Assembly: GCF_029227855.1 (NCBI RefSeq)
Contig: NZ_CP074356.1
Reading direction: 5' to 3' (one strand)
Length of the DNA: 64,000 bases
From: Escherichia coli
Lineage (GTDB): Bacteria; Pseudomonadota; Gammaproteobacteria; Enterobacterales; Enterobacteriaceae
In this document: one piece after another, positions 1 through 64,000 of the stretch
Layout of the letters: the number at the start of each line of letters is the position of its first letter
Position numbering within the stretch: position 1 is the first letter of the stretch
Made by a program: the position numbers and the translations under genes
The notes under the pieces: generated by a model
Databases searched by the model: none
Told to the model about the DNA's origin: nothing
The model's input: the letters and a program-made list of their open reading frames with translations, nothing else

Positions 1-407
1 GCCACCAGCGCCACTGCGATCAATGCGGGTATCCACTGCGCCATCTCCGGGAACCAGAACTGGACATAAACGCCAATGGCGGTGATTTCTGAGATCCCCA
101 CGGCCATCCACATAAACCAGTAAGACCAGGCGGTGAGATAACCAAAGAACGGGCTCATATAACGATGCGCATAAACGGCGAACGAACCGGTAACCGGTTC
201 GAGGAACAACATTTCGCCCATTGAACGCATGATGAAAAAGACGAATAGCCCGGCGATGATATAGGCCAACAATACGGATGGCCCGGCCCATTTCAAGGTA
301 CTGGCGGCCCCCATAAACAGGCCGACGCCAATGGTGCCCCCCAGGGCGATGAGTTCGATATGTCGAGCTTCCAGCCCACGCTGTAGCTCTGGTTTGTTAT
401 CTGCCAT
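1..407 (-). CDS. yifK: APC-family amino acid permease, N-terminal part (gene continues beyond window start)
   Basis: Reverse-strand ATG at 405-407; translation begins [31 protein letters not shown], recognised as YifK N-terminus. Confidence 0.85.
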
Positions 408-542
408 AAATCCTCGTGTTGTGTTTGCATGCTTTCCGGTGTTACCGGTTATCGTTATGGGTACATCGAGTGTTGCGAATGTTTTCGTAATTCAGGAGAA
501 ATGGCAAATAAAGCATTAAAAATTTGAATGCTTTGTGTAATA

Positions 543-579
543 AAAAAGCAGACAGGCGACGGAGTGACCACTCCGTCGC
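543..579 (-). terminator. Rho-independent terminator downstream of wecG (end of wec cluster)
   Basis: Inverted repeat gcgacggagtg/cactccgtcgc at 557-579, followed on the minus strand by a T-run (plus-strand a-run 542-547). Confidence 0.6.
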
Positions 580-597
580 TTTACAAAGAGAGGAAAA

Positions 598-1338
598 TCA
601 GAGGTTGCCGGTGTAGTGCCAGCGTAAATAACGCAGCAAACGAAGCTGACGCTTAATGCGGCTCGGCTGCGAAAGCAGGCGGTAGAGCCACTCCAGTCCC
701 AGCGTTTGCCAGATTTTCGGTGCGCGTTTTACGTGACCGGTGAAAACATCGTAAGTCCCGCCAACGCCCATATACAGCGCATCTGGATGCACCAGACGGC
801 AGTCGCGCATGAAGATCTCCTGCTTTGGCGATCCCATCGCAACGGTGACGATTTGCGCTCCGCTGGCATGAATGCGTTCAAACAGCGCCTGACGCTGCTC
901 GGGTTTAAAATAACCATCCTGACTGCCAACGATATTCACATTCCACTGGTTGCGCAGTTTAGCTTCAGTTTTCGCCAGCACTTCAGGTTTACCGCCCACA
1001 AGAAATACCGGCGTCCCTTCTTTGCCTGCGCGCGCCATCAGCTCTTCCCAGAGATCAGCACCGGCAACGCGGGAAACCTGCGCCTGCGGGTACTTTTTAC
1101 GTACTGAACGTACAACGCTGATGCCATCCGCATATTTAAATTCGGCAGCGTTAATTAGCTCCCTGACCTCAGCATTATCTTCAATGGTCAGCATTTTTTC
1201 GGCATTAATGGCAACCAGCGTTCCCTGCTTAAGATGCCCGTCAGCAAACAGATAATCGAGGGCGTGCTGCATATCACGCCAACCAATCAACTGTAAGCCA
1301 CGCAGCGTATAGGTCGGTGCCATGGTGTTGTTATTCAT
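598..1338 (-). CDS. wecG: UDP-N-acetyl-D-mannosaminuronic acid transferase (ECA biosynthesis)
   Basis: 246-aa ORF with ATG start; translation recognised as WecG/RffM; last gene of the wec cluster. Confidence 0.93.
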
Positions 1339-1340
1339 TG

Positions 1341-2693
1341 TTATCCTTCAACCTGCGTCCGGAGCGATGATTTTGTACGTTTATGAATGAGTCCGGCGCT
1401 TTCAAAAAGCCAGTACAACAGTTTTGCGATCATCAGACATGCGCCGAAGACCACGATAAAAAAGACTACGCGTGAGACAAACGAATCCAGCCCTTCACGT
1501 GCCAGCACGATCATATTGAAGATCGCCCCAAAGCAGAAACTGTGCAATATCGCAGCCTTATAGCGATTAGTCTCGCGGTTGCCCAGCTCATACAGCCAGT
1601 CGAACCATTTGATGATCAGTCCAACCACAATCGCCCCGAGTGGGATGAACAACGCGCCGCCCATCACCACCAGTGAGCCTATAAGCGTAGGCGAGATCGC
1701 CAGTCCGGAGTGGTTATTCAGCACTTCCCAGGTAAAGTAGTTGGCTGAGTTCAGCACCATACTCGGGCGACCCGGCCACAGCCAGGAAGGGATAAAGACA
1801 TAGAAATCGCGGACAATTGGAGCCAGGCCCTGGAAGTCGATGTTGTCGTAGTTCTGCAACAGCAACGCCAGATTCTCCCATGGCGAGAAGGTGTCGCGAG
1901 TGAGATAGAGAAACGTATAGAACGCTTCATCGCCGCTCACATTCATTCCATAGCGTTTTAGCGCCAGCCAGAACATGCCCACAATCCCCAGCACGCCCGC
2001 CGCCGCCAGCATCCACAACGAAATCCAGCCGCGAATAATGCCAATAAACAGGAAGATAGCGAATGCGATGATGATATTGGCGCGAGTGCCGCCGACAATC
2101 ATATAAGTCAGCAAGCCAAAGGCGACCGTGCTGACGAGGAAAAACAGCCACGCTTTGCTATCCTGGCGCAGAAAGTAGACCACCAGCATCGCCGGGATGA
2201 AAAAGTAAAAGAAGCGTTTTAACGCCACGCCGGAGACTTCACTGGAGAAGATCTGACTGTAGGAGTTAAGCCGGAACAGCAAAAAGCCGTTGTGCATGAA
2301 GAAGATGCCGACGCTTACCAGCGCGATGCCCATCAGGATCACCCACGTAAGATTGGTCTCCACGCGATTCATGGTAAACAGCGGACGGCGCGGTACATCA
2401 GCAACGCGTTTGCGTAGGCGGGTTTTGTAGGTGACATAGTAAACCGCGTAGAAGCAGCCCGCAGAAAGCAACGCCTGCAACAAGATTTCTGGCGGCGCGA
2501 CACCAACATCAAAGCGAAATACCAGCACGCTGGTCAGCGGGAAGCCGAAGAAAAAGGTGAGCAAAAACAGCAATGAAAAGAAGACATTGAAGTTAAAGCG
2601 CACACGGCGAAACTCAAACCAGGTCAGCGTGGCAATAAACAGCGTGCAGAGCAGCCAGACCACAAACAGGCCACTGAATTGCAGCAGACTCAT
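1341..2693 (-). CDS. wzyE: ECA polymerase, polytopic membrane protein
   Basis: 450-aa hydrophobic ORF recognised as WzyE; 2 nt after the wecF stop region, 4-nt overlap with wecF. Confidence 0.92.
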
Positions 2694-3769
2694 GCGCCCT
2701 CCCCGGCGGCAATCGCCAACGCCCGCTGCCAGCCTTGTAGATAGTTAGGGCTAAAGAAGGCAATGGTGTTTTTATCCACCGACGCCAACTGGCGCTGCGC
2801 TTCACGCACAATATCCTCGTTGAGATCGTCGGTAGTAAACAGCACCGGCAAATGCTGTTCCGTCATATCCTGCCAGAACGGATTTTCCCGGTTAAGCACA
2901 CAAGGAATGCCCGCCTGAATCAGTAAGCAAAGCGTACCAATGCCCTGCTGGCGGGCAAAAATAAAGTAACCAAGATCGCACTGACGAAGTAGCGCCAGAT
3001 AGGCGTCAAATTCCAGTTTTTCGCTCAAAATTTGCAGATTTTCTTCGCTGAATAACTCCAGCCCCGCCTGACGAACTTCCTCAATGTACGCTTCGTTATT
3101 AGGCGGATATCCCATCGGCACCACCACTTTTACCGTATCGCCAAATTGCTGATGAACGGCGCACAAGGCAGCAATATGGTCATTGCTGCGGTCACCGGAG
3201 TTCCCCACCAGAATGGTCATTTTCCCTTCACGTTGCCGATCGTTCGCCATCGTATTGAGAGAAGGGTCCATCCGCGTCGGGAAGTACAGCAGTTCGCCCC
3301 GCACCTTTGGATGCGTTTTGGCAAAAAAGCTCAAATCGCCGCGGGTGGCAAATACACAGCCGACTCGCTTTTGCGCCAGGCGACGTAGTGGGTAAAAAAG
3401 CTTATATCTCAAGCCACTGGAAAGCTCATACAGGTCTGCCCCCCAGATATGCCAGAAAAACTGGCTGGGCTTAATGCCACCACTCAGCAGAGCCAGCCAC
3501 AGTGTGGGATTGAACTGACCGTGGAAGAAAAAACGCTGCTGACGGTTAGCTTTTGCTTTCGCGATGACCGCTTCCGCCAGCGATTTTTTCCCAGGGAAAA
3601 ATTGCACAGAAAGCGCCGGACAGCTATCACTTAAGCCGTCGTCCTTGCCAACAACCATAAACTCGCGCGCGTGCTCGCTCGTCGCAGCCAGCGCGTCATT
3701 GAAAAACCGCAAAACGGTTCGGTTATGGTGAGGGATATCCGATCCCAGTACGTGAATCAGTACAGTCAT
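2690..3769 (-). CDS. wecF: TDP-Fuc4NAc:lipid II 4-alpha-fucosyltransferase
   Basis: 359-aa ORF recognised as WecF/RffT; overlaps both neighbours by 4 nt. Confidence 0.92.
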
Positions 3770-5016
3770 GCCCGCCTACGCCAGAGTAAAAACACGCCAC
3801 AACAAAGAGAAAAATAGACGATATAAGTTGCCATATATGCCTGCGCCGCGCCCAGTGCACCATGCGCAGGGATTAGCCAGTGGGCAAATACCATCAATAA
3901 AGTGAACTGGCTGATTTCCGCCAGAATATAAAACCGCAATGACGCTTTGGCGATCACCAGATAACCAAAGACATAAGCGCCCACTTTTAACACATCACCC
4001 ACTAACTGCCAGGCAAAGAGATCGCGCATAGCGGTAAATTTATTCGACAACAGCAGCCAGATAGCAAAATCACGCAGCAGCCAGACGGTAAAACTCGCCG
4101 CCGCCACTGCCGGTAAGACGAATTTCAGCGATTTAACCACTTCCCGGGTGATATCGCGCTTTTCCGTTAGCCGCGACAACGTGGGCAGCAAATATACGCT
4201 GAACGATGCCGTAATAAATTGCAGGTAGGCATCGGAAATACTGCTCACCCCTTGCCAGATCCCCACTTCATCCCAGCTATACTGCGCCGCGAGCAGTTTA
4301 CGCATCATGATGTAAGCAACAGGCAAGGTCACCGACGTAATCAACGCCATGAGCGTAAATTTGCTCAACTGCCCTGCCAGACCGTTATCCCAGCTGGGTT
4401 TCAAATAGCTTAACGGGATGACACCACGTTTGATCAACATGATGGCGGCAGGAATTACCACCAGCGCGGGAATCAGCGCCAGACCCAGCAACGCCCCTTC
4501 ATAACCGCCCAAACGGTAACTGACGTAGTACGCGAGAACGCCAATCAAGCTGCCGACAATCAGCGATAACGCATTACCTGCGGCATCGCGAAAGCCTTTC
4601 ATCAGCGCCAGTAACAGGTTGCCCCAGGCGATCCCCATTTGCACCAGCGCCACTAAACGCACCAGCCCCTGATAGTCGGTATTACCAAACAATCCCTGGC
4701 TGATTGGCGCAGCTGCCAGCACAAAAACCAGCGCCATCAGCGTAGAGAAACCAAGTACCATCGCTGATGAAGTGCCGACCACGCGGCGCAGCTGTTGCGG
4801 ATTATCATGGTACTGGGCAACGTATTTGGTTACACCGTTAAAGATGCCAGCTCCGGCAAGCACGCCGAGCACGGTAATCAACTGGCGGAAATTTGCCGCC
4901 AGCCCAAGCCCCGCCGGACCAAATGACACAGCCAGCAACTTACCGACCAGTAACCCGGCACCAATCTTGACCAGTGTACTGGCCGCCGTCCACAAGGACG
5001 CTTTTGCCAACGACAT
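3766..5016 (-). CDS. wzxE: Lipid III flippase (ECA)
   Basis: 416-aa polytopic membrane ORF recognised as WzxE. Confidence 0.92.
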
Positions 5017-5017
5017 A

Positions 5018-6148
5018 TCAGGAGAAGTAGTTCAACAAAGTCGCAATTACCGTACGCTGATTGACGGGCGACAGGTTGTAGAACAGCGGCAGGCGCAGCA
5101 GGCGCTCGCTCTCTTTGGTGGTGTAGCGATCTTCACCGTGGAACTCACCAAAGCGTTCCCCCGCAGGGCAACCGTGCAGCGGAATGTAATGGAACACCGC
5201 CATGATTTCCGCTTCTTTCAGAAAGTTAATCAACGCGCTCCGGTCATCAATATCCCGCAGTTTAATGTAGAACATATGCGCGTTCTGCACGCAGCCATCG
5301 GGAATCGACGGCAGCTCGATACGCCCGGCTTTCGCCAGAGGCGCTAACGCATCGTAGTAGTTTTGCCACAGCGCCAGACGTTGCTGGTTGATACGATCCG
5401 CTGCTTCCAGTTGCGCCCACAGGTACGCAGCTTGCAGATCGGACATCAAATAGCTGGAGCCAATATCGCGCCAGGTATATTTATCGACCTGACCACGGAA
5501 GAACTGGCTGCGGTTAGTGCCCTTTTCACGGATGATCTCGGCTCGTTCGATTAACGCTTTATCGTTAATCAGCGTCGCGCCGCCTTCACCACCCGCCGTA
5601 TAGTTTTTGGTTTCATGGAAGCTAAAGCAGCCAATATGACCAATGGTTCCCAGTGCACGCCCTTTGTAAGTGGATATCACGCCCTGAGCGGCATCTTCTA
5701 CCACAAACAGATTATGCTTTTTCGCCAACGCCATAATGGTGTCCATTTCGCAGGCCACACCCGCGTAATGGACCGGCACGATAACGCGCGTTTTGTCGGT
5801 GATCGCCGCTTCAATCAGCGTTTCGTCGATGTTCATGGTGTCCGGGCGAACATCCACAAAAACGATTTTTGCGCCACGCAGCACAAAGGCATTGGCGGTG
5901 GAGACAAAGGTGTAGCTCGGCATGATCACTTCATCGCCAGGCTGGATATCGAGCAGCAGCGCCGCCATCTCCAGCGAAGCGGTGCAGGACGGCGTCAGTA
6001 ACACTTTGGCGCTGCCAAAACGTTGCTCCAGCCACTGCTGGCAGCGACGGGTAAAACCGCCATCGCCACACAGTTTGCCGCTACCCATTGCCGACTGCAT
6101 ATAGTCGAGTTCGGTTCCCACCACCGGCGGTGCGTTAAATGGAATCAT
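5018..6148 (-). CDS. wecE: dTDP-4-amino-4,6-dideoxygalactose transaminase
   Basis: 376-aa ORF recognised as WecE/RffA (DegT-family aminotransferase). Confidence 0.93.
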   Translation of the reverse strand: MIPFNAPPVVGTELDYMQSAMGSGKLCGDGGFTRRCQQWLEQRFGSAKVLLTPSCTASLEMAALLLDIQPGDEVIMPSYTFVSTANAFVLRGAKIVFVDVRPDTMNIDETLIEAAITDKTRVIVPVHYAGVACEMDTIMALAKKHNLFVVEDAAQGVISTYKGRALGTIGHIGCFSFHETKNYTAGGEGGATLINDKALIERAEIIREKGTNRSQFFRGQVDKYTWRDIGSSYLMSDLQAAYLWAQLEAADRINQQRLALWQNYYDALAPLAKAGRIELPSIPDGCVQNAHMFYIKLRDIDDRSALINFLKEAEIMAVFHYIPLHGCPAGERFGEFHGEDRYTTKESERLLRLPLFYNLSPVNQRTVIATLLNYFS

Positions 6149-6152
6149 GTGA

Positions 6153-6827
6153 TCACCTGTATAACCAGTACGCGGTGCTTTCTACATTTGCACCACTTTG
6201 TATGTATCGTTTAAGCGCGGCGGTGTTGCCCATTTGGGTCGCCACCCGCAAAGTTGTTTTACCGCGAGCATACGCCCAGTTTAGCGCCGTTTGCATCAGC
6301 TCAGCACCTGCACCGCGTCCAGCCAGCAGGCCAATTCGCGCATCTGTCGCATTGAGTTCCCGTAAAGAGACATAGCCGCGAATATCGCCGGACGCCGCAC
6401 GTAAAATCAGACATTGATGATCAAAGGTGCCGCGCACGGCATTTTCAATCCACTGTGCATAAAAGCGTCTGCTGGCGTCAGGCGCATACCACGGCGCACG
6501 AAAACGGCTTTGCGCAAATGCGGCGCTGGCTAACTGACGTAATGCGGGAATATCGGTCTCTTGTGCCACTACAGCACCACTATCACTGACATTGTTCACG
6601 GGTAGTGCCAAATCAACTTCACCTTCTACCAGGGAGAATCCCAGCTGTTGCAGGGCATCCAGTTCACCCGTATTTGATGCCGCAATTTTGGCCTGCACCC
6701 GTGACCACGGCGCTAACACGTCTGGCGTCAGGAGCGGTGCTTCAGACGTAATGCACACGATGGCGCTGTTAACACCAAAGAAGGCGTTTTCCCAGGTTAG
6801 TGGCTCAATACTGGCGCGGACGGGCAC
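6153..6827 (-). CDS. wecD: dTDP-fucosamine acetyltransferase
   Basis: 224-codon ORF recognised as WecD/RffC; first codon in the ORF track is GTG (cac on plus strand at 6825-6827), overlapping rffH by 23 nt; exact start uncertain. Confidence 0.8.
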
Positions 6828-7686
6828 GAAGTAACTCCAGCAGATATTGGCCGTAGCCAGTTTTCGCTAATGAACTGGCAGCACGCTTCACACCCTCGTC
6901 ATCGAGCCAGCCGTTACGCCAGGCGATCTCTTCCAGGCAGGCAATCTTAAAGCCCTGGCGTTTTTCTACTGTCTGCACAAAGGTACTGGCTTCAATCAGG
7001 CTGTCGTGAGTGCCAGTGTCCAGCCAGGCAAATCCGCGCCCGAGCAGTTCAACGGTCAGGTTGCCCGCCTCGAGGTACATCTGGTTGATGGAGGTAATCT
7101 CCAGTTCACCACGCTCCGACGGCTTCACCTGCTTTGCGTACTCCACGACTTTACTGTCGTAGAAATAAAGCCCGGTCACCGCCCAGTTTGACTTCGGCTG
7201 TTTTGGCTTTTCTTCCAGCGAGATAGCGCGGAAATTGTCGTCAAACTCCACCACGCCAAAGCGTTCCGGGTCCATCACCTGATAGCCAAATACCGTCGCC
7301 CCTTCCGTGCGCGCCGCAACATGACGCAGCTTCGGACTGAAGCCCTGACCGAAGAAGATGTTATCGCCCAGCACCAGACAAGAAGGTTCACCGTTGAGGA
7401 AGGTTTCACCGATGATAAAGGCCTGCGCCAGACCGTCCGGGCTGGGCTGTTCGGCGTATTCCAGCTGGATACCGAACTCACTACCATCGCCCAGCAGGCG
7501 CTGGAAATAACCTTTATCTTCCGGCGTAGTGATGATGAGAATTTCGCGGATACCGGCCAACATCAGCACCGACAGCGGATAGTAAATCATTGGCTTATCG
7601 TAAATCGGCAACAGTTGCTTCGATACGCCGCGCGTAATCGGATGCAATCGGGTGCCGGAACCGCCCGCCAGGATAATACCTTTCAT
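6805..7686 (-). CDS. rffH: Glucose-1-phosphate thymidylyltransferase 2
   Basis: 293-aa ORF beginning [18 protein letters not shown], recognised as RffH. Confidence 0.94.
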
Positions 7687-7704
7687 GTTTGCCTCCGCTG
7701 AAAA

Positions 7705-8772
7705 TTAGCCTTTCAGACCTAAACGCTCGCCCTGATAGCTGCCGTCCTGCACCTGCTTCCACCAGCTTTCATTAGCCAGATACCACTGCACCGTTTTACG
7801 CATTCCACTTTCAAAGGTTTCCTGTGGCAGCCAACCAAGTTCACGGGCAATTTTCGAAGCATCAATGGCATAACGCAGATCATGCCCCGGACGGTCAGCG
7901 ACAAAGGTGATCAAGTCACGATAGTGCGCCACGCCGTGCGGCTTGTTCGGAGCCAGTTCTTCCAGCAGCTCGCAAATGGTTTCCACAACATCGAGATTCT
8001 TACGCTCGTTGTGACCACCAATATTATAGGTTTCACCGACTTTCCCGGTGGTCGCCACGCAATACAGCGCGCGGGCGTGATCTTCCACATACAGCCAGTC
8101 ACGGATTTGCTGCCCGTTGCCATATACCGGCAGCGGTTTACCCGCCAGCGCGTTGAGGATCATCAGCGGGATCAGTTTTTCCGGAAAGTGGTAAGGACCG
8201 TAGTTATTCGAGCAGTTGGTGATCAGCGTCGGCAGACCGTAGGTCCGCAGCCAGGCGCGCACCAGATGGTCGCTACTGGCTTTTGACGCGGAATAAGGGC
8301 TGCTCGGCGCATACGGCGTGGTTTCGGTGAAGAAATCATCCGTCGAGTGCAGGTCACCATATACTTCGTCGGTGGAGATATGATGAAAACGGAACGCTGA
8401 TTTTTTATCTTCCGTCAGCGTATTCCAGTAAGCCCGCGCCGCTTCAAGCAATGTATAAGTCCCGACAATGTTGGTTTCAATAAACGCTGCCGGGCCGTCA
8501 ATAGAACGGTCAACATGGCTTTCGGCTGCCAGATGCATGACACAGTCTGGCTGATGCTCAGTGAATACGCGTGCCAGTTCTGCCCGATCGCAGATATCAA
8601 CTTTCTCAAAGGCAAAGTGCTCGCTTTGCGCGACCGGTGCCAGCGACATCAGGTTTCCGGCGTAGGTCAGCTTATCGACCACTACCACCGCATCGCTCGT
8701 TTCGTTGATGATATAACGCACCAGCGCCGAGCCAATAAACCCGGCACCACCTGTTATCAGAATTTTTCTCAT
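7705..8772 (-). CDS. rffG: dTDP-glucose 4,6-dehydratase 2
   Basis: 355-aa ORF beginning [20 protein letters not shown], recognised as RffG. Confidence 0.94.
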
Positions 8773-10034
8773 CAGCGCCAGACTCCTTTGGCATCGACGA
8801 CATACTGCTGATGGACATTGTCGCCATTGATAACTTTGAACTGACTATGATCGACCAGCATCACCAGCACGTCTGCCGTTGCCAGCGCCTCGTCAAGCTG
8901 CGCCAGAGTACAAAGCCCGGTCAGTTTTTTCGGCAACTGGTGGATGTTAGGCTCAACAACCAGCGTTTCGCCGCTGTGCCACTGGGCGATCAGTTCAGCG
9001 ATTTCCATCGCCGGGCTTTCGCGCAGGTCATCAATATTCGGTTTAAACGCCAGACCAAAGCAGGCGATTTTCAGTTCACTGGCGCGTTTATCGGTAGCAG
9101 CAAGGCAGTCGGCAACCGCCGCTTTCACCTGATCGATAACCCAGAACGGTTTGTGATCGTTAACTTCGCGCGCGGTACGGATAAGCCGCGCCTGCTGGGG
9201 GTTCTGTGCCACGATAAACCACGGATCAACAGCAATGCAGTGACCGCCCACGCCAGGGCCAGGCTGAAGAATATTAACGCGAGGGTGACGATTCGCCAGG
9301 CGAATCAGTTCCCAGACGTTAATCCCCTGATCGGCACAAATCAGCGACAATTCATTAGCAAAAGCGATATTCACATCGCGGAAGCTGTTTTCGGTGAGCT
9401 TACACATTTCCGCCGTCCGCGAGTTAGTGACGACACACTCACCTTCGAGGAAAATTTTGTACAGTTCGCTGGCGCGGGTCGAACAAACCGGCGTCATACC
9501 ACCAATCACGCGATCGTTTTTAATCAGCTCGACCATAACCTGGCCCGGTAACACGCGTTCCGGGCAGTAAGCAATGTTGACGTCCGCCTGCTCGCCCACC
9601 TGCTGTGGGAAAGTGAGATCCGGACGCATCTCTGCTAACCATTCTGCCATCTTCTCGGTTGACCCCACCGGCGAGGTGGATTCAAGGATCACCAGCGCGC
9701 CTTTTTTCAGCACTGGCGCAATGGAGCGAGCAGCCGATTCAACGTAGGTCATATCTGGCTCATGATCGCCTTTAAACGGCGTGGGTACAGCAATCAGCCA
9801 GGCATCCGCTTCAACTGGCGTCGTGCTCGCTCGTAAAAAACCGCCTTCTACGGCAGTTTTTACTACGCTCGCCAAATCAGGCTCGACGATATGGATTTCG
9901 CCACGATTGATGGTATCAACCGCGTGTTGGTTGATATCGACACCAATCACCTGTTTTTGCCGTGAGGCAAACGCTGCTGCTGTAGGCAGCCCGATGTAAC
10001 CCAGTCCGATAACAGAAATGGTCGCAAAACTCAT
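8772..10034 (-). CDS. wecC: UDP-N-acetyl-D-mannosamine dehydrogenase
   Basis: 420-aa ORF recognised as WecC/RffD; 1-nt overlap with rffG, 4-nt overlap with wecB. Confidence 0.94.
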
Positions 10035-11161
10035 AGTGATATCCGATTATTTTTTAACGCTTCCAGAATGCGAGAGCATGCCTGACCATCACCATACGGG
10101 TTATGGGCGCGGCTCATAGTTTGATATTCGTTTTCGTCTTTTAAAAGACGCGTCACTTCCTCGACAATTCGCTGCTTATCCGTGCCTACCAGACGCACCG
10201 TACCCGCCGTCACCGCTTCCGGACGCTCAGTGGTATCGCGCATCACCAGCACCGGTTTCCCCAGCGAAGGCGCTTCTTCCTGAATGCCGCCTGAGTCGGT
10301 CAAAATCAGCCAGGCGTGGTTCATCAGCCAGACAAACGGTAAATACTCCTGGGGATCGATCAGAATGACATTTTTCACATGCCCCAGAATGCGATTGACC
10401 GGCTCTCTGACGTTCGGGTTGAGATGCACCGGATAGACAATCTGGATGTCCTGGTGCGTGGTGGCGATGTCTGCCAGCGCGTGGCAGATTTCTTCAAAGC
10501 CACGACCGAAACTTTCACGCCTGTGACCGGTCACCAGAATCATCTTTTTATCGGGGTCGATAAACGGGTAATTTGCCGCCAGTTCTGAACGCAGCGTGTC
10601 GCTGCTCATCACCTGATCACGCACCCATAACAGTGCATCAATGACTGTATTACCAGTAATGAAGATTCGGCTATCCGCAACGTTTTCACGCAGCAAGTTT
10701 TGCCGGGAAGTTTCGGTTGGAGAGAAGTGATACATCGCCAGATGCCCGGTCAATGTACGGTTAGCCTCTTCCGGCCACGGCGAATAGAGATCGCCCGTGC
10801 GTAAACCAGCCTCAACGTGACCAACAGGAATACGCTGATAAAACGCCGCCAGGCTGGTTGCCAGCGTCGTTGTTGTGTCGCCGTGAACCAGCACGACGTC
10901 TGGTTTGAACTCGGCAAGAATAGGTTTTAGCCCTTCCAGAATCCGACAGGTTATCTCTGTCAGGCCCTGTCCTGGCTGCATTATGTTGAGATCGTAGTCA
11001 GGTACAATGGAAAAGAGTTTCAGCACCTGATCGAGCATCTCCCGATGCTGCGCAGTGACGCAAACTTTAGCCTCAAAAAAAGGATCTTTTGCCAACGCAT
11101 GCACCAACGGAGCCATCTTGATGGCTTCCGGGCGCGTACCAAATACAGTCAGTACTTTCAC
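10031..11161 (-). CDS. wecB: UDP-N-acetylglucosamine 2-epimerase
   Basis: 376-aa ORF beginning (M)[19 protein letters not shown], recognised as WecB/RffE; start codon is GTG. Confidence 0.94.
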
Positions 11162-11216
11162 ATCGATTCTCTTCGAATAAGCGGCGAGCGCCTTTGCGCT
11201 CGCCGCAGCAGTGTTG

Positions 11217-12263
11217 CTATTTCGAGCAACGGCGGGTTAATGCGACACCAGCCCCGATCAGCCCCCCGACAATGCCCCACATAATCATCAGGAAGGCACG
11301 ACGTGGGCTATCGCGTTTTACCGGTTCTTCCGGCGTACGCAAATAGCGATAGGTCTGAAAACGCGGATCCAGAGTTGGACCAACATTCAGGGTGTTTAAC
11401 ATGGCCCGATTCTGATCATAGTCGAGATCAAAGGCCGGACCGACGGCCTGTAAATTTTCCAGTCGAGCCTGGAGCATTGGACGCCCAAGCAGGAACATTT
11501 CTGAATCAGGTAATTCCTCGGCAGGCACATCTGTCGCACTGCGCGAAATATTATGCTGCTCAGCAATTTTCAGCGCCTGCTCAATGCTGTTCATCCGGCG
11601 GTCGTAGATGGCTTTCGCCACCTCTTCCTGACGCTTCACCTGAGCTTTCATCTGGATGGTGCGTGCCGCCCATGCGCCTTTCAGCTCATCATTCAGATGG
11701 CTGGCTGCACGCTGGCTGGCAAAAGCAACATACTGACGTAACAGGTTATTAGCGTCAGGCGCGGTTTCGGCAATAAGCTTCACGCTGTCATTGACCGCGC
11801 GAGTAAAGTCTCCGGGGATAAACTGGATGTTGTTAATCATTTCATCCAGCAACGCCGCATCGGCTTTGCTGTTGCCCACCATCCGCTGCTTGTAATAGTC
11901 GGTTTGCAGCCAGAACTCTCTGCGGGTATCCCACGAGGCCAGTTGCATAACAAACTCTTTATAGGCTTCGTCCATGACCGATGGTTGGTCGGCAGAAGCC
12001 ATGTTTGAACGGGCATCCAGGTTACGCAAAAATTGCTGCTGCGAGTAATATCCCCCCAGCATATTCACCGTTGGACGATCGGTAATCGCCGTCGCGCTCC
12101 ACTCTTGTCGAGCAAAAAAAGTATACGCCAGCGCGATTAACGCAAACGCCAGCCCCATGCCAATAATCCATAGCTTCCCAGCCCACAAGGTACGAAACAA
12201 CCCACGAATATCCAGTTCATTTTCAGCGTCTTCGGCCGGTTTCCCAGGCATTGGTTGTGTCAT
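11217..12263 (-). CDS. wzzE: ECA polysaccharide chain-length regulator
   Basis: ORF recognised as WzzE; ATG at 12261-12263 gives [16 protein letters not shown] (348 aa); the ORF-track start one codon upstream is GTG. Confidence 0.9.
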
Positions 12264-12274
12264 CACATCCTCAT

Positions 12275-13378
12275 TTATTTGGTTAAATTGGGGCTGCCAC
12301 CACGATTTCTACGCAGTCTGCGTTTTACGCGCTTAATAAAGCGAGCAACTTTCCAGGCACGCTTAATGCAATATCCATAGAGGAAGAATGCTAGCAAAAA
12401 GAGCACCAGCATGACCCACTCCGGGACAAAATGAGAATATTCTGCCAGCACGCCAATGGAAGCGAGCAGTGCTGCGGCAAGGGTAATCAGCACAAACGCC
12501 TGACGGGAAGTAAACCCGGCACGCATGATCAAATGGTGAATATGCTGACGGTCAGGAGAGAATGGGCTCATGCCTTTACGCAGGCGACGGTACATAATCG
12601 CCACCATATCCATTAGCGGAATGGCGATTATCCACAAAGCGGTAACCGGGCTGATGGGATGGGTTTTGCCCTGGGTCGTTTCGAGCAGGATCCAGATAAC
12701 GGTAAAACCAATCAGCGTACTGCCCGCATCACCCATAAAGACTTTGTAGCGGCGACCCAGGATACCAAGGTTAAGCATGATGTATGGCAGGATGGCGGCG
12801 ATCATCGCAAAGCACCAGATTGCGAGGCTGGTTTGCCCGTCGAACCACAAAATCATACCGATTGCTGCAAACGAGACGCAGGACAACCCGCCCAGCAAGC
12901 CATCAATGCCATCAACCATGTTGAACGCATTAATGGCCGCCCAGACGGCAAATAGCGTCAGGAAGTAACCAAACGGTCCGAGCACCATCTCCCAGGAGCC
13001 AAAGATATAACCCAGGCTACTGAGATAAAGTTTGCCGAACACCATCATAACAATGCCAACAGCGGCCTGTATGGTGGCACGGATTTTTACGCTGATATCA
13101 AAACGGTCATCCAGCGCGCCAATGAAAACAAGCACACCGGCACAAGCGAGATAGAGAGATGCATGCGGAATATAGTAATCGACAATTCCGAACGTGAAGC
13201 AAATCCCTGCGTAAACCGAAATCCCCCCAACGAGAGGTATCAATCCCTGGTGACGTTTGCGGAAGTTTGGTTTATCCACTAAACCGACTTTTTTTGCCAC
13301 TTTACGGGCAAAAAACAGAAACAGTGTCGTGAATAAAAAAATACTGATGAGATCAGTACTCACTGTCAGTAAATTCAC
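12275..13378 (-). CDS. wecA: UDP-GlcNAc:undecaprenyl-phosphate GlcNAc-1-phosphate transferase
   Basis: 367-aa polytopic ORF recognised as WecA/Rfe; GTG start (cac at 13376-13378). Confidence 0.93.
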   Translation of the reverse strand: MNLLTVSTDLISIFLFTTLFLFFARKVAKKVGLVDKPNFRKRHQGLIPLVGGISVYAGICFTFGIVDYYIPHASLYLACAGVLVFIGALDDRFDISVKIRATIQAAVGIVMMVFGKLYLSSLGYIFGSWEMVLGPFGYFLTLFAVWAAINAFNMVDGIDGLLGGLSCVSFAAIGMILWFDGQTSLAIWCFAMIAAILPYIMLNLGILGRRYKVFMGDAGSTLIGFTVIWILLETTQGKTHPISPVTALWIIAIPLMDMVAIMYRRLRKGMSPFSPDRQHIHHLIMRAGFTSRQAFVLITLAAALLASIGVLAEYSHFVPEWVMLVLFLLAFFLYGYCIKRAWKVARFIKRVKRRLRRNRGGSPNLTK

Positions 13379-13567
13379 AATGCATGCTCTCAGAGAAAAT
13401 TATTAGCAGAAGTATAACCACGAAGACCTTTATTCAGAAGGGAAAGTCCGTTCCGAACCCACCAGTCCTGTGCAAAAATTAACCATTTGATATGCAAATT
13501 GCATAACATGCCAGCAAATTCCAGGAATTTTCCTAACATCGCCAGCGCGGCATTAAGATTACAGATA

Positions 13568-13603
13568 TAAAAGCAAAACGCCACGTAAACACGTGGCGTT
13601 TTT
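13568..13603 (-). terminator. Rho-independent terminator downstream of rho
   Basis: Perfect 10-bp stem aacgccacgt/acgtggcgtt (13577-13600) with a 4-nt loop, T-rich tract following on the minus strand. Confidence 0.7.
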
Positions 13604-13617
13604 GGCATAAGACAAAT

Positions 13618-14877
13618 TTATGAGCGTTTCATCATTTCGAAGAAATCGTCATTGGTCTTAGTCATGGCCAGTTTATTAATGAGGAATTCCATTGCATCGA
13701 TTTCGCCCATCGGGTGAATGATTTTGCGCAGGATCCACATTTTCTGCAGTTCTTCCTGAGTCGTGAGCAGCTCTTCTTTACGGGTACCGGAACGGTTGTA
13801 GTCGATAGCCGGGAAGACGCGTTTTTCAGCGATCTTACGAGAGAGGTGCAGTTCCATGTTGCCTGTACCTTTAAACTCTTCGTAAATAACTTCGTCCATT
13901 TTAGAACCGGTATCGATAAGCGCCGTCGCGATAATGGTCAGGCTGCCGCCCTCTTCCACGTTACGCGCCGCACCGAAGAAGCGTTTCGGACGATGAAGGG
14001 CATTGGCGTCCACACCACCGGTCAACACTTTACCTGACGCCGGAACAACAGTGTTGTAAGCGCGCGCAAGACGAGTGATGGAGTCGAGCAGAATGATAAC
14101 GTCTTTCTTGTGCTCAACCAGGCGTTTGGCCTTCTCGATCACCATTTCCGCAACCTGAACGTGGCGAGATGCGGGTTCGTCAAAGGTAGAAGCAACAACT
14201 TCACCTTTTACCAGACGCTGCATCTCGGTTACTTCTTCCGGACGTTCGTCGATCAGCAGAACCATCAGCACACAATCCGGGTGGTTGTAAGCAATGCTCT
14301 GAGCAATGTTCTGCAGCAGCATAGTTTTACCGGCTTTCGGCGGTGCCACAATCAGACCACGCTGACCACGACCGATAGGTGATGCCAGATCCAGTACGCG
14401 AGCGGTTAAATCTTCAGTAGAACCGTTACCACGTTCCATACGCAGACGAGAGTTTGCGTGCAGCGGGGTTAAGTTCTCAAAGAGGATTTTGTTGCGGGCG
14501 TTTTCAGGTTTGTCGAAGTTAACTTCGTTAACTTTCAGCAGCGCAAAATAGCGTTCACCTTCTTTCGGCGGGCGAATCTTACCAGAGATGGTATCACCAG
14601 TGCGGAGGTTGAAACGGCGGATTTGGCTAGGGGAAACGTAGATGTCATCAGGACCGGCGAGGTAGGAGCTGTCTGCGGAACGGAGGAAACCAAATCCATC
14701 CTGCAATATCTCCAGTACGCCATCACCAAAGATATCTTCGCCACTCTTTGCGTGCTGCTTCAGGATGGCAAAAATAATGTCCTGCTTACGCATACGAGCC
14801 AGGTTTTCCAGCCCCATATTTTCGCCGAGAGTGATCAGCTCAGAAACCGGCGTATTCTTTAATTCGGTAAGATTCAT
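13618..14877 (-). CDS. rho: Transcription termination factor Rho
   Basis: Translation from ATG at 14875-14877 gives [47 protein letters not shown] (419 aa), recognised as Rho; the ORF track extends 24 codons further upstream. Confidence 0.97.
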
Positions 14878-14961
14878 AGTGGTGTGAGTTCTTAAACTTG
14901 GGGTAAATCTCGAACTTAATGTTGTGAATGGTATGGCAGGATCATCCATGCCTGTTTACGG

Positions 14962-15063
14962 TCATCGACTCATGTCTTTTCGCTGCCTGGTCACAGGAGA
15001 GTACGCAGAACTGAAACGACAAGACGGATTGAGTGACGAGCCAGAAATCTGTTCACTTCGCAT
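14962..15063 (-). CDS. rhoL: rho operon leader peptide
   Basis: 33-codon ORF MRSEQISGSSLNPSCRFSSAYSPVTRQRKDMSR read directly from the reverse strand, immediately upstream of rho. Confidence 0.8.
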   Translation of the reverse strand: MRSEQISGSSLNPSCRFSSAYSPVTRQRKDMSR

Positions 15064-15203
15064 TTAAGATAAAACGGGAAGCGTTGGAAATTACAAGATT
15101 CAAACTTAATAAGGTATGTTTAATACGAAGTCAACACTAAGTTAGCATGACTCACGCCGGGCGTCCAGTTTTTAGCGACGGGGCACCCGAACATGAAATT
15201 CCC

Positions 15204-15533
15204 TTACGCCAGGTTAGCGTCGAGGAACTCTTTCAACTGACCTTTAGACAGTGCACCCACTTTGGTTGCCGCCACTTCACCGTTTTTGAACAGCAGCAGA
15301 GTCGGGATACCACGGATGCCATATTTCGGCGCAGTGCCAGGGTTTTGATCGATGTTCAGTTTTGCAACGGTCAGTTTGCCCTGATATTCGTCAGCGATTT
15401 CATCCAGAATCGGGGCGATCATTTTGCACGGACCGCACCACTCTGCCCAGAAATCGACGAGGATCGCCCCGTCCGCTTTGAGTACATCCGTGTCAAAACT
15501 GTCGTCAGTCAGGTGAATAATTTTATCGCTCAT
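15204..15533 (-). CDS. trxA: Thioredoxin 1
   Basis: Translation from ATG 15531-15533: [41 protein letters not shown], with the WCGPC active-site motif (109 aa). Confidence 0.97.
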
Positions 15534-15663
15534 ATATAACTCCACAGGAATAAGCCTGGCGTGTTGGTTTCGTTGTTGGTGTAACATTAACCAACTAAAG
15601 GTTGACTTTATTTCACCGGATACGCTTTCGTAAAGCAATAGTAAGCTGATATTCTACCACACT

Positions 15664-16929
15664 ATGAGCAAAACACATTTAACAGAACAGAAGTTTTCCG
15701 ACTTCGCCCTGCATCCGAAGGTTGTAGAAGCCCTTGAAAAAAAAGGGTTTCATAACTGTACGCCCATTCAGGCACTGGCCCTTCCGCTGACGCTGGCGGG
15801 TCGTGACGTAGCCGGGCAGGCGCAAACCGGTACCGGGAAAACGATGGCGTTTCTTACGTCAACGTTTCATTATCTTCTCTCTCATCCTGCGATTGCCGAT
15901 CGCAAGGTGAATCAACCACGTGCCTTAATTATGGCACCGACGCGTGAACTTGCCGTGCAGATCCATGCCGACGCAGAACCGCTGGCGGAAGCTACCGGCC
16001 TGAAGCTGGGTCTGGCTTACGGTGGTGATGGCTACGACAAACAGCTGAAAGTGCTGGAAAGCGGCGTTGACATTCTGATTGGCACTACGGGGCGTTTAAT
16101 TGACTACGCCAAGCAGAACCACATTAACCTCGGTGCCATTCAGGTGGTGGTACTGGACGAAGCCGATCGCATGTACGATCTGGGCTTTATTAAAGATATC
16201 CGCTGGCTGTTCCGCCGTATGCCGCCTGCAAACCAGCGCCTCAACATGCTGTTCTCCGCCACGCTTTCGTACCGGGTACGTGAACTGGCGTTCGAGCAGA
16301 TGAACAATGCCGAATATATTGAAGTGGAACCGGAACAGAAAACGGGCCACCGTATTAAAGAAGAGCTTTTCTACCCTTCTAACGAAGAAAAAATGCGTTT
16401 GCTGCAAACGCTGATCGAAGAAGAGTGGCCAGACAGAGCGATTATTTTCGCCAATACCAAACACCGTTGTGAAGAGATCTGGGGCCACCTGGCGGCAGAT
16501 GGTCATCGTGTCGGTTTGTTGACAGGCGATGTCGCGCAGAAAAAACGTCTGCGTATTCTTGATGAATTTACCCGTGGCGATCTGGATATTCTGGTTGCCA
16601 CCGACGTTGCCGCGCGTGGTTTGCATATTCCGGCAGTGACGCACGTCTTTAACTACGATTTACCCGATGACTGTGAAGATTACGTTCACCGTATTGGTCG
16701 TACAGGTCGCGCAGGCGCAAGCGGTCACTCTATTAGCCTGGCGTGTGAAGAGTATGCATTGAATTTGCCTGCTATTGAGACCTATATTGGTCACTCAATT
16801 CCGGTAAGCAAATACAATCCGGACGCATTGATGACCGATCTGCCAAAACCGCTGCGCCTCACGCGCCCACGTACAGGCAATGGTCCGCGTCGTACTGGCG
16901 CTCCGCGTAATCGTCGTCGTTCAGGTTAA
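15664..16929 (+). CDS. rhlB: ATP-dependent RNA helicase RhlB (DEAD-box)
   Basis: 421-aa ORF with DEAD-box motifs ([12 protein letters not shown] as [19 protein letters not shown]) and a C-terminal Arg-rich tail. Confidence 0.96.
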
Positions 16930-17062
16930 ATAAAATGTCATACTCAAAATCATTCAAACTGTATCAAGATGGCAAGAGAATGAGTCCCGATGAGCGTACT
17001 GTAGTAAGTGATTCGGGTGAAAGAATGCAGCCAACACAGAGACAGATTGAAGGATGAAGAGT

Positions 17063-18547
17063 ATGGGTTCCACCTCGTCGCTGTATGCAGCCATTGATCT
17101 CGGTTCGAATAGTTTTCATATGCTGGTTGTGCGCGAGGTGGCTGGAAGCATCCAGACGCTGACGCGAATTAAACGCAAAGTGCGTCTGGCTGCTGGCCTG
17201 AATAGCGAAAATGCCCTCTCTAATGAAGCAATGGAGCGCGGTTGGCAATGTCTGCGCCTGTTTGCTGAACGTCTGCAAGATATTCCTCCCTCGCAAATTC
17301 GCGTTGTCGCTACGGCGACATTACGACTTGCCGTCAATGCGGGTGATTTTATTGCCAAAGCGCAGGAAATCCTCGGTTGTCCGGTACAGGTGATCAGCGG
17401 TGAAGAGGAAGCACGTCTGATTTATCAGGGCGTTGCTCACACCACTGGTGGTGCCGATCAGCGCCTGGTGGTGGATATAGGCGGAGCCAGTACTGAACTG
17501 GTAACCGGCACGGGTGCACAAACCACCTCGTTGTTCAGCCTGTCGATGGGCTGCGTCACCTGGCTGGAACGCTATTTTGCCGATCGTAATCTGGGGCAGG
17601 AAAATTTTGATGCTGCAGAAAAAGCGGCACGCGAAGTGTTACGTCCGGTTGCCGATGAATTACGGTATCACGGCTGGAAAGTGTGCGTTGGCGCTTCCGG
17701 CACCGTGCAGGCGTTACAGGAAATCATGATGGCACAGGGAATGGATGAACGCATTACCCTGGAAAAGTTGCAGCAACTGAAACAGCGCGCCATTCATTGC
17801 GGTCGGCTGGAAGAGCTGGAGATTGACGGGCTGACGCTGGAACGTGCGTTAGTGTTCCCGAGTGGTCTGGCGATCCTGATCGCCATTTTTACCGAACTGA
17901 ATATTCAGTGTATGACCCTGGCGGGCGGTGCGCTGCGTGAAGGCCTGGTCTACGGCATGTTGCATCTGGCCGTCGAGCAGGATATTCGCAGCCGTACGCT
18001 GCGTAATATTCAGCGCCGCTTTATGATCGATATTGATCAGGCGCAGCGCGTAGCCAAAGTTGCAGCTAACTTCTTCGATCAGGTGGAAAATGAATGGCAT
18101 CTTGAAGCAATAAGCCGCGATTTGCTCATCAGCGCTTGTCAGCTTCATGAAATCGGCCTGAGCGTTGACTTCAAACAAGCGCCGCAACACGCTGCTTATC
18201 TGGTGCGTAACCTGGATCTTCCCGGTTTTACCCCCGCACAGAAGAAACTGCTGGCGACGCTACTGCTCAACCAGACTAACCCGGTCGATCTCTCATCGCT
18301 GCATCAGCAAAATGCCGTACCACCGCGCGTCGCAGAACAACTCTGCCGTTTACTACGCCTGGCTATCATTTTTGCCAGCCGTCGCCGTGACGATCTCGTG
18401 CCAGAGATGACATTACAGGCTAACCATGAACTGTTGACCTTGACGCTTCCGCAAGGTTGGCTAACCCAACATCCGCTGGGTAAAGAGATTATTGCTCAGG
18501 AAAGCCAGTGGCAGAGCTATGTCCACTGGCCGCTGGAAGTGCATTAA
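17063..18547 (+). CDS. gppA: Guanosine pentaphosphate phosphohydrolase
   Basis: ORF recognised as GppA (Ppx/GppA family); I chose the ATG at 17063 ([20 protein letters not shown], 494 aa) over the ATG at 17054. Confidence 0.92.
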
Positions 18548-18556
18548 TGAGTAAGT

Positions 18557-18588
18557 GCCGGATGCGATGCTGACGCATCTTTTCCGGC
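18557..18588. repeat. REP-like palindromic element / bidirectional terminator between convergent gppA and rep
   Basis: Nested inverted repeats gccgg...ccggc and gatgcg...cgcatc in tgccggatgcgatgctgacgcatcttttccggcc; the tgccggatgcg motif is REP-like. Confidence 0.5.
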
Positions 18589-18593
18589 CTTGA

Positions 18594-20615
18594 TTATTTC
18601 CCTCGTTTTGCCGCCATCATCGCTTTCAAATTCGCCAGATGGCTTTGCCCTTTCTGCATCCGTTCTTCGGCGCTGACCACTTTGCGCTCCTGTTCCCAAA
18701 TCAGATCATCCTGCGGCAGCTCCAGCAAAAAGCGGCTCGGCTCCGGGCGCACCAGTTCGCCATACTGACGGCGTTCTTTACACAGCGTAAAGGTCAATTC
18801 CTTCTGGGCGCGGGTAATGCCGACATAGGCCAGCCGCCGCTCCTCATCGATATTATCTTCATCGATGCTGCTCTGGTGCGGCAAAAACCCTTCTTCCATA
18901 CCGACCATGTAGACATAAGGAAACTCCAGCCCTTTCGACGCGTGGAGAGTCATCAGTTGCACCTGATCCAGCTCTTCTTCACTCTCACCACGCTCCATCA
19001 TGTCGCGCAAAGTAAAGCGCGTCACCACCTGGGTGAGCGTCATCGGCTCATCCAGTTCGCTGCCTTCCAGCATCTCCGTCATCCAGCTAAACAGTTGGTT
19101 GACGTTCTTCATGCGCATTTCGGCGGCTTTCGGGCTGGGCGATGTTTCGTACAGCCAGGATTCATAATCCATGCCGTGGATCAGATCGCGCACCGCAGCA
19201 ATCGGCTCCCGCTCCGCCAGGCGCTGGATTTCTGCCAACCAGTGAGTGAAGCGGGTCAATGCTTCATAACCACGTCCGCTAAGGGTCTGACTCAGGCCCA
19301 TATCAAAGCTGGCGGTAAACATGCTTTTATTGCGCGTCATCGCCCACTCACCCAGCTTTTTCAGCGTCGCCGGGCCAATCTCTCGCTTCGGCGTGTTAAC
19401 GATACGCAGAAATGCGCTGTCATCGTCCGGGTTAGTCAGCACACGCAGATAAGCCAGCAAATCCTTGATTTCAGGACGAGAGAAAAACGACGTACCACCA
19501 GAAATTTTGTACGGGATGCGGTTTTGCATCAGGAATTTTTCAAATACCCGCGACTGATGGTTGCCGCGATAAAGAATGGCGTAATCTTTGTACTGCGTTT
19601 TATTGACGAAGTGATGCGCAATCAGTTCACCGGTGACGCGCTCGGCTTCATGTTCCTCGTTATTCGCGCTTAAAACTTTTAGCTCTGTGCCATAACCCAG
19701 TTCGGAGAACAGACGCTTTTCAAAGACGTGCGGATTATTGGCGATCAGGATGTTCGCCGCTTTCAAAATACGTCCGGAAGAGCGGTAGTTTTGCTCAAGC
19801 TTAATCACCTTCAGCGCCGGAAAATCCTGGCTCAACAGCACCAGGTTTTGCGGACGTGCGCCGCGCCAGGAGTAGATCGACTGGTCGTCATCGCCAACTA
19901 CGGTAAAGCGCGCGCGGCTGCCCACCAGCAGTTTCACCAGTTCATACTGGCTGGTGTTGGTGTCCTGATACTCATCCACCAGCAGGTAGCGAATTTTGTT
20001 CTGCCAGCGCTCGCGGACTTCTTCATTGCGTTGCAGCAGCAACGTCGGCAATAAAATCAGATCATCGAAGTCGAGAACGTTACAGGCTTTCAGGTGTGCA
20101 TCATACAGCCCATAACAATGGGCAAAAATACGATCCCGCTCGCCCTTTGCCTCTGCCGCCGCCTGCGCCGGAGTTTTGAGATCGTTCTTCCAGTTGGAGA
20201 TGGTCGAAATTAGCTGTTGCAGGAGAACTTTGTCATCTTCAATCAGCCCCTCAGTCAGCTCTTTGAGCAACGCCAGCTGATCGGTATCGTCAAACAATGA
20301 GAAGTTCGCTTTCATCCCAAGCGCCGCATACTCACGCTTGATGATATCCAGCCCCAGCGTGTGGAAGGTGGAGATCATCAGCCCTCGCGCCTCTTTGCGA
20401 CCCAGCGTCTGCCCGACTCGCTCTTTCATCTCGCGCGCCGCCTTATTGGTAAAGGTCACCGCCGCGATATGTCGTGCCTGATAACCGCAACCGCGGATCA
20501 GATGGGCGATTTTATTGGTGATAACACGAGTTTTACCGGAACCCGCGCCCGCCAGCACCAGGCAGGGGCCGGTAACGAATTCGACAGCTTGTTGTTGGCC
20601 GGGGTTTAGACGCAT
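18594..20615 (-). CDS. rep: ATP-dependent DNA helicase Rep (SF1)
   Basis: Translation from ATG 20613-20615: [39 protein letters not shown] (673 aa), recognised as Rep. Confidence 0.96.
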
Positions 20616-20831
20616 AGGTGTATTGCTCAATCTTCGAACGGGGGGAGGATTGTAGCAGAATCGCATTTGAATGTGACCGAGTGAAAACCGCTAACCGGAT
20701 GGCTGCGGATGTTTAAATCAGAGAGGGAAGGCCGAAACCGGAGTTCATCATGAATCCATTAGACTTAGAAAATATCGGGTCGTAACGTTGTGTTATTACT
20801 TTTTCAGAGTTTACTAAGGAGAGGTTTACTC

Positions 20832-21275
20832 GTGGCGATTAATTTCAGCCCCAAGGTTGGTGAAATACTGGAATGCAACTTTGGTAACTATCCTGTTAGC
20901 CAGAATGGACAGATCAGTACGGCGTATTACGATGGCCGCATTCCACCTGAGATGATAAAAAATAGGTTGGTTGTCGTGCTCAACGGAAAAATTAATGGCA
21001 ACGCATGTATCGTCGTTCCATTATCAACCACTCGCGACCATGACAAGTTAAATCGTGGAATGCATGTTGAAATAGCCAGTAATGTTATCAATGACCTGCA
21101 ATTCTTTGATCAGCAGATACGTTGGGCTAAAGCCGACCTGGTACAACAAGTCAGTCGAAACCGATTAAACAGAGCAAGGACTTATCGGGGTATCTTAATC
21201 AATGTTTGCCACATGAGTTGGTTGCAGACATACAGAGGGCAGTCATCAAGTCAATCAATGCCATATCGCTCATAA
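20832..21275 (+). CDS. yifN: MazF/PemK-fold (toxin-like) protein; position corresponds to yifN
   Basis: 147-codon ORF from GTG 20832 preceded by SD aaggagag (20816-20823); contains GEILECNF...NRLVVVLN...CIVVPLSTT, resembling MazF/PemK motifs; start and intactness uncertain, and I recall this locus as a pseudogene in K-12. Confidence 0.55.
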   Translation: MAINFSPKVGEILECNFGNYPVSQNGQISTAYYDGRIPPEMIKNRLVVVLNGKINGNACIVVPLSTTRDHDKLNRGMHVEIASNVINDLQFFDQQIRWAKADLVQQVSRNRLNRARTYRGILINVCHMSWLQTYRGQSSSQSMPYRS

Positions 21276-21356
21276 ATTGACAATAAAATCACCATCCCCG
21301 ATAATGACTCTGTAGCCCATAGAGGCCCTAAGTTTTCTCCCCTTGAGGGACCTGCG

Positions 21357-21380
21357 AAGCCCGGATTTTCCGGGCTTTTG
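21357..21380 (+). terminator. Weak hairpin terminator downstream of the yifN-like ORF
   Basis: Stem aagcccgg/ccgggctt with a 5-nt loop, followed by tttt. Confidence 0.4.
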
Positions 21381-21408
21381 CCATATATGTCCCCCCCTCC
21401 CTGACTGA

Positions 21409-21714
<306 letters not shown>

Positions 21715-21718
21715 TAGC

Positions 21719-21743
21719 AAGGCCTTCTCCAGGAGAAGGCCTT
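21719..21743 (+). terminator. ppiC rho-independent terminator
   Basis: Hairpin aggccttctcc-agg-agaaggcct immediately after the ppiC stop, followed by a T-rich tract. Confidence 0.6.
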
Positions 21744-21752
21744 GAGTGTTTT

Positions 21753-21790
21753 CTCCCTCTCCCTGTGGGAGAGGGTCGGGGTGAGGGCAT
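21753..21790. repeat. GC-rich palindromic intergenic element between convergent ppiC and ilvC
   Basis: 9-bp inverted repeat ccctctccc-tgtg-ggagaggg followed by tcggggtgagggc; resembles a small E. coli intergenic repeat family (possibly box C-like, from memory). Confidence 0.4.
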
Positions 21791-21800
21791 CAGCGCGCAC

Positions 21801-23276
21801 TTAACCCGCAACAGCAATACGTTTCATATCTGTCATATAGCCGCGCAGTTTCTTACCTACCTGCTCAATCGCATGGCTGCGAATCGCTTCGTTCACATCA
21901 CGCAGTTGCGCGTTATCTACCGCGCCTTCCGGAATAGCTTTACCCAAGTCGCCCGGTTGCAGCTCTGCCATAAACGGTTTCAGCAACGGCACACAAGCGT
22001 AAGAGAACAGATAGTTACCGTACTCAGCGGTATCAGAGATAACCACGTTCATTTCGTACAGACGCTTACGGGCGATGGTGTTGGCAATCAGCGGCAGCTC
22101 GTGCAGTGATTCATAATATGCAGACTCTTCAATGATGCCGGAATCGACCATGGTTTCGAACGCCAGTTCAACGCCCGCTTTCACCATCGCGATCATCAGT
22201 ACGCCTTTATCGAAGTACTCCTGCTCGCCGATTTTGCCTTCATACTGCGGCGCGGTTTCAAACGCGGTTTTGCCGGTCTCTTCACGCCAGGTCAGCAGTT
22301 TCTTATCATCGTTGGCCCAGTCCGCCATCATACCGGAAGAGAATTCGCCGGAGATGATGTCGTCCATATGTTTCTGGAACAGCGGTGCCATGATCTCTTT
22401 CAGCTGTTCAGAAAGCGCATAAGCACGCAGTTTCGCCGGGTTAGAGAGACGGTCCATCATCAGGGTGATGCCGCCCTGCTTCAGCGCTTCGGTGATGGTT
22501 TCCCAACCGAACTGAATTAGTTTTTCTGCGTATGCCGGATCGGTGCCCTCTTCCACCAGCTTGTCGAAGCACAGCAGCGAGCCAGCCTGCAACATACCGC
22601 ACAGGATGGTTTGCTCACCCATCAGGTCAGATTTCACTTCCGCAACGAAGGACGATTCCAGCACGCCCGCACGGTGACCACCGGTTGCTGCCGCCCATGC
22701 TTTAGCGATCGCCATACCTTCGCCTTTCGGATCGTTTTCCGGGTGAACGGCAATCAGCGTCGGTACGCCGAATCCACGTTTGTACTCTTCACGCACTTCG
22801 GTGCCAGGGCATTTCGGCGCAACCATGACTACGGTGATATCTTTACGGATCTGCTCGCCCACTTCGACGATGTTGAAACCGTGCGAGTAACCCAGCGCCG
22901 CGCCGTCTTTCATCAGTGGCTGTACGGTGCGCACTACATCAGAGTGCTGCTTGTCCGGCGTCAGGTTAACCACCAGATCCGCCTGCGGGATCAGTTCTTC
23001 GTAAGTACCAACTTTAAAACCGTTTTCGGTCGCTTTACGCCAGGACGCGCGCTTCTCGGCAATCGCTTCTTTACGCAGAGCGTAGGAGATATCGAGACCA
23101 GAATCACGCATGTTCAGGCCCTGGTTCAGCCCCTGTGCGCCACAGCCGACGATAACCACTTTTTTATCCTGAAGGTAGCTCGCGCCGTCGGCGAATTCGT
23201 CGCGCCCCATAAAGCGACATTTGCCCAGCTGTGCCAGCTGCTGGCGCAGGTTCAGTGTATTGAAGTAGTTAGCCAT
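21801..23276 (-). CDS. ilvC: Ketol-acid reductoisomerase
   Basis: Translation from ATG 23274-23276: [35 protein letters not shown] (491 aa); the ORF track extends 50 codons upstream. Confidence 0.96.
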
Positions 23277-23349
23277 GGTGATTCCTCGTGATGTTGTGCT
23301 TCTTATTGTTCGGTTCGCGTTTGCGAGATTGAATTCACTATATGACAGG

Positions 23350-23410
23350 AAATTTATTGCGGAAATTGATATATTCACAACGTCACATTGCAATTTTTGC
23401 AACGTCAACA
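23350..23410. promoter_or_regulatory. ilvY-ilvC divergent promoter/operator region (IlvY binding sites)
   Basis: 150-bp divergent intergenic region; dyad ttgcaa-ttttt-gcaa at about 23388-23403, consistent with a LysR-type T-N11-A site. Confidence 0.5.
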
Positions 23411-23425
23411 TCGAGGGCTGCGCCA

Positions 23426-37899: not shown

Positions 37900-39441
<1,542 letters not shown>

Positions 39442-39622
39442 AAAAGTTTGATGCTCAAAGAATTAAACTTCGTAATGAATTACGTGTTCACTCTTGAGAC
39501 TTGGTATTCATTTTTCGTCTTGCGACGTTAAGAATCCGTATCTTCGAGTGCCCACACAGATTGTCTGATAAATTGTTAAAGAGCAGTGCCGCTTCGCTTT
39601 TTCTCAGCGGCGCGGGGTGTGC

Positions 39623-39650
39623 ATAATACGCTTTCCCGCTACAGAGTCAA
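39623..39650 (-). promoter_or_regulatory. rrnC P2 promoter
   Basis: Reverse strand reads ttgact-(17)-tattat (-35 = 39645-39650, -10 = 39623-39628), followed by a GC-rich discriminator. Confidence 0.75.
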
Positions 39651-39741
39651 GCATTTATTTTTGCTTTCTCTGTCGGAATTCTCAGGAGAACCCCGCTGAC
39701 CCGGCGGCGTGTTTGCCGTTGTTCCGTGTCAGTGGTGGCGC

Positions 39742-39792
39742 ATTATAGGGAGTTATTCCGGCCTGACAAGAGGAAATTTAAAATAATTTTCT
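39742..39792 (-). promoter_or_regulatory. rrnC P1 promoter with UP element
   Basis: Reverse strand reads ttgtca-(16)-tataat-gcgccaccac (-35 = 39764-39769, -10 = 39742-39747) with an AT-rich UP element at 39771-39792. Confidence 0.8.
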
Positions 39793-39921
39793 GACCGCGC
39801 ATTTTTTCAGCAAAAGCCCCGTTAATGTGCCATAAAACAAGCAATTTGCCGTTTTTGCAACCGTAATCACACTTCCTGGTGGCATACTAAGGAGGAATAA
39901 AAAGAAAAAGGAAGATTAGTA

Positions 39922-40614
39922 ATGCCTTTAAGCGCACAACAGTTAGCTGCACAGAAAAACCTTTCGTATGTTCTGGCTGAGAAGCTGGCGCAACGCATCT
40001 TAAAAGGTGAATATGAACCCGGCACCATTTTGCCTGGTGAGATTGAGCTGGGCGAGCAATTTGGAGTGAGTCGTACAGCGGTACGCGAAGCGGTCAAAAC
40101 GTTAACGGCAAAAGGGATGGTTTTACCGCGACCGCGAATTGGTACCCGGGTCATGCCACAATCAAACTGGAATTTTCTTGATCAGGAATTGCTTACCTGG
40201 TGGATGACAGAAGAGAACTTTCATCAGGTCATCGATCACTTTCTGGTTATGCGTATCTGTCTGGAGCCGCAAGCTTGCCTACTGGCTGCAACGGTTGGCA
40301 CCGCGGAACAGAAGGCGCATCTCAATACGTTAATGGCCGAAATGGCGGCATTAAAAGAGAACTTTCGCCGTGAACGCTGGATCGAAGTCGATATGGCCTG
40401 GCATGAGCATATCTATGAAATGAGCGCCAATCCGTTTTTGACCTCATTCGCCTCGCTATTCCATTCGGTTTATCACACTTACTTCACGTCAATTACCAGC
40501 GACACAGTGATAAAGCTGGATCTGCACCAGGCGATTGTCGATGCGATTGTCCAAAGCGATGGCGACGCGGCATTTAAAGCTTGTCAGGCGCTGCTACGCT
40601 CACCTGATAAGTGA
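39922..40614 (+). CDS. yieP: GntR/FadR-family transcriptional regulator
   Basis: 230-aa ORF MPLSAQQLAAQKNLSYVLAEKLAQRILKGEYEPGTILPGEIELGEQFGVSRTAVREAVKTL with an N-terminal GntR wHTH and FadR-like C-terminal domain. Confidence 0.9.
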   Translation: MPLSAQQLAAQKNLSYVLAEKLAQRILKGEYEPGTILPGEIELGEQFGVSRTAVREAVKTLTAKGMVLPRPRIGTRVMPQSNWNFLDQELLTWWMTEENFHQVIDHFLVMRICLEPQACLLAATVGTAEQKAHLNTLMAEMAALKENFRRERWIEVDMAWHEHIYEMSANPFLTSFASLFHSVYHTYFTSITSDTVIKLDLHQAIVDAIVQSDGDAAFKACQALLRSPDK

Positions 40615-40636
40615 CAACCCGATAACAGGACATTGA

Positions 40637-42064
40637 ATGAGCGATAAAAAGAAGCGCAGTATGGCGGGTTTGCCGTGGATCGCGGCGATGGCCTTCTTCA
40701 TGCAGGCACTTGATGCCACTATTCTGAATACCGCCTTACCCGCAATCGCTCATAGCCTTAATCGTTCTCCTCTCGCGATGCAATCAGCCATCATCAGTTA
40801 TACGCTGACGGTGGCGATGCTTATTCCGGTAAGCGGATGGCTAGCCGATCGCTTCGGTACGCGTCGCATTTTTACCCTTGCCGTGAGTCTGTTCACATTG
40901 GGTTCTCTGGCCTGCGCACTTTCTAATTCGCTACCACAGCTGGTTGTCTTCCGGGTTATTCAGGGGATAGGCGGCGCAATGATGATGCCTGTTGCTCGGC
41001 TGGCCTTACTGCGCGCTTATCCTCGTAATGAACTTCTTCCAGTATTGAATTTTGTCGCCATGCCGGGTCTGGTGGGGCCAATTTTAGGCCCCGTTCTTGG
41101 CGGCGTGCTGGTCACCTGGGCAACCTGGCACTGGATATTTTTAATCAATATCCCCATAGGTATTGCGGGCCTTCTTTACGCGCGCAAACATATGCCCAAT
41201 TTCACCACCGCACGACGCAGATTCGATATCACTGGCTTTTTGCTGTTTGGCCTCAGCCTTGTTCTCTTCTCAAGCGGAATAGAGCTATTCGGGGAAAGGA
41301 TTGTCGCCAGCTGGATTGCCTTGACGGTAATTGTCACCAGCATCGGGTTACTGCTTCTCTATATTCTCCATGCGCGACACACGCCAAACCCATTAATTTC
41401 ATTAGATTTATTTAAAACCCGCACTTTCTCGATCGGTATCGTAGGCAATATTGCAACCCGTCTGGGGACCGGTTGTGTACCGTTCCTTATGCCATTGATG
41501 TTACAGGTAGGATTTGGTTATCAGGCGTTTATTGCCGGCTGTATGATGGCACCGACAGCGTTAGGTTCCATTATTGCAAAATCGATGGTTACCCAAGTCT
41601 TACGTCGTCTGGGCTATCGCCATACGTTAGTGGGGATCACGGTGATTATTGGGCTAATGATCGCTCAGTTCTCTTTGCAATCACCGGCAATGGCGATATG
41701 GATGCTGATCTTGCCGTTGTTTATATTAGGGATGGCTATGTCGACGCAATTTACCGCGATGAATACCATCACACTTGCCGATCTGACCGATGACAACGCC
41801 AGCAGCGGTAACAGTGTTCTGGCGGTCACGCAGCAACTGTCGATTAGTTTAGGCGTTGCTGTAAGTGCGGCCGTCCTTCGCGTTTATGAAGGGATGGAAG
41901 GCACAACGACTGTCGAACAATTCCACTATACGTTTATCACGATGGGCATTATTACTGTTGCTTCAGCAGCAATGTTCATGCTTCTGAAAACAACCGATGG
42001 TAATAATTTGATCAAAAGACAGCGTAAATCTAAGCCGAACCGCGTTCCATCAGAATCGGAGTAA
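40637..42064 (+). CDS. hsrA: MFS transporter (DHA2-like, 14-TM class)
   Basis: 475-aa polytopic [41 protein letters not shown]; identified as HsrA/YieO by position and sequence. Confidence 0.88.
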
Positions 42065-43022
42065 GTTGTAATCGTTGTTGCTGAAGGGTCGGCTGGGTTA
42101 TCCGATGGATGAGTACATCAATCGCCAGCTCCCCCAGTTCATCTTTCGGTTGGTGGATAGTGGTTAATGGTGGCGTCATAAAGCTTGCCAGTTCGATATC
42201 GTCATAGCCAATCACCGCGATATCCTGCGGAACCTGTAACTCTGCCTGATATAACGCCTGGTAAACGCCAACAGCCATAGCGTCATTTCCGGTAAAGACG
42301 GCCTGAGGACGCAGCGGATGTGATAACAGTTGGCGCATGGCGTCAAACCCGCCGTTAAATTCAAAATCACCAGTGACTTCATAGCCATCAGGAATGTTGA
42401 GACCCGCACGTTTCATCGCCGCCCGATAACCTTCCAACCGCAGGCGCGCCGGAGTTTTATCCAGCGGACCGGTAATACAGGCGATACGGGTATGACCTTT
42501 ATCGATCAGATATTGCGTTGCTAAGTCTCCGCCCAGCAACGAGTTATCCTGAATAAGATCGCTGTCGCCATCGAACGGAGCCCAGTCCATCATCACAGTA
42601 GGCACTGTCGGATAACGTTGCATGATTTCACGCGAAGGTTGATGCGTTTCGGTGCACAGTAACAGCAAGCCATCAACGCGTTTTTGCATCAGCGTTTCCA
42701 GATTGCGATTCATCCGCTGTTCATCGCCTTCGGTATTGCAAAGGACGAGACTATAACCGCGTTCGAAGCAGCTGCGTTCAACGCCACGCACCAGTTCTGA
42801 ATAGAAAGGATTGGTACTGGCAGTGATCAACATGCCAATGGTATGTGTTTGATTGAGTTTGAGGCTACGCGCCAGGGCTGATGGCGCGTAATTGAGTTCT
42901 TTAATCGCCGCTTCAACTTTGGCGGTAATCGCTTCACTGACGAAGCGATCTTTATTGATAACGTGAGAAACTGTTGAGGTAGAAACGCCCGCCAGGCGGG
43001 CAACATCTTTCATTGTAGCCAA
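42030..43022 (-). CDS. rbsR: Ribose operon repressor (LacI family)
   Basis: ORF (M)[42 protein letters not shown] (330 codons); first codon is TTG at 43020-43022, alternative ATG at 43011-43013; 3' end overlaps hsrA by 35 nt. Confidence 0.9.
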
Positions 43023-43025
43023 GCG

Positions 43026-43955
43026 TCACCTCTGCCTGTCTAAAAATGCGTCGATCTCTTCACGCCACGGTACGGAAGGTTGTGCGCCTTTACGTGTTAC
43101 GGCAATCGCAGCGGCAGCATGGGCAAACCGAATCGCCTCTGGCAATGGTTTTTCTTCCAGCAACGCCGTGATTAACGCGCCGTTAAAGGTATCTCCGGCA
43201 GCAATGGTATCGACAGCCTGCACCCGGAATCCAGGAACGCGCTGACCTTCACCATTCACGCTAGCCCATACACCACGACTTCCTAAAGTAATCAGTACAG
43301 TACGGATACCTTTTTCATGCAGTACCTGCGCCGCCTTCGCTGCATCTTCATCATTTTCAACACGAATACCGGTGAGCTTTTCTGCTTCCGTTTCGTTTGG
43401 CGTAATAATGTCCACCAGCGCCAGCAGTTCGTCAGGAAGTTCGCGAGCCGGAGCCGGGTTAAGCGCAACGATAGTCTTATTTTGATGGGCGATTTTCGCC
43501 GCTGCCATCACACTTTCGAGTGGTGATTCCAGCTGCATTAATAATGCTGACGCGTTGGCAATACGCTCACGTTGCGCTTCCACCAGCGCCGGGGAAAGGG
43601 CAGCATTAGCGCCGGCATGAATACCGATGACATTCTCACCTTCGCCATTAACAAAAATCAGCGCCACACCTGTTGATTCGCCTTTGATCACGCTGACCGG
43701 AGTAATATCAATGTTATCAGTGGCGAGCTGCTGGCGAACGCTCTCACCAATGCTGTCATCACCCGTACAGGCAATAAACGCGATATTCGCACCGCTACGC
43801 CCAGCAGCCACAGCCTGATTCGCGCCTTTGCCGCCAAATGCAACCTGATAGTGGTTACCGGTTACGGTTTCGCCTGGAGTAGGAAAAGATTGAAGATTAA
43901 GAATGTGGTCAGCATTAATGCTGCCAAGAACAACGAGGCTGCCTGCGTTTTGCAT
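43026..43955 (-). CDS. rbsK: Ribokinase
   Basis: Translation from ATG 43953-43955: MQNAGSLVVLGSINADHILNLQSFPTPGETVTGNHYQVAFGGKGANQAVAAG (309 aa). Confidence 0.95.
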   Translation of the reverse strand: MQNAGSLVVLGSINADHILNLQSFPTPGETVTGNHYQVAFGGKGANQAVAAGRSGANIAFIACTGDDSIGESVRQQLATDNIDITPVSVIKGESTGVALIFVNGEGENVIGIHAGANAALSPALVEAQRERIANASALLMQLESPLESVMAAAKIAHQNKTIVALNPAPARELPDELLALVDIITPNETEAEKLTGIRVENDEDAAKAAQVLHEKGIRTVLITLGSRGVWASVNGEGQRVPGFRVQAVDTIAAGDTFNGALITALLEEKPLPEAIRFAHAAAAIAVTRKGAQPSVPWREEIDAFLDRQR

Positions 43956-44080
43956 ATTCGGGATGTCCATAAAATGCGCCACCGTGTTAGGGTGGCGCGT
44001 GCCCTGCTTTTCTTTATATTACACGTTCATCTGTCGATGACGTATTTATGTCACCATCAGGTCATACAACCTGATTAAAA

Positions 44081-44971
44081 CTACTGCTTAACAACCAGTT
44101 TCAGATCAACCGGATACTTAGCCTGAACTTTCTCGCCTTTCAGCACTTTATCTGCGGTTTCGACGCCTTTCGCGCCAATCTGATCGGGTAGCTGAGCGAT
44201 AGTCGCTGCTAGTTTGCCATCATTCACCGCTTTTTCGCCATCCGGTGTACCGTCAAATCCGACGACCATCACATCCGATTTACCGGCAGTTTGCAGTGCG
44301 CGCAGCGCGCCCAGCGCCATTTCATCATTCTGCGCGAATACAGCCTGAACATCCGGATGAGCGGTCAACAGGTTCTGCATTACGTTCAAACCTTTAGTGC
44401 GATCAAAATCTGCTGGCTGGCTGGCAAGAACATTAAACTTGTGAGCAGCAACGGCCTGCTGGAAGCCTTCGCCACGTTCACGGGCTGCGGATGTACCAGC
44501 AATGCCTTGCAGCTCGATAACTTTGGCACCTTCACCCGCTTTCTTCGCGATGTAATCACCGGCGATTTTGCCACCCAGTACGTTATCAGAAGCAATGTGG
44601 CTCACCACTTCACCTTTCGTTGCCTGGCGGTCAAGAGTGATAACCGGGATGTTCGCCTGGTTAGCCATCTTCACAGCATTACCTACTGCGTCGGAGTCGG
44701 TCGGGTTAATCAGCAGAATTTTGGTGCCGCGAACGGTTAAGTCCTGCACGTTCGCCAGCTCTTTCGCCGGGTTGTTCTGGGAGTCCAGCACCACCAGGTT
44801 ATAGCCAAGCTTATCCGCCTCTTTCTGCGCGCCATCTTTCAGCGATACAAAGAACGGGTTGTTAAGCGTGGAGACCACCAGCGCGATGGTGTCTTTTGCC
44901 ATCGCATTCGCACTGACGGTGGCGCTTAGCGCAACAGCGGAAACCAGGGTAGCCAGTTTTTTCATGTTCAT
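44081..44971 (-). CDS. rbsB: Ribose ABC transporter periplasmic binding protein
   Basis: Translation from ATG 44969-44971: [41 protein letters not shown], with a signal peptide (296 aa). Confidence 0.95.
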
Positions 44972-44995
44972 ATTCAAGATGTCCTGTAGTCGTTA

Positions 44996-45961
44996 TTACT
45001 GCTTTTTGTTGTCTACCAGCACCGCCAGCAAAATCACCACCGCTTTGACGATCATCTGGTAATAGGAGGAAACACCTAACAAATTCAATCCATTATTAAG
45101 GAAGCCAAGAATTAATGCGCCGATCAACGTCCCAACAATGCGACCTTTTCCGCCCGCCAGACTCGTACCGCCCAGAACCACCGCAGCAATAGCATCCAGC
45201 TCATAGCCAGTCCCCGCCGTGGGTTGTGCGGAGGAGAGACGCGCCACTTCAATGATCCCGGCCAGCGATGCCAGCAGACCACAAAGAGAATAGACGATGA
45301 TTTTGATTTTATTGACGTTGATACCAGAAAGACGCGTTGCCGCTTCGTTGCCGCCCAGCGCGTAGATGTAACGCCCCAGACGCGTGTGATGCAGCATGTA
45401 CCAGGCCGCGAGGAAGACAATCCCCATGATCCAGACTGGCGTCGGTACGCCCAGCGGACGACCAATACCAAACCAGCCAAACAGATCGGCGTTCTCAGTA
45501 AAGCCGGTATTCACTGGGCTACCGTTGGTATAAACCATGGTCACGCCGCGCAGTAAAAGCATCATAACCAGCGTAGCGATAAACGCCTGAACGCGACCTT
45601 TCGCTACAATCACCCCGGTTACCGCACCAATTGCGGCACCTAACGCGAGAGCGGCAGCGACAGCCACCAGCGCATTGACTTCAATGCCGACGATAGATGC
45701 AGCAACTGCGCCGGTTAGCGCCAACAGAGAACCTACAGACAAGTCGATGCCCGACGTCAGGATCACCAGCGTCATCCCGACCGCCATAATGGCGTTCACC
45801 GAGGTTTGCTGGAGAATATTGAATAAGTTATTGATGGTGAAAAAGTTCGGGCTTAACGTCGAGACAATCGCGATCAGCACCAGCAGAGCGATAAGCGATT
45901 TCTGCTCCATCAGCCACGCTTTCGTGAAATAACGGCGACCAGAGACAGTCTGGGTTGTCAT
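44996..45961 (-). CDS. rbsC: Ribose ABC transporter permease
   Basis: 321-aa polytopic ORF MTTQTVSGRRYFTKAWLMEQKSLIALLVLIAIVSTL. Confidence 0.95.
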   Translation of the reverse strand: MTTQTVSGRRYFTKAWLMEQKSLIALLVLIAIVSTLSPNFFTINNLFNILQQTSVNAIMAVGMTLVILTSGIDLSVGSLLALTGAVAASIVGIEVNALVAVAAALALGAAIGAVTGVIVAKGRVQAFIATLVMMLLLRGVTMVYTNGSPVNTGFTENADLFGWFGIGRPLGVPTPVWIMGIVFLAAWYMLHHTRLGRYIYALGGNEAATRLSGINVNKIKIIVYSLCGLLASLAGIIEVARLSSAQPTAGTGYELDAIAAVVLGGTSLAGGKGRIVGTLIGALILGFLNNGLNLLGVSSYYQMIVKAVVILLAVLVDNKKQ

Positions 45962-45965
45962 TTTT

Positions 45966-47471
45966 TTACTCCTGATTCACGCGATTAAGCTTGCCCACAG
46001 CGGCAGCCATTAACACTTCCTGGGTGGCCTGCTCACGAGTAAATTCCCCGCTGAGATGCCCTTCATGCATGACGATGATGCGATCGCTCATGCCTAATAC
46101 TTCTGGCATCTCCGATGACACCAGAATGATGCTCAAGCCATCGGCTTTGAACTGGTTAATCAGTTGATAGATCTCTTTTTTCGCGCCGACATCTACGCCA
46201 CGGGTAGGTTCATCAAGGATCAACACTTTGGGGCGTGTCATCAGACCGCGGGCAATCGCCACTTTTTGCTGATTGCCACCGGAAAGCAGACCAATTGCCT
46301 GTTCCATCGACGGTGTTTTCACATTAAACAGACGAATGAAATCACTCACAGCCTGCTGTTCATCGGCATGCTTCAAACTGCCGCCAGCGCGGCTGAAGTA
46401 GCGCAGCGCTGTCAGCGACATGTTCTCTTTTACTGACATGCCCAACACTAAACCGTCACGTTTACGGTCTTCGGAGATATACACAATGCCGCTTGCCAGG
46501 CCATCCTGCGGTGAACGGGTAACGACTTCATGCCCATCCAGGGTGACGTAACCGCTGGTGCGCGGTAGTGCGCCGTAGAGCACTTTCATCAGTTCGGTAC
46601 GACCTGCGCCCATCAAACCAGAGACGCCAAGAATTTCGCCTTTGCGTAAAGTAAAAGAGACATCGTTAACGCCAGGTCCGCAGAGATTATCGACTTTCAG
46701 GCGGATATCTCCCGGCGCTTTGTCCAGGTGTGGATATTGATCTTCCAGCTTGCGGCCCACCATCATCTCAATCAGCGAATCTTCGGTCAGTGATGCCACT
46801 TCGCGCTCAGCAATAAATTGCCCGTCACGAAAAACGGTAACGTCATCGCAAATCTCGAAGATTTCTTTCATGCGGTGGGAGATATAGACAATACCGCGGC
46901 CTTGCGATTTCAGCTCGCGTATGACGCGGAACAGGGATTCGGTTTCGGTATCGGTCAGCGCATCGGTCGGTTCATCCATAATGATGACTTTCGACTCAAA
47001 GCTCAGCACTTTGGCGATTTCAACCATTTGCTGGTCACCGATGGAAAGATCGCCCACCAGCTTGTCGCTTTTAAAGCGCAGGTTAAGTTTAGCCAGCAAT
47101 TTATCCGCTTCGGCATACATGGTTTTCCAGTCAATTTTGCCAAAGCGATTAACAAACTCACGACCGAGGAAAATGTTTTCGGCAATGGTCAACTGCGGGA
47201 TCAGGTTCAGTTCCTGATGGATAATCCCAATCCCGGCTTCCTGGGAAGATTTCGGCCCGGTAAATGTCGTTTCTTTCCCCAGCCATAAAAGCGTGCCGGC
47301 ATCGCGAGCATAGATACCAGTAAGCACTTTCATCATGGTGGATTTACCCGCGCCGTTTTCGCCCACCAGCGCCATCACGCGGCCCGGATAGACATTTAAC
47401 GCTGCGCCCGAGAGGGCTTTTACGCCCGGGAAGGCTTTATCGATGCCTTTAAGCTGAAGTAATGCTTCCAT
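45966..47471 (-). CDS. rbsA: Ribose ABC transporter ATP-binding protein (duplicated ABC domains)
   Basis: 501-aa [53 protein letters not shown] with Walker A and a second ABC domain. Confidence 0.95.
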
Positions 47472-47478
47472 GACGGCC

Positions 47479-47898
47479 TCAGAACGTCACGCCAGCACAG
47501 AGAATGATATTCGCATACGGAGAACATTCTCCGCTGCGAATTACCGCCTGACTTTCTGCGGTTTGTTGTTTGAATTGTTCATGCGTGGTGTAACGAATTT
47601 CAATGGTATTTCCCTGGTGTTTTTGCAGCTGCTCAAGGTGAGTGAGCAACGTTTCGTGGAGTTGCGGATTATGTTGTTTGATCTCTTCCGCGATAATGGC
47701 AGCCTCGACCTGCATTTCATTTGTGACGACGCCCAGCACCTGCATAAAAGAAGGTACACCCTGGGTTAATGCCATATCGATACGCGTTGTACTTTTGGGG
47801 ATGGGTAAACCAGCATCACACACCACCAGCGTATCGGTATGTCCCAGACGGGAGATCACCGATGAAATATCAGAATTAAGAACGGTGCCTTTTTTCAT
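47479..47898 (-). CDS. rbsD: D-ribose pyranase
   Basis: Translation from ATG 47896-47898: [34 protein letters not shown] (139 aa); the ORF track starts 4 codons upstream. Confidence 0.92.
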
Positions 47899-47910
47899 TT
47901 TTTTCTCCAT

Positions 47911-47928
47911 CAGCGAAACGTTTCGCTG
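47911..47928. promoter_or_regulatory. rbs operator (RbsR binding site)
   Basis: Perfect 18-bp palindrome cagcgaaacgtttcgctg immediately upstream of rbsD; LacI-family operator architecture. Confidence 0.7.
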
Positions 47929-48064
47929 ACCCGCAGTTTAATCCTGACTGAGTTGGGAAAACCATCGTGACGTTACGGAAATGTGATCAACCTCGAAACG
48001 TTTTACATGGTGATTAACCATGAAAACAAAAACGCCCCCTTATGGAGAAAGGAGGCGTCTGGCG

Positions 48065-49933
48065 TTAGATTTCGACCTGAGTACCCAGTTCGATAACCCT
48101 GTTTGGCGGAATTTCAAATTGATCTGGTGCACGCAGCGCATTACGTTGCAGCAGCAAGTACAGCTTGCCGCGCAGACGCAAATACCACGGGCGTTTGCCG
48201 AGGATCAACGACTCATGCGACATAAAGAAGGAGGTTTCCATCATCCGGCAACTTAATCCTTCCAGACCGCAGCGGTGGAAAACTTCTTCCACGTTTGGCG
48301 TTTCTCGCCAACCATAACTTGCCACCACGCGCCAGAAAGTGGGCGACAGTTGTTCAATCTGTACCCGACGGACATTATGGACATATGGCGCGTCTTCGGT
48401 ACGCAGAGTTAACAGAATCACCCGCTCATGCAATACCTTGTTATGTTTAAGGTTATGCATCAGCGCAAAGGGAATGACGTTGATTGCACGCGACATATAC
48501 ACCGCGGTCCCGGGCACGCGAACAGGCGGTGATTTCTCCAGCGAAGCAATCATCGCTTCCAGAGAGTTACCATGTTCATGCATCCGCCGCAGCAAGCGGA
48601 AACGCTCGCTCTTCCAGGTGGTCATCACGATAAACATCACAGTACCGAGGCTCAATGGCAACCAGCCGCCGGAGAGCAGTTTATCGAGGTTAGCGGTGAA
48701 CAATGGAATATCGACACAAAGGAAAGCAATCAGGATCAGCGCAACAAAATACTTATTCCAGTGCCAGTTCTGACGTGCCACGGTAGTCGAGAGAATAGAC
48801 GTCAGCACCATGGTTCCGGTCACCGCAATCCCGTACGCCGCCGCCAGGTTGCTGGAGTGCTCAAAGCTGACAATCACAATCACGACCGCGACATAGAGCA
48901 TCCAGTTCACAAACGGAATATAGATTTGCCCTGACTCCATTTCGGAGGTGTGAATAATGCGCATCGGCGACAAATATCCCAGACGTACCGCCTGACGCGT
49001 CAATGAGAAGACGCCAGAGATAACCGCCTGCGAGGCAATTACCGTCGCCAGTGCGGCGATGATCAGCAGCGGGATCAGCGCCCAGTCCGGTGCCAACAGG
49101 AAGAACGGGTTCTTAATCGCTTCCGGGTTCTTTAACAACAGCGCTCCCTGACCGAAGTAATTAAGGGTCAAGGAAGGTAATACGACGGTGAACCACGCCA
49201 GGCGAATAGGGAACTTACCAAAGTGCCCCATATCAGCATACAGCGCCTCGACCCCCGTAATCGACAACACCACTGCCCCTAATGCAATAAAAGAAACCGT
49301 TTTGTATTCAAGGAAGAAATGCACCGCCCACATTGGATTCAGCGCATGCAGCACTTCCGGGTTAGCAATAATGCTACGTAACCCCAGTCCTGCCAGAATC
49401 AAAAACCAGGTCAGCATGATCGGCGCAAACAGCTTACCGACCATAGCCGTGCCATGTTTTTGAATCATAAATAATAAAGTGAGAACGATAATTGAGAGGG
49501 GAACTATCCAGGTATCCAGCTGCGGGGCGACGATTTCCAGACCTTCAATGGCTGACATCACCGAAATAGCGGGTGTTATGACGACTTCACCATAGAAAAA
49601 GCTGCCGCCGATTAGCCCCATAATCACCAGCATTGATGTGGTTCGCGCCGACGTATTACGCCCGGCAAGCGACATCAACGTCAGGATCCCCCCCTCACCG
49701 GCGTTATCTGCCCGCATCACGAAGGTGAGATATTTAATGGAAACCACAAAGATTAGCAGCCAGAAGATCAGCGATAAAAAGCCAAACACGGCATCGCGTT
49801 CAACGCCAAAACCAAACTGGCCGGACAAACATTCACGAAGTGTATATAACGGGCTGGTACCAATATCGCCGTAGACAACTCCAATCGCCGCGAGGGTAAT
49901 CGCGGGCAATGATTGCTTATTATCAGTGCTCAT
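48065..49933 (-). CDS. kup: Low-affinity K+ uptake transporter Kup (TrkD)
   Basis: 622-aa polytopic [45 protein letters not shown]. Confidence 0.95.
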
Positions 49934-50155
49934 AGACTAGTCTTTCGTTGAAATATGAAATGTGTGCTTAGTCCCTTGGCCCACAAAAAAGCGCACAGTA
50001 TGCACGATTAACGGCAAAATCGTACTCCTAAATGCGGCCACATTAACCTGGCTCAAAGAAAAATACCCCCCCTTTGAGACTATTTTAGCCACCAGCAAGA
50101 AACGTCTATACTCGCAATTTACGCAGAACTTTTGACGAAAGGACGCCACTTCATT

Positions 50156-51652
50156 ATGGCTCACCCTCATTTATTAGCGGAAAGAATTTCCCGCCTGAGC
50201 AGTTCGTTGGAAAAGGGGCTTTATGAACGTAGCCACGCCATCCGCTTGTGTTTATTAGCGGCATTAAGTGGTGAAAGTGTGTTCCTCCTTGGCCCGCCAG
50301 GTATTGCCAAAAGTTTGATCGCCCGGCGCTTAAAATTCGCCTTTCAGAATGCCCGCGCGTTTGAATATCTGATGACCCGCTTCTCCACGCCGGAAGAAGT
50401 TTTTGGTCCCCTTTCTATTCAGGCGCTAAAAGATGAAGGGCGCTATGAACGTTTAACCAGCGGTTACCTGCCGGAAGCAGAAATTGTCTTTCTGGATGAG
50501 ATCTGGAAAGCGGGCCCGGCAATTCTTAATACCTTGCTCACCGCCATTAACGAGCGCCAGTTCCGCAACGGTGCACACGTAGAAAAAATCCCGATGCGTC
50601 TGCTGGTGGCGGCCTCCAACGAGCTGCCGGAAGCAGACAGCAGTCTGGAAGCGTTATATGACCGCATGCTGATTCGTCTGTGGTTAGATAAAGTGCAGGA
50701 TAAAGCGAATTTCCGCTCCATGCTGACCAGTCAACAGGATGAAAACGACAATCCGGTTCCTGATGCCTTGCAGGTCACAGATGAAGAATATGAACGCTGG
50801 CAGAAAGAGATTGGTGAAATTACGCTGCCCGATCATGTATTTGAGCTGATTTTTATGCTGCGCCAGCAACTGGATAAATTACCGGATGCGCCTTATGTCT
50901 CGGATCGTCGCTGGAAAAAAGCGATCCGCTTATTGCAGGCCAGCGCCTTTTTTAGCGGTCGCAGTGCTGTTGCCCCGGTAGATCTCATTTTGCTGAAAGA
51001 TTGCCTGTGGTATGACGCGCAAAGCCTGAATTTGATACAACAACAAATTGATGTATTGATGACCGGTCACGCCTGGCAACAGCAAGGGATGTTGACTCGC
51101 CTTGGCGCGATTGTGCAACGTCACCTGCAACTCCAGCAGCAACAAAGCGATAAAACAGCCTTAACGGTAATTCGTCTGGGCGGCATTTTCAGCCGTCGTC
51201 AGCAGTATCAACTTCCTGTTAACGTTACTGCTTCCACTCTGACTCTGCTGCTGCAAAAACCGTTAAAATTGCATGATATGGAAGTGGTTCATATCTCCTT
51301 TGAGCGTAACGCGCTGGAACAGTGGCTGAGTAAAGGTGGTGAAATTCGCGGCAAACTGAACGGTATCGGCTTTGCCCAGAAATTGAATCTGGAAGTGGAT
51401 AGCGCCCAACATCTTGTTGTACGCGATGTAAGTTTACAAGGCAGTACGCTGGCACTTCCCGGTTCATCGGCTGAAGGTCTGCCAGGTGAAATAAAACAAC
51501 AACTGGAAGAGCTTGAAAGTGACTGGCGCAAGCAACACGCTTTATTCAGCGAACAGCAAAAATGTCTGTTTATCCCTGGCGACTGGTTAGGTCGCATTGA
51601 AGCCAGCCTACAGGATGTCGGCGCACAGATTCGCCAGGCACAACAATGCTAA
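50156..51652 (+). CDS. ravA: MoxR-family AAA+ ATPase RavA
   Basis: Translation from ATG 50156: [53 protein letters not shown] (498 aa); the ORF track starts 8 codons upstream. Confidence 0.93.
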
Positions 51653-53097
51653 CGCTGGATACGCTTAATGTGATGCTGGCCGTCAGCGAAGAGGGATTGA
51701 TCGAAGAGATGATCATCGCGCTGCTGGCCTCACCGCAGCTGGCAGTCTTCTTTGAAAAATTCCCACGACTGAAGGCTGCAATCACTGATGATGTTCCCCG
51801 CTGGCGTGAGGCGCTGCGCAGTCGGCTGAAAGATGCCCGAGTCCCGCCGGAACTCACCGAAGAGGTGATGTGCTATCAGCAAAGCCAGCTCCTCTCCACG
51901 CCGCAGTTTATTGTGCAGCTACCACAGATCCTGGACTTACTGCATCGTCTGAATTCCCCATGGGCAGAACAAGCCCGACAGTTGGTTGATGCTAACAGCA
52001 CGATCACTTCAGCGTTACATACGCTTTTCCTCCAGCGTTGGCGTTTAAGTCTGATCGTGCAAGCAACGACGTTAAATCAACAGCTATTAGAAGAAGAACG
52101 CGAACAACTGTTAAGTGAAGTTCAGGAACGCATGACGCTGAGCGGACAACTTGAACCGATTCTCGCAGATAACAATACCGCAGCTGGTCGTCTGTGGGAT
52201 ATGAGCGCCGGTCAGCTTAAACGTGGCGACTATCAGTTGATTGTGAAATACGGTGAATTTCTTAACGAACAGCCGGAACTGAAACGCCTGGCAGAACAGC
52301 TGGGGCGTTCCCGGGAAGCCAAATCAATACCGCGTAACGATGCGCAGATGGAAGCCTTCCGCACCATGGTGCGCGAACCGGCAACTGTTCCTGAGCAGGT
52401 TGATGGTCTGCAACAAAGCGATGATATTTTACGTCTCCTGCCGCCAGAACTGGCGACACTAGGGATAACGGAACTGGAGTATGAGTTTTACCGTCGGCTG
52501 GTGGAAAAACAGTTGCTCACCTATCGCCTGCACGGTGAGTCGTGGCGTGAAAAAGTGATCGAACGTCCGGTGGTACATAAAGATTACGATGAACAGCCGC
52601 GCGGGCCGTTTATTGTCTGTGTGGATACTTCCGGCTCAATGGGCGGCTTTAATGAACAGTGTGCGAAAGCGTTCTGCCTGGCCTTGATGCGCATTGCTCT
52701 CGCTGAAAACCGGCGCTGCTATATTATGCTATTTTCCACCGAGATCGTCCGTTATGAGCTTTCAGGCCCACAAGGCATCGAACAAGCAATCCGTTTTTTA
52801 AGCCAGCAGTTTCGTGGCGGCACCGATCTTGCCAGTTGTTTTCGCGCCATTATGGAACGCTTGCAAAGCAGGGAATGGTTTGATGCCGACGCGGTGGTGA
52901 TTTCTGATTTTATCGCTCAGCGGTTGCCTGACGACGTGACGAGTAAAGTGAAAGAGCTGCAGCGGGTACATCAGCATCGCTTTCATGCCGTGGCGATGTC
53001 GGCACACGGCAAACCCGGCATCATGCGCATTTTCGATCATATCTGGCGCTTTGATACCGGGATGCGAAGCCGCCTGCTCAGACGCTGGCGGCGATAA
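51646..53097 (+). CDS. viaA: von Willebrand factor A-domain protein ViaA
   Basis: 483-aa [34 protein letters not shown] with a C-terminal VWA region (VCVDTSGSM); overlaps ravA by 7 nt. Confidence 0.93.
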
Positions 53098-53101
53098 ATT
53101 A

Positions 53102-54094
53102 TTACAGCAGAGAAGGGACGTTCTCGCGAACAGCAGCTGGCCATACACCACACTGAACCTGGCCGATATGCGGCAGTTGCAGCAGCAGCATGGTCAAACG
53201 AGACTGGCCGATACCGCCGCCGATGGTCTGCGGCATTTCACCGCGCAGCAGCGCCTGATGCCACTCCAGCTCCAGACGATCTTCATCACCGGTCAGCGCC
53301 AACTGATGCTTCAACGTGTCGGCATCCACGCGGATCCCCATGGAAGAAAGCTCAAACGCATCTTCCAGTACAGGGTTCCACACCAGAATATCGCCGTTCA
53401 GACCCGCATGACCCAGCTCTGACGGGGTGCTCCAGTCATCATAATCCGGTGCGCGCACGTCGTGGCGATGACCATCGCTCAGCTTGCCGCCAATCCCGAC
53501 AAGGAATACCGCGCCAAGATCTTTCGCTATCGCCCGCTCACGCCCTTTGGCATCGAGATCCGGATAACGAGACAGTAACTCCTGGCTGTGTACGAAGTGG
53601 ATCTGATCCGGCAGGAACGGTGCCAGGCCAAACTCTTCGCTAACCGCAGCTTCGGTTGCTTTAATTCCCGCCCAGATCGCCTCTACCGTGCTTTTCAGAG
53701 TCGAGAATTGACGCTCACCGTCGCCCATTACGCGTTCCCAGTCCCACTGGTCAACATAGATCGAGTGCAACGGAGAAAGACGGTCTTCATCGGGGCGAAG
53801 GGCTTTCATGTGCGTGTACAGTCCTTCGCCCGCGCTGAAGTCGTGTTGCCCTAAGGTCTGACGTTTCCACTTCGCCAGTGAATGAACCACTTCGAACTGG
53901 GCATCAGGCAGAGCTTTCACTTTTACCTGCACCGCTTTTTCACAGCCCGACAAGTTATCCTGCGTGCCATCCCCCACACGGCTAAGAATCGGCGCCTGGA
54001 CTTCGATCAGCCCCAGACGTTCTTCCAGTTGGCGAGAAAAGTGAGATTTCACGAAGCTAATTTGGCGTTGTTTGGCAATGTAAGCGGTTTTCAT
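53102..54094 (-). CDS. asnA: Aspartate-ammonia ligase (asparagine synthetase A)
   Basis: 330-aa [53 protein letters not shown]. Confidence 0.96.
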
Positions 54095-54245
54095 TTTTTA
54101 TACTCCTGCGTCCTGTTGCTTATGATTAAGCAACAAAAACCGACACACATGCAATAATCATTCAATAAAAAGCCTAACACACTTTTGATTCATTAAAAAA
54201 GAAGGCTAAAATAGAATGAATCATCAATCTGCATAAGAAAATCCT

Positions 54246-54704
54246 ATGGAAAATTATCTGATCGACAATCTGGACCGTGGCATCCTGGAAGCATTAATGG
54301 GCAATGCGCGCACCGCTTACGCCGAACTGGCGAAACAATTTGGCGTCAGTCCGGGGACGATTCACGTTCGAGTAGAGAAAATGAAGCAGGCGGGGATCAT
54401 TACCGGGGCGCGTATTGATGTCAGCCCGAAGCAGCTCGGTTATGACGTAGGCTGCTTTATCGGCATTATATTAAAGAGCGCCAAAGACTACCCTTCCGCG
54501 CTGGCAAAGCTGGAAAGCCTTGATGAAGTCACTGAAGCCTATTACACAACCGGCCACTACAGCATCTTTATAAAAGTGATGTGCCGTTCGATCGACGCTC
54601 TCCAGCATGTACTTATCAACAAGATCCAAACAATTGATGAAATTCAGTCCACCGAGACATTGATCGTCCTGCAAAACCCGATCATGCGTACCATCAAGCC
54701 ATAA
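54246..54704 (+). CDS. asnC: Lrp/AsnC-family transcriptional regulator AsnC
   Basis: 152-aa ORF MENYLIDNLDRGILEALMGNARTAYAELAKQFGVSPGTIHVRVEKMKQAGIITG. Confidence 0.96.
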   Translation: MENYLIDNLDRGILEALMGNARTAYAELAKQFGVSPGTIHVRVEKMKQAGIITGARIDVSPKQLGYDVGCFIGIILKSAKDYPSALAKLESLDEVTEAYYTTGHYSIFIKVMCRSIDALQHVLINKIQTIDEIQSTETLIVLQNPIMRTIKP

Positions 54705-54793
54705 TCGGCTTTTTTAATCCCATACTTTTCCACAGGTAGATCCCAACGCGTTCACAGCGTACAATACGCCACTCTTAATAAAGGTGGCGGTTT

Positions 54794-55237
54794 ATGGCAG
54801 ATATCACTCTTATCAGCGGCAGCACCCTCGGCGGTGCCGAATATGTAGCAGAACACCTGGCTGAAAAGCTGGAAGAGGCGGGTTTTACCACCGAAACGCT
54901 GCACGGTCCGCTGTTGGAAGATTTATCTGCCTCGGGGATCTGGCTGATTATCAGCTCCACCCACGGTGCCGGAGATATTCCGGACAACCTTTCTCCTTTC
55001 TATGAAGCATTGCAGGAACAGAAGCCCGATCTTTCTGCGGTCCGCTTTGGCGCAATCGGTATTGGCAGTCGTGAATATGACACCTTTTGTGGGGCTATCG
55101 ATAAACTCGAGGCAGAACTCAAAAATTCCGGTGCAAAACAGACAGGCGAAACACTGAAGATCAACATTCTTGATCACGACATTCCGGAAGATCCGGCAGA
55201 AGAATGGCTGGGATCGTGGATTAATTTACTCAAATAA
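54794..55237 (+). CDS. mioC: FMN-binding flavodoxin-like protein MioC
   Basis: 147-aa ORF MADITLISGSTLGGAEYVAEHLAEKLEEAGFTTETLHGPLLEDL; transcribed toward oriC. Confidence 0.95.
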   Translation: MADITLISGSTLGGAEYVAEHLAEKLEEAGFTTETLHGPLLEDLSASGIWLIISSTHGAGDIPDNLSPFYEALQEQKPDLSAVRFGAIGIGSREYDTFCGAIDKLEAELKNSGAKQTGETLKINILDHDIPEDPAEEWLGSWINLLK

Positions 55238-55244
55238 GTATACA

Positions 55245-55527
55245 GATCGTGCGATCTACTGTGGATAACTCTGTCAGGAAGCTTGGATCAACCGGTAGTT
55301 ATCCAAAGAACAACCGTTGTTCAGTTTTTGAGTTGTGTATAACCCCTCATTCTGATCCCAGCTTATACGGTCCAGGATCACCGATCATTCACAGTTAATG
55401 ATCCTTTCCAGGTTGTTGATCTTAAAAGCCGGATCCTTGTTATCCACAGGGCAGTGCGATCCTAATAAGAGATCACAATAGAACAGATCTCTAAATAAAT
55501 AGATCTTCTTTTTAATACCCAGGATCC
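55245..55527. other. oriC: Chromosomal replication origin oriC
   Basis: DnaA boxes tgtggataa (R4, 55260-55268), ttatccaaa (55299-55307), tgtgtataa (R2, 55334-55342), ttatccaca (R1, 55440-55448); about 14 GATC sites; AT-rich 13-mers adjacent; lies between mioC and mnmG. Confidence 0.95.
55462..55505. repeat. oriC DNA unwinding element: three AT-rich 13-mers
   Basis: Reverse complements of gatctcttattag (55462-55474), gatctgttctatt (55477-55489) and gatctatttattt (55493-55505). Confidence 0.9.
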
Positions 55528-55615
55528 CAGGTCTTTCTCAAGCCGACAAAGTTGAGTAGAATCCACGGCCCGGGCTTCAATCCATTTTCATACCGCGTTA
55601 TGCGAGGCAATCACC

Positions 55616-57505
55616 ATGTTTTATCCGGATCCTTTTGACGTCATCATCATTGGCGGGGGTCATGCAGGCACCGAGGCCGCGATGGCCGCGGCGCGTATGG
55701 GTCAACAGACTCTGCTTTTGACACACAATATCGACACTCTGGGGCAGATGAGCTGCAACCCGGCGATCGGCGGTATTGGGAAGGGACATCTGGTAAAAGA
55801 AGTGGATGCACTCGGCGGTCTGATGGCGAAAGCGATCGATCAAGCGGGTATCCAGTTTAGGATACTAAACGCAAGCAAAGGACCGGCGGTTCGCGCTACC
55901 CGAGCTCAGGCGGATCGTGTGCTCTACCGTCAGGCGGTACGTACGGCGCTGGAGAACCAACCGAACCTGATGATCTTCCAGCAGGCGGTTGAAGATCTTA
56001 TTGTCGAAAACGATCGCGTGGTCGGTGCTGTTACCCAAATGGGACTGAAGTTCCGTGCCAAAGCCGTCGTGCTCACCGTTGGGACGTTCCTCGACGGTAA
56101 AATTCATATCGGTCTGGATAATTACAGCGGTGGCCGTGCTGGTGATCCGCCGTCCATTCCGCTTTCTCGCCGTTTGCGTGAACTGCCGCTGCGCGTTGGT
56201 CGTCTGAAAACCGGGACACCACCGCGTATTGATGCTCGAACTATCGACTTTAGTGTGCTGGCGCAACAGCATGGCGATAACCCAATGCCGGTATTCTCGT
56301 TTATGGGCAATGCGTCCCAGCATCCCCAGCAGGTGCCGTGTTATATCACTCATACCAACGAGAAAACCCATGATGTGATCCGCAGTAACCTCGATCGTAG
56401 CCCAATGTATGCAGGGGTGATCGAAGGTGTCGGCCCACGCTACTGCCCGTCGATCGAAGACAAAGTCATGCGCTTCGCCGACAGAAATCAGCATCAGATC
56501 TTCCTTGAACCGGAAGGACTGACCTCTAATGAAATTTATCCGAACGGTATCTCCACCAGCCTGCCGTTCGATGTGCAGATGCAAATCGTCCGCTCTATGC
56601 AGGGGATGGAAAACGCGAAGATCGTGCGTCCGGGTTATGCCATTGAGTATGACTTCTTCGATCCTCGCGACCTGAAACCGACGCTGGAGAGCAAGTTTAT
56701 CCAGGGGCTGTTCTTTGCTGGTCAGATTAACGGCACTACCGGTTACGAAGAAGCCGCTGCGCAAGGTTTGCTGGCCGGTCTTAACGCTGCCCGTCTGTCT
56801 GCTGACAAAGAAGGTTGGGCTCCGGCACGTTCTCAGGCGTATCTCGGCGTACTAGTTGATGACCTGTGCACTTTAGGAACCAAAGAACCGTATCGTATGT
56901 TTACTTCGCGCGCAGAATATCGTCTGATGCTACGCGAAGATAATGCGGATCTGCGTTTGACTGAAATCGGTCGTGAACTGGGCCTGGTGGATGACGAACG
57001 TTGGGCGCGCTTTAACGAGAAACTTGAGAATATCGAGCGTGAGCGTCAGCGTCTGAAATCGACCTGGGTAACCCCGTCGGCGGAAGCTGCAGCCGAAGTG
57101 AATGCTCACCTGACTGCGCCGCTTTCCCGTGAAGCCAGTGGTGAAGATCTGCTGCGTCGTCCGGAAATGACTTATGAAAAATTAACCACGCTGACGCCGT
57201 TTGCCCCTGCATTGACAGACGAACAGGCGGCGGAACAGGTTGAGATTCAGGTTAAATACGAAGGTTATATCGCGCGCCAGCAAGATGAGATCGAAAAGCA
57301 GCTGCGTAACGAGAACACCCTGCTACCCGCGACACTGGATTACCGCCAGGTATCCGGTCTTTCTAACGAAGTGATCGCCAAACTTAACGATCACAAACCA
57401 GCCTCTATCGGCCAGGCTTCGCGTATTTCTGGCGTCACGCCTGCGGCCATCTCCATTCTGCTGGTGTGGCTGAAAAAACAGGGTATGCTGCGTCGTAGCG
57501 CATAA
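55616..57505 (+). CDS. mnmG: tRNA uridine 5-carboxymethylaminomethyl modification enzyme MnmG (GidA)
   Basis: 629-aa [56 protein letters not shown] with an FAD-binding GxGxxG motif. Confidence 0.96.
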
Positions 57506-57568
57506 CGCATTAAAAATGCCTGGTAAGCACCCGCTTACCAGGCAACGCATCAAGAACAGGTAATCACC

Positions 57569-58192
57569 GTGCTCAACAAACTCTCCTTACTGCTGAAAGA
57601 CGCAGGTATTTCGCTTACCGATCACCAGAAAAACCAGCTTATTGCCTACGTGAATATGCTGCATAAATGGAACAAAGCGTACAACCTGACTTCGGTCCGC
57701 GATCCTAATGAGATGCTGGTACGCCATATTCTCGATAGCATTGTGGTGGCACCGTATCTGCAAGGTGAACGGTTTATCGATGTCGGCACCGGTCCTGGAC
57801 TGCCTGGCATTCCACTCTCTATCGTGCGTCCTGAAGCCCATTTCACTCTGTTGGATAGCCTTGGTAAACGCGTGCGTTTCCTTCGTCAGGTGCAACATGA
57901 GCTTAAACTGGAGAATATTGAACCAGTACAGAGCAGGGTAGAAGAGTTTCCTTCAGAGCCGCCATTTGATGGCGTAATTAGCCGCGCTTTTGCCTCTCTG
58001 AACGATATGGTGAGCTGGTGCCACCATCTTCCTGGTGAGCAAGGCCGTTTCTACGCGCTAAAAGGGCAAATGCCGGAAGATGAAATCGCTTTGTTGCCCG
58101 AAGAATATCAGGTCGAATCAGTGGTTAAACTTCAGGTTCCAGCCCTGGATGGCGAACGTCATCTGGTGGTGATTAAAGCAAATAAAATTTAA
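57569..58192 (+). CDS. rsmG: 16S rRNA m7G527 methyltransferase RsmG (GidB)
   Basis: 207-aa ORF from GTG 57569: (M)[42 protein letters not shown]. Confidence 0.94.
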
Positions 58193-58279
58193 TTTTTATC
58201 AAAAAAATCATAAAAAATTGACCGGTTAGACTGTTAACAACAACCAGGTTTTCTACTGATATAACTGGTTACATTTAAC

Positions 58280-58326
58280 GCCACGTTCACTCTTTTGCAT
58301 CAACAAGATAACGTGGCTTTTTTTGG
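58280..58326 (+). terminator. Putative terminator downstream of rsmG
   Basis: Inverted repeat gccacgtt...aacgtggc followed by tttttttt (58318-58325); the loop is unusually long, so this is uncertain. Confidence 0.4.
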
Positions 58327-58689
58327 TAAGCAGAAAATAAGTCATTAGTGAAAATATCAGTCTGCTAAAAATCGGCGCTAAGAACCATCATTGGCTGTTA
58401 AAACATTATTAAAAATGTCAATGGGTGGTTTTTGTTGTGTAAATGTCATTTATTAAAACAGTATCTGTTTTTAGACTGAAATATCATAAACTTGCAAAGG
58501 CATCATTTGCCAAGTAAATAAATATGCTGTGCGCGAACATGCGCAATATGTGATCTGAAGCACGCTTTATCACCAGTGTTTACGCGTTATTTACAGTTTT
58601 TCATGATCGAACAGGGTTAGCAGAAAAGTCGCAATTGTATGCACTGGAAAAATATTTAAACATTTATTCACCTTTTGGCTACTTATTGT

Positions 58690-58717
58690 TTGAAATCACG
58701 GGGGCGCACCGTATAAT
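58690..58717 (+). promoter_or_regulatory. atp operon promoter
   Basis: ttgaaa-(16)-tataat (58690-58695 and 58712-58717), roughly 73 bp upstream of the atpI GTG. Confidence 0.7.
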
Positions 58718-58796
58718 TTGACCGCTTTTTGATGCTTGACTCTAAGCCTTAAAGAAAGTTTTATACGACACGCGGCATACCTCGAAGGGAGCAGGA

Positions 58797-60013
<1,217 letters not shown>

Positions 60014-60041
60014 TTTACCAACACTACTACGTTTTAACTGA

Positions 60042-60316
<275 letters not shown>

Positions 60317-60360
60317 TAAAGAGCAATATCAGAACGTTAACTAAATAGAGGCATTGTGCT

Positions 60361-60831
60361 GTGAATCTTAACGCAACAATCCTCGGCCAGGCCATCGCGT
60401 TTGTCCTGTTCGTTCTGTTCTGCATGAAGTACGTATGGCCGCCATTAATGGCAGCCATCGAAAAACGTCAAAAAGAAATTGCTGACGGCCTTGCTTCCGC
60501 AGAACGAGCACATAAGGACCTTGACCTTGCAAAGGCCAGCGCGACCGACCAGCTGAAAAAAGCGAAAGCGGAAGCCCAGGTAATCATCGAGCAGGCGAAC
60601 AAACGCCGCTCGCAGATTCTGGACGAAGCGAAAGCTGAGGCAGAACAGGAACGTACTAAAATCGTGGCCCAGGCGCAGGCAGAAATTGAAGCCGAGCGTA
60701 AACGTGCCCGTGAAGAGCTGCGTAAGCAAGTTGCTATCCTGGCTGTTGCTGGCGCCGAGAAGATCATCGAACGTTCCGTGGATGAAGCTGCTAACAGCGA
60801 CATCGTGGATAAACTTGTCGCTGAACTGTAA
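60361..60831 (+). CDS. atpF: F0F1 ATP synthase subunit b
   Basis: 156-aa ORF from GTG 60361: (M)[49 protein letters not shown]. Confidence 0.97.
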
Positions 60832-60845
60832 GGAGGGAGGGGCTG

Positions 60846-61379
60846 ATGTCTGAATTTATTACGGTAGCTCGCCCCTACGCCAAAGCAGCTTTTGACTTTG
60901 CCGTCGAACACCAAAGTGTAGAACGCTGGCAGGACATGCTGGCGTTTGCCGCCGAGGTAACCAAAAACGAACAAATGGCAGAGCTTCTCTCTGGCGCGCT
61001 TGCGCCAGAAACGCTCGCCGAGTCGTTTATCGCAGTTTGTGGTGAGCAACTGGACGAAAACGGTCAGAACCTGATTCGGGTAATGGCTGAAAATGGTCGT
61101 CTTAACGCGCTCCCGGATGTTCTGGAGCAGTTTATTCACCTTCGTGCCGTGAGTGAGGCTACCGCTGAGGTAGACGTCATTTCCGCTGCCGCACTGAGTG
61201 AACAACAGCTCGCGAAAATTTCTGCTGCGATGGAAAAACGTCTGTCACGCAAAGTTAAGCTGAATTGCAAAATCGATAAGTCTGTAATGGCAGGCGTTAT
61301 CATCCGAGCGGGTGATATGGTCATTGATGGCAGCGTACGCGGTCGTCTTGAGCGCCTTGCAGACGTCTTGCAGTCTTAA
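60846..61379 (+). CDS. atpH: F0F1 ATP synthase subunit delta
   Basis: 177-aa [54 protein letters not shown]. Confidence 0.97.
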
Positions 61380-61391
61380 GGGGACTGGAGC

Positions 61392-62933
61392 ATGCAACTG
61401 AATTCCACCGAAATCAGCGAACTGATCAAGCAGCGCATTGCTCAGTTCAATGTTGTGAGTGAAGCTCACAACGAAGGTACTATTGTTTCTGTAAGTGACG
61501 GTGTTATCCGCATTCACGGCCTGGCCGATTGTATGCAGGGTGAAATGATCTCCCTGCCGGGTAACCGTTACGCTATCGCACTGAACCTCGAGCGCGACTC
61601 TGTAGGTGCGGTTGTTATGGGTCCGTACGCTGACCTTGCCGAAGGCATGAAAGTTAAGTGTACTGGCCGTATCCTGGAAGTTCCGGTTGGCCGTGGCCTG
61701 CTGGGCCGTGTGGTTAACACTCTGGGTGCACCAATCGACGGTAAAGGTCCGCTGGATCACGACGGCTTCTCTGCTGTAGAAGCAATCGCTCCGGGCGTTA
61801 TCGAACGTCAGTCCGTAGATCAGCCGGTACAGACCGGTTATAAAGCCGTTGACTCCATGATCCCAATCGGTCGTGGTCAGCGTGAATTGATCATCGGTGA
61901 CCGTCAGACAGGTAAAACCGCACTGGCTATCGATGCCATCATCAACCAGCGCGATTCCGGTATCAAATGTATCTATGTCGCTATCGGCCAGAAAGCGTCC
62001 ACCATTTCTAACGTGGTACGTAAACTGGAAGAGCACGGCGCACTGGCTAACACCATCGTTGTGGTAGCAACCGCGTCTGAATCCGCTGCACTGCAATACC
62101 TGGCACCGTATGCCGGTTGCGCAATGGGCGAATACTTCCGTGACCGCGGTGAAGATGCGCTGATCATTTACGATGACCTGTCTAAACAGGCTGTTGCTTA
62201 CCGTCAGATCTCCCTGCTGCTCCGTCGTCCGCCAGGACGTGAAGCATTCCCGGGCGACGTTTTCTACCTCCACTCTCGTCTGCTGGAGCGTGCTGCACGT
62301 GTTAACGCCGAATACGTTGAAGCCTTCACCAAAGGTGAAGTGAAAGGGAAAACCGGTTCTCTGACCGCACTGCCGATTATCGAAACTCAGGCGGGTGACG
62401 TTTCTGCGTTCGTTCCGACCAACGTAATCTCCATTACCGATGGTCAGATCTTCCTGGAAACCAACCTGTTCAACGCCGGTATTCGTCCTGCGGTTAACCC
62501 GGGTATTTCCGTATCCCGTGTTGGTGGTGCAGCACAGACCAAGATCATGAAAAAACTGTCCGGTGGTATCCGTACCGCTCTGGCACAGTATCGTGAACTG
62601 GCAGCGTTCTCTCAGTTTGCATCCGACCTTGACGATGCAACACGTAAGCAGCTTGACCACGGTCAGAAAGTGACCGAACTGCTGAAACAGAAACAGTATG
62701 CGCCGATGTCCGTTGCGCAGCAGTCTCTGGTTCTGTTCGCAGCAGAACGTGGTTACCTGGCGGATGTTGAACTGTCGAAAATTGGCAGCTTCGAAGCCGC
62801 TCTGCTGGCTTACGTCGACCGTGATCACGCTCCGTTGATGCAAGAGATCAACCAGACCGGTGGCTACAACGACGAAATCGAAGGCAAGCTGAAAGGCATC
62901 CTCGATTCCTTCAAAGCAACCCAATCCTGGTAA
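61392..62933 (+). CDS. atpA: F0F1 ATP synthase subunit alpha
   Basis: 513-aa [56 protein letters not shown] with Walker A GDRQTGKT. Confidence 0.98.
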
Positions 62934-62983
62934 CGTCTGGCGGCTTGCCTTAGGGCAGGCCGCAAGGCATTGAGGAGAAGCTC

Positions 62984-63847
62984 ATGGCCGGCGCAAAAGA
63001 GATACGTAGTAAGATCGCAAGCGTCCAGAACACGCAAAAGATCACTAAAGCGATGGAGATGGTCGCCGCTTCCAAAATGCGTAAATCGCAGGATCGCATG
63101 GCGGCCAGCCGTCCTTATGCAGAAACCATGCGCAAAGTGATTGGTCACCTTGCACACGGTAATCTGGAATATAAGCACCCTTACCTGGAAGACCGCGACG
63201 TTAAACGCGTGGGCTACCTGGTGGTGTCGACCGACCGTGGTTTGTGCGGTGGTTTGAACATTAACCTGTTCAAAAAACTGCTGGCGGAAATGAAGACCTG
63301 GACCGACAAAGGCGTTCAATGCGACCTCGCAATGATCGGCTCGAAAGGCGTGTCGTTCTTCAACTCCGTGGGCGGCAATGTTGTTGCCCAGGTCACCGGC
63401 ATGGGGGATAACCCTTCCCTGTCCGAACTGATCGGTCCGGTAAAAGTGATGTTGCAGGCCTACGACGAAGGCCGTCTGGACAAGCTTTACATTGTCAGCA
63501 ACAAATTTATTAACACTATGTCTCAGGTTCCGACCATCAGCCAGCTGCTGCCGTTACCGGCATCAGATGATGATGATCTGAAACATAAATCCTGGGATTA
63601 CCTGTACGAACCCGATCCGAAGGCGTTGCTGGATACCCTGCTGCGTCGTTATGTCGAATCTCAGGTTTATCAGGGCGTGGTTGAAAACCTGGCCAGCGAG
63701 CAGGCCGCCCGTATGGTGGCGATGAAAGCCGCGACCGACAATGGCGGCAGCCTGATTAAAGAGCTGCAGTTGGTATACAACAAAGCTCGTCAGGCCAGCA
63801 TTACTCAGGAACTCACCGAGATCGTCTCGGGGGCCGCCGCGGTTTAA
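62984..63847 (+). CDS. atpG: F0F1 ATP synthase subunit gamma
   Basis: 287-aa [60 protein letters not shown]. Confidence 0.97.
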
Positions 63848-63873
63848 ACAGGTTATTTCGTAGAGGATTTAAG

Positions 63874-64000
63874 ATGGCTACTGGAAAGATTGTCCAGGTA
63901 ATCGGCGCCGTAGTTGACGTCGAATTCCCTCAGGATGCCGTACCGCGCGTGTACGATGCTCTTGAGGTGCAAAATGGTAATGAGCGTCTGGTGCTGGAAG
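63874..64000 (+). CDS. atpD: F0F1 ATP synthase subunit beta, N-terminal part (gene continues beyond window end)
   Basis: ATG at 63874; translation [42 protein letters not shown]. Confidence 0.93.

Follow-up and report, generated by a model that had tools for sequence, protein, structure and literature searches.

Among the closest described relatives of the junction reported here are the classic translationally coupled gene pairs of the NTGA type, with a stop/start spacing of -4, and the TGATG type, with a spacing of -1, in which two co-directional genes follow each other and the initiation region of the second lies inside the first (PMC6728339, PMC10666635, PMC12548453). A review of such pairs indicated that only spacings of -4, -1 and -8 are enriched, and that in over 80% of overlapping pairs the overlap is shorter than 30 bp (PMC12548453). 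Overlaps of more than 60 bp between co-directional genes are essentially absent, according to a preprint (10.1101/724807). As to how same-strand overlaps arise, Fonseca et al. favoured 3' elongation of the upstream gene (PMC3887535).

We examined a junction of the enterobacterial common antigen (wec/rff) cluster in a window of 64,000 nucleotides of Escherichia coli DNA, the whole stretch analysed. The corresponding protein of K-12, WecD/RffC (RefSeq; PDB 2FS5 and 2FT0), is the product of the same gene, with the same GTG start, the same 23-nt overlap with rffH and an identical junction. A 1.6-kb region of the window has a match of 95-99.9% identity in 5,425 of the 5,426 complete E. coli genomes, and in 5,089 of the 5,425 the identity across the 80-nt junction is at least 99%. 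A sequence-only reading of the window had remarked that the longest wecD frame begins at a GTG 23 nt inside the 3' end of rffH, and had proposed that wecD either starts internally or is coupled to rffH in an unusual way. We conclude with high confidence that wecD is translated from this GUG (6827-6825) by means of the GGAG at 6838-6835, giving an enzyme of 224 amino acids, and that the overlap is genuine and ancient.

Both genes lie on the minus strand. rffH (rmlA2; rfbA in the PGAP naming) occupies 6805-7686 and encodes 293 amino acids, from an ATG start to a TGA stop at 6807-6805. Its product, glucose-1-phosphate thymidylyltransferase, is identical to PDB 1MC3 over residues 1-293 and scores 534 bits against NCBIfam TIGR01207 (rmlA). 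wecD (rffC), the gene for dTDP-fucosamine acetyltransferase, occupies 6153-6827 and encodes 224 amino acids from a GTG start, both in the list of open reading frames and in RefSeq. The two frames thus share the 23 nt at 6805-6827, as the coordinates and RefSeq confirm, and the RefSeq/PGAP annotation of E. coli genomes carries the identical overlap.

Within this dual-coding segment (6805-6827, minus strand), RffH reads codons 287-293 and its stop (R-A-R-P-R-Q-Y-stop), and WecD reads codons 1-7 and two bases of codon 8 (fM-P-V-R-A-S-I-E), with the second position of wecD falling on the third position of rffH. The wecD start codon (GTG, 6825-6827, minus strand) is embedded in RffH Arg287-Ala288 (C-GTG-CC), 20 nt upstream of the rffH stop. 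Seven nucleotides before it lies a Shine-Dalgarno (SD) sequence, GGAG (6835-6838, minus strand), written by RffH Leu283-Glu284 (CTG GAG). A sequence scan placed the nearest upstream stop in the wecD frame, a TAG, at 6867-6869 on the minus strand, 42 nt before the GTG. Since no ATG, GTG or TTG intervenes between the two, the GTG is the first canonical start of wecD; the first ATG in this frame appears only at residue 178.

The wec/rff cluster runs along the minus strand of the window, with wecD upstream of wecE (rffA), a position that it also holds in all related loci examined. Taken from the RefSeq coordinates, the spacings at the cluster's ten remaining junctions are +11, +55, -4, -1, +18, +4, +1, -4, -4 and +2 nt. 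The earlier statement that most of them are overlaps of 1 to 4 nt therefore needs correction, since only four of the ten are of this kind and six are short gaps. The -23 junction of rffH and wecD is nonetheless the outlier. In the same cluster, the longest frame of wzzE (window 11217-12266; 349 aa) begins at a GTG, one codon upstream of where RefSeq places the start (position 12294 of locus L090, which equals window 12263; 348 aa), and the annotated gap between wecA and wzzE is accordingly 11 nt, not 8 nt.

The DNA comparison covered 80 Enterobacteriaceae species, being the best 80 of 216 matches, and nine more distant contigs; the distant lineages were reached via representative proteins and their contigs, and one such protein, P0131, was not located on any contig examined. 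An exact 23-nt overlap was found in 48 related loci, 44 of them species-level representatives and four distant (L083, L086, L088 and L094), in which the overlap is kept at 43-52% WecD identity. We take L088 (CP006569.1) to be Sodalis praecaptivus. Statistics on the overlap refer to 47 loci (species-level representatives and distant contigs) with 46 distinct sequences, L094, the 48th locus, being left out; nucleotide identity of rffH among the 47 ranges from 67 to 98%, with a median of 81%. Two records deserve separate mention. L066 (CACSKA010000013.1), titled Chryseobacterium sp. 18061, contains an Enterobacteriaceae-type wec cluster with the 23-nt overlap and is probably a mislabelled or contaminated assembly. 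In L008 (Citrobacter koseri NCTC10786), the rffH frame has an unrelated tail and stops some 86 nt ahead of the start of wecD, and the DNA downstream of this early end still matches the 3' end of rffH (about 90 nt before position 2501 of the locus); the rffH of this record is either a frameshift pseudogene or the result of an assembly indel.

Comparison of WecD N-termini across Enterobacteriaceae, which had been suggested as a way to find the conserved start, singles out GTG or ATG at codon 1. The codon is GTG in 44 of the 47 overlap loci and ATG in the other three, and L094 also has ATG. This is not the pattern of a spurious start, in which neither the start nor the extension is conserved: codon 1 is a start in 47/47 overlap loci, and where rffH is missing the start falls on the aligned codon or, in a few lineages, at most three codons away. 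RffH ends in the overlap loci as ...LLRARPRQY or ...LLHVRPRQY, followed by the stop. The prevalence of GTG in Enterobacteriaceae follows from the fact that the first base of the start codon is also the second base of RffH Arg287 (CGT); distant lineages with His287 (CAT) therefore have ATG as the wecD start. In a more distant locus, L093 (1440-1545; WecD 43% identical), the rffH stop has been lost, RffH extends to 296 aa with the tail ...HVRPRQYDPT, and the overlap with wecD is enlarged to 32 nt.

In the 47 rffH genes, the third base is invariant in only 11 of 293 codon columns, of which three are Met and four are Trp. The remaining four are codon 283, whose third base G is the first G of the GGAG (window 6838); codon 287, whose T is the middle base of the wecD start codon (6826); codon 291, whose C is the second base of WecD Ala5; and codon 293, whose T doubles as the second base of WecD Ile7. 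These columns are all found among the last 11 codons of rffH, an arrangement with a hypergeometric chance of about 1e-6. By way of background, none of the 23 rffH columns with an invariant Leu has an invariant third base, against 47/47 for the G of codon 283, and codon 291 is the only one of 78 fourfold-degenerate columns with an invariant wobble base, the mean wobble entropy being 1.40 bits. The sequences compared share ancestry, a problem that the synonymous-site test avoids because the columns compared evolve on the same tree.

The periodicity of variation changes at the start and again where rffH ends. In the stretch upstream of the GTG, the 46 distinct sequences vary with a period of three that follows the rffH frame alone. 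Inside the overlap, all third positions of wecD, which are first positions of rffH, are invariant, and the wobble sites of rffH are partly or fully frozen. The entropy of wecD third positions rises from 0 bits in the overlap to 1.7 bits at codon 8, right after the rffH stop; this is the first wecD codon with its third base outside rffH, and the wecD-frame pattern continues from there. The WecD residues that vary within the overlap are 2, 3, 4 and 6, with mainly P/L/H/R, V/A, R/H/L and S/N respectively, and almost all of these substitutions leave the RffH sequence unaltered. The change at residue 2 also turns RffH Ala288 into Val in 4 of the 46 distinct sequences, and a change of the rffH stop from TGA to TAA produces E8K or E8N in WecD in K. 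grimontii and two other species. These patterns show that RffH and WecD both constrain the 23-nt segment, which is nearly frozen because both reading frames are under purifying selection.

The C-terminal tail of RffH appears to be under selection in its own right, because the first positions of rffH are invariant even though they are wobble sites of wecD. The hexapeptide ARPRQY (residues 288-293; window 6808-6825) is nearly invariant across Enterobacteriaceae, and is replaced by VRPRQY in more distant lineages and in one Raoultella. Alignments of the RmlA family end at RffH residue 287, beyond which the paralogs have 2-4 further residues against six in RffH. This tail beyond the end of the RmlA alignment is consistent with 3' elongation of rffH, the route by which the overlap may have arisen.

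The presence of rffG-rffH (window 6805-8772) is polymorphic: the pair is missing from 117 of 5,426 complete E. coli genomes and from many Enterobacteriaceae species (loci L089, 2930-3050, and L006, L013, L017, L018, L025, L027, L028, L033-L036, L040, L047, L055-L057, L063, L065, L068-L072 and L075-L082). Strains of this kind presumably rely on the rmlA and rmlB genes of the O-antigen cluster. Where rffG-rffH is not in the cluster, wecD directly follows wecC (tail ...DTKGVWR, then the stop) or rffG, and its start is again the aligned codon or, in a few lineages that are mostly Enterobacter and Lelliottia, lies no more than three codons away. The junctions that result are of several kinds: an overlap with the stop of wecC that reads GTGA or TTGA, in 14 loci and, on inspection, in E. 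cloacae; a TGATG in three loci; and gaps of 4-196 nt before wecD in 19 loci, 12 with ATG and 7 with GTG. In the 117 E. coli genomes, wecC is followed by 40 nt, with a GAGGGAG placed 7 nt before the start, and then by ATG CCC GTC CGC GCC AGT ATT GAG; the WecD N-terminus of these genomes is identical, with an ATG at the position of the window's GTG.

Remnants of rffH were also seen. Among the loci with a gap, a relic of the rffH 3' end precedes wecD in L033 and L035 (in both about 78 nt before position 2501), in L041 and in L084 (2440-2500). It reads ...GGCTATGGCCAATA...CTGGAT/GGAG...GTG and still supplies the SD and start of wecD, and L084 retains a 48-aa fragment of rffG as well. In L028, L036, L040 and L057 the relic has decayed and the start is now ATG.

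Comparison among related loci thus establishes the position of the wecD start and its SD, and shows that the overlap is doubly constrained and ancient. As to the signal itself, the predicted duplex with the anti-SD at codon 1 (-5.9 kcal/mol) is the best among the candidate starts, the values for codons 24, 37 and 44 being -2.8, +0.7 and -2.2 kcal/mol. In 8 of the 46 distinct overlap sequences (for example in Klebsiella) the SD has the weaker form GGAT, and it is therefore not strictly required. RNA structure was considered as a further element and rejected: the minimum free energy of the region from -60 to +50 was no better than that of shuffled sequences (z = -0.32), which gives no indication of a masked wecD start, and a consensus fold of 15 diverse sequences across the junction reached -6.7 kcal/mol with a covariation term of -0.17, giving no indication of a conserved fold.

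We conclude that the GGAG inside RffH codons Leu283-Glu284, with its 7-nt spacer, directs initiation of wecD at the GUG. Ribosomes that finish rffH would probably feed wecD, either by a short-range shift of about 20 nt back onto the SD-GUG or by preventing the site from folding, because the footprints of a terminating and an initiating ribosome 20 nt apart would overlap, as judged from footprint size. It is from these overlapping footprints that we infer the mode of coupling between rffH and wecD. Independent entry of 30 S subunits would also be possible, given the conserved SD. Thus, of the two proposals made from the sequence alone, the internal start is rejected on the conserved codon 1 and the frozen SD and start sites, and the overlap is genuine; nothing points to unusual coupling, which is neither supported nor needed with a normal GGAG, a 7-nt spacer and no conserved RNA structure.

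A stronger form of coupling would make wecD obligatorily dependent on ribosomes that terminate on the UGA of rffH and then step back by about 20 nt to the GUG, with no contribution from free 30 S subunits. We consider this possible but rather unlikely. Several observations are in line with it: weak starts are usual where wecD overlaps or abuts its upstream gene (GTG in 44/47 overlap loci; TTG or GTG at NTGA junctions), ATG is commoner where there is an intergenic gap (12/19), and the SD is degraded to GGAT in the 8/46 sequences mentioned above. Scanning models of reinitiation have also been reviewed (PMC12548453). However, the wobble G of the SD is invariant, the strength and spacing of the SD are normal, and the calculations just described give no inhibitory structure (z = -0.32; consensus fold -6.7 kcal/mol, no covariation). 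Moreover, the efficiency of coupling falls with growing distance between stop and start (PMC12548453), and the stop/start spacing of this junction is -23 nt, outside the -4 or -1 of coupled pairs. A literature search for published data on the translational dependence of wecD on rffH found none.

A more far-reaching proposal is that the junction is an order-wide, frozen dual-coding module, in which the RffH-specific ARPRQY, lacking a counterpart in the RmlA paralogs, has a function of its own, the fixed 20-nt spacing sets the ratio of RffH to WecD by way of ribosomes that step back once they have terminated, and lineages that lost rffGH had to rebuild an independent SD-ATG. This full proposal appears improbable to us. 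The double constraint and the rebuilt initiation sites are seen in the loci compared; a role of the spacing in RffH:WecD stoichiometry, which may be imagined, goes beyond the evidence.

The remaining alternatives concern the extent of the protein, for which WecD itself provides evidence. Residues 1-224 match positions 1-231 of the 232 positions of NCBIfam NF008212 with 354.5 bits against a cutoff of 219, and this full-length match, N-terminus included, identifies the product as a member of the WecD equivalog. The construct of PDB 2FS5/2FT0 consists of a tag and residues 2-224 and aligns to residues 2-224 of WecD. These structures are attributed to Hung et al. (2006) in articles that cite them (PMC4964394, PMC7439462). 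The crystallized construct shows that the 224-aa WecD folds, and is a statement about folding, not about the place of initiation in cells. A review described residues 3-69, together with 219-224, as an ordered N-terminal partial GNAT domain, with domain limits of 3-69 and 70-218 (PMC4964394). The WecD of the window is identical to the crystallized sequence in 221 of 224 residues, and its allele differs by R25C, A38V and G120R, none of which is at the junction.

The N-terminus is common to the homologues of Citrobacter, Salmonella, Klebsiella, Kluyvera and other genera. The overlap loci show conservation of L10, W12, E13, F16 and F17. When representatives at 50% identity were searched exhaustively, the full-length relatives, some with as little as 31% identity, began 9-11 residues before an invariant Trp, which corresponds to W12, and F17 was likewise invariant down to 31% identity. 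Both residues lie downstream of the overlap and yet upstream of all of the alternative starts, namely codons 24, 37 and 44. These three codons were tried as candidate starts and rejected. On the minus strand, codon 24 (6756-6758) is GTG in 16/47 loci and otherwise GTT, GTC, GTA or Leu; codon 37 (6719) is mostly Ala across the 47 loci; and codon 44 (6696-6698) is GTG in 30/47 loci and GTA in 12/47.

Two isoforms, a full-length WecD from the GTG at 6827 and a shorter product from an internal GTG, might be envisaged, since the window's strain has GTG at codons 24, 37 and 44 and since some E. coli genes have internal in-frame initiation, according to a Ribo-RET preprint (10.1101/520783). We find this very unlikely, for no internal start codon or SD is conserved and nothing supports a product from which the first strands of the N-terminal domain are missing. 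It is even harder to believe that an internal GTG (codon 24, 37 or 44) is the only true start, which would give about 201, 188 or 181 aa and make the overlap an artefact of choosing the longest frame. Such a start could draw on NCBIfam TIGR02382, which begins at residue 44, on one 202-aa NCBI entry (P0017) that begins at codon 24, and on the lack of ATG in the first 177 codons of wecD. However, codons 8-23 show coding-type variation and hold W12, F16 and F17; initiation at codon 24, 37 or 44 would remove the invariant W12 and F17; the SD matches of these codons are weak or absent; the N-terminal domain is ordered from residue 3 (PMC4964394); and strains without rffH place an SD and an ATG at codon 1. 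For direct data on WecD initiation or its N-terminus, we looked in the supplements of the TetRP (PMC4909307) and TRAINSPOTTER (PMC13245402) papers, which contain none on wecD, rffC, b3790 or P27832. A start further upstream, whether at an ATG at -27 (233-234 aa, MANIYWSCSV...) or, for E. coli, at some non-canonical codon, can practically be dismissed: gene callers did produce the 233-234-aa proteins P0048, P0089 and P0111, and the ATG is present in 19 of the 46 distinct sequences, but it arises from the free synonymous choice of TAC or TAT for RffH Tyr278 (27 C versus 19 T), E. coli has ACG at this place (window 6852-6854), the period-3 pattern upstream of codon 1 is that of rffH alone, and no extension exists where rffH is absent.

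With codon 1 as the start, the conflicting database records of WecD can be accounted for. The alignment of the older TIGR02382 (wecD_rffC, 191 positions) to WecD begins no earlier than residue 44, and this model seems to derive from an old 181-aa annotation that started at the codon-44 GTG; the newer NF008212 spans residues 1-224. Besides 224 aa, the versions in databases are 202 aa (P0017, from codon 24) and 233-234 aa (P0048, P0089, P0111), the latter because the change of Tyr278 from TAC to TAT creates the in-frame ATG at -27. The earlier remark that the wecD start is uncertain has its historical basis in the start of TIGR02382 and in these divergent lengths. For annotation, the 224-aa WecD and its 23-nt overlap with rffH can be regarded as settled and correct, and the 181-, 202- and 233/234-aa versions and the residue-44 start of TIGR02382 as legacy or gene-caller artefacts. 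The junction may also serve for teaching how the SD and start codon of a gene can be read from frozen synonymous sites in the gene upstream of it, and the deletion polymorphism of rffG-rffH is a natural experiment on the choice of a start site. The junction opens no new biological question, and the feature was already known, because RefSeq lists the gene, its product of 224 aa and the overlap, and the same form was crystallized.

Compared with known systems, the -23 junction is uncommon but ordinary. The same wec cluster has four junctions of the NTGA/TGATG type, and wecD itself, in loci without rffGH, uses GTGA or TTGA with wecC. Unlike those junctions, that of rffH and wecD places the start 20 nt upstream of the stop, with the consequence that seven codons are read in two frames. 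At 23 nt, the overlap fits the same-strand class shorter than 30 bp, and the RffH tail, which reaches 2-4 residues beyond those of the RmlA paralogs and is elongated further in L093, agrees with the proposed route of 3' elongation. It is unusually stable, being retained where WecD identity is as low as 43%. Mispredicted long overlaps that result from wrong start calls were described by Palleja et al. (2008; PMC2478687), and the same worry, a longest-frame start reaching into the upstream gene, applies to wecD; the overlap of rffH and wecD is not a misprediction of this kind, because its start is conserved and supported by the synonymous-site constraint.

What the first reader, a model, noticed from the sequence alone, without database searches (positions are those of the whole stretch)
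18557..18588. REP-like nested palindrome at the gppA/rep convergent junction
The 46-bp spacer between the convergent gppA and rep stops is almost entirely occupied by a nested inverted repeat with the tgccggatgcg signature of REP elements. It probably serves as a bidirectional 3' end structure and possibly a gyrase or IHF target.
Basis: partly seen in the sequence, partly recalled or inferred. Interest (0 to 1): 0.15.

Follow-up and report, generated by a model that had tools for sequence, protein, structure and literature searches.

The report
Known REP hairpin between gppA and rep
The palindrome between the converging gppA and rep genes is REP286, an already catalogued copy of E. coli's common REP repeat; its RNA hairpin marks where the gppA message ends after Rho-dependent termination further downstream, so the finding is real but ordinary.

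Summary
The 46-bp spacer (18548-18593) between gppA (+) and rep (-) holds a two-tier hairpin at 18552-18592. It folds at about -21 kcal/mol on either strand (z -4.6 and -5.7).

It is a genuine REP, annotated in E. coli K-12 as REP286. A covariance model built from 13 other REP units ranks it first in the 64-kb window (30.6 bits, E about 7e-7). It is 32/37 identical to a unit of REP263. In six E. coli genomes the REP-targeting IS1397 sits exactly in its loop. It is a single unit, and its GTAG tetranucleotide has decayed to CAAG.

Published Term-seq puts the gpp mRNA 3' end at window 18594, 2 nt past the hairpin. The same study calls a strong Rho-dependent termination region about 200 nt further on. 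So the hairpin most likely blocks exonucleases and fixes the 3' end. It is not an efficient intrinsic terminator.

For the rep direction there is only an in-vitro Rho-binding peak, and the junction is not on a published list of bidirectional terminators. Nothing supports a gyrase or IHF role.

Novelty: already known. Interest is low. One side observation: a REP occupies this junction, in the same orientation, in about 29 of 80 Enterobacteriaceae species.

The parts
17054..18547 (+). gppA (gpp) coding sequence; stop codon TAA at 18545-18547
   Evidence: ORF list; RefSeq annotation of identical sequence
18594..20666 (-). rep (DNA helicase Rep) coding sequence; stop codon at 18594-18596
   Evidence: ORF list; RefSeq annotation
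18548..18593 (.). 46-bp convergent intergenic spacer
18556..18592 (-). REP286, a single palindromic unit. The strand that would carry the 5' GTAG is the rep-sense (-) strand. It belongs to the long, Z2-length class with a G-C (y-like) outer stem.
   Evidence: Covariance model hit of 30.6 bits, E 7e-7. Listed as REP286 at MG1655 3962701-3962736. 32/37 identical to REP263 unit 2 and 30/37 to the Z2 unit of REP26.
18557..18562 (.). Lower stem, 5' arm GCCGGA; pairs with 18583-18588
   Evidence: MFE structure on both strands; inverted repeat I1
18583..18588 (.). Lower stem, 3' arm TCCGGC
18563..18565 (.). Internal loop, 5' side (TGC), opposite 18580-18582 (TTT). On the - strand this is AAA facing GCA. 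It matches the conserved AA/GC mismatch bulge of E. coli REPs, plus one extra A:A mismatch caused by a T-to-A change.
   Evidence: Fold; alignment to other REPs; bulge described in PMC3479197
18566..18570 (.). Upper stem, 5' arm GATGC; pairs with 18575-18579 (GCATC)
   Evidence: Population variants G18575A and C18579T weaken this stem.
18575..18579 (.). Upper stem, 3' arm GCATC
18571..18574 (.). Apical loop TGAC. This is the IS1397 insertion point and its target-site duplication in strain MS 16-3 and five other genomes.
   Evidence: L011 junction sequences; six genomes carry the exact junction
18589..18592 (-). Position of the REP 5' tetranucleotide, here CAAG instead of GTAG (2 of 4 bases). 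On the + strand these bases (CTTG) pair with 18552-18555 (TAAG) and extend the hairpin.
   Evidence: GTAG is required for TnpA-REP binding and cleavage (PMC8266576; PMC3333891).
18594..18594 (+). Steady-state 3' end of the gpp mRNA (...CCGGCCUUGAU-3')
   Evidence: Adams et al. 2021 Term-seq, LB OD 0.4: MG1655 3962698 (-), classed 'primary' for gpp. Coordinate mapping verified by alignment.
18593..18794 (+). Read-through region antisense to rep. It is C-rich and G-poor (C/G 1.6 overall, 1.9 in the first 100 nt). It ends at a called Rho termination region at MG1655 3962498 (-), about window 18794.
   Evidence: Composition script; Adams et al. 2021 Supplementary file 2: Rho score 10.94, p 2.7e-39
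18475..18580 (-). In-vitro Rho-binding peak on rep-sense RNA (MG1655 3962712-3962817, +). It overlaps the REP and runs into antisense gppA.
   Evidence: Harris et al. 2026 Table 15, which reproduces the Delaleau et al. 2022 screen ('NusG minus'); no bicyclomycin-sensitive transcript is flagged. C/G is 1.62.

Best explanation
This is REP286, one isolated copy of E. coli's repetitive extragenic palindrome family, sitting in the 46-bp gap between the converging gppA and rep genes. As DNA it is a decayed and probably immobile repeat. Its GTAG guide tetranucleotide has mutated to CAAG, and published work on other substrates shows that such changes abolish recognition by the REP transposase.

As RNA it folds into a hairpin of about -21 kcal/mol at the end of either transcript. 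In the gppA direction, RNA polymerase reads through the hairpin into antisense rep. Rho loads on the C-rich, G-poor RNA just downstream and terminates about 200 nt later. 3'-to-5' exonucleases then trim the RNA back until the hairpin stops them. This leaves a defined 3' end 2 nt past the stem.

Shown by published data: the 3' end position and the Rho-dependent termination region. Inferred: the trimming step and any stabilising effect on gpp mRNA. The same role in the rep direction is plausible but unproven.
For: Identity as a REP:
- Annotated as REP286.
- Best hit in the window for a model built from 13 other REP units.
- 32/37 identical to REP263 unit 2, with the AA/GC bulge retained.
- IS1397, which inserts specifically into REPs (PMC1525189), sits exactly in its loop in six genomes.

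Hairpin: -21.3 and -21.6 kcal/mol, z -4.6 and -5.7.

3' end: Term-seq 3' end at window 18594, 2 nt after the extended stem.

Rho:
- Termination region at about window 18794. Read coverage upstream/downstream is 202/29 without bicyclomycin and 235/369 with it, which means near-complete read-through of the REP when Rho is inhibited.
- C/G is 1.6-1.9 downstream of the hairpin.

General model: Rho-dependent transcripts end just after stable stem-loops that lack U-tracts and that protect against PNPase and RNase II. REPs account for 24% of these stem-loops (Dar & Sorek 2018).

Convergent REPs are associated with higher expression of both flanking genes (Harris et al. 2026).

A hairpin, either a REP or a classic terminator, occupies this junction in most Enterobacteriaceae sampled.
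Against: - The 3' end was called only in LB OD 0.4, not in the other two conditions of that study.
- No experiment has removed REP286, so trimming and stabilisation are inferred from genome-wide studies.
- Harris et al. found no general difference in mRNA half-life for REP-terminated genes (legend of Fig. 4G-H).
- The tail after the hairpin in the gpp direction (CUUGAUUAUUU) has 5 U in 8 at offsets +1 and +2, and the 3' end lies 6 nt after the core stem. A minor intrinsic-termination component therefore cannot be excluded.
- In the rep direction no in-vivo 3' end is reported, and the junction is absent from the Ju et al. bidirectional list.
- Common E. coli alleles weaken the upper stem without compensation, which argues against strong selection on the exact structure.
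Confidence: 0.75

Rival explanations
1. The hairpin is itself a bidirectional intrinsic (Rho-independent) terminator. It would release RNA polymerase arriving from either gene.
For: - Stable GC-rich hairpin on both strands.
- The 3' end lies 6 nt after the core stem, and the tail in the gpp direction is moderately U-rich, with 5 of 8 at offsets +1 and +2.
- 78 REPs do lie within published bidirectional terminators.
- In Kosakonia and Franconibacter the same junction carries a classic A-run, hairpin and T-run terminator.
Against: - There is no uninterrupted U-tract on either strand. The rep-direction tail ACUUACUCAU has 3-4 U in 8.
- The simple terminator scan finds nothing here.
- With Rho inhibited, coverage downstream of the region equals or exceeds coverage upstream (235 vs 369), so the REP lets nearly all polymerases through.
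- rep/gpp is not among the 306 overlapping bidirectional terminators of Ju et al. 2019.
- Most REPs lack the poly-U needed for intrinsic termination (Harris et al. 2026).
Confidence: 0.1
2. The hairpin sits so close to both stop codons that it impedes terminating ribosomes. This would lower GppA and Rep protein output through stalling, mRNA cleavage and ribosome rescue. This is the mechanism of Liang, Rudd and Deutscher 2015. It could act in addition to the 3'-end role.
For: - The core stem starts 9 nt after the gppA stop and 5 nt after the rep stop. With the extended stem the distances are 4 and 1 nt.
Against: - Neither gene was tested.
- The original paper and its gene list could not be read here.
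- The hairpin has a 3x3 internal loop, and a weaker upper stem in many strains. A ribosome may unwind it.
- Harris et al. report that convergent genes flanking REPs are on average more highly expressed at the RNA level, not less.
Confidence: 0.3
3. The element acts at the DNA level as a binding or cleavage site for DNA gyrase or IHF, and so influences local supercoiling between two converging transcription units.
For: REPs as a class are reported to bind gyrase, IHF and DNA polymerase I (PMC1525189; PMC3333891). Convergent transcription does build up positive supercoils, which is general knowledge.
Against: - Per PMC3333891, the IHF site lies in the L linker of BIME-1 (a z1 plus a y unit). That paper's reference list cites in-vivo gyrase cleavage for BIME-2 repeats.
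- Here there is one unit in a 46-bp spacer, with no linker and no second unit.
- No match to WATCAANNNNTTR lies in the spacer; the nearest is at 19458.
- Harris et al. found no chromosome-organising role for their model REP (abstract).
Confidence: 0.04
4. The element is simply a dead selfish repeat that is tolerated here. Its effect on the RNA 3' end is a physical by-product that is not selected.
For: - GTAG is lost, so the REP transposase should no longer act on it.
- Frequent alleles break upper-stem pairs without compensation.
- IS1397 disrupts it in six genomes that otherwise look normal.
- One Salmonella subspecies and several other genera have almost no spacer and no hairpin.
Against: - The element is retained in 5417 of 5426 E. 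coli genomes.
- A REP in the same orientation, or else a terminator hairpin, occupies this junction in most of the 80 species examined. This suggests that some hairpin is favoured here.
- A measurable 3' end forms at it.
Confidence: 0.25

Closest known systems
E. coli REP / palindromic unit family (y, z1 and z2 classes); specifically the annotated element REP286 of K-12 MG1655
   Same: - Same locus and identical sequence to REP286.
- 37-nt imperfect palindrome in an extragenic position.
- Conserved GGCCGGA...AAG...CGCATCCGGCA framework and AA/GC mismatch bulge.
- 32/37 identity to REP263 unit 2 and 30/37 to a canonical Z2 unit.
- Top hit of a family model.
- Used as a target by IS1397.
   Different: - The 5' GTAG is CAAG.
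- An extra A:A mismatch widens the bulge to 3x3.
- The outer stem is y-like (G-C) while the length and upper stem are z2-like, so it does not fit any one of the three textbook classes cleanly.
- It is one of the minority of single REPs (84 of 584 per PMC3333891), not part of a BIME.
Protective 3' stem-loops of Rho-dependent transcripts (Peters et al. 2012; Dar & Sorek 2018 model)
   Same: - Stable hairpin without a proper U-tract.
- mRNA 3' end a few nt downstream of the hairpin.
- C-over-G enrichment and a bicyclomycin-sensitive termination region further downstream.
   Different: The dependence of this particular 3' end on PNPase or RNase II has not been measured. The end was called in one of three growth conditions only.
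REP325 (yjdM-yjdN), the REP characterised as a dual partial Rho-dependent terminator and mRNA stabiliser (Harris et al. 2026 preprint)
   Same: A REP located in a 3'UTR and associated with Rho. Both are proposed to limit read-through and to protect the upstream message.
   Different: REP325 is a multi-hairpin array between tandem genes, and its Rho dependence needs the full array. REP286 is a single hairpin between convergent genes, and the mapped Rho termination lies about 200 nt beyond it.
REP at the ilvY/ilvA junction in the same window (24333-24363)
   Same: A single REP in a convergent spacer of about 50 bp. It is the second-best hit of the same model, at 28.6 bits.
   Different: That copy is the short z1 type. 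It keeps GTAG and is followed directly by a T-run, so it looks like a REP that doubles as an intrinsic terminator. REP286 has no such T-run.

Membership tests
E. coli REP (palindromic unit) | Imperfect palindrome of 20-40 nt able to form a stem-loop | tested here: met
   Hairpin of 32-41 nt, -21 kcal/mol on both strands, z -4.6 and -5.7
E. coli REP (palindromic unit) | Sequence and structure match to the family (y/z1/z2 consensus) | tested here: met
   A covariance model built from 13 other units, with the candidate excluded, gives 30.6 bits, E 7e-7, the best hit in 64 kb. 32/37 identical to REP263 unit 2.
E. coli REP (palindromic unit) | Two conserved mismatches (AA opposite GC) forming a bulge in the stem | tested here: met
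   The AA/GC bulge is present at model columns 12-13 / 28-29. An additional A:A mismatch makes it 3x3. The feature is defined in PMC3479197 and PMC8266576.
E. coli REP (palindromic unit) | Conserved GTAG tetranucleotide 5' of the hairpin foot | tested here: not met
   CAAG at 18589-18592 on the - strand, 2 of 4 bases. The literature says the E. coli enzyme tolerates no GTAG mutation. It is still filed as a REP because the curated MG1655 annotation includes it, and other annotated units also deviate (ATAG, GTTG, ACGG, TTAT). It should be regarded as a decayed, non-mobilisable copy.
E. coli REP (palindromic unit) | Extragenic location, typically at gene 3' ends | tested here: met
   It lies wholly within the 46-bp convergent spacer. 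About 60% of E. coli REPs lie between convergent genes.
E. coli REP (palindromic unit) | Many related copies dispersed in the same genome | tested here: met
   Related units were recovered at eight other MG1655 loci and at one more site in this window. Whole-genome counts of 584-697 come from the literature and were not recounted here.
E. coli REP (palindromic unit) | Substrate of TnpA-REP (RAYT) binding and cleavage | not testable with these tools
   Predicted negative because GTAG is lost. This needs a gel shift or cleavage assay.
E. coli REP (palindromic unit) | Recognised as a target by REP-specific insertion sequences | tested here: met
   IS1397 is inserted in the apical loop with a TGAC duplication in MS 16-3 and five other genomes. 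IS1397 specificity for REPs: PMC1525189.
BIME (BIME-1 with IHF site; BIME-2 gyrase target) | [quoted passage not shown] | tested here: not met
   There is one model hit in the spacer, and 46 bp cannot hold a second unit plus a linker.
BIME (BIME-1 with IHF site; BIME-2 gyrase target) | IHF consensus in the linker | tested here: not met
   No WATCAANNNNTTR lies within 18548-18593. The window has three matches, which is no more than chance.
Intrinsic (Rho-independent) terminator | GC-rich hairpin immediately followed by a U-tract of 7-8 nt | tested here: inconclusive
   The hairpin criterion is met. The U-tract is weak and interrupted in the gpp direction (CUUGAUUAUUU, 5 of 8 at offsets +1 and +2) and absent in the rep direction. 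The scan tool reports no site, but its loop limit of 8 nt or fewer cannot accommodate the internal loop.
Intrinsic (Rho-independent) terminator | Termination independent of Rho | tested here: not met
   Published bicyclomycin data show strong Rho-dependent termination about 200 nt downstream, and full read-through of the REP when Rho is inhibited (Rho score 10.9).

The most novel reading that the evidence does not exclude
The gppA/rep junction carries a REP on the rep-sense strand in about 29 of 80 Enterobacteriaceae species representatives. The stems differ by genus: CCGGAT in Escherichia and Citrobacter, CCGGGT in Enterobacter and Lelliottia, CCCGGT in other genera. In at least one genome the junction copy is almost identical to another REP in the same locus.

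The most novel reading not excluded is that an ancient, orthologous REP is repeatedly overwritten in place by its host's current REP type. This could happen by gene conversion or by transposase-templated replacement. The alternative is that it simply descends with mutation or is re-inserted independently. Under the novel reading, this junction would be a convenient natural marker for measuring concerted evolution of REPs.
Probability: 0.2. Interest if true: 0.35.

Novelty: already known. Interest (0 to 1): 0.08.

Why it matters
It matters little beyond correct annotation. The element is a catalogued REP. Its 3' end and the downstream Rho termination region are already in published supplementary tables.

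What this analysis adds is a coherent reading of those scattered data for one locus. The REP is a 3'-end-fixing hairpin upstream of a Rho terminator, and it does not itself terminate transcription efficiently. The analysis also corrects the gyrase/IHF suggestion.

It shows too that the copy has lost its mobilisation signal but is still hit by IS1397 in natural strains. Because rhlB and gppA lie on the same strand just upstream, the message that ends at this REP may also carry rhlB. From my own knowledge, RhlB is a degradosome helicase implicated in degrading REP-stabilised RNA. That is a curiosity, not a finding.

Tried and rejected
- **MG1655 annotation.** I looked for a REP feature in the local copy of NC_000913.3. 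None is listed, but the copy lacks REP features even at known REPs, so the absence means nothing.
- **Rfam.** The gathering-threshold scan of the whole window found no family at the junction. Nothing reached threshold, so this neither supports nor contradicts the REP assignment.
- **Loose REP 12-mer with two mismatches.** It gave 26 hits against 23.9 expected, so it is not informative. The bare 10-mer GCCGGATGCG is also weak evidence on its own, since 20 of 100 shuffles contain one.
- **Simple terminator scan.** No site at the junction. I treated this with caution because the tool cannot model the internal loop.
- **IHF consensus search.** Nothing in the spacer.
- **Papers not held.** Liang, Rudd and Deutscher 2015 could not be retrieved by PubMed id or PMC id, so its rule is cited second-hand from PMC12306157. 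The supplementary tables of Dar & Sorek 2018 are not held either, so their 3' end and Rho-dependence score for gpp could not be checked.
- **Covariation across genera.** I considered treating the cross-genus stem differences as covariation proof of a selected RNA structure and rejected it. Replacement by each genus's own palindromic REP type would give the same pattern.
- **Covariation within E. coli.** The variants found are not compensatory.

Full report
**What is in the sequence**

The window is Escherichia coli chromosome. A 601-bp stretch around the finding matches 5424 of 5426 complete E. coli genomes, many at 100% identity. gppA occupies 17054-18547 on the + strand and rep occupies 18594-20666 on the - strand (names from RefSeq annotation).

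The reported palindrome GCCGGATGCGATGCTGACGCATCTTTTCCGGC is at 18557-18588. As RNA, both strands fold into the same two-tier hairpin:
- a 6-bp lower stem (18557-18562 with 18583-18588)
- a 3x3 internal loop
- a 5-bp upper stem (18566-18570 with 18575-18579)
- a TGAC loop (18571-18574)
- four further pairs (18552-18555 with 18589-18592)

The energies are -21.3 and -21.6 kcal/mol, with z-scores of -4.6 and -5.7. None of 200 shuffles folds as well. The composite pattern occurs once in the window and never in 100 shuffles.

**Is it a REP?**

Yes, and a catalogued one. The junction is base-for-base identical to K-12 MG1655 in reverse orientation. The mapping is window x = 3981292 minus the MG1655 coordinate. 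The supplementary data of Harris et al. (bioRxiv 2026) list REP286, 'convergent, rep/gpp', at MG1655 3962701-3962736, which is window 18556-18591. The local copy of the MG1655 record shows no REP feature here, but it shows none at other known REPs either, so that absence is uninformative.

For an independent test I fetched eight other annotated REP loci and extracted 12 palindromic units. I added the y-type REP crystallised with its transposase (PMC3479197), aligned all 13 and built a covariance model without the candidate. Scanning all 64 kb with filters off, the best hit is 18556-18592 on the - strand (30.6 bits, E about 7e-7). The second hit is another REP at 24333-24363.

On its - strand the candidate reads CAAGGCCGGAAAAGATGCGTCAGCATCGCATCCGGCA. 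It is 32/37 identical, without gaps, to the second unit of REP263, and 30/37 to a canonical Z2 unit of REP26. Two of its differences from Z2 are paired changes that keep the stems intact. The AA/GC mismatch bulge typical of E. coli REPs is present.

One defining feature fails: the 5' GTAG is CAAG. GTAG is required for binding and cleavage by the E. coli REP transposase, which 'tolerates no GTAG mutation' (PMC8266576; PMC3333891). This copy should therefore be immobile.

A biological confirmation came unexpectedly. In strain MS 16-3 the junction is split by IS1397. The element sits exactly in the apical loop, flanked by a TGAC duplication. Six complete genomes share that exact junction. IS1397 is experimentally known to insert specifically into E. 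coli REPs (PMC1525189).

**What it does**

Adams et al. 2021 (eLife, PMC7815308) list a Term-seq 3' end at MG1655 3962698 on the minus strand, classed as the primary 3' end of gpp. I checked the table layout against the thrL row: 50 nt upstream, the end itself, then 10 nt downstream. The end is therefore window 18594, and the RNA finishes ...CCGGCCUUGAU. That is 2 nt beyond the extended stem and 6 nt beyond the core stem. It was called in LB at OD 0.4 only.

The same study's bicyclomycin experiment calls a Rho termination region at 3962498 (minus strand, antisense to rep), about window 18794. The Rho score is 10.9 and p is 2.7e-39. Coverage upstream/downstream is 202/29 without the drug and 235/369 with it. 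When Rho is inhibited, essentially all polymerases pass the REP.

The RNA just downstream of the hairpin is C-rich and G-poor, with C/G 1.9 over the first 100 nt, as expected for a Rho loading site. This is the arrangement described genome-wide by Dar and Sorek 2018: Rho-dependent transcripts end just after stable stem-loops lacking U-tracts, which protect against PNPase and RNase II, with the rut site downstream.

My best explanation is that the REP hairpin fixes and protects the gpp 3' end after Rho-dependent termination about 200 nt further on. It does not terminate transcription efficiently itself. The trimming and protection steps are inferred for this locus.

A small intrinsic component cannot be ruled out. 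The tail CUUGAUUAUUU has 5 U in 8 at offsets +1 and +2.

**The rep direction**

Evidence here is thin. [quoted passage not shown] 2022, as tabulated by Harris et al.) has a peak on rep-sense RNA at MG1655 3962712-3962817, which is window 18475-18580. It overlaps the REP, and no bicyclomycin-sensitive transcript is flagged there.

Adams et al. list no rep 3' end at the junction. The table of 306 overlapping bidirectional terminators from Ju et al. 2019, which is stored in full, does not include rep/gpp. 'Bidirectional' is therefore plausible but unproven.

**Other proposed roles**

The hairpin begins 9 nt after the gppA stop and 5 nt after the rep stop. That is within the 'fewer than 16 nt' rule under which REPs were reported to stall terminating ribosomes and lower translation (Liang et al. 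2015, cited through PMC12306157). This is a reasonable additional role, but it is untested for these genes.

The gyrase/IHF idea is not supported. Per Ton-Hoang et al. 2012, the IHF site lies in the L linker of BIME-1, and that paper's reference list cites gyrase cleavage for BIME-2 repeats. This element is a single unit, and no IHF consensus lies in the spacer.

**Variation and comparison**

Within E. coli the junction is almost universal, present in 5417 of 5426 genomes. Common alleles carry G18575A, and some also carry C18579T. Both weaken upper-stem pairs without compensation.

Across 80 Enterobacteriaceae species representatives, most have a hairpin in the gppA-rep spacer. The E. coli-trained REP model hits the spacer in about 29 of them at E 0.01 or better, always on the rep-sense strand. 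Outside Escherichia these copies usually keep GTAG and have genus-typical stems.

Kosakonia and Franconibacter instead have classic A-run, hairpin and T-run terminators. A few lineages have almost no spacer. Whether the REPs are one ancient insertion that tracks each genus's REP type or repeated insertions is unresolved. This is the only mildly novel thread.

**Verdict**

- REP: yes.
- 3'-end structure: shown for gpp, unproven for rep.
- Mechanism: Rho-dependent termination plus an exonuclease block, not intrinsic termination.
- Gyrase or IHF target: not supported.

The element and the key data are already published, so novelty is 'already known' and interest is low.

Noticed in passing
window 24333-24363 (+), spacer 24320-24370 between ORFs 23342-24319 (+) and 24371-25915 (-): A second REP: GTAGGCCTGATAAGCGAAGCGCTATCAGGCA. 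It is the short z1 type with an intact GTAG, it is followed directly by TTTTT, and it lies in the convergent ilvY/ilvA spacer. The model score is 28.6 bits. It looks like a REP that doubles as an intrinsic terminator and may be the 'REPt285' mentioned by Harris et al.
   Followed up: partly
L011 (E. coli MS 16-3, NZ_CP146667.1) 3586-5013; equivalent to window 18571-18574: IS1397 (IS3 family; its transposase is annotated as frameshifted) is inserted exactly in the REP286 loop with a TGAC duplication. Six complete genomes share the junction. More than 1400 records have IS1397 ends flanked by a similar REP half-site elsewhere.
   Followed up: yes
L016-L095, gppA-rep spacers (typically locus positions about 3990-4050): A REP occupies this junction on the rep-sense strand in about 29 of 80 Enterobacteriaceae species, with genus-specific stems. 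Kosakonia and Franconibacter have classic bidirectional intrinsic terminators instead. Salmonella enterica subsp. arizonae has a 15-bp spacer with no hairpin. Several genera have spacers of 0-8 bp.
   Followed up: partly
L018 (record titled E. coli SCPM-O-B-8794) 1856-1887: This lineage has a 5-bp deletion (CTTTT) relative to the window, which turns the REP into a perfect 10-bp palindrome, GCCGGATGCG/CGCATCCGGC. Its spacer is 116 bp rather than 46 bp.
   Followed up: no
window 18575 and 18579: Population alleles: G18575A (UTI89 and the other two variant genomes aligned) breaks the C18570-G18575 pair. C18579T (strain WP3-W18-ESBL-07) turns G18566-C18579 into a wobble on one strand and a mismatch on the other. 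Neither change is compensated.
   Followed up: partly
window about 15917 (+), inside rhlB (15664-16929): Adams et al. list a strong Term-seq 3' end internal to rhlB (MG1655 3965375, minus strand, 255 nt from the start codon) in both LB conditions. They do not class it as Rho-dependent, and its intrinsic-terminator score is 2.9.
   Followed up: no
L035, L040, L041 (about 1 kb) and L089 (about 2.2 kb) between gppA and rep: Some Citrobacter, Superficieibacter and Kluyvera genomes carry 1-2 kb of extra DNA between gppA and rep. In L089 a REP still sits at the rep end of the insert.
   Followed up: no
window 57514-57544 (+): A weak REP-model hit (12.9 bits, E 0.17): AAATGCCTGGTAA...ACCAGGCA. It could be a degenerate REP or chance.
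   Followed up: no
window 15504-15603 (-), 30708-31000 (-), 34219-39441 (-): Rfam hits elsewhere in the window: the TrxA 5'UTR thermometer, a 'Rev39 5'UTR' match, and a complete rRNA operon with tRNAs and StyR-44.
   Followed up: no
NC_000913.3 as held in the E. coli genome collection: The local copy of the MG1655 record carries no REP repeat_region features, even at well-known REPs. The absence of a REP feature in this tool's output therefore cannot be used as evidence.
   Followed up: yes

What the first reader, a model, noticed from the sequence alone, without database searches (positions are those of the whole stretch)
20750..21380. Solitary MazF/PemK-fold ORF (yifN-like) between rep and ppiC with no partner antitoxin gene
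The ORF at 20832-21275 (GTG start with a strong SD, or 20790 in the ORF track) has the N-terminal motif pattern of MazF/PemK/Kid toxins (GEILECNF, hydrophobic LVVVLN strand, IVVPLSTT). Unlike canonical type II modules, there is no upstream same-strand ORF large enough to be an antitoxin; the only candidate is an 11-codon ORF. The protein is about 35 residues longer than typical MazF and has its own weak terminator hairpin (21357-21380). It could be a decayed toxin, a toxin neutralised in trans, or a domesticated MazF-fold protein. I recall the K-12 counterpart being annotated as a pseudogene, so intactness here is itself worth checking.
Basis: partly seen in the sequence, partly recalled or inferred. 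Interest (0 to 1): 0.45.

Follow-up and report, generated by a model that had tools for sequence, protein, structure and literature searches.

The report
Frameshifted yifN, a solitary MazF-fold pseudogene
The ORF is the E. coli gene yifN, a stand-alone relative of the MazF RNA-cutting toxins, but in this genome a single missing G has shifted its reading frame, so it is an already-annotated broken copy of a conserved gene whose function is still unknown.

Summary

One G is missing from a G5 run (21187-21190). Residues 1-120 are native. The last 27 codons are out of frame. The native C-terminus (YLNQCLPHEL...SLIN*) lies in another frame at 21191-21280. NCBI annotation of an identical genome calls it a frameshifted pseudogene.

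K-12 yifN is broken by a different lesion: a missing T that stops the protein after 72 residues.

Among 5,426 complete E. coli genomes:
- 4,016 carry the locus.
- About 26% lack it.
- 1,228 carry the K-12 lesion.
- 5 carry this window's lesion.

Intact alleles are under strong purifying selection (dN/dS 0.05).

Verdict: a known pseudogene of an uncharacterised, always-solitary MazF-fold family. Low to moderate interest.

The parts
20832..21280 (+). yifN pseudogene (PemK/MazF family), frameshifted. This is the full extent of the gene as annotated in identical genomes.
   Evidence: PGAP annotates CDS 1717-2165 of L001 (= window 20832-21280) as pseudo, 'frameshifted'. The same flag appears in 4 other genomes with this allele. 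MG1655 b3777 yifN is annotated as a pseudogene.
20832..21191 (+). Native-frame part, codons 1-120. It holds the beta-core and the residues E40, K43, R45 and S65.
   Evidence: Translation is identical to the intact allele of strain ZH49 through G120. Pfam matches residues 26-114.
21187..21190 (+). Frameshift site: a G4 run where intact alleles of this lineage have G5 (a 1-bp deletion).
   Evidence: Alignment A1, column 572. The G4 allele is in 5 genomes and the G5 allele in 540 genomes.
21192..21275 (+).
   Evidence: The same junk tail appears downstream in the K-12 translation.
21191..21280 (+). Native C-terminal coding frame (YLNQCLPHELVADIQRAVIKSINAISLIN*), now disconnected. It encodes the C-terminal helix, including invariant Q135.
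   Evidence: The model places a helix at residues 128-141.
20815..20824 (+). Shine-Dalgarno sequence TAAGGAGAGG, 7-10 nt upstream of the GTG start.
   Evidence: Sequence. The SD and start position are conserved in Klebsiella michiganensis, where the start is ATG.
20751..20786 (+). 11-codon upstream ORF. Not a credible antitoxin.
   Evidence: The start codon varies (ATG, GTG, TTG), and 7 of the 10 codons after the start differ non-synonymously in Klebsiella.
21354..21381 (+). GC-rich hairpin followed by TTTTGCC. A likely weak intrinsic terminator of yifN, or a 5'-leader structure of ppiC.
   Evidence: MFE -24.3 kcal/mol, z=-4.07, 0 of 200 shuffles fold as well. Invariant across E. coli alleles. 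The terminator scan did not call it because the T-run is short.
21277..21305 (+). Sigma-70-like promoter TTGACA-17-GATAAT overlapping the yifN stop and pointing towards ppiC.
   Evidence: 11 of 12 consensus matches. Function not tested.

Best explanation
Shown:
- The locus is yifN, a stand-alone gene of the PemK/MazF family, sitting divergently from rep and upstream of ppiC.
- In this genome a 1-bp deletion in a G5 homopolymer (21187-21190) shifts the frame after codon 120.
- The product therefore keeps the beta-core but replaces the last 29 native residues with 27 unrelated ones. Those 29 residues include the conserved C-terminal helix.

Inferred:
- This product is non-functional, so the window copy is a recently made pseudogene.
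- The intact 149-aa protein most likely works as a MazF-like, sequence-specific endoribonuclease. It adopts the MazF fold and keeps the equivalents of MazF E24, R29 and T52 (YifN E40, R45, S65). Together with K43, these are the only invariant positions across the wider family.
- Unlike type II toxins, it acts without a dedicated adjacent antitoxin. Its activity must then be limited by low expression, narrow substrate range, the 15-residue insertion in the loop over the active site, or a factor encoded elsewhere.
- Strong purifying selection where the gene is intact, combined with frequent independent loss, suggests a conditionally useful accessory function rather than a selfish addiction module.

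The confidence given (0.8) is for the shown part plus loss of function. The endoribonuclease mechanism of the intact protein on its own I put at about 0.45.
For: Frameshift:
- Alignment to intact alleles shows the missing G.
- The native C-terminus is recovered in the other frame.
- PGAP gives the 'frameshifted' pseudogene flag in 5 genomes with this allele.
- The same G4 allele occurs in independently sequenced isolates that are identical over 3 kb (VCSW8 from Hong Kong, A15 from Mexico). That argues against a one-off sequencing error.

Loss of conserved residues:
- L126, V131, Q135 and A137 are invariant or nearly invariant in the family.
- The model puts a helix at residues 128-141.

Fold and active site:
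- PF02452 E=1.5e-11 for the intact allele.
- AF2 model pLDDT 78, pTM 0.73.
- hhalign against E. coli MazF gives probability 94%, E=1.4e-7, with E40/R45/S65 aligned to E24/R29/T52.
- A profile hit to MazF PDB chains gives the same register.
- E40, K43, R45 and S65 are the only invariant columns among 61 diverse relatives.

Solitary status:
- No conserved neighbour in Klebsiella, Serratia, Photorhabdus, Roseateles, Pseudomonas ICE/pCAR1, E. coli IncF/X plasmids, Pasteurellaceae plasmids, or two distant relatives.

Selection and loss:
- dN/dS = 0.05 between intact E. coli alleles, compared with rep 0.035 and ppiC 0.10.
- K-12 carries an independent lesion that truncates the protein after 72 aa.
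- 1,228 genomes carry the K-12 lesion.
- About 26% of genomes lack the locus.
Against: - No experiment shows RNase activity or toxicity for any YifN protein. The family is uncharacterised, and literature searches found only incidental mentions.
- An active MazF-type RNase with no antitoxin is hard to reconcile with stable chromosomal carriage.
- The model is poorly confident (pLDDT about 50) in the 21-40 insertion, so its role is guesswork.
- G-homopolymer length errors are common in long-read assemblies. The G4 allele occurs on at least three haplotypes, which could reflect recurrent slippage or recurrent sequencing error.
- Loss of function of the frameshifted product is inferred, not shown.
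Confidence: 0.8

Rival explanations
1. The missing G is a homopolymer sequencing or assembly error, and the real organism carries an intact 149-codon yifN.
For: - The lesion is a single-base contraction of a G5 run, a typical error class.
- Only 5 of 545 genomes with this local haplotype show it.
- Those five lie on at least three different flanking haplotypes, as scattered errors would.
Against: - Three independent isolates from different laboratories and continents (VCSW8, A15, EC23-1020) share the same yifN haplotype with G4.
- Two of them are identical to the window over 3 kb, as expected for an inherited mutation.
Confidence: 0.07
2. YifN is a canonical type II toxin whose antitoxin is supplied in trans, for example by MazE, ChpS or an unlinked orphan antitoxin. 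This copy decayed after that protection was lost.
For: - The Pfam family and fold are those of type II toxins.
- Catalytic equivalents are kept.
- Recurrent inactivation in E. coli and Shigella is what one expects of a dangerous gene.
Against: - The gene is solitary in every context examined, including unrelated hosts that lack mazEF synteny and small plasmids.
- Conservation of 45-70% identity across beta- and gammaproteobacteria and dN/dS 0.05 are atypical of fast-evolving TA toxins.
- Identity to MazF is only about 14-20%, so cross-binding of MazE is unlikely.
Confidence: 0.1
3. The family is a domesticated, non-toxic MazF-fold protein, such as an RNA or DNA binder, or a processing factor with one specific substrate. 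On this reading 'toxin' is a misnomer.
For: - Always solitary.
- Housekeeping-like purifying selection.
- Tight sequence conservation.
- Conserved rep-yifN-ppiC synteny in Klebsiella.
- Dispensable in many lineages without an obvious antitoxin problem.
Against: - The residues equivalent to the MazF catalytic Arg and Thr, plus E24, are exactly the invariant ones. That argues for retained chemistry rather than mere binding.
- Presence on plasmids, ICEs and in a PHROG family suggests a role linked to mobile elements.
Confidence: 0.2
4. It is a type III toxin (ToxN/CptN-like) controlled by an RNA antitoxin encoded upstream.
For: - They have a similar length of about 150-170 aa.
Against: - No tandem or direct repeats lie upstream in the window or in six homologous loci.
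- No Rfam match.
- In Pasteurellaceae plasmids the gene starts 3 nt after the preceding gene, which leaves no room for a repeat array.
Confidence: 0.02

Closest known systems
E. coli K-12 yifN (b3777), annotated pseudogene 'PemK toxin family'
   Same: - It is the orthologous locus between rep and ppiC, about 96% identical in DNA.
- It is also a frameshifted pseudogene.
   Different: - The lesion is different and independent. K-12 lacks a T in codon 70 and terminates after 72 residues. The window lacks a G in codon 119/120 and keeps 120 native residues.
- The window also lacks a 44-nt segment upstream of ppiC.
MazF / ChpAK of E. coli and other MazF/Kid/PemK endoribonucleases (PF02452)
   Same: - The Pfam model is matched end to end in the intact allele.
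- E24/R29/T52 equivalents are conserved.
- There is a C-terminal helix.
   Different: - No mazE/pemI-like gene is adjacent.
- About 38 residues longer, mainly from a 15-residue insertion between strand 1 and the PEMxKxR motif and a longer region before the C-terminal helix.
- Only about 14-20% identity.
- Far more conserved between genera than typical TA toxins.
MazF-mx of Myxococcus xanthus (a solitary MazF regulated by the transcription factor MrpC; from my own knowledge, not checked here)
   Same: A MazF-family gene with no co-transcribed antitoxin, integrated into host physiology.
   Different: - No evidence here for any protein partner.
- YifN forms its own distinct subfamily: about 30 clusters at 50% identity with E<1e-30.
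CptN/ToxN/AbiQ type III toxins
   Same: - MazF-related fold.
- Similar size.
   Different: - No upstream repeat-RNA antitoxin.
- Weaker structural similarity than to MazF.

Membership tests
PemK/MazF toxin superfamily (Pfam PF02452) | Sequence match to the family HMM above the curated cut-off | tested here: met
   The window ORF scores 38.8 bits (E=1.2e-9) and intact alleles score 42.7-44.9 bits, against a cut-off of 23.1. The intact allele covers profile positions 3-108 of 109. The window copy covers only 3-88 because of the frameshift.
PemK/MazF toxin superfamily (Pfam PF02452) | MazF/Kid/CcdB SH3-like barrel fold with a C-terminal helix | tested here: met
   [not shown]
PemK/MazF toxin superfamily (Pfam PF02452) | Catalytic Arg and Thr/Ser (E. 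coli MazF R29, T52) plus the loop Glu (E24) | tested here: met
   hhalign (probability 94%) and an HMM alignment to PDB MazF chains place R45, S65 and E40 on R29, T52 and E24. These residues are invariant in 61 relatives. The catalytic roles of the MazF residues are from my own knowledge of the literature.
PemK/MazF toxin superfamily (Pfam PF02452) | Endoribonuclease activity and growth inhibition | not testable with these tools
   No experimental report was found for any YifN protein.
Canonical type II toxin-antitoxin module (mazEF/pemIK-like) | Adjacent, co-oriented small antitoxin gene in the same operon | tested here: not met
   The window has only non-conserved 11- and 32-codon ORFs in the 216-nt spacer. 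No conserved small neighbour was found in about a dozen homologous contexts.
Type III toxin-antitoxin system (ToxIN/CptIN) | Tandem-repeat RNA antitoxin upstream of the toxin gene | tested here: not met
   No tandem or direct repeats in the window or in six homologous loci. No Rfam hit.
Intact, functional yifN allele | Uninterrupted 149-codon frame colinear with the family | tested here: not met
   A 1-bp deletion lies at 21187-21190. PGAP flags the gene as 'frameshifted'.
YifN orthologue group (COG 'YifN, PemK superfamily') | Orthology by synteny (rep-yifN-ppiC) and high identity | tested here: met
   100% to 95.6% DNA identity to the locus in 4,016 E. coli genomes. The same synteny is seen in Klebsiella michiganensis. 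JGI names relatives 'YifN (PemK superfamily)'.

The most novel reading that the evidence does not exclude
YifN proteins form a distinct, antitoxin-independent branch of the MazF family. They would be active RNases with a conserved E-K-R-S site and a family-specific loop insertion. They are kept under strong purifying selection on chromosomes, ICEs and plasmids, in some small plasmids directly coupled to the replication/primase gene. Their role would be conditional, for example in plasmid establishment, inter-element conflict or a specific RNA-processing step. Lineages such as K-12, B2 strains and this one lose them repeatedly.
Probability: 0.25. Interest if true: 0.55.

Novelty: already known. 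Interest (0 to 1): 0.25.

Why it matters
For this window it matters little. The gene is a known, annotated pseudogene, and the apparent intact ORF is an artefact of a frameshift that nearly preserves length.

The useful result is a caution. An ORF of the right length can still be broken, and only comparison with intact alleles shows it.

The wider family poses a modest open question. YifN keeps the MazF active-site residues, has no antitoxin gene in any context examined here, and evolves as slowly as rep in strains where it is intact. Yet it has been lost many times. Both standard laboratory lineages (K-12 and B) appear to carry the broken allele. That may be why the family was never studied.

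Tried and rejected
- Type III RNA antitoxin: repeat scans of the window and of six homologous loci found nothing. Rfam found only two chance-level hits.
- Upstream peptide antitoxin: the 11-codon and 32-codon ORFs are not conserved in Klebsiella.
- N-terminal extension from the GTG at 20790: the frame is broken by a 1-nt indel in Klebsiella, so 20832 is the real start. A ribosome-profiling preprint did report an upstream initiation signal in E. coli.
- Direct sequence search of PDB with the single protein or the narrow family profile found no MazF. hhalign of the narrow profile gave only a 25-column match, and MAFFT/hmmsearch in Python misaligned the Arg region. The broader 61-sequence profile resolved this.
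- Defence-system membership: no PADLOC hit.
- Phage genomes: no tblastn hit in INPHARED, although PHROG 15698 (unknown function) matches strongly.
- NCBIfam: no specific model.
- AFDB Foldseek library: unavailable.
- Literature: 'yifN' returns only incidental mentions. Searches for solitary or orphan MazF/PemK found nothing on this family.
- Programmed frameshifting to rescue the frame: considered and rejected on sequence grounds. There is no slippery heptamer and no long A/T run. This is inference only.

Full report
**1. What is in the sequence.**

The region lies between rep (minus strand, start codon ending at 20615) and ppiC (21433-21714). An ORF starts at a GTG at 20832, preceded by TAAGGAGAGG, and ends at 21273-21275. 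An alternative in-frame GTG lies at 20790. NCBI annotation of matching genomes uses 20832 as the start. Klebsiella michiganensis has an ATG at exactly that position, while the upstream extension is out of frame there. A ribosome-profiling preprint reports initiation signals at both the annotated and an upstream start of yifN in E. coli (10.1101/520783).

**2. The ORF is frameshifted.**

A megablast of 20616-21432 finds the locus in 4,016 of 5,426 complete E. coli genomes. In every listed row the annotated feature is 'type II toxin-antitoxin system PemK/MazF family toxin'. The 100%-identical genome (strain VCSW8) annotates it as a pseudogene, 'frameshifted', spanning window 20832-21280. The 99.8%-identical strain ZH49 has an intact 149-codon CDS, WP_000996704.1.

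The alignment shows the single difference that matters. The window has GGGG where ZH49 has GGGGG, at 21187-21190. Residues 1-120 are native. The native C-terminus YLNQCLPHELVADIQRAVIKSINAISLIN* is encoded in another frame at 21191-21280. The two stops are 5 nt apart, so the broken ORF (147 aa) mimics the intact length (149 aa).

**3. The K-12 lesion is different.**

The K-12 lineage (J53, and MG1655 b3777 'pseudogene yifN') lacks a T in codon 70. It terminates after 72 residues, ending ...STTRDQTS*. PMC4340650 also calls yifN a pseudogene.

**4. Population picture in E. coli.**

Short allele-specific queries give these counts:
- The window's G4 allele is in 5 genomes.
- The G5 allele is in 540 genomes.
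- The K-12 delta-T allele is in 1,228 genomes.

All five G4 genomes carry the 'frameshifted' flag. They fall on at least three haplotypes. VCSW8 and A15 are identical to the window over 3 kb. EC23-1020 shares the yifN haplotype. MRY15-131 and E686 differ at more than 100 sites, including sites inside yifN. The G-run contraction is therefore inherited in the window's lineage and has probably recurred elsewhere. Homopolymer sequencing error cannot be fully excluded for the other haplotypes.

About 26% of genomes have no yifN at all. In these, an unrelated 86-nt spacer joins rep to ppiC. Database proteins from E. coli and Shigella include several further truncated or fused forms, such as P0018, P0019, P0023, P0024, P0028, P0048, P0053 and P0066. 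These suggest additional independent lesions, although some may be assembly errors.

**5. Where intact, the gene is under purifying selection.**

Two intact alleles from divergent lineages (ZH49 and 2013C-4991) differ by 15 synonymous and 3 non-synonymous changes. That gives dN/dS = 0.05, comparable to rep (0.035) and ppiC (0.10) in the same pair. All three replacements lie in the variable loop, residues 28-34.

**6. Family.**

Homologues of about 150 aa occur in these groups:
- Enterobacterales: Klebsiella, Serratia, Photorhabdus, Xenorhabdus and Winslowiella.
- Other proteobacteria: Pseudomonas, Aeromonas, Shewanella and betaproteobacteria.

They are 45-87% identical to the E. coli protein, and JGI names them 'YifN (PemK superfamily)'. 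An exhaustive profile search finds only about 30 clusters (at 50% identity) with E<1e-30, 130 with E<1e-10 and 514 with E<1e-3. YifN is therefore a small, tight subfamily grading into the wider MazF family.

Seventeen positions are invariant among 43 members: P7, G10, C15, G18, P39, E40, K43, R45, N51, P63, S65, K100, V107, S108, R111, L112 and Q135. L126, V131 and A137 are nearly invariant. The window's frameshift removes the last group together with Q135.

**7. Fold and active site.**

- Pfam PF02452 is matched above threshold. NCBIfam has no specific model.
- An AlphaFold2 model of the intact allele has pLDDT 78 and pTM 0.73. It is low only in residues 21-40.
- A broader 61-sequence alignment leaves only E40, K43, R45 and S65 invariant.
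- Its profile aligns to E. coli MazF with 94% probability (E=1.4e-7). The register is PPE40MIKNR45LVVVLN...VVPLS65 against GSE24QAGHR29PAVVLS...CVPCT52.
- The PDB hits to E. coli and S. aureus MazF give the same register.

R29 and T52 are the catalytic residues of E. coli MazF, and E24 is a known activity determinant. This rests on my own knowledge of the MazF literature. The extra length of YifN comes mainly from a 15-residue insertion between strand 1 and this motif.

**8. No antitoxin.**

In the window the 216-nt spacer to rep holds only an 11-codon ORF and a mechanical 32-codon ORF. Neither is conserved as coding sequence in Klebsiella. There are no repeats or Rfam families that would indicate an RNA antitoxin.

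In other organisms the neighbours are unrelated to one another:

| Context | Neighbourhood of the yifN homologue |
|---|---|
| Klebsiella | rep and ppiC |
| Serratia | A lipoprotein gene and a MerR/TipA gene |
| Photorhabdus | mutS |
| Roseateles | A WYL regulator |
| Pseudomonas ICEs and plasmid pCAR1 | A long same-strand array of small unknown ORFs, with an N6-methylase and a phosphatase |
| E. coli IncF/IncX plasmids | IS91 copies |
| Small Pasteurellaceae plasmids | The gene starts 3 nt after the primase/replication gene |
| Two more distant relatives | Long empty upstream spacers |

Being solitary is thus a property of the family.

**9. Interpretation.**

What is shown: a frameshifted copy of a conserved, solitary MazF-fold gene.

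What is inferred: the copy is dead, because it loses the conserved C-terminal helix. The intact protein is probably an active MazF-type endoribonuclease that is controlled in some way other than by a linked antitoxin.

Section 5 shows strong constraint on intact alleles. Sections 3 and 4 show repeated loss: the K-12-type deletion in 1,228 genomes, absence in about a quarter of genomes, this G-run lesion, and the Shigella variants. Together these fit a conditionally useful accessory gene. No PADLOC model matches. One PHROG of unknown function matches strongly, but no sequenced phage in INPHARED carries the gene.

**10. Verdict.**

- The implied intactness is wrong.
- The locus is already annotated as a frameshifted PemK/MazF pseudogene, so novelty is nil for the window itself.
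- The residual interest is the uncharacterised YifN family.

Noticed in passing
window 21277-21393: A near-consensus sigma-70 promoter (TTGACA-17-GATAAT, 11 of 12) overlaps the yifN stop codon. It is followed about 50 nt later by a very stable conserved hairpin (21347-21393; inner stem 21354-21381, -24.3 kcal/mol). This could be the ppiC promoter plus a leader or attenuator, or a short (about 70-nt) unannotated RNA. Rfam has nothing here.
   Followed up: partly
window 21395-21415 vs L003/L004 columns 802-845 of alignment A1: Upstream of ppiC the window lineage lacks a 44-nt segment that K-12 and O157-type alleles have. In those alleles the segment is bounded by a direct repeat, CTGACAATT, which suggests deletion by repeat slippage. 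A C-run next to it (21389-21397) also varies in length between strains.
   Followed up: no
L017 801-886 (strain CU39ES-1) vs window 20616-21432: About 26% of E. coli genomes have an unrelated 86-nt rep-ppiC spacer in place of the roughly 820-nt yifN cassette. The flanks diverge right up to the rep and ppiC start codons. This looks like an old presence/absence polymorphism rather than a recent clean deletion. In these strains the ppiC promoter must lie elsewhere.
   Followed up: partly
L016 2611-3348 (NZ_CP116409.1, strain HH97): In this RefSeq 'complete' genome the yifN region is replaced by about 740 nt of G-rich nonsense (GGGGAGGGGTGGAGGGGGGG...), with only faint protein similarity left. It looks like a local base-calling or assembly artefact.
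   Followed up: no
L014 520-2357 (Glaesserella parasuis plasmid p1613) and other Pasteurellaceae plasmids: In small (6-15 kb) mobilizable plasmids, a YifN homologue (about 37% identical) starts 3 nt after the primase-C-terminal-domain replication gene. This suggests translational coupling with the plasmid replication protein.
   Followed up: no
L015 (pCAR1 81041-91487) and L005-L008: The Pseudomonas yifN homologue (60% identical) sits in a long unidirectional array of small hypothetical genes. The array also holds an orphan N6-DNA methylase, a GNAT acetyltransferase and Ser/Thr and dual-specificity phosphatases, next to an integrase. This organisation is reminiscent of plasmid or ICE leading/early regions.
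   Followed up: no
window 21751-21796: A 46-nt GC-rich palindromic element (TTCTCCCTCTCCCTGTGGGAGAGGGTCGGGGTGAGGGCATCAGCGC) lies between ppiC and ilvC. It is present in the window lineage but absent from strains MRY15-131, E686 and ZH49. It is probably a small repetitive extragenic element indel.
   Followed up: no
window 19666-22711 vs other E. coli: The window's haplotype is rare: only 9 of 5,435 records are at least 99% identical over the rep/ppiC flanks. It is also unusually divergent from the majority, with dS about 0.15-0.17 in rep and yifN. The source strain therefore belongs to a minority lineage of E. coli.
   Followed up: no
PLSDB record NZ_CP134663.1 (H41): A 4.9-Mb record in the plasmid collection carries chromosomal yifN. 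It is evidently a chromosome mislabelled as a plasmid.
   Followed up: no

Follow-up and report, generated by a model that had tools for sequence, protein, structure and literature searches.

A yieP-hsrA operon that starts inside the upstream activating region of rrnC at a conserved distance, with a candidate Fis site that both promoters might share

The promoter of the Escherichia coli regulator gene yieP stands back to back with that of a ribosomal RNA operon, rrnC, raising the question of whether the two are simply neighbours or whether each bears on the other's activity. A first-pass annotation of the window considered here, a stretch of 64,000 nucleotides, had described yieP as a GntR-family regulator followed on the same strand by the MFS exporter hsrA. 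It suggested that the pair forms a regulator-transporter operon whose promoter region shares space with the Fis-binding upstream activating region of rrnC, and that crosstalk with rRNA promoter activation is plausible.

The gene identities are borne out by Pfam, NCBIfam and the MG1655 counterparts. The yieP coding sequence (39922..40614, + strand) is an open reading frame of 230 aa for a transcription factor of the GntR family, FadR subfamily. Residues 18-77 match the Pfam GntR family (PF00392, E = 4e-19, 68.5 bits vs a cutoff of 27), which constitutes the N-terminal winged-helix DNA-binding domain, and residues 108-226 match FCD (PF07729, E = 2.6e-21, 76.8 bits vs a cutoff of 24.3), the all-helical C-terminal effector domain. 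The best NCBIfam neighbours, NanR, LldR and PdhR, each score under their own cutoffs, implying that YieP is no equivalog of any named regulator. The hsrA coding sequence (40637..42064, + strand; open reading frame of 475 aa) specifies a putative efflux transporter of the MFS DHA2 type. It matches MFS_1 (PF07690) at 161 bits, is placed in the DHA2/EmrB efflux subfamily by TIGR00711 (263.3 vs a cutoff of 230.2), and matches the NCBIfam 'MdtD' subfamily NF007799 at 459 vs a cutoff of 426. Where transporters of this type have 14 transmembrane segments, a rough Kyte-Doolittle profile of HsrA shows 15 hydrophobic peaks that overlap one another, or roughly 12-14 segments. A literature search under the name yieO returned nothing on the function or substrate of HsrA. 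The MG1655 counterparts are b3755 (yieP) and b3754 (hsrA, annotated 'putative transporter'), adjoining rrsC. YieP is identical to its K-12 counterpart at 229 of 230 residues and occupies the same place between hsrA and rrsC, while HsrA differs from the K-12 protein at 2 residues. The 480-nt intergenic region differs from that of K-12 at 4 nt, none of which falls in a promoter or Fis-like element.

The two genes do appear to form the proposed operon. As annotated, hsrA follows yieP on the same strand after a spacer of 22 nt (40615..40636, + strand), in which the hsrA Shine-Dalgarno sequence AGGA (40627-40630) lies six nt 5' of the ATG; a promoter and terminator scan of this gap and its surroundings returned no match. 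Of 80 species, 75 have the two genes side by side; the distance between them there ranges from -4 to 23 nt, and in 15 of those 75 they overlap by 4 nt. The pair has also been described as an operon, with co-activation of hsrA presumed (PMC11340327). We consider that yieP and hsrA are probably co-transcribed and, in some species, probably translationally coupled.

On the opposite strand, rrsC (37900..39441, - strand; Rfam SSU_rRNA_bacteria, 1579.6 bits; MG1655 b3756) encodes 16S rRNA and is the first gene of rrnC. The rrnC P1 core promoter (39733..39769, - strand; 11 of 12 positions in our scan) has the same sequence as rrnB P1 and is composed of a -35 element TTGTCA (39769-39764), a -10 element TATAAT (39747-39742), the GC-rich discriminator GCGCCACC and an A at +1. 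Since the region equals rrnB P1 from -67 through +1, we take the +1 position, by analogy, to be 39733 and the UP element (-40 to -60) to be 39773..39793 (- strand), a sequence shared with rrnB P1 and rrnA P1. The P2 promoter (39623..39650, - strand; TTGACT, a 16-nt spacer and TATTAT) matches at 10 of 12 positions. At a permissive threshold, Rfam reported only Ysr197 over the rrn P1-P2 leader (83.9 bits vs a gathering score of 167). Fis has been found to bind a 500-bp rrnC promoter fragment, and in a fis mutant the activity of rrn promoter reporters is lowered to an extent that depends on the operon (PMC4696680).

The start of yieP transcription has been mapped by 5' RACE to 27 nt upstream of the ATG (PMC11340327), corresponding to the G at 39895 and a 5' UTR of 39895..39921 (+ strand), the same length as in K-12. 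An extended -10 element, TGgCATACT (39880..39888, + strand), with TG at -15/-14 and CATACT at -12 to -7, is recognized by its conservation, and its position fits this start: among 50 aligned enterobacterial species, 49 carry TGGCATACT unchanged and the remaining one has TGGCATAAT. Upstream of it we found no recognizable -35 element; TTGCAA (39855-39860) was rejected for this role as the spacer would be 22 bp. The lack of a -35 element is the reason that a generic sigma-70 scan did not detect the promoter. This extended -10 promoter is weak. The leader carries a conserved Shine-Dalgarno sequence, AAGGAA (39908-39913), and it is at this ribosome binding site that the FnrS sRNA pairs with yieP and represses its translation (PMC11340327). 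We considered TAAGGAGG (39888-39895) as the ribosome binding site of a translation start farther upstream but dismissed it, since it lies across the transcription start and lacks conservation. An Rfam search of the yieP leader at a permissive threshold returned no RNA elements. Separately, an antisense open reading frame of 95 aa spans 39867-40154, with nothing in favour of its being a real gene.

The two transcription units are divergent, with start points at 39895 and 39733, 162 bp apart; the yieP start thus corresponds to -162 of rrnC P1. On the MG1655 chromosome these two starts fall at 3,941,354 and 3,941,516. The yieP ATG lies 129 bp from the distal and 149 bp from the proximal edge of the UP element, in line with the 'about 150 bp' of the first-pass annotation. 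The core promoter of yieP, i.e. its -10 element and -35 position, occupies -127 to -155 of rrnC P1. At rrnB this span holds distal Fis sites, which puts the promoter of yieP within the rrnC upstream activating region, in its distal half. The published yieP start is accordingly not 'well clear' of that region, the arrangement that had been named as speaking against shared space. Outward from rrnC P1, the UP element is followed by Fis site I at -71 and by two Fis-like sites, at -102 and -122, the latter conserved. We are highly confident that transcription of the yieP-hsrA operon begins at 39895, driven by an extended -10 promoter devoid of a -35 element, inside the rrnC upstream activating region and in a fixed geometry. 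Textbooks and databases already contain the genes, the operon and the start of yieP transcription, so that the earlier observation as written adds little. What is new is the constant spacing between P1 and the yieP -10 element, the invariance of TGGCATACT and a conserved Fis-like 15-mer at 39848-39862.

The arrangement recurs throughout the enterobacteria. An rrn P1 signature is located 180-187 bp from the yieP ATG in 55/55 enterobacterial genomes, i.e. all those with enough upstream DNA, and such consistency indicates that the arrangement is not due to chance. In all 55 species the distance from rrnC P1 +1 to the yieP -10 element is 148-150 bp, while the distance from the -10 element to the ATG varies from 31 to 37 bp and that from P1 to the 16S gene from 265 to 306 bp. 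Within the constant stretch, the interval that separates the yieP -10 element from Fis site I measures 66-68 bp, and pairwise identity across it has a median of 0.55 and falls to 0.33 at the lowest. The retention of length to within 1 bp in a sequence that has diverged to 33-55% identity suggests a constraint of distance or helical phase acting on both ends, beyond dense packing.

To locate Fis sites we used a heuristic score (maximum 10) that ranked the three known rrnB sites, at -71, -102 and -143, highest. The predicted rrnC Fis site I (GCTGAAAAAATGCGC on the rrn strand; 39797..39811) is centred at -71 of P1, the position of rrnB site I, which the score also recovers; it reaches 9.0 and is called in 55/55 genomes. 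G39797 and C39811, at the +/-7 positions, and TTTTTC (39803-39808), an A-tract on the rrn strand, are invariant in 50 of 50 species. The Fis-like 15-mer at 39828..39842 (score 7.5), centred at -102 of rrnC P1 and -60 of yieP, coincides in position with rrnB Fis site II and is called at the same place in 34 of 55 genomes; its CATAAAA core is conserved, its ends only partly. The third element, the candidate 15-mer GCCGTTTTTGCAACC (39848..39862; MG1655 3,941,387-3,941,401), has its centre at -122 with respect to rrnC P1 and at -40 with respect to yieP. Its score is 7.1, a value that about 3 matches per 100 bp reach in this window, and the case for it therefore rests on conservation and not on motif strength: of 50 species, 49 keep G39848, 49 keep C39862 and 43-48 keep the T-tract, with a Fis-like call in 25 of 55 genomes. 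The calls at -71, -102 and -122, spaced 31 and 20 bp apart, all recur at the same positions in other genera. A match at -90 in E. coli (score 8.6) was not counted, its position not being conserved in other genera. Hirvonen et al. in 2001 reportedly obtained Fis footprints at seven rrn P1 promoters. In the Salmonella Fis regulon supplements, none of yieP, yieO and hsrA has an entry.

YieP acts as a repressor on yohJK, ykgE and rydC (thereby also on cfa) and as an activator on sdaC. Two observations are consistent with a coupling to growth. Its occupancy at sdaC is strongest in exponential phase in rich medium and weaker in minimal medium and in stationary phase (PMC8282354). YieP has also been counted at 158 copies per cell in glucose vs 261 in LB (table reprinted in PMC7567609). 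An operator scan of the intergenic region with the published YieP motif ATTTGTnnnACAAAT did not return a convincing site. The best YieP-like 15-mer (39801-39815) coincides in part with Fis site I and reaches 7.5/10, where about 0.12 matches per 260 bp would be expected by chance; the region of the yieP -10 element scores 5.5.

How, then, might the two promoters be related? Our tentative overall explanation, to which we give somewhat less than an even chance, is that a known operon lies in the rrnC upstream activating region and that both promoters share, through Fis, the conserved block located at -33 to -47 of yieP. The claim proper, that this block is bound by Fis and serves both promoters, with yieP-hsrA following Fis, is drawn from the sequence and is held with slightly less assurance still. 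The block would be the outermost member of a phased Fis array for rrnC P1 and, for a yieP promoter without a -35 element, would act as a promoter-proximal (class II-like) Fis site. The output of yieP-hsrA would then track Fis and rRNA synthesis, being high while cells grow rapidly and low once they are in stationary phase, so that during fast growth rydC and cfa would stay repressed and sdaC activated. Negative supercoiling sent backwards by a very active P1 may contribute. Fis sites that overlap the -35 region more commonly repress than activate, and the sign of any Fis effect on yieP is therefore uncertain. The conserved block could alternatively be an UP-like T-tract or a site for YieP self-activation. 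The spacing, constant to within 1 bp, and the conserved Fis-like site at -40 of yieP lend promoter coupling indirect support and do not amount to proof. Functional crosstalk between yieP and rrnC, through Fis or supercoiling, seems plausible, and a large effect on rrnC P1 from the yieP side is unlikely.

A stricter form of this idea, which we think rather unlikely, is that of a hard-wired divergent pair sharing one phased Fis array, in which the -122 site would double as the -40 activator site of yieP and tie the levels of YieP, as a metabolite-sensing regulator, and of its transporter HsrA to rRNA synthesis and growth phase. An extended version would have YieP, bound in the shared region, also feed back on rrnC P1. 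If the hard-wired pair were real, the spacing kept to within 1 bp across the Enterobacteriaceae would be the footprint of a shared Fis architecture.

The simplest competing explanation is that the promoters are tightly packed and independent, indels having been purged since every stretch serves one promoter or the other. We consider this rather unlikely, too, at about the level of the hard-wired pair. It gains from the fact that upstream Fis sites add little at rrnB P1, and from the divergent neighbours that also occur at rrnD (yrdA) and rrnE (purH), which make the arrangement of rrnC and yieP nothing special. The literature is compatible with independence as well: full-text searches found no paper linking yieP with Fis or rrnC and no published dependence of yieP on Fis or rrn, and the only inputs to yieP reported are YieP itself and FnrS (PMC11340327). 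It accounts poorly, however, for the interval of 66-68 bp, which holds its length in 55 species despite its low identity, whereas other non-coding intervals of the same loci vary by 6-40 bp. The spacing also speaks against an explanation by DNA topology, in which transcription from rrnC P1 and P2 would generate negative supercoils that help to open the weak yieP promoter (twin-domain model). The 162 bp between the divergent starts and the weakness of an extended -10 promoter without a -35 element would suit such a mechanism, and rrn operons do affect the expression of neighbouring reporters in a manner dependent on orientation (PMC9561378). In those experiments, however, divergent reporters near rrn were expressed at a lower, not a higher, level than tandem ones, and the effect was small (PMC9561378). 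Because supercoil coupling tolerates differences in spacing, it would leave the conservation to within 1 bp unexplained, and we judge topology as the main cause to be improbable.

The remaining alternatives give YieP or RNA polymerase the part that we tentatively assign to Fis. In one of them, the rrnC Fis array ends at -102 and is merely abutted by the yieP promoter, and the block at -33 to -47 is either an operator for YieP self-activation or an UP-like T-tract contacted by the alpha subunit of RNA polymerase. We hold this to be unlikely, more so than independence and somewhat less so than topology. YieP does activate its own promoter modestly (2.4-fold for yieP'-lacZ), and ChIP reads are raised upstream of yieP (PMC11340327). 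ATTTGC (39844-39849) shares 5/6 positions with the left half of atTTGTaTGAcaAAT, the published YieP motif, and GTTTTT at -44 to -39 is in the place of proximal UP subsites. The right YieP half-site is absent, however; the full 15-mer is outside the top YieP-like matches, the best of which is elsewhere, at 39801-39815; and the distance of exactly 14 bp between an invariant G and an invariant C agrees with the +/-7 rule of Fis. That best match leads to the last alternative, namely crosstalk in the reverse direction, with YieP at a site such as 39801-39815 competing with Fis, tuning rrnC P1 and providing a metabolite-responsive input to one rRNA operon. Although the overlap of the match with Fis site I and the reported ChIP signal would agree with it, we regard this as very improbable. 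One half-site of 39801-39815 is without the G of the conserved GT core, and the chance expectation of the match is not negligible. Its invariance, moreover, is fully explained by Fis site I, similar A-tract sites being present in rrnA, rrnG and rrnH. The numbers of molecules also weigh against it: YieP, at about 160-260 copies per cell, would face Fis at tens of thousands.

Comparison with known systems helps to place these features. The upstream activating region of rrnB P1 consists of an UP element and Fis sites I-III at -71, -102 and -143. The rrnC region resembles it in having Fis-like sites at -71 (strong) and -102. It departs from rrnB in that the sequence upstream of about -75 is found only at rrnC, the third Fis-like site is at -122 instead of -143, and the span of rrnB site III is filled by a divergent protein-coding -10 element, whereas murI, the gene upstream of rrnB, is co-directional. 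At proP P2, Fis is a promoter-proximal activator centred at -41; the putative Fis-like site of yieP at about -40 and a poor or absent -35 element are reminiscent of this promoter. Divergent promoter pairs coupled by transcription-driven supercoiling are exemplified by ilvY-ilvC and leu-500, which share with rrnC-yieP the close back-to-back arrangement with one very strong partner; the exact conservation of spacing is not known as a feature of those systems. Likewise, rrnD-yrdA and rrnE-purHD each pair an rrn P1 with a divergent protein-coding gene. The ATG of yrdA lies exactly 189 bp from rrnD P1 +1, as that of yieP does at rrnC, and a near-identical 11-mer is present upstream of yrdA, TTGCATACTAA against TGGCATACTAA, but at -113 to -123 of rrnD P1 and not at -147 to -157; purH is much farther from its P1. 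The study by Bianco et al. (2024; PMC11340327) concerns the same genes and reports the same start with a 27-nt leader, positive autoregulation, control by FnrS and conserved synteny beside the 16S gene. The overlap with the UP element and Fis sites, the extended -10 element and the conserved spacing are not discussed there.

The locus thus places the promoter of a regulator of membrane cyclopropanation (RydC, cfa), serine transport and organic-acid export within an rRNA upstream activating region. If the two promoters keep their spacing because they use Fis in common or are coupled in some other way, growth-rate signals would have a simple route to the YieP regulon, and the locus would be a natural case of a protein-coding promoter that exploits an rRNA upstream activating region.

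At the far end of the operon, rbsR (42030..43022, - strand; open reading frame, MG1655 b3753) is convergent to hsrA. The 3' ends of the two genes overlap by 35 nt (42030-42064), and an overlap of the same 35 nt in length is found in 39 of the 41 species measured.

The yieP (39922-40614) and hsrA (40637-42064) reading frames, both on the plus strand, diverge from an rRNA operon whose layout matches rrnC: Rfam places on the minus strand a 16S gene (39441-37900), one tRNA in the 16S-23S spacer, 23S, 5S and two further tRNAs, and the MG1655 annotation here, which runs in the reverse orientation, is rrsC and gltU. Of 5,426 complete E. coli genomes, 5,413 contain the 2.7-kb query sequence, many of them at 100% identity. 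Compared with K-12, one residue is changed in YieP and two in HsrA; the 480 nt that separate 16S from yieP hold four changes, none of them within the promoter or Fis-like elements. YieP carries GntR winged-helix and FCD effector domains, which make it a member of the FadR subfamily, and HsrA is an MFS protein that scores above the DHA2/EmrB subfamily cutoff.

The pair has been described as an operon conserved beside a 16S gene (PMC11340327), where co-transcription is presumed and a direct demonstration was not found. The spacer is 22 nt, with AGGA six nt upstream of the hsrA ATG, and no promoter-like or terminator-like match was found in or near it in E. coli. A single YieP scan of reference genomes yielded 80 loci, spread over about 25 genera of enterobacteria, and the two genes are adjacent in 75 of them, in agreement with the regulator-transporter operon proposed by the first-pass annotation. 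Of the other five, two lie on contigs that end too early for a decision. In the remaining three (L048, L049 and L059, from two species of Silvania and from Enterobacteriaceae strain RIT714), hsrA is absent from this place, with no homologue within up to 4 kb of downstream DNA; their yieP still lies beside the rrn P1 signature. The same absence has been reported for E. fergusonii (PMC11340327). In 15 species yieP and hsrA overlap by 4 nt, which is typical of translational coupling.

The start of yieP transcription, which 5' RACE put 27 nt ahead of the start codon (Bianco et al. 2024, PMC11340327), falls on G39895. CATACT (39883-39888) lies 7 nt upstream of it and, with the preceding TGg, forms an extended -10 element; the sequence offers no usable -35 element, and a generic promoter scan misses this promoter. 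According to the same study, yieP is positively autoregulated (2.4-fold) and its translation is repressed by FnrS. On the minus strand, a consensus scan placed rrnC P1 (-35 TTGTCA, 39769-39764; -10 TATAAT, 39747-39742) and P2 (39650-39623). When the seven MG1655 rrn upstream regions were aligned on the P1 -10, rrnC was identical to rrnB over -67 to +1 and to rrnA over -73 to +1, and further upstream each operon is unique; rrnC P1 is a standard rrn P1. By analogy to rrnB P1, we take its start to be A39733 and its UP element to be 39773-39793. The yieP ATG is then at -189, 129-149 bp from the UP element, and the earlier estimate of about 150 bp was right.

The two transcription starts are 162 bp apart, and the -10 and -35 positions of yieP span -127 to -155 of P1. 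The rrnB equivalent of this span holds Fis site III (-143), the outermost of the Fis sites I, II and III upstream of rrnB P1 (-71, -102 and -143), so that the yieP promoter lies, as the first-pass annotation had supposed, inside the equivalent of the rrn upstream activating region and not clear of it. What that annotation observed is borne out; its interpretation is supported in part, for the operon and the common space, and the crosstalk that it proposed is plausible. Both genes and their operon are already published, as are the start site and the neighbouring rRNA, and all are annotated in MG1655. The location of the yieP promoter within the rrnC upstream activating region is apparently undiscussed in the literature examined, as is a promoter-to-promoter distance fixed to ±1 bp across the family; the enterobacterial comparison, with its spacing and conserved blocks, is new here.

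Upstream of yieP, nearly all contigs of the 80 loci break off after 130-600 bp, as they would at an adjoining rRNA repeat. Wherever the DNA suffices, the rrn P1 signature is located 180-187 bp from the yieP ATG, and the 16S 5' end lies at 454-493 bp in the 13 loci that reach that far. The most striking result is the promoter-to-promoter spacing: P1 +1 and the first base of CATACT are separated by 148-150 bp in 55 of 55 genomes. In the same loci the yieP -10 to ATG distance is 31-37 bp, the yieP stop to hsrA start distance -4 to 23 nt, and the P1 +1 to 16S distance 265-306 bp. From Fis site I to the yieP -10, the 66-68 bp of sequence has a median pairwise identity of only 0.55 (minimum, 0.33). 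Such drift in sequence but not in length suggests that the two promoters are constrained in their distance or helical phase.

The -10 region itself (39880-39888) hardly varies, its non-consensus C at -12 and C at -8 being invariant in 49-50 of 50 species; TGGCATACT is present in 49 of the 50 aligned upstream regions and TGGCATAAT in one. This invariance exceeds the need of simple -10 function, suggesting that the promoter is selected to be weak and activator-dependent or that the 9-mer has a second reader. The 9-mer at 39880-39888 matches TGTCATACA, the core of a YieP site at sdaC (PMC8282354), at seven of nine positions, and the 9-mer GCATACTAA occurs only once in the 64-kb window.

Fis-like sites were evaluated by scoring 15-mers on the Fis core rule, which calls for G at -7, C at +7, Y at -4, A at -3, T at +3, R at +4 and an AT-rich centre. 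On rrnB, the best three matches coincide exactly with the known sites (-71, -102 and -143). The rrnC candidates are located at -71, -90, -102 and -122 of P1 (-91, -72, -60 and -40 of the yieP start), with scores of 9.0, 8.6, 7.5 and 7.1 out of 10, respectively. The window has about three scores of at least 7 in every 100 bp, so motif strength by itself makes a convincing case for the -71 site only. Across genomes, Fis-like calls recur at -71 in 55/55, at -102 in 34/55 and at -122 in 25/55, and the E. coli match at -90 does not recur in the others. In the 50-region alignment, the G and C ends and the central T-tract of site I (TTTTTC, 39803-39808) are invariant; the -122 block GCCGTTTTTGCAACC (39848-39862) keeps its G and its C, exactly 14 bp apart, in 49/50 regions each, together with its T-tract. 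Fis binds a 500-bp rrnC promoter fragment, and rrn promoter reporter activity decreases in a fis mutant to an operon-dependent extent (PMC4696680); an rrnC-specific value was not found.

We suppose that the conserved block at -33 to -47 of yieP may be a protein site replacing the missing -35, for which Fis is the best candidate. Fis is favoured because the block ends obey the ±7 G/C rule, because the 31- and 20-bp spacings from sites I and II keep the same DNA face, and because at proP P2 activation by Fis takes place from about -41. Fis bound there would make yieP-hsrA output follow Fis and rRNA synthesis, a tentative reading that we consider plausible, if somewhat short of probable. Whether Fis would activate or repress here is uncertain, since a Fis site placed over a -35 is often repressive. 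Occupancy of sdaC by YieP peaks in rich-medium exponential phase (PMC8282354), and the YieP copy number is 261 in LB versus 158 in glucose (table reprinted in PMC7567609); both agree with yieP-hsrA following Fis and rRNA synthesis, without proving it.

It is somewhat doubtful that the elements are independent and merely packed tightly. The block could also be a YieP or UP-like site instead of a Fis site, which would be compatible with the other readings and seems unlikely. Coupling of the two promoters through supercoiling appears slightly less likely still; rrn neighbourhood effects are small and orientation-dependent (PMC9561378). That YieP acts back on rrnC P1 is very improbable: the highest-scoring match to the YieP motif, which overlaps Fis site I, is weak.

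A similar geometry is found at rrnD, whose divergent neighbour yrdA has its start at a distance of exactly 189 bp from P1 +1, as yieP has at rrnC P1 (positions 328-530 of L008, the locus MG1655 3428720-3429520). Upstream of yrdA, TTGCATACTAA at -113 to -123 of rrnD P1 matches the yieP TGGCATACTAA at 10 of 11 positions.

Several minor features were observed. A perfect Shine-Dalgarno-like TAAGGAGG (39888-39895) straddles the yieP transcription start; it was rejected as a ribosome binding site, being unconserved outside Escherichia and being followed by no start codon ahead of the real ribosome binding site. A 95-aa ORF antisense to the yieP start region (39867-40154, minus strand) is without support as a gene. 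In most E. coli genomes PGAP names hsrA, as it is called in MG1655, 'mdtD: multidrug transporter subunit MdtD', because the protein scores 458.6 with the NF007799 subfamily model, whose cutoff is 426; the genuine mdtD is a member of the mdtABCD operon, and the automated name for 40637-42064 is thus misleading. The Rfam family Ysr197 ('Yersinia sRNA 197') has a match of 83.9 bits, short of its gathering score (167), over the promoter and leader region of rrnC P1-P2 (39563-39814, minus strand), which suggests that the family derives from a fragment of an rrn leader. Further minus-strand matches above the gathering score are Rev39_5p_UTR (30708-31000, 159.9 bits), the TrxA 5' UTR thermometer (15504-15603, 78.8 bits) and StyR-44 (37553-37661, 122.9 bits), the last just upstream of the 23S gene. 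Finally, hsrA and the minus-strand rbsR overlap tail-to-tail by 35 nt (42030-42064), leaving no terminator space between them for either gene, and the identical overlap is present in 39 of the 41 enterobacterial loci measured.

Follow-up and report, generated by a model that had tools for sequence, protein, structure and literature searches.

Conserved 35-nt overlap of the convergent hsrA and rbsR coding sequences in Escherichia coli: a probable ordinary tail-to-tail gene pair

The hsrA and rbsR genes of Escherichia coli face each other and share the 3′ ends of their coding sequences, which raises the question of whether this junction connects the expression of the ribose regulon with that of an MFS exporter or whether it is simply one case of a common gene arrangement. 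The locus was analysed within a stretch of 64,000 nucleotides of E. coli DNA (contig NZ_CP074356.1), hereafter referred to as the window, whose coordinates are used below except where K-12 positions are indicated. The initial annotation described an overlap of 35 nt between the two genes, and the gene names, stop codons and limits it gave were confirmed by the sequence, by the list of open reading frames and by the annotation of K-12 (Table 1). Each gene contributes to the shared segment 10 sense codons, its stop codon and 2 nt of the adjoining codon, and the encoded residues are K466-E475 in HsrA and T321-A330 in RbsR. The description of the segment as the last 11 codons of each gene is correct when the stop codon is counted. 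The stop codon of rbsR reads 'cta' on the plus strand, and the phase of the overlap is (123:132), with hsrA codon position 1 opposite rbsR position 1, position 2 opposite position 3, and position 3 opposite position 2.

Table 1. Location of the features of the hsrA/rbsR junction in the window.
Feature	Position	Strand	Description and basis
hsrA (yieO)	40637..42064	+	DHA2-type MFS transporter, 475 aa; ORF list, K-12 b3754, profiles
rbsR	42030..43022	-	LacI-family ribose operon repressor, 330 aa; ORF list, K-12 b3753, NF007743
Convergent CDS overlap, 35 nt	42030..42064	.	Sequence and ORF list; same in K-12
hsrA stop codon TAA	42062..42064	+	Antisense of RbsR Leu320-Thr321 (cTT Act)
rbsR stop codon TAG	42030..42032	-	Junction alignment, overlap classes
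HsrA C-terminal tail K466-E475	42032..42061	+	Antisense to RbsR T321-A330; beyond the NF007799 match
yieP	39922..40614	+	FadR/GntR-family regulator sharing an operon with hsrA, on its upstream side; ORF list, K-12 annotation, PMC11340327
C>G patch followed by published Rho termination region	42185..42326	+	PMC7815308, composition
Candidate Rho loading region of the rbsR transcript	41792..41909	-	Composition only; antisense to hsrA

Both hsrA and rbsR are real protein-coding genes, with orthologues of each in 80 species. RbsR matched the NCBIfam equivalog NF007743 over residues 1-330 of 330 with 697 bits, against a cutoff of 531. HsrA matched the DHA2/MdtD-like MFS model NF007799 of NCBIfam over residues 13-465 with 459 bits, as well as Pfam MFS_1 over residues 17-406, and its product carries the PGAP label 'mdtD'. 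Regarding operon structure, rbsR is the final gene of rbsDACBKR, and in the yieP-hsrA operon (PMC11340327) hsrA occupies the second place, yieP being the presumed source of its transcription.

The overlap itself is already known, both from the reference annotation and from a published list. The window aligns to K-12 without gaps and the sequence of the overlap is identical; accordingly, the MG1655 annotation contains the same 35-nt overlap, with rbsR at 3938227..3939219 (+) and hsrA at 3939185..3940612 (-). In addition, 'rbsR-hsrA' appears among the 165 convergent 'excludons' of MG1655 reported with ExcludonFinder (NAR 2025; PMC12288877, Table 1), where it was detected in 50% or more of the 58 RNA-seq samples of this strain. 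Convergent overlaps are a well described class, from which the hsrA/rbsR pair offers little new biology: 58 of them were counted in E. coli, their usual origin is a stop-codon mutation, (123:132) is the commonest phase (49%) for those of at least 5 nt, and CTAA, TTAA, CTAG and TTAG represent the recognised forms of the 4-nt overlap (PMC2174442). A literature search on cross-regulation between hsrA and rbsR gave nothing specific beyond the excludon list, a table of mutation hotspots and a note on yieP-hsrA synteny, and the papers retrieved for rbsDACBKR did not deal with this pair in their titles or abstracts. We consider it probable that the locus is an ordinary conserved tail-to-tail pair, lacking both a dedicated element and any demonstrated part in regulation.

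The distribution of the junction across genomes was then compared with what would be expected by chance. Of 5426 complete E. coli genomes, 5413 retain the junction, and hsrA and rbsR abut in all 80 Enterobacteriaceae species, the extremes being a gap of 3 nt and an overlap of 53 nt. The 35-nt overlap was found in 34 of 80 other species-level genomes, belonging to Escherichia, Salmonella, Citrobacter, Intestinirhabdus, Enterobacter and Leclercia, and a derived 53-nt form was found in a further 5 (Lelliottia, Huaxiibacter). When the classes were counted over the 80 species loci together with K-12, strain E2863 and the window, overlaps of 4 nt (n=25), 9 nt (n=6), 24 nt (n=1), 35 nt (n=37) and 53 nt (n=5) were observed, along with gaps of 3 nt (n=1) and 2 nt (n=8), so that the spacer never exceeded 3 nt; all lengths were taken to the first in-frame stop, as tblastn alignments can run through stops. 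In the phase of hsrA, the strand antisense to rbsR contains 24 stops per 330 codons, approximately one every 14 codons, and a run-on of 10 codons is therefore typical for hsrA. The overlap's length is thus unremarkable against chance, and its conservation is what goes beyond chance.

As to how the two transcripts end, the initial annotation stated that no terminator lies between the genes, and this was borne out: there is no intergenic room for one and none was predicted. A scan of 2.2 kb on both strands for the consensus of intrinsic terminators gave no candidate closer to the overlap than 380 nt. The scanned region contained 3 terminator-like sites, in comparison with 2.8 expected from shuffled sequences, and the nearest of them (41648-41669, plus strand) is inside hsrA. 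Folds of 201 nt were not significant on either strand (z values of -1.6 and -0.9), and a search of Rfam over 39800-45500 gave no match at E≤1. A bidirectional terminator or a programmed site of polymerase collision could nevertheless be hidden inside the coding sequences and end both transcripts near the overlap, given that bidirectional terminators and collision-driven termination have been reported between converging E. coli genes (bioRxiv 10.1101/2022.10.23.513370) and that, for about 20% of the genes involved in convergent overlaps in E. coli, a rho-independent terminator is located within the partner (PMC2174442). The minimum free energy fold even joins 41962-41974 to 42073-42085 across the overlap, but this 13-bp pairing was attributed to chance, and by eye the flanking repeat is unconserved in other genera. 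Besides the non-significant folds, neither strand has a hairpin followed by a T-tract near the junction, and the termination observed on the hsrA strand is sensitive to bicyclomycin. Published Term-seq data place no 3′ end within or close to the overlap, whichever the strand, and none assigned to hsrA or to antisense rbsR, the sole nearby 3′ end being internal to rbsR at K-12 3938325 (PMC7815308). Neither gene is mentioned in the supplementary data of Yan et al. 2018. These observations make a hidden site of this kind extremely improbable. Bidirectional intrinsic terminators and programmed collisions (Ju et al. 2019; Wang et al. 2022) do share with this locus the convergent geometry and the need of both transcripts for an end. 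The hsrA/rbsR pair differs from them in having no intergenic space, no stem-loop flanked by A and U tracts and no defined 3′ ends seen.

Rho-dependent termination of untranslated or antisense RNA was reportedly described by Peters et al. 2012. The hsrA RNA is untranslated beyond 42064, and Adams et al. 2021 found on this strand a bicyclomycin-sensitive Rho region at K-12 3938923(-) (PMC7815308, supplementary file 2), which coordinate mapping places at position 42326 of the window, 262 nt past the hsrA stop and inside antisense rbsR. The counts for this region were 102/32 in untreated cells and 164/143 with bicyclomycin (p=7.6e-6), a weak signal from a single experiment with low counts (near 100). 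In the patch that precedes it (42185-42300), the excess of C over G reaches +9 per 78 nt, a modest value at the 90th percentile of the window. The hsrA strand resembles the published cases of Rho termination of antisense RNA, 'antisense' regions outnumbering every other class there, in showing a bicyclomycin-sensitive drop in coverage about 260 nt past the stop, in antisense orientation and after a C>G patch; it differs from them in that only one strand of the pair has such evidence, and this is weak (score 2.78). On the rbsR strand, the candidate loading region lies 120-240 nt past the rbsR stop, with C minus G of +10 per 78 nt (93rd percentile). The tables of the same study, which report one position per 800-nt window on either side, list no 3′ end or Rho region on the rbsR strand beyond 3939219, the site inside rbsR at 3938387 being the dominant one.

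On the published bicyclomycin data, Rho terminates the hsrA mRNA, untranslated past its own stop, a few hundred nucleotides into rbsR, and base composition suggests that the rbsR mRNA may likewise be ended by Rho inside hsrA. The 3′ ends of the transcripts therefore overlap whenever both genes are on. The proposal of the initial annotation that transcription of each gene must enter the other holds: each mRNA has to span at least the last 35 nt of its partner, and both the excludon list and the Rho region agree with it.

The further suggestion that this arrangement lets the ribose regulon and hsrA affect each other, through transcriptional interference or antisense effects, was not supported. 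If the pair were a functional convergent excludon, the spacer-free arrangement would be kept for mutual repression of the ribose and yieP-hsrA operons, either by collision of RNA polymerases or by RNase III cleavage of the 3′ duplex. Such a reading could draw on the presence of rbsR-hsrA in the published MG1655 excludome, on the extension of the hsrA-strand transcript into antisense rbsR by some 260 nt or more, and on the higher synteny of excludon pairs in comparison with other neighbouring pairs (PMC12288877). There are also E. coli precedents such as mscL-arfA (PMC10070815), and the absence of a spacer from the junction in 80 of 80 species might reflect selection for coupling rather than tolerance. 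However, an overlap of coding sequences makes entry in the excludon list automatic, and the entry is no sign of regulation. The length and phase of the overlap drift freely among genera, which argues against a tuned element. Reads were low on both strands (102 and 72 per 800 nt), and transcription to the overlap is limited by an early Rho region of rbsR (K-12 3938387, score 3.77), with less of it arriving from the rbs side in LB (PMC7815308). Moreover, validation of double-stranded RNA with p19 is infeasible for convergent excludons according to the authors of ExcludonFinder (PMC12288877).

A regulatory function of the excludon type is thus considered unlikely at this locus. Convergent excludons (PMC12288877; mscL-arfA, PMC10070815) are similar to hsrA/rbsR in being opposite-strand neighbours with overlapping 3′ transcript ends. 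In hsrA/rbsR, however, the transcript overlap is forced by the overlap of the coding sequences and not by long 3′ UTRs or embedded terminators, and the likeness is one of transcript overlap alone, whereas the excludon concept is based on mutually exclusive expression and RNase III processing. For the ordinary tail-to-tail pair that we favour, any interference between hsrA and rbsR would probably be a minor side effect at the low expression observed.

To get insight into the origin of the 35-nt overlap, the junction classes were placed on the gene tree. Basal genera have a short junction, either a 4-nt stop-on-stop overlap of the TTAA type or a 2-nt gap; the short-overlap state is found in all of them, and the 53-nt class is nested inside the 35-nt class. 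The junction alignment revealed that the 4-nt and 35-nt classes differ in frame (3n+1 vs 3n+2) by one nucleotide, located immediately ahead of the rbsR stop. In the ancestral form, hsrA stopped at the TAA contained in a TTAA/CTAA tetramer; this TAA corresponds to positions 42031-42033 and is out of the hsrA frame in this lineage. From these alignments we infer that a frame change, after which hsrA no longer read its old stop, gave rise to the 35-nt overlap, the direction of the change being assigned by parsimony. In the lineages of Escherichia/Salmonella/Citrobacter and of Enterobacter/Leclercia, the one-nucleotide difference just upstream of the rbsR stop would have caused the old hsrA stop to be bypassed, adding 10 codons up to the next stop, and the extension of hsrA would run on the antisense of the conserved C-terminus of RbsR. 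The gene tree requires two independent frame changes, or one change and a reversion. A second loss of the stop, in Lelliottia, would have lengthened the overlap to 53 nt.

This history would make the junction a clean example of the birth of a convergent overlap, from a TTAA stop-on-stop arrangement through a one-nucleotide frame change to a 10-codon tail. It has no essential difference from the convergent overlaps generated when a stop codon is lost or bypassed (Rogozin et al. 2002; Lillo & Krakauer 2007, PMC2174442; Palleja et al. 2008, PMC2478687), with which it shares real genes on opposite strands joined at their 3′ ends, a 3′ extension after an out-of-frame stop, the (123:132) phase, a 4-nt ancestor of the TTAA type and conservation across genera. 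Its peculiarities within the class are that purifying selection is measurable on the added tail and that its history is unusually readable, with overlaps of 4, 9, 24, 35 and 53 nt and gaps of 2 and 3 nt occurring in one family.

Whether the added tail has any significance for HsrA was addressed through the conservation of the overlapped codons. The tail (residues 466-475) lies beyond the matches to NF007799 and MFS_1, the RbsR model reaching the last residue of its protein, and the 41 genomes with a junction between a 3-nt gap and a 24-nt overlap do not have it. In the tail, a motif K-P-x-x-[VA]-P-S-[EK]-x-E is conserved. The TAA that ends hsrA exists only when the RbsR leucine codon facing it is CTT or CTC, and among the 40 overlap-class genomes this codon was CTT in 38 and CTC in 2. 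The third-position entropy of rbsR four-fold sites in the 40 overlap-class species was 0.58 bits in the 11 overlapped codons in comparison with 1.26 bits elsewhere (Mann-Whitney p=7e-4), and none of 81 other 11-codon windows was equally low. On the other hand, the 41 species devoid of the long overlap showed no drop (1.20 vs 1.29, p=0.46). The test is based on only 9 informative sites and on related species, a limitation that these controls mitigate but do not remove. In statistical terms, this result shows the added HsrA tail to be translated and under weak constraint by purifying selection, and this constraint on the tail restricts in turn the synonymous sites of rbsR.

An overlap of this length could also arise as a by-product of ORF calling or from neutral read-through, the tail being unmade or meaningless. 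Its position outside both profile matches and its absence from about half of the genera would fit this explanation, as would the fact that frameshifts, by extending 3′ ends, are known to produce spurious convergent overlaps (PMC2478687). Nevertheless, there is no earlier in-frame stop in hsrA, so the ribosome must translate the tail; the position of the stop is kept in 42 of 42 frame-shifted sequences (the 40 overlap-class genomes, K-12 and E2863); the synonymous constraint on rbsR is confined to the region encoding the tail and to the species encoding it; and conservation of the overlap reaches far past 'very close species'. We therefore regard a spurious or meaningless tail as very improbable. 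A more ambitious proposal, in which the junction couples the two operons, with ribose-induced polymerases lowering the YieP-HsrA exporter or the reverse, and in which the tail motif has in addition gained a function of its own, is also given quite a low probability.

With hsrA/rbsR taken as an ordinary tail-to-tail pair whose added tail is weakly constrained, the locus illustrates how a new reading frame measurably restricts synonymous sites in the older gene. The shared segment also has a practical consequence for engineering. Changes to rbsR codons 320-330, whether edits, insertions or deletions, alter HsrA too, as seen in the natural ISEc52 insertion of strain 1162C, and deletions of the rbs operon can clip hsrA.

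The region at 42030-42064 is the E. coli chromosomal yieP-hsrA / rbsR-rbsK junction. The stops and open reading frames were confirmed in the window sequence, and the coordinates and gene names under which the initial annotation described a convergent hsrA/rbsR overlap are correct. Within each gene the shared stretch spans ten sense codons and the stop plus two bases of the adjacent codon; it is in phase (123:132) and encodes HsrA residues K466-E475 and RbsR residues T321-A330. RbsR matched the NCBIfam RbsR equivalog over its full length (1-330/330, 697 bits), and HsrA matched Pfam MFS_1 and a subfamily model for DHA2/MdtD-like MFS transporters; both reading frames are genuine genes.

Coding sequences at the hsrA/rbsR junction (window coordinates)
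Feature	Coordinates	Strand	Details
hsrA CDS	40637-42064	+	475 aa, stop TAA at 42062-42064
rbsR CDS	43022-42030	-	330 aa, stop TAG ('cta' on + strand) at 42030-42032
hsrA/rbsR CDS overlap	42030-42064	both	35 nt
rbsK	43026-43955		basis: K-12 mapping

The gene at 40637-42064, named hsrA in K-12, is labelled 'mdtD: multidrug transporter subunit MdtD' by PGAP in RefSeq E. coli genomes because its score narrowly passes the NF007799 subfamily cutoff (458.6 against 426 bits). This looks like a naming collision, since the mdtD of the mdtABCD operon is a separate locus. Regarding rbsR, its TTG start at 43022 (noted region 43020-43028), located 3 nt past the rbsK stop, is a weak start codon positioned so as to couple its translation to that of rbsK; codon 4 is an in-frame ATG.

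The overlap is already known, being annotated in the K-12 reference and published in an excludon list. In K-12 MG1655, rbsR (3938227..3939219, +) and hsrA (3939185..3940612, -) show the identical 35-nt overlap, and the alignment with the window (window = 3981249 - K-12) is gapless; its 17 mismatches over 2500 nt all fall outside the overlap. PGAP likewise annotates it in strain E2863, which matches the window exactly across 1.1 kb, and 5413 of the 5426 complete E. coli genomes searched contain the sequence of a 126-nt junction probe (identity of at least 99% in 4438). In addition, Sanmartin et al. (NAR 2025, PMC12288877) name 'rbsR-hsrA' among 165 MG1655 convergent excludons, their criterion being transcript overlap in 50% or more of 58 RNA-seq samples. 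Altogether, the overlap is real, conserved and correctly annotated, and belongs to a familiar class of convergent gene pairs; it is chiefly useful as a neat illustration of how such overlaps are born and of how two reading frames constrain each other.

A survey of hsrA loci in 80 species-level Enterobacteriaceae genomes, with both stops located in each, showed rbsR and hsrA tail-to-tail throughout and never more than 3 nt apart. Counting also K-12, E2863 and the window, the junctions comprised gaps of 3 nt (1 sequence) and 2 nt (8), and overlaps of 4 nt (25), 9 nt (6), 24 nt (1), 35 nt (37) and 53 nt (5). RbsR retains both its length (~330 aa) and a C-terminal ...QLTPxLxxRGS[AV], and HsrA is variable beyond a conserved core ending in ...KDGRNLIKERH(K). 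The 4-nt class has interlocked stops (TTAA, CTAA or TTAG), tetramers reported as the common convergent 4-nt overlap (Lillo & Krakauer, PMC2174442). In the 35-nt class, the distance from a conserved 'cacaaa' to the rbsR stop is 3n+1 bases instead of 3n+2, so that the old TAA (42031-42033 here) falls out of frame and hsrA continues across the antisense of the last ten RbsR codons until it meets the next stop, which is formed on the strand opposite RbsR Leu320-Thr321 (cTT Act). With 24 stops among the 330 codons of that antisense phase, roughly one in every 14, a 10-codon run-on is of the expected length. The overlap would be the product of a one-nucleotide frame change bypassing the hsrA stop. 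Convergent overlaps, of which 58 were counted in E. coli, usually originate through mutation of a stop codon, and (123:132) is the commonest phase among those of at least 5 nt (49%) (PMC2174442).

A neighbour-joining tree built on the conserved parts of HsrA and RbsR placed short forms in all basal genera (Buttiauxella, Atlantibacter, Siccibacter/Franconibacter, Kosakonia, Phytobacter) and the 35-nt form in two clades, Escherichia/Salmonella/Citrobacter/Intestinirhabdus and Enterobacter/Leclercia. This topology would require either two frame changes or one plus a reversion. The 53-nt form (loci L029, L030, L032, L036 and L041, from Huaxiibacter, Lelliottia and one Enterobacter MAG) is nested in the Enterobacter/Leclercia clade; its rbsR TAG is changed to TCG or TTG and RbsR gains 6 aa (…RGSVSAGGxL), a second, independent stop loss on rbsR instead of hsrA. 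One contig titled 'Chryseobacterium sp. 18061' (L035, CACSKA010000004.1) carries an enterobacterial hsrA/rbsR locus placed beside 'Citrobacter sp. 18056' on a very short branch, and its assembly is probably mislabelled or contaminated.

The HsrA family model extends only to residue 465 and the MFS_1 match to 406, which leaves residues 466-475 as a lineage-specific hydrophilic tail, presumably cytoplasmic from MFS topology. Because rbsR third positions face hsrA second positions, synonymous changes in rbsR always alter HsrA. In the 40 species with 35- or 53-nt overlaps, entropy at four-fold third positions of rbsR was 0.58 bits in the 11 overlapped codons (9 sites) vs 1.26 bits elsewhere (137 sites; one-sided Mann-Whitney p=7e-4), and 0 of 81 other 11-codon windows were as low. 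On the contrary, the 41 species without a long overlap showed no entropy drop at the same codons (1.20 vs 1.29 bits, p=0.46). The Leu codon supplying the hsrA stop was CTT in 38/40 species and CTC in 2/40, no other Leu codon yielding a stop, and the Thr codon facing the terminal Glu was ACT in 39/40. This entropy contrast, together with codon retention, suggests that the hsrA frame is under purifying selection in the overlap; the evidence is good but not conclusive, since the sites are few and the species related. Such constraint argues against a mis-assigned hsrA stop, whose correction, according to the initial annotation, could have removed the overlap.

The junction carries no dedicated element. 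A promoter/terminator consensus scan of 2.2 kb returned three terminator-like sites vs 2.8 expected from shuffles, none of them on the minus strand. Folding of 201 nt on the two strands gave z-scores of -1.6 and -0.9, and no Rfam match was found in 39800-45500 at E<=1. A conspicuous pairing of 41962-41974 with 42073-42085 in the predicted fold was discarded as, judged by eye, it is not conserved in other genera. The proposed lack of a terminator between the genes thus holds, as the spacer is absent and the scan finds no site within 380 nt of the overlap.

With no spacer, an intergenic terminator is impossible and each mRNA covers at least the last 35 nt of its partner; the mutual run-in of transcripts that had been put forward is supported by two published datasets (PMC12288877, PMC7815308). 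Mapped 3′ ends short of the overlap would have spoken against it, and Term-seq under three growth conditions (Adams et al. 2021, PMC7815308) assigned none to hsrA or to the strand antisense to rbsR, the only nearby end lying inside rbsR at 3938325 (+). DirectRNA-seq with and without bicyclomycin placed a Rho termination region, classed 'antisense rbsR', at 3938923 (-), with up/downstream counts of 102/32 untreated and 164/143 with bicyclomycin (Rho score 2.78, p=7.6e-6; PMC7815308). In window coordinates this is 42326 on the hsrA strand, lying 262 nt past the hsrA stop and directly after a C>G patch (42185-42300, 90th percentile of the window). This bicyclomycin-sensitive region shows, on low counts, that the hsrA transcript extends a few hundred nt into antisense rbsR and is then ended by Rho.

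On the rbs strand, a stronger Rho region is located in the 5′ part of rbsR at 3938387 (+) (score 3.77, p=1.4e-13, counts 173 to 72; PMC7815308); transcription from the rbs side is, in LB, already reduced by intragenic Rho termination before the overlap. The same table lists no Rho region downstream of the rbsR stop, where the sole hint of Rho action is a C>G patch 120-240 nt past the stop (41909-41792, 93rd percentile). We infer that the rbsR transcript is likewise ended by Rho inside antisense hsrA, so that Rho would set both ends within the partner gene, for hsrA on low counts.

A perfect 8-bp hairpin, ATCGCTTC-ACTGAC-GAAGCGAT, was observed at 42928-42949 in the rbsR 5′ coding region (helix-turn-helix codons). 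It scored as terminator-like on the plus strand, coincides with the rbsR sense-strand Term-seq 3′ end (K-12 3938325, window 42924, -) and lies just upstream of the Rho region at K-12 3938387 (window 42862, -). The proximity of these three features is suggestive of intragenic attenuation, or of polarity, between rbsK and the rbsR body. The small RNA RbsZ (K-12 b4804, 3937045-3937278), which originates from the 3′ end of rbsB, corresponds to 43971-44204 (-); Term-seq shows a very strong 3′ end where it stops, at 3937278 (PMC7815308), and it apparently has no Rfam family, as no match was found at E<=1.

It is quite improbable that the pair acts as a functional excludon, with the ribose regulon and the exporter gene under putative interference or antisense control via the junction. 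Literature searches on this pair returned no expression data. The one feature leaving room for selection on coupling is that the two genes adjoin without a spacer in all 80 species, but overlap length and phase drift freely among genera, which argues against a tuned regulatory element. Excludon status is automatic here because the coding sequences overlap, and the ExcludonFinder authors were unable to validate convergent excludons by p19-captured dsRNA (PMC12288877).

Some 60 complete E. coli genomes do not cover the 1.1-kb junction in full. In E. coli strain 1162C (L083, NZ_CP051659.1), an ISEc52 element (IS3 family; 3071-4321) lies inside the overlap, equivalent to window ~42062, and PGAP annotates both hsrA and rbsR as pseudogenes 'missing C-terminus'; a single insertion therefore strikes two genes. 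Finally, a compendium of laboratory-evolution mutations lists rbsD, rbsB and rbsR (13.1% each) and hsrA (11.9%) as hotspots (PMC6120903), and these co-hotspots (window ~42030-46000) are consistent with recurrent rbs-operon deletions reaching into hsrA.

Follow-up and report, generated by a model that had tools for sequence, protein, structure and literature searches.

The Escherichia coli ribose repressor gene rbsR very probably starts at a conserved TTG codon three bases behind the rbsK stop

The window analysed here, a stretch of 64,000 nucleotides of Escherichia coli DNA, carries on its minus strand the gene for the LacI/GalR-family ribose repressor RbsR. We find that this gene very probably starts at a TTG codon (43020-43022), and that the ATG three codons further downstream (43011-43013) encodes an internal methionine of the protein. 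A preliminary description of this DNA had hedged between the two codons; the annotation, conservation across 81 species, the spacing of the Shine-Dalgarno site and the match to the helix-turn-helix (HTH) profile come down on the side of the TTG, and the ATG does not hold up as the main start. The coordinates that it gave for the rbsK stop, the TTG and the ATG were all found to be right by reading the minus strand alongside the list of open reading frames. The TTG start is already present in the reference annotation and is an ordinary, known feature of the gene.

In RefSeq, rbsB, rbsK (930 nt) and rbsR are consecutive genes on the minus strand, and rbsR (WP_000224470.1), with a length of 993 nt and a product of 330 aa, begins 3 nt past the end of rbsK, i.e. 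at the TTG. This annotation was taken from K-12 and from a strain identical to the window over a 701-bp query spanning the junction (42700-43400); of 5426 complete E. coli genomes, 5399 contain the query, with an identity of 100% in some chromosomes and 99.4% in K-12. The product of the rbsR coding sequence (42030-43022, minus strand, 330 codons plus stop) aligns from residue 1 to 330 with positions 1-330 of the 330 in NCBIfam profile NF007743, the curated RbsR equivalog, and its score of 697 bits, against a cut-off of 531, places it within that equivalog. Pfam recovers the LacI-type HTH domain PF00356 at residues 3-48 (profile positions 1-46 of 46) and the periplasmic-binding-protein-like sugar domain, as PF13377 and PF00532, at residues 59-329, a combination that marks the protein as a member of the LacI/GalR family. 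Within the rbs cluster the gene follows immediately on rbsK, which is likewise the place of RbsR. UniProt P0ACQ0 gives the protein as 330 aa with the initiator methionine removed, reportedly after N-terminal protein sequencing of RbsR by Mauzy and Hermodson in 1992. Crystal structures of RbsR (PDB 9ny7 and 9ny8) carry the same 330-residue sequence, in a recombinant and tagged protein that does not by itself show the native N-terminus.

On the minus strand the junction reads CAG AGG TGA CGC TTG GCT ACA ATG AAA GAT GTT. The coding sequence of rbsK (ribokinase; 43026-43955, 309 codons plus stop in RefSeq, with a match to Pfam PfkB at E = 2e-80) ends in the TGA at 43026-43028, as read from the window sequence, and is followed by a 3-nt intercistronic spacer, CGC (43023-43025), whose free sequence variation among species is the behaviour of non-coding DNA. 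Then come the TTG, the codons GCT ACA (43014-43019), which specify Ala-Thr, and the ATG as codon 4. The longest rbsR reading frame, 42030-43022, opens with the TTG and yields a 330-aa protein with the N-terminus MATMKD; since the rbsK stop lies in the rbsR frame, initiation in that frame can occur no earlier than the TTG. The preliminary description had placed the rbsR start 4 nt from the rbsK stop, which is correct for the TTG, as this codon begins with the fourth base after the stop, and not for the ATG, which lies 12 nt after it. From codon counts, an in-frame NTG within three codons 5' of an ATG would arise by chance in about one case in seven, and the presence of an NTG ahead of the ATG is meaningful only because it is conserved.

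The conservation was assessed on 80 loci obtained from one scan of species-representative genomes, which together with the window gave 81 sequences aligned on the start. The comparison loci are all from Enterobacteriaceae, ranging from Escherichia to Franconibacter, Mangrovibacter and Buttiauxella, with 82-99% protein identity; the protein search gave close relatives from this family only. The codon at the position of the TTG is TTG in 70 sequences, GTG in nine and ATG in two, and never CTG or a non-start codon, its second and third bases being invariant throughout. Codon 2 varies as GCT (41), GCC (31), GCG (6) and GCA (3), and codon 3 as ACA (32), ACC (31), ACG (15) and ACT (3). Thus, the first and second positions of both codons have zero entropy in all 81 sequences, while each of the four bases is found at the third positions (entropies of 1.48 and 1.69 bits, respectively), which is the same three-base pattern as in rbsR codons 5-16. 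Such variation, confined to the third base, indicates that codons 2 and 3 are translated, and this coding pattern in turn implies that the frame opens at the NTG, and not at the ATG, in all 81 species. In short, an NTG has been kept across the species compared, and the codons between it and the ATG evolve as coding sequence. The ATG at codon 4 is itself invariant in all 81. The spacer between stop and start is 3 nt long in 77 of the 81 species and occurs in 15 sequence variants. The rbsK stop is TAA in 63 sequences, TGA in 12 and TAG in six, and falls in the rbsR frame in 79; as most species have TAA and two have the stop out of frame, the shared frame probably just follows from the constant spacer length of 3 nt.

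The only Shine-Dalgarno site upstream of either candidate start is GAGGUGA (GAGGTGA in the DNA, 43026-43032), which lies over the last rbsK codon (AGG) and its TGA and forms seven contiguous pairs with the 3' end of 16S rRNA (-11.3 kcal/mol). From the end of its GAGG core it is 6 nt to the TTG and 15 nt to the ATG, and there is no purine-rich stretch between the two codons. The optimum for Shine-Dalgarno spacing is about 5-9 nt, with a steep loss past about 13 nt; the UUG of rbsR thus lies at the distance expected of a non-AUG start. The last two rbsK codons have G at the third position in 80 and 78 of the 81 species, respectively, and the last residue of RbsK alternates between Arg (AGG) and Gly (GGG) among them. 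A nearly fixed third-position G despite this amino acid switch points to selection that acts on the nucleotides of the GAGGTGA motif themselves.

Comparison at the protein level addresses the same residues from another direction. The first position of the Pfam LacI HTH profile falls on Thr3 of RbsR, and residue 5 of LacI and residue 4 of CcpA align with this same residue. The solved chains of PurR begin with ATIKDVA, aligned to RbsR residues 2-8, which implies that Ala2 and Thr3 are part of the RbsR protein. In this alignment Met4 is matched by an isoleucine of PurR, and its conservation can hence be explained by protein structure without recourse to a role as a start.

The evidence bears unequally on the two other ways in which the ATG might be used. 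It is highly improbable that the ATG is the sole start, in which case the product would be a 327-aa protein beginning MKD and TTG-GCT-ACA an untranslated spacer. AUG is the strongest start codon, one published account putting its intrinsic advantage over UUG at 8- to 12-fold, and both the invariance of the ATG and the 327-aa calls made by several automated pipelines at these very loci (e.g. P0026 as against P0012 in our protein set) would fit such a start. Against it, codons 2 and 3 vary at the third base alone, whereas the true spacer just upstream varies freely; the codon ahead of them is one that can initiate in every sequence; the Shine-Dalgarno core, at 15 nt from the ATG, lies beyond the productive range; and the protein would lack Thr3, with which the LacI HTH domain opens. 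Use of both codons, with most RbsR initiated at the UUG and the lesser part at the AUG, 9 nt further on, so that one form would be three residues shorter at its DNA-binding end, is also unlikely. The two codons fall within one ribosome footprint, the junction RNA is unstructured, and the intrinsic strength and the invariance of the AUG favor this possibility as well; yet the latter is accounted for by the structural alignment with PurR, no Shine-Dalgarno sequence stands at a usable distance from the ATG, and there is no evidence for a second RbsR product. The more elaborate proposal that 330- and 327-aa forms arise from the two starts and differ in operator affinity, with their ratio set by ribosomes arriving from rbsK, has a slim chance at best of being correct. 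Searchable supplements of the initiation-site and N-terminomics studies TRAINSPOTTER, INRI-seq and Salmonella riboproteogenomics do not contain rbsR, and our literature search returned nothing relevant on a TTG/UUG start of rbsR or on a promoter of its own or internal to the operon. As a separate observation, the rbsK stop in Escherichia is UGA followed by C, in the rbsR frame, and read-through would give a RbsK-RbsR fusion. The UGA-C context is a leaky one; a trace of such a fusion in Escherichia is still less likely than dual initiation.

With the TTG as the start, we would picture initiation as follows. The ribosome would pair with GAGGUGA across the end of rbsK, setting the UUG at the optimal distance, and the product would be a 330-residue repressor with the N-terminus fMet-Ala-Thr-Met-Lys-Asp. 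The first methionine is probably cleaved, given the general rule for methionine aminopeptidase and the alanine at residue 2, to leave Ala-Thr-Met-Lys, and the ATG would merely supply Met4 within the HTH DNA-binding domain. The weak UUG would be expected to hold the output of the repressor low relative to the upstream genes of the operon. Ribosomes that terminate on rbsK three bases upstream probably add to initiation by reinitiating, and independent binding of 30S subunits is equally possible.

The two candidate starts have left their mark on the databases. The protein database holds RbsR entries of 330 aa (MATMKD) and of 327 aa (MKD) that are otherwise identical and stem from contigs of equal length (the pairs P0012/P0026, P0027/P0042 and P0028/P0049 in our set), and a survey that covered 10,643 E. 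coli genomes counts rbsR among the regulators with non-ATG starts and also lists 'dual ATG and non-ATG' starts for it, based on Prodigal predictions. A true ATG/TTG polymorphism within E. coli was considered and rejected: of the 5398 E. coli records that match the 57-nt rbsK-rbsR junction, 5129 have it unchanged, and when ATG or GTG was substituted for the TTG in the query, none of the E. coli records searched matched exactly. The discrepancy between 330 and 327 aa is a difference between gene callers at the same loci, not strain variation, and the dual starts of the survey are likewise an ambiguity between two nearby codons and not variation in sequence. The practical use of this result lies in annotation quality, in that 327-aa RbsR entries can be flagged as truncated calls, in which a conserved residue of the DNA-binding domain is missing. 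Altered junctions were also encountered. A protein from a metagenome contig (P0002) is a 512-aa in-frame fusion that passes from RbsK (...VNGEGQR) to RbsR (LAGVSTS...) through a deletion across the junction. In at least one complete E. coli genome (NZ_AP027156.1) rbsK adjoins mdtD and only 29% of the query was matched, which suggests that rbsR has been deleted there.

The preliminary description had also seen rbsR as tightly packed behind rbsK and as part of one message with rbsDACBK. The short spacer bears out the former in 77 of 81 species, and the latter agrees with the literature, in which several papers name a single operon, rbsDACBKR. A 3-nt gap between stop and start, within what the literature gives as one operon, is as short as expected of translationally coupled pairs; such a layout would allow termination-reinitiation, and the translational coupling of rbsR to rbsK that had been surmised is plausible as judged from the sequence. 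We put the chances as roughly even that initiation on rbsR relies to a substantial extent on translation of rbsK; no direct test of rbsK-rbsR coupling was found in the literature. If the coupling is real, regulators of rbsK translation would indirectly set repressor levels, an example being the small RNA GcvB, which is reported to repress translation of rbsK.

A masking RNA structure over the rbsR start, which would permit coupling by 'unmasking', was sought and rejected: the fold of a 111-nt junction segment (-29.1 kcal/mol) is not significant against shuffled sequences (-30.3 +/- 3.4; z = 0.37), and in the centroid fold the Shine-Dalgarno site and the TTG are unpaired. With a strong Shine-Dalgarno site in a junction no more structured than its shuffles, independent initiation by 30S subunits would also work. 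It is thus a serious possibility, though one that we rate somewhat below an even chance, that rbsR starts at the TTG but is independent of rbsK translation, being served by free 30S subunits on the exposed Shine-Dalgarno site and possibly also by a weak promoter inside rbsK, with the tight spacing reflecting only the embedding of that site in the end of rbsK. Besides the pairing energy and the open fold, this possibility is favored by the consideration that a repressor encoded only within the operon that it represses would presumably gain from separate expression. On the other side stand the retention of the 3-nt gap in nearly all species, the single transcription unit of the literature and the fact that a short gap with a Shine-Dalgarno site is the typical setting of termination-reinitiation. 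Moreover, a scan that covers strong near-consensus sites only found no sigma-70 consensus site in 41900-44200, inclusive of rbsK, as against 2.7 expected from shuffles.

Several further features were noted around these genes. A terminator-like hairpin, GCGCCACC...GGTGGCGC followed by ATTTT (43998-43976, minus strand, with the T-run extending to about 43971), sits in the spacer between rbsB and rbsK, with its end 16 nt ahead of the rbsK ATG. After conversion of coordinates, in part by way of K-12 gene positions, it coincides with the 3' end published for RbsZ, a ProQ-dependent small RNA (K-12 coordinates 3,937,045-3,937,278). The hairpin lies upstream of rbsK, so that transcription arrives at rbsK and rbsR only if the polymerase reads through it. 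The longest rbsK reading frame starts inside this hairpin, at a GTG at 43982, and would encode 318 aa, as against the 309 aa from the ATG at 43955 in RefSeq. No match to an Rfam family was obtained in 41900-48500. Within rbsR, codons 8-12 contain GCCCGC-CTG-GCGGGC (42987-43001, minus strand), a potential 6-bp hairpin 19 nt past the TTG. Over 41 species, 96% of the cells can pair, and there are no compensatory changes; 80 of the 81 species share the third base of the Ala11 codon (GCG), and constraints on amino acids and codons may explain this candidate hairpin. At its other end, rbsR overlaps by 35 nt (42030-42064) with the 3' end of a convergent MFS transporter gene (40637-42064, plus strand; mdtD in RefSeq), and no terminator-like site for either gene was found within the overlap.

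Placed beside known systems, the gene in the window is the same as rbsR of E. coli K-12 (b3753), with the same protein accession, TTG start and length of 330 aa and no difference between them. The closest solved paralogue, PurR, has a mature N-terminus that matches RbsR residue for residue from Ala2; it differs in having isoleucine at the site of Met4, so that purR is without the rival in-frame ATG that rbsR possesses. The start of purR is ATG, and purR is not known to be the last gene of an operon under its control. As for the junction, the coupled pairs trpE-trpD and galT-galK resemble rbsK-rbsR in their very short distance between stop and start and in having the Shine-Dalgarno site inside the upstream coding sequence; at rbsK-rbsR there is no masking RNA structure, and dependence of rbsR on rbsK translation is putative. 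In its use of a weak non-ATG start for a low-abundance repressor, rbsR is comparable to lacI, which begins with GTG, and to rhaR, mlc and cra; lacI, however, has a promoter of its own, whereas rbsR stands at the end of the operon that it targets.

Follow-up and report, generated by a model that had tools for sequence, protein, structure and literature searches.

The MoxR AAA+ ATPase RavA forms hexamers, and its gene is co-transcribed with that of ViaA (Wong 2014) in an operon reported to be under sigma-S and Fnr control. The LARA domain of RavA binds LdcI to form a 3.3-MDa LdcI-RavA cage (Bhandari 2023 among the sources), and binding of the same domain to phosphatidylglycerol has been reported (Felix 2022, Bhandari 2023). 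The middle domain of ViaA was reported to bind the triple-helical bundle of RavA and to raise its ATPase activity about 3-fold (Bhandari 2023). Deletion of ravA-viaA raises aminoglycoside tolerance in anaerobic, fumarate-respiring E. coli and in aerobic V. cholerae (Krin 2023 for V. cholerae). The general interest of the pair lies in its modulation of killing by aminoglycosides, and of persistence, in anaerobic cells. A preliminary description of the DNA analyzed here called the pair a described system with a debated physiological substrate, which agrees with the literature: published groups still disagree, in papers up to 2025. The literature review proposed in that description was carried out, and no paper from 2024-2026 settling the mechanism was found in the literature searched.

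Locus and gene identity

The window is the whole 64-kb stretch of E. coli DNA (64,000 nucleotides) that was analyzed. It contains the following two genes.

50156-51652, + strand: ravA, encoding the MoxR-class AAA+ ATPase RavA, 498 aa (NCBIfam, Pfam, PDB, and K-12 matches).
51646-53097, + strand: viaA, encoding ViaA, the VWA-domain partner that stimulates RavA, 483 aa (NCBIfam, Pfam, PDB, and K-12 matches).

The identities and coordinates given to both genes in the preliminary description were borne out by the ORF list, by direct reading of the sequence, and by NCBIfam equivalog matches. ravA extends from the ATG at 50156 to the TAA at 51650-51652 (1497 nt), and viaA extends from the ATG at 51646 to a stop codon ending at 53097 (1452 nt), in both the ORF list and the direct reading. 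RavA matched PRK13531 at 992.9 bits (cut-off 681) over positions 1-498 of 498, and ViaA matched PRK10997 at 878.3 bits (cut-off 500) over residues 1-483. Pfam assigned bpMoxR/AAA_5, AAA_lid_8 (4.9e-22), LARA_dom PF20265 (1e-39), and ATPase_RavA_C PF12592 (1.8e-23) to RavA, and VWA_CoxE and VWA_2 to residues 320-457 of ViaA. RavA is identical to the chains of PDB 3nbx (crystal) and 6q7l (cryo-EM) at 497 of 498 residues, and residues 1-191 of ViaA are 100% identical to the NMR structure PDB 7ugc (chain 7ugc_A). The mechanical ORF list starts ravA at an upstream in-frame TTG at 50132. As judged by agreement with PRK13531 end to end, with the PDB RavA chains, and with the K-12 annotation, the start is the ATG at 50156 and not this TTG.

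The window is collinear with positions 3,917,249-3,981,293 of K-12 MG1655 (reverse strand) at 98.6-99.1% identity, and the order kup, ravA-viaA, asnA-asnC-mioC-oriC is the same as in K-12. A 3168-bp segment bounded by the ends of kup and asnA has 100% identity with many complete E. coli genomes, and at least 80% of its length is present in 5414 of 5426 complete E. coli genomes, always on the chromosome. We give a probability of about 0.9 to the locus being an intact copy of the canonical E. coli ravA-viaA operon.

In K-12 MG1655, ravA and viaA (b3746-b3745, formerly yieN-yieM) have the same gene order, the same lengths (498 and 483 aa), and the same neighbors, kup and asnA. The K-12 genes are located at 3929597-3931093 (ravA) and 3928152-3929603 (viaA) with a 7-nt overlap, and the junction sequence is identical to that of the window. 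Nucleotide identity with K-12 is 99.1% for ravA (13 nt differences) and 98.7% for viaA (19 nt differences), with a single, conservative amino acid difference in each protein: S385N in the LARA domain of RavA (codon 51308-51310) and T237A in the middle domain of ViaA (codon 52354-52356). The window alleles of both genes are common to many other E. coli genomes at 100% identity.

Functional residues of RavA and ViaA

The domains and motifs on which the published functions depend were located as follows, with the limits of the first two ViaA domains taken from Bhandari 2023.

50291-50314, + strand: RavA Walker A, GPPGIAKS, aa 46-53, present and unchanged relative to K-12; the motif is quoted in Wong 2014.
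50477-50506, + strand: RavA Walker B region with D114 and E115, as in K-12 and both invariant in 88/88 orthologues.
51158-51463, + strand: RavA LARA domain, aa 335-436 (Pfam PF20265), containing N385.
51646-52218, + strand: ViaA N-terminal helical domain (NTV, "VAN fold"), aa 1-191, defined also by the identity to 7ugc_A.
52219-52578, + strand: ViaA middle domain, aa 192-311, containing A237.
52579-53094, + strand: ViaA C-terminal VWA domain, aa 312-483, including the residues matched by Pfam.
52624-52638, 52822-52824, and 52906-52908, + strand: ViaA MIDAS, D327-T-S329-G-S331, T393, and D421, respectively, the same as in K-12.
53056-53094, + strand: amphipathic Arg-rich helix at the C terminus of ViaA, in which R476 and R479 are the same as in K-12.

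Lysine 52 of the Walker A motif is the residue changed to K52Q in published ATPase-dead controls. Walker A is invariant in all 88 RavA orthologues, a count that is circular since the loci were recruited by the Walker A pattern. R476 and R479 of ViaA are the residues that bind phosphatidic acid (PA) and cardiolipin (Felix 2022); R476 is conserved in 67 of 72 aligned sequences, and position 479 is R or K in 68 of 72. The comparison of the ViaA VWA/MIDAS residues with K-12 that had been proposed in the preliminary description was run, and the MIDAS is identical to that of K-12, with all five residues invariant in 70/70 full-length ViaA orthologues, so the window strain adds nothing new.

A strain-specific change in functional residues was considered and rejected because S385N and T237A fall in hypervariable columns, away from the Walker, MIDAS, and lipid-helix residues. 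At RavA column 385, D, S, E, T, A, K, and N all occur across orthologues; ViaA column 237 is likewise hypervariable, and the two are among the most variable columns (approximately 70-90 species). From the near-identity of the window RavA to the characterized K-12 protein, we infer ATPase activity, hexamer formation, and LdcI binding. The ravA-viaA locus is already known, and nothing in the window copy is strain-specific.

Promoter region and downstream end

49934-50155, + strand: kup-ravA divergent intergenic region, 222 bp, 100% identical to K-12.

A 206-bp fragment of this region, upstream of ravA, served as the native promoter in Wong 2014, and the primer RAVA2_forward from the same study is located at approximately 49957. 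The kup-ravA intergenic region contains no sigma-70 consensus and no FNR box at ≤2 mismatches. In the scanned region there was a single sigma-70-like match, on the - strand within viaA, a total lower than that expected from shuffles. Over the window as a whole, 28 FNR half-sites were matched (30.4 expected), and the nearest of them, at 49913-49926, falls in kup. Since no promoter or FNR site was recognized, the published sigma-S and Fnr control is not confirmed from the sequence. One mRNA from a promoter in the kup-ravA intergenic region, sigma-S- and Fnr-dependent according to the literature, would encode both RavA and ViaA.

There was no Rfam match at E ≤ 1 within 47500-56500, and no convincing intrinsic terminator was found after viaA or for the convergent asnA; the two genes end 4 nt apart (53097 and 53102). 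A 77-aa ORF on the - strand at 49937-50170 was treated as a mechanical ORF, with nothing annotated there in K-12 or in strain HCM-22C-2.

The ravA-viaA junction

51646-51652, + strand: ravA/viaA overlap, ATGCTAA, 7 nt, with the viaA start within the last two ravA sense codons and the stop codon.

The 7-nt overlap noted in the preliminary description is present both in the ORF list and on direct reading, and K-12 has the identical overlap. The viaA frame is -1 relative to ravA, and the only ribosome-binding element upstream of the viaA ATG is a weak AGG at 51636-51638 (at -10). Six other co-directional start/stop overlaps are found in the 64-kb window (wecB-wecC, 4 nt; wecC-rffG, 1 nt; rffH-rffC, 23 nt; wzxE-wecF, 4 nt; wecF-wzyE, 4 nt; ilvG-ilvM, 4 nt). 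The ravA-viaA overlap is real but not distinctive.

The junction was surveyed across species, each represented by one genome, by searching for the coding pattern of the RavA Walker A motif and by using tblastn and ORF tracing to locate the ravA stop and the viaA start. viaA lies directly after ravA on the same strand in 91/91 species with a readable junction, and the overlap or gap is ≤12 nt in 78 of these 91. The occurrence of ravA without viaA in other species was rejected, as in all 23 apparent cases the retrieved DNA runs out at, or no more than 481 nt from, the end of the RavA match. Junctions are listed below by group, with overlaps positive and gaps negative where a sign is given, followed by the number of loci with a Shine-Dalgarno (SD)-like 4-mer ≤15 nt upstream of viaA.

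Enterobacteriaceae, 28 loci: overlap of 7 nt in 19, 4 nt in 4, and 1 nt in 5; SD-like 4-mer in 1/28.
Erwiniaceae, 6 loci: overlap of 4 nt in 6/6, often with GTG starts; SD-like 4-mer in 0/6.
Other Enterobacterales, 22 loci: +1 to -7 nt; SD-like 4-mer in 4/22.
Vibrionales, 26 loci: mostly a gap of 8-14 nt; SD-like 4-mer in 24/26.
Aeromonadales, 8 loci: 0 to -95 nt; SD-like 4-mer in 7/8.

The 7-nt overlap is confined to Enterobacteriaceae; the tight linkage is conserved, but the exact overlap length is not. The junction of E. albertii is a 1-nt overlap (TAATG), and the Vibrio ravA-viaA junction reads TAAGGAGnnnnATG.

The preliminary description took the overlap to imply co-translation as a pair. 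The suggestion of coupling stands, given the overlap and the weak AGG at the viaA start, but the wording was loose, and what we infer is better called probable translational coupling on one mRNA. The junction has the structure of a coupled pair, with the viaA start inside the end of ravA and weak independent ribosome binding (AGG only). Because of these two features, ribosomes ending ravA would most likely reinitiate at viaA, and ravA and viaA are probably translationally coupled by termination-reinitiation. With reinitiation, ViaA synthesis would follow that of RavA but yield less protein, which fits the approximately 350 RavA and 90 ViaA molecules counted per cell (Wong 2014). No paper joining viaA with translational coupling was found in the literature searched. 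Against the coupling step, the RNA fold at the junction is no better than that of shuffles (z = +0.84), so that no stable structure is predicted to mask the viaA start, and viaA could be initiated independently from the weak AGG.

The overlap could also be a neutral by-product of operon compaction without regulatory meaning, in which case a weak ribosome-binding site of its own would serve viaA independently. The absence of a predicted structured element at the junction is consistent with this alternative, as are the commonplace overlaps of 1, 4, 7, and 23 nt in the 64-kb window. In its favor, too, the length of the overlap drifts among close relatives (7, 4, and 1 nt within Enterobacteriaceae; 1 nt in E. 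albertii), with 4 nt in several genera, and Vibrionales use a gap and their own Shine-Dalgarno. A length of exactly 7 nt is clearly not required. However, the 34/34 junctions of Enterobacteriaceae and Erwiniaceae are kept in one phase class (1, 4, or 7 nt), nearly all without a Shine-Dalgarno, and the gapped lineages acquired a strong one. We consider a neutral overlap unlikely. The reciprocal pattern of overlap without SD and gap with SD speaks for selection of efficient viaA initiation along either of two routes, the one in E. coli presumably being termination-reinitiation.

A more specific version of the coupling reading is put forward tentatively, at clearly less than an even chance. It holds that viaA of Enterobacteriaceae and Erwiniaceae may have lost its own SD and may now rely on termination-reinitiation at a 1-, 4-, or 7-nt overlap, fixing ViaA at a sub-stoichiometric level of approximately one ViaA dimer per RavA hexamer, and that Vibrionales and Aeromonadales may initiate viaA independently from a strong SD in a short gap. 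If this is true, the two lineages arrive at their RavA:ViaA ratios by different means, and this might contribute to the different conditions under which the phenotype is seen, which are anaerobic for E. coli and aerobic for V. cholerae.

Function of the RavA-ViaA pair

On the published biochemistry, the middle domain of ViaA binds the RavA triple-helical bundle and stimulates ATP hydrolysis, the VWA domain and C-terminal Arg-rich helix of ViaA bring the pair to the inner membrane and/or fumarate reductase, and the LARA domain of RavA binds LdcI or phosphatidylglycerol. The net physiological effect with the best support is modulation of respiratory-complex function and proton motive force (pmf) in anaerobic cells low in energy, leading to aminoglycoside sensitization. 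Our best single reading is that RavA and its adaptor form a complex associated with the inner membrane and modulating both the function of respiratory complexes and pmf, with the direct client contested between FrdA and a lipid microdomain. For the client itself, we place no single mechanistic model higher than somewhat short of even odds.

The contest concerns fumarate reductase (Frd). The Houry group reported direct binding of the ViaA VWA domain (CTV) to FrdA, inhibition of Frd, and a persister phenotype dependent on frd (Bhandari 2023), and the phenotype is described as requiring frd, the RavA ATPase, and all three ViaA domains (Bhandari 2023, with Wong 2017 as cited therein). On these results, RavA-ViaA would be a dedicated chaperone or inhibitor of fumarate reductase in which the VWA domain binds free FrdA and RavA remodels it, lowering Frd activity and antibiotic persistence. 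The invariance of the MIDAS in 70 orthologues is consistent with a conserved protein-protein interface. The Gutsche and Barras groups, in contrast, obtained no interaction with purified FrdA or NuoEFG by BLI (Felix 2022), and Frd activity was not modulated (El Khoury 2023). They found that RavA binds phosphatidylglycerol, that ViaA binds PA and cardiolipin, that lipid-binding mutants abolish gentamicin sensitization, and that the aminoglycoside effect depends on pmf. The phenotype is also seen in aerobically grown V. cholerae, and this species is without Nuo yet has the aminoglycoside phenotype. A role dedicated to fumarate reductase is accordingly rated as doubtful.

Alternatively, the primary role of RavA would be in acid stress, through an LdcI-RavA cage guarding LdcI from ppGpp inhibition, with ViaA as an accessory and the aminoglycoside phenotype as secondary. 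In 497 of 498 residues the window RavA agrees with the solved structures of the cage, its LARA domain is intact, and literature support exists. However, viaA accompanies ravA in each of the 91 species examined, the LARA domain varies at and around column 385, and the aminoglycoside phenotype needs the lipid-binding residues of ViaA. In addition, a 2025 study of LdcI clustering treats the link and co-localization with RavA and ViaA as still for investigation, leaving them as future work. Acid stress as the primary role is considered improbable, well behind the role in fumarate reductase inhibition. The window copy is faithful to a well-described operon and has no bearing on what RavA-ViaA acts on.

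Comparison with known systems

RavA-ViaA resembles NorQ-NorD, CbbQ-CbbO, CoxD-CoxE, BchI/ChlI-BchD, and CobS-CobT, in which an AAA+ hexamer of the MoxR/AAA_5 type stands beside a VWA/MIDAS client adaptor. These other MoxR/VWA pairs have a defined client (non-heme iron insertion into cNOR, Rubisco reactivation, or metal chelation), whereas none is agreed for RavA-ViaA. Additions specific to the RavA-ViaA family are the LARA domain, the VAN-fold N-terminal domain of ViaA, and the C-terminal lipid-binding helix.

The ravA-viaA of Vibrionales, the group of the V. cholerae system (Krin et al. 2023), is likewise a two-gene unit in which viaA comes directly after ravA, and the MIDAS is invariant there too. 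Identity is approximately 42-46% for RavA and 31-36% for ViaA. The Vibrionales junction is usually an 8-14 nt gap with a GGAG-type Shine-Dalgarno, whereas that of the window is an overlap. The one small addition made by the comparison is this shift at the junction, from an overlap without SD in Enterobacteriaceae and Erwiniaceae to a short gap with SD in Vibrionales, which offers an inexpensive way to test what sets the ratio of RavA to ViaA.

Convergent 3' ends of viaA and asnA

The stop codons of the convergent genes viaA (+) and asnA (-) are separated by only 4 nt, and the two genes converge with the same stop spacing in K-12 MG1655.

53069-53104, viaA on + and asnA on -: convergent junction, stop codons 53097 and 53102
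53069-53092: GC-rich hairpin (GCCGCC...GGCGGC) within the viaA codons for the Arg-rich lipid-binding helix

No intrinsic terminator was predicted between the two stops or just past them; relative to asnA, encoded on the opposite strand, the hairpin lies 9 nt past the stop. The viaA and asnA transcripts probably overlap. The asnA mRNA was among the few altered in both the ravA-viaA deletion and overexpression strains (Wong 2014), a change that could be a cis effect.

kup-ravA intergenic region

At the upstream end of the operon, two features concern the kup-ravA intergenic region, one in the window and one in another E. coli strain.

49937-50170, -: ATG-initiated ORF of 77 aa, covering the intergenic region and running antisense over the start of ravA
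L124 581-1789: ISVsa5 transposase, corresponding to window ~49934-50155

The ORF is probably spurious, and annotation at its position was absent in K-12 and in one further E. coli record. The ISVsa5 (IS4-like) transposase is inserted in the kup-ravA promoter region of a single strain, E. coli HCM-22C-2 (locus L124, NZ_AP038228.1), whose locus is otherwise 100% identical to that in the window; this insertion could alter ravA-viaA expression there. The strain was obtained from chicken meat.

Position near oriC

From collinearity with K-12, oriC is predicted at ~55271-55502, between mioC and mnmG.

54794-55237: mioC

This placement, ~2.2 kb downstream of viaA, would make ravA and viaA two of the most origin-proximal genes. 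In fast-growing cells, gene dosage is highest near the origin.

Distribution of the locus and comparison with K-12

Among 5426 complete genomes, the ravA-viaA locus had no match in 4 and only a partial match in 8. The viaA frame is shortened to 330 aa in Arsenophonus nasoniae (L046) and to 45 aa in Phytobacter massiliensis (L102), with the MIDAS residues gone in both; these short frames may be pseudogenes or assembly errors, a viaA pseudogene being plausible in the insect symbiont A. nasoniae. The Salinivibrio loci (L028 and L107) have an apparent 14-nt ravA-viaA overlap, which rests on a putative start codon, whereas other Vibrionales have a gap of 8-14 nt.

The sole break in collinearity between the window and K-12 is at ~21405-21413 in the ppiC-yifN intergenic region, a difference of ~36 bp (K-12 3,959,841-3,959,877). 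The two also differ in ilvG.

29042-30688, -: ilvG, intact ORF of 548 aa

Disrupted ilvG is a well-known peculiarity of K-12. The gene is annotated as a frameshift pseudogene in K-12 MG1655 but is intact here, so the window is not from K-12.

What the first reader, a model, noticed from the sequence alone, without database searches (positions are those of the whole stretch)
55245..55527. oriC fully present with canonical DnaA boxes and 13-mers, flanked by mioC and mnmG
Not novel, but it is the most functionally important non-coding element in the window and it anchors the identification of the whole region. DnaA boxes R1, R2 and R4 and all three AT-rich 13-mers are read directly from the sequence.
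Basis: partly seen in the sequence, partly recalled or inferred. Interest (0 to 1): 0.25.

Follow-up and report, generated by a model that had tools for sequence, protein, structure and literature searches.

The report
Textbook E. coli chromosomal replication origin
This is the ordinary, fully intact chromosomal replication origin (oriC) of Escherichia coli, sitting between mioC and mnmG exactly as in the reference strain, so it is correct but not new.

Summary
The observation and the interpretation are both right. The window is an E. coli chromosome segment, the reverse complement of K-12 MG1655 3,917,249-3,981,293. It is collinear with K-12 at about 99% identity, and its last 24 kb are identical to natural isolates. 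The mioC-mnmG intergenic region (55238-55615) differs from K-12 at one base, 55315. The 245-bp minimal oriC lies at 55261-55505 on the minus strand. These parts are all present: 13-mers L, M and R plus the AT cluster; DnaA boxes R1, R2 and R4; both arrays of low-affinity sites at 11-bp steps; and 11 GATC sites where 1.3 are expected. The cumulative GC skew reaches its minimum here. The unwinding element is among the two or three least stable stretches of the window. Across 44 oriCs from many Enterobacteriaceae genera, named elements are far better conserved than spacers, and there is essentially no indel between R1 and R4. The single difference from K-12 lies at the unconstrained centre of the Fis consensus, in the R2-C3 spacer. 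About 24% of complete E. coli genomes carry the same allele, and the position varies freely across genera. Origin firing itself could not be tested. Already known; low interest.

The parts
55261..55505 (-). Minimal 245-bp oriC (classical positions 23-267; K-12 3925744-3925988)
   Evidence: Ungapped correspondence to K-12 with 1 mismatch. The 245-bp definition comes from PMC5742627.
55506..55517 (-). AT-rich 12-bp cluster flanking 13-mer L (TATTAAAAAGAA)
   Evidence: mean conservation 0.95. Its role is described in PMC10380432.
55493..55505 (-). DUE 13-mer L, GATCTATTTATTT
55477..55489 (-). DUE 13-mer M, GATCTGTTCTATT. The TTGT motif that binds single-stranded DUE lies at 55475-55478.
   Evidence: 9 of 13 positions are invariant across 44 oriCs.
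55462..55474 (-). DUE 13-mer R, GATCTCTTATTAG. The TTATT motif lies at 55464-55468.
   Evidence: 12 of 13 positions are invariant across 44 oriCs.
55440..55448 (+). High-affinity DnaA box R1, TTATCCACA (read on the + strand of the window)
55403..55421 (-). IHF-binding region between R1 and R5M (GATCAACAACCTGGAAAGG), identical to K-12
   Evidence: The location comes from PMC4451416 and PMC5742627. The consensus scan was uninformative.
55396..55404 (-). Low-affinity DnaA site tau1, GGATCATTA
   Evidence: Boundaries follow from the 2-bp spacing rule.
55385..55393 (-). Low-affinity DnaA site R5M, TGTGAATGA
   Evidence: 8 of 9 positions are invariant.
55374..55382 (-). Low-affinity DnaA site tau2, GGTGATCCT
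55363..55371 (-). Low-affinity DnaA site I1, ACCGTATAA
55352..55360 (-). Low-affinity DnaA site I2, TGGGATCAG
55334..55342 (-). DnaA box R2, TTATACACA
55308..55322 (-). Fis consensus GAACAACgGTTGTTC (GnnYAnnnnnTRnnC). Its central base, 55315, is the only difference from K-12, which has A.
   Evidence: The consensus comes from PMC10380432.
55305..55313 (-). Low-affinity DnaA site C3, TTGTTCTTT (old box R3, TTTGGATAA, at 55299-55307, overlaps C3 and C2)
   Evidence: The 20-bp R2-C3 spacing comes from PMC5742627.
55294..55302 (-). Low-affinity DnaA site C2, ATAACTACC
   Evidence: 9 of 9 positions are invariant.
55283..55291 (-). Low-affinity DnaA site I3, TTGATCCAA
55272..55280 (-). Low-affinity DnaA site C1, TTCCTGACA
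   Evidence: It is the least conserved named site (0.52).
55260..55268 (-). High-affinity DnaA box R4, TTATCCACA
54794..55237 (+). mioC (FMN-binding flavoprotein), transcribed toward and into oriC
   Evidence: No terminator-like site lies between its stop codon and oriC.
54726..54734 (+). DnaA box TTTTCCACA upstream of mioC, with a TACAAT -10-like hexamer at 54760-54765
   Evidence: DnaA repression of mioC transcription comes from PMC10380432.
55535..55562 (+). Promoter-like site TTCTCA-16-TAGAAT, directed away from oriC toward mnmG (candidate gidA/mnmG promoter)
   Evidence: This is a consensus match only.
55616..57505 (+). mnmG (gidA), transcribed away from oriC

Best explanation
This is the single chromosomal replication origin, oriC, of an E. 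coli strain. The strain is not K-12, and over the last 24 kb of the window it is identical to natural isolates such as VCSW8 and EC23-1020.

The mechanism below is inferred from established work on the near-identical K-12 sequence. DnaA sits on the high-affinity boxes R1, R2 and R4. ATP-DnaA then fills two oppositely oriented arrays of low-affinity sites spaced one helical turn apart: R5M-tau2-I1-I2 on the left and C3-C2-I3-C1 on the right. [quoted passage not shown] The adjacent AT-rich element made of 13-mers L, M and R then melts. Its T-rich strand is held by the DnaA oligomer, and two DnaB helicases are loaded for bidirectional replication. After firing, the 11 hemimethylated GATC sites are bound by SeqA, which blocks re-initiation. 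Transcription from mioC (into oriC) and from mnmG (away from it) modulates the process.

Shown here: the sequence, the spacing, the gene context, the conservation and the strand-composition switch. Inferred: protein binding and origin firing.
For: There is 1 mismatch to K-12 over the 378-bp intergenic region, and 244 of 245 bases match in minimal oriC. K-12 annotates its origin_of_replication feature at the corresponding place.

All named elements were located, with starts at 11-bp steps in each low-affinity array and 12 bp from C1 to R4. This matches the published rules of 2-bp separation and a 3-bp C1-R4 gap (PMC4451416; PMC5742627).

Minimal oriC holds 11 GATC sites, as published, against 1.27 expected. 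The DUE ranks among the 2-3 least stable 45-60-bp stretches of the 64 kb. The cumulative GC skew has its minimum at 54-58 kb, and the skew changes sign there.

The interval is found once per genome in 5424 of 5426 complete E. coli genomes and never on plasmids. The window is collinear with K-12 over the full 64 kb and 100% identical to natural isolates over 24 kb.

In 44 oriCs from many Enterobacteriaceae genera, element columns average 0.93 conservation and spacer columns 0.75 (Mann-Whitney p = 7e-13). Apart from one gap in one sequence, there is no indel between R1 and R4.
Against: Nothing in the sequence argues against it. Three limits apply. No replication data exist for the source strain, so firing is inferred. 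The boundaries of the low-affinity sites were placed from published spacing rules and K-12 identity, not from footprints. R1 and two GATC sites in the cross-genus set were fixed by the search pattern, so their invariance is not independent evidence; they were excluded from the statistic.
Confidence: 0.98

Rival explanations
1. It is a functional oriC whose regulation differs subtly from K-12. The G at 55315 (classical position 213) lies at the centre of the Fis site, where Fis compresses the minor groove. It would weaken Fis binding and shift the Fis/IHF switch and initiation timing in the roughly one quarter of E. coli strains that carry it.
For: It is the only difference from K-12 in the intergenic region. 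It falls on the central base of a perfect match to the Fis consensus GnnYAnnnnnTRnnC. The allele is common, in 1317 of 5426 genomes.
Against: The consensus does not constrain this base. The column varies freely across genera (G 23, C 14, A 6, T 1). Reviews report that Fis binding at oriC has little or no effect on initiation (PMC5742627; PMC10380432). The base lies outside every DnaA site, 2 bp from C3.
Confidence: 0.06
2. The sequence is an oriC copy that is not the active origin in this strain: a silent duplicate, or part of a cloned or engineered construct.
For: A few genomes carry two matching places, so duplicates do exist.
Against: The window is collinear with the K-12 chromosome for 64 kb in the native mioC/mnmG context. 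It is identical to natural isolates. The GC-skew switch sits exactly here. The median is one copy per genome.
Confidence: 0.01
3. The DnaA boxes, 13-mers and GATC sites cluster here by chance in an AT-rich intergenic region.
For: The 13-mer consensus alone and the IHF consensus alone are not enriched over shuffles.
Against: The GATC and DnaA-box clustering are far beyond chance. The sequence is near-identical to the experimentally defined origin. Elements and spacing are conserved across genera.
Confidence: 0.001

Closest known systems
E. coli K-12 MG1655 oriC (NC_000913.3, 3925744-3925988; RefSeq feature 3925744-3925975)
   Same: The gene context is the same: rsmG-mnmG-oriC-mioC-asnC-asnA. 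244 of 245 bases of minimal oriC match, and 377 of 378 bases of the intergenic region. Every DnaA site, every 13-mer, the IHF region, all 11 GATC sites and all spacings are identical.
   Different: One substitution, A to G in the conventional strand, at classical position 213 (window 55315). It lies in the R2-C3 spacer at the centre of the Fis consensus. It is a common natural allele.
Enterobacteriaceae oriC consensus (Klebsiella, Enterobacter, Citrobacter, Raoultella, Kosakonia and others; 44 sequences recovered here)
   Same: The architecture and the length from R1 to R4 are the same. R5M, tau2, R2, C2, R4, 13-mers M and R and most GATC sites are invariant or nearly so.
   Different: Overall identity is 75-97%. 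The differences are concentrated in spacers (R-R1, R1-IBS, I2-R2, R2-C3) and in site C1.

Membership tests
E. coli-type (enterobacterial) chromosomal origin oriC | Located in the intergenic region between mnmG (gidA) and mioC | tested here: met
   ORFs at 54794-55237 (+) and 55616-57505 (+) are NCBIfam equivalogs of MioC (245 bits, cut-off 158) and MnmG (1017 bits, cut-off 525). The order matches the K-12 annotation.
E. coli-type (enterobacterial) chromosomal origin oriC | High-affinity DnaA boxes R1, R2 and R4 match TTWTNCACA, with R1 oriented opposite to R2 and R4 | tested here: met
   Exact matches at 55440-48 (+), 55334-42 (-) and 55260-68 (-). The window holds 14 matches against 5.0 expected, with 0 of 100 shuffles reaching 14. 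Three sites fall within 189 bp.
E. coli-type (enterobacterial) chromosomal origin oriC | Two oppositely oriented arrays of four low-affinity DnaA sites separated by 2 bp (R5M, tau2, I1, I2 and C3, C2, I3, C1), with C1-R4 spacing of 3 bp, I2-R2 of 9 bp and R2-C3 of 20 bp | tested here: met
   All site sequences are identical to K-12, and their starts are 11 bp apart. The rules come from PMC4451416 and PMC5742627. The R1-R5M gap is 46 bp by my count; the review says 45.
E. coli-type (enterobacterial) chromosomal origin oriC | Duplex-unwinding element made of three tandem AT-rich 13-mers (L, M, R), each starting with GATC, plus a flanking AT cluster | tested here: met
   The exact K-12 L, M and R sequences lie at 55462-55505, and the AT cluster at 55506-17. 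The region is in the top 0.07% of 45-bp windows for low nearest-neighbour stability.
E. coli-type (enterobacterial) chromosomal origin oriC | 11 Dam/SeqA GATC sites within the 245-bp minimal origin | tested here: met
   11 GATC sites lie in 55261-55505, against 1.27 expected; the maximum elsewhere in the window is 6. The published number is 11.
E. coli-type (enterobacterial) chromosomal origin oriC | IHF site between R1 and R5M, and Fis site between R2 and C3 | tested here: inconclusive
   The IHF region is identical to K-12, but the consensus scan cannot discriminate: 516 hits against 490 expected. The Fis consensus is matched perfectly at 55308-55322, with a different central 'n' base. Binding was not tested.
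E. coli-type (enterobacterial) chromosomal origin oriC | Strand-composition (GC-skew) switch at the origin | tested here: met
   The cumulative GC skew falls to its minimum at 54-58 kb and rises afterwards.
E. coli-type (enterobacterial) chromosomal origin oriC | Supports DnaA-dependent initiation: autonomous replication as a minichromosome, or a marker-frequency peak | not testable with these tools
   There are no reads or experiments for the source strain. This is inferred from 244/245 identity to the experimentally defined K-12 origin.

The most novel reading that the evidence does not exclude
The A/G polymorphism at the exact centre of the oriC Fis site (window 55315, classical position 213) splits E. 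coli into roughly 76% and 24% of sequenced genomes. It could be a natural tuning knob for Fis occupancy at the origin, and so for how initiation timing depends on growth rate.
Probability: 0.05. Interest if true: 0.3.

Novelty: already known. Interest (0 to 1): 0.05.

Why it matters
It matters only as an anchor. It fixes the identity, orientation and replichore boundary of the whole window: E. coli, the reverse complement of K-12 3.917-3.981 Mb. Genes to the left of 55.4 kb are replicated leftward and genes to the right are replicated rightward. It teaches nothing new about replication origins.

Tried and rejected
1. Scanning the IHF consensus WATCAANNNNTTR at 2 mismatches or fewer gave 516 hits against 490 expected. 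It is too degenerate to test the IHF site, so I relied on identity to K-12.

2. Scanning the 13-mer consensus GATCTNTTNTTTT at 1 mismatch or fewer found only L and M plus one unrelated site, which is not significant. R has 2 mismatches to the consensus. The 13-mers are instead supported by exact identity to K-12 and by conservation across genera.

3. An exact search for the RefSeq 232-bp oriC string failed because of the single SNP. The ungapped comparison resolved this.

4. I looked for printed sequences of the low-affinity sites in PMC6070618 and PMC5716108, but they appear only in figures. Site boundaries were therefore placed from the published spacing rules.

5. Rfam found no RNA family in the origin region.

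6. Three of the 48 genome contigs pattern hits (L022, L031, L036) were chance matches, with 2-4 GATC sites and one box, and were dropped. Two truncated loci (L025, L030) were also dropped.

Full report
**What is there.**

Read on the minus strand, window 55238-55615 is the intergenic region between two ORFs. One is a 147-aa ORF at 54794-55237 (+). The other is a 629-aa ORF at 55616-57505 (+).

NCBIfam assigns them as equivalogs of MioC (245 bits, cut-off 158) and MnmG/GidA (1017 bits, cut-off 525). RsmG lies downstream, and AsnC and AsnA lie upstream. This is the gene order around the origin_of_replication feature of E. coli K-12 MG1655.

**Identity of the window.**

BLAST against K-12 3,917,000-3,985,000 shows the whole window is the reverse complement of K-12 3,917,249-3,981,293. 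It is collinear at 98.6-99.1% identity, apart from a few 1-2-bp indels and one 44-bp length difference that I derived from the coordinates.

The last 24 kb are 100% identical to natural isolates such as VCSW8 and EC23-1020. So this is a wild-type, non-K-12 E. coli chromosome.

**Check of the observation.**

| Element | Sequence | Window position |
|---|---|---|
| R1 | TTATCCACA | 55440-55448 (+) |
| R2 | TTATACACA | 55334-55342 (-) |
| R4 | TTATCCACA | 55260-55268 (-) |
| 13-mer L | GATCTATTTATTT | 55493-55505 (-) |
| 13-mer M | GATCTGTTCTATT | 55477-55489 (-) |
| 13-mer R | GATCTCTTATTAG | 55462-55474 (-) |

It therefore encloses the 245-bp minimal origin (55261-55505) with short flanks.

**Is it more than chance?**

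- Exact TTWTNCACA sites number 14 in the window against 5.0 expected, and no shuffle of 100 reached 14.
- Three of them lie within 189 bp. The Poisson expectation is about 0.004 such clusters per window.
- GATC reaches 11-12 per 245 bp here, against 1.27 expected and a maximum of 6 elsewhere.
- Minimal oriC holds exactly 11 GATC sites, the published number.
- By nearest-neighbour stacking energy, the 13-mer region is among the two or three least stable 45-60-bp stretches of the 64 kb.
- The 13-mer consensus alone is not enriched, and neither is the IHF consensus. These elements rest on identity and conservation, not on motif counts.

**Comparison with K-12.**

An ungapped comparison gives 41 differences over 5.5 kb, but only one in the 378-bp intergenic region. 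That one is window 55315, which is K-12 3925934 and classical position 213. It is A in K-12 and G here on the conventional strand.

Every other named element is therefore identical to the experimentally dissected origin.

Published spacing rules fix the low-affinity sites. Sites in each array are 2 bp apart, C1-R4 is 3 bp, I2-R2 is 9 bp and R2-C3 is 20 bp.

- Left array: tau1 55396-404, R5M 55385-93, tau2 55374-82, I1 55363-71, I2 55352-60.
- Right array: C3 55305-13, C2 55294-302, I3 55283-91, C1 55272-80.

Site starts are 11 bp apart, which is one helical turn.

**The single difference.**

Position 55315 lies in the 20-bp R2-C3 spacer, 2 bp from C3. It is the middle base of GAACAAC[A/G]GTTGTTC. 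That sequence is a 7-bp-arm inverted repeat and a perfect match to the Fis consensus GnnYAnnnnnTRnnC.

A 55-bp query centred on the site can seed a megablast hit only if the G allele is present. It hit 1317 of 5426 complete E. coli genomes, including O157:H7. Across 44 Enterobacteriaceae origins the column reads G 23, C 14, A 6, T 1.

Reviews state that Fis binding at oriC has little or no effect on initiation. I therefore treat this base as a neutral polymorphism.

**Independent support from other genera.**

One pattern scan of the species-representative genome collection returned 48 loci. After dropping three chance hits and two truncated loci, 43 origins remained. With the window sequence that makes 44 sequences, sharing 75-97% identity with the window. 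They come from Escherichia, Citrobacter, Klebsiella, Raoultella, Enterobacter, Kosakonia, Pluralibacter, Phytobacter, Leclercia, Shimwellia, Siccibacter and others.

- I excluded the columns fixed by the search pattern.
- Named-element columns then average 0.93 conservation, with 86 of 150 invariant.
- Spacer columns average 0.75, with 17 of 90 invariant (Mann-Whitney p = 7e-13).
- Between R1 and R4 there is one gap, in one sequence.
- 13-mer R is invariant at 12 of 13 positions, C2 at 9 of 9, and R5M, tau2 and R2 at 8 of 9 each.
- Most GATC sites are kept in 41-44 of the 44 sequences.
- C1 (0.52) and the IHF region (0.62) are the least conserved named parts.

**Replication-related context.**

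The cumulative GC skew on the + strand falls from the start of the window to a minimum at 54-58 kb and then rises. This is as expected for an origin at about 55.4 kb.

The 283-bp interval occurs in 5424 of 5426 complete E. coli genomes, with a median of one copy, always on chromosomes.

**Flanking transcription.**

- A DnaA box, TTTTCCACA, lies at 54726-34, 26 bp upstream of a TACAAT hexamer and 60 bp upstream of the mioC ATG.
- No terminator-like site lies between the mioC stop codon and oriC.
- A promoter-like site at 55535-55562 points toward mnmG.
- This fits the known picture of mioC transcription entering oriC and being repressed by DnaA. These are consensus matches only.

**Mechanism.**

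The mechanism is inferred from established work on the near-identical K-12 sequence.

1. DnaA occupies R1, R2 and R4.
2. ATP-DnaA extends from R4 through C1-I3-C2-C3.
3. Helped by the IHF bend, ATP-DnaA also extends from R5M through tau2-I1-I2.
4. The M and R 13-mers melt.
5. The T-rich strand, through its TTGT and TTATT motifs, is held by DnaA bound at R1 and R5M.
6. Two DnaB helicases are loaded.
7. SeqA then sequesters the hemimethylated GATC sites.

None of the binding or firing steps was tested here.

**Verdict.**

This is the textbook E. coli oriC with one common, apparently neutral SNP. It is already known, and its value is as an anchor for the window.

Noticed in passing
window 29042-30688 (-), indel at 29711: ilvG is intact here as a 548-aa ORF. 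The window carries 2 extra bases (AT) relative to the frameshifted K-12 ilvG pseudogene, so this strain should make acetolactate synthase II.
   Followed up: partly
window 20790-21275 (+); indels at 21041 and 21188: An uninterrupted 161-codon ORF lies where K-12 annotates the pseudogene yifN. 1-bp indels relative to K-12 restore or alter the frame.
   Followed up: partly
window ~21405-21413: The window is 44 bp shorter than K-12 in the ppiC-yifN intergenic region (K-12 ~3959832-3959876). The two BLAST segments overlap by 9 bp, which suggests a short repeat at the junction. The cause was not examined; it could be a REP-type element.
   Followed up: no
window 55274-55505 vs 55260-55268: The RefSeq K-12 'oriC' feature (232 bp, 3925744-3925975) ends inside the right array and excludes DnaA box R4. 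Anyone aligning only to that feature would miss R4. The 245-bp minimal origin from the literature covers eight of R4's nine bases.
   Followed up: yes
window 54726-54734 (+) and 54760-54765: A DnaA box, TTTTCCACA, and a TACAAT hexamer lie upstream of mioC. No terminator-like structure lies between mioC and oriC, which is consistent with read-through transcription into the origin.
   Followed up: partly
window 55272-55280 and 55405-55421: Across 44 Enterobacteriaceae origins, low-affinity site C1 (mean conservation 0.52) and the IHF-site region (0.62) are much less conserved than the other named elements. C2, by contrast, is invariant at 9 of 9 positions.
   Followed up: partly
window 34219-39441 (-), 30708-31000 (-), 15504-15603 (-): Rfam finds the rrnC operon (16S, tRNA, 23S, 5S, two tRNAs; StyR-44 in the spacer), the ilv leader region (Rev39_5p_UTR) and the trxA 5'-UTR thermometer. 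All are transcribed away from oriC.
   Followed up: no
L048 (Chryseobacterium sp. 18061 contig) and L022 (Butyrivibrio MAG): A contig labelled Chryseobacterium carries a typical enterobacterial oriC (12 GATC sites, 3 boxes, 78.7% identity to the window). This suggests contamination or mislabelling of that assembly. The Butyrivibrio hit is only a chance pattern match.
   Followed up: no
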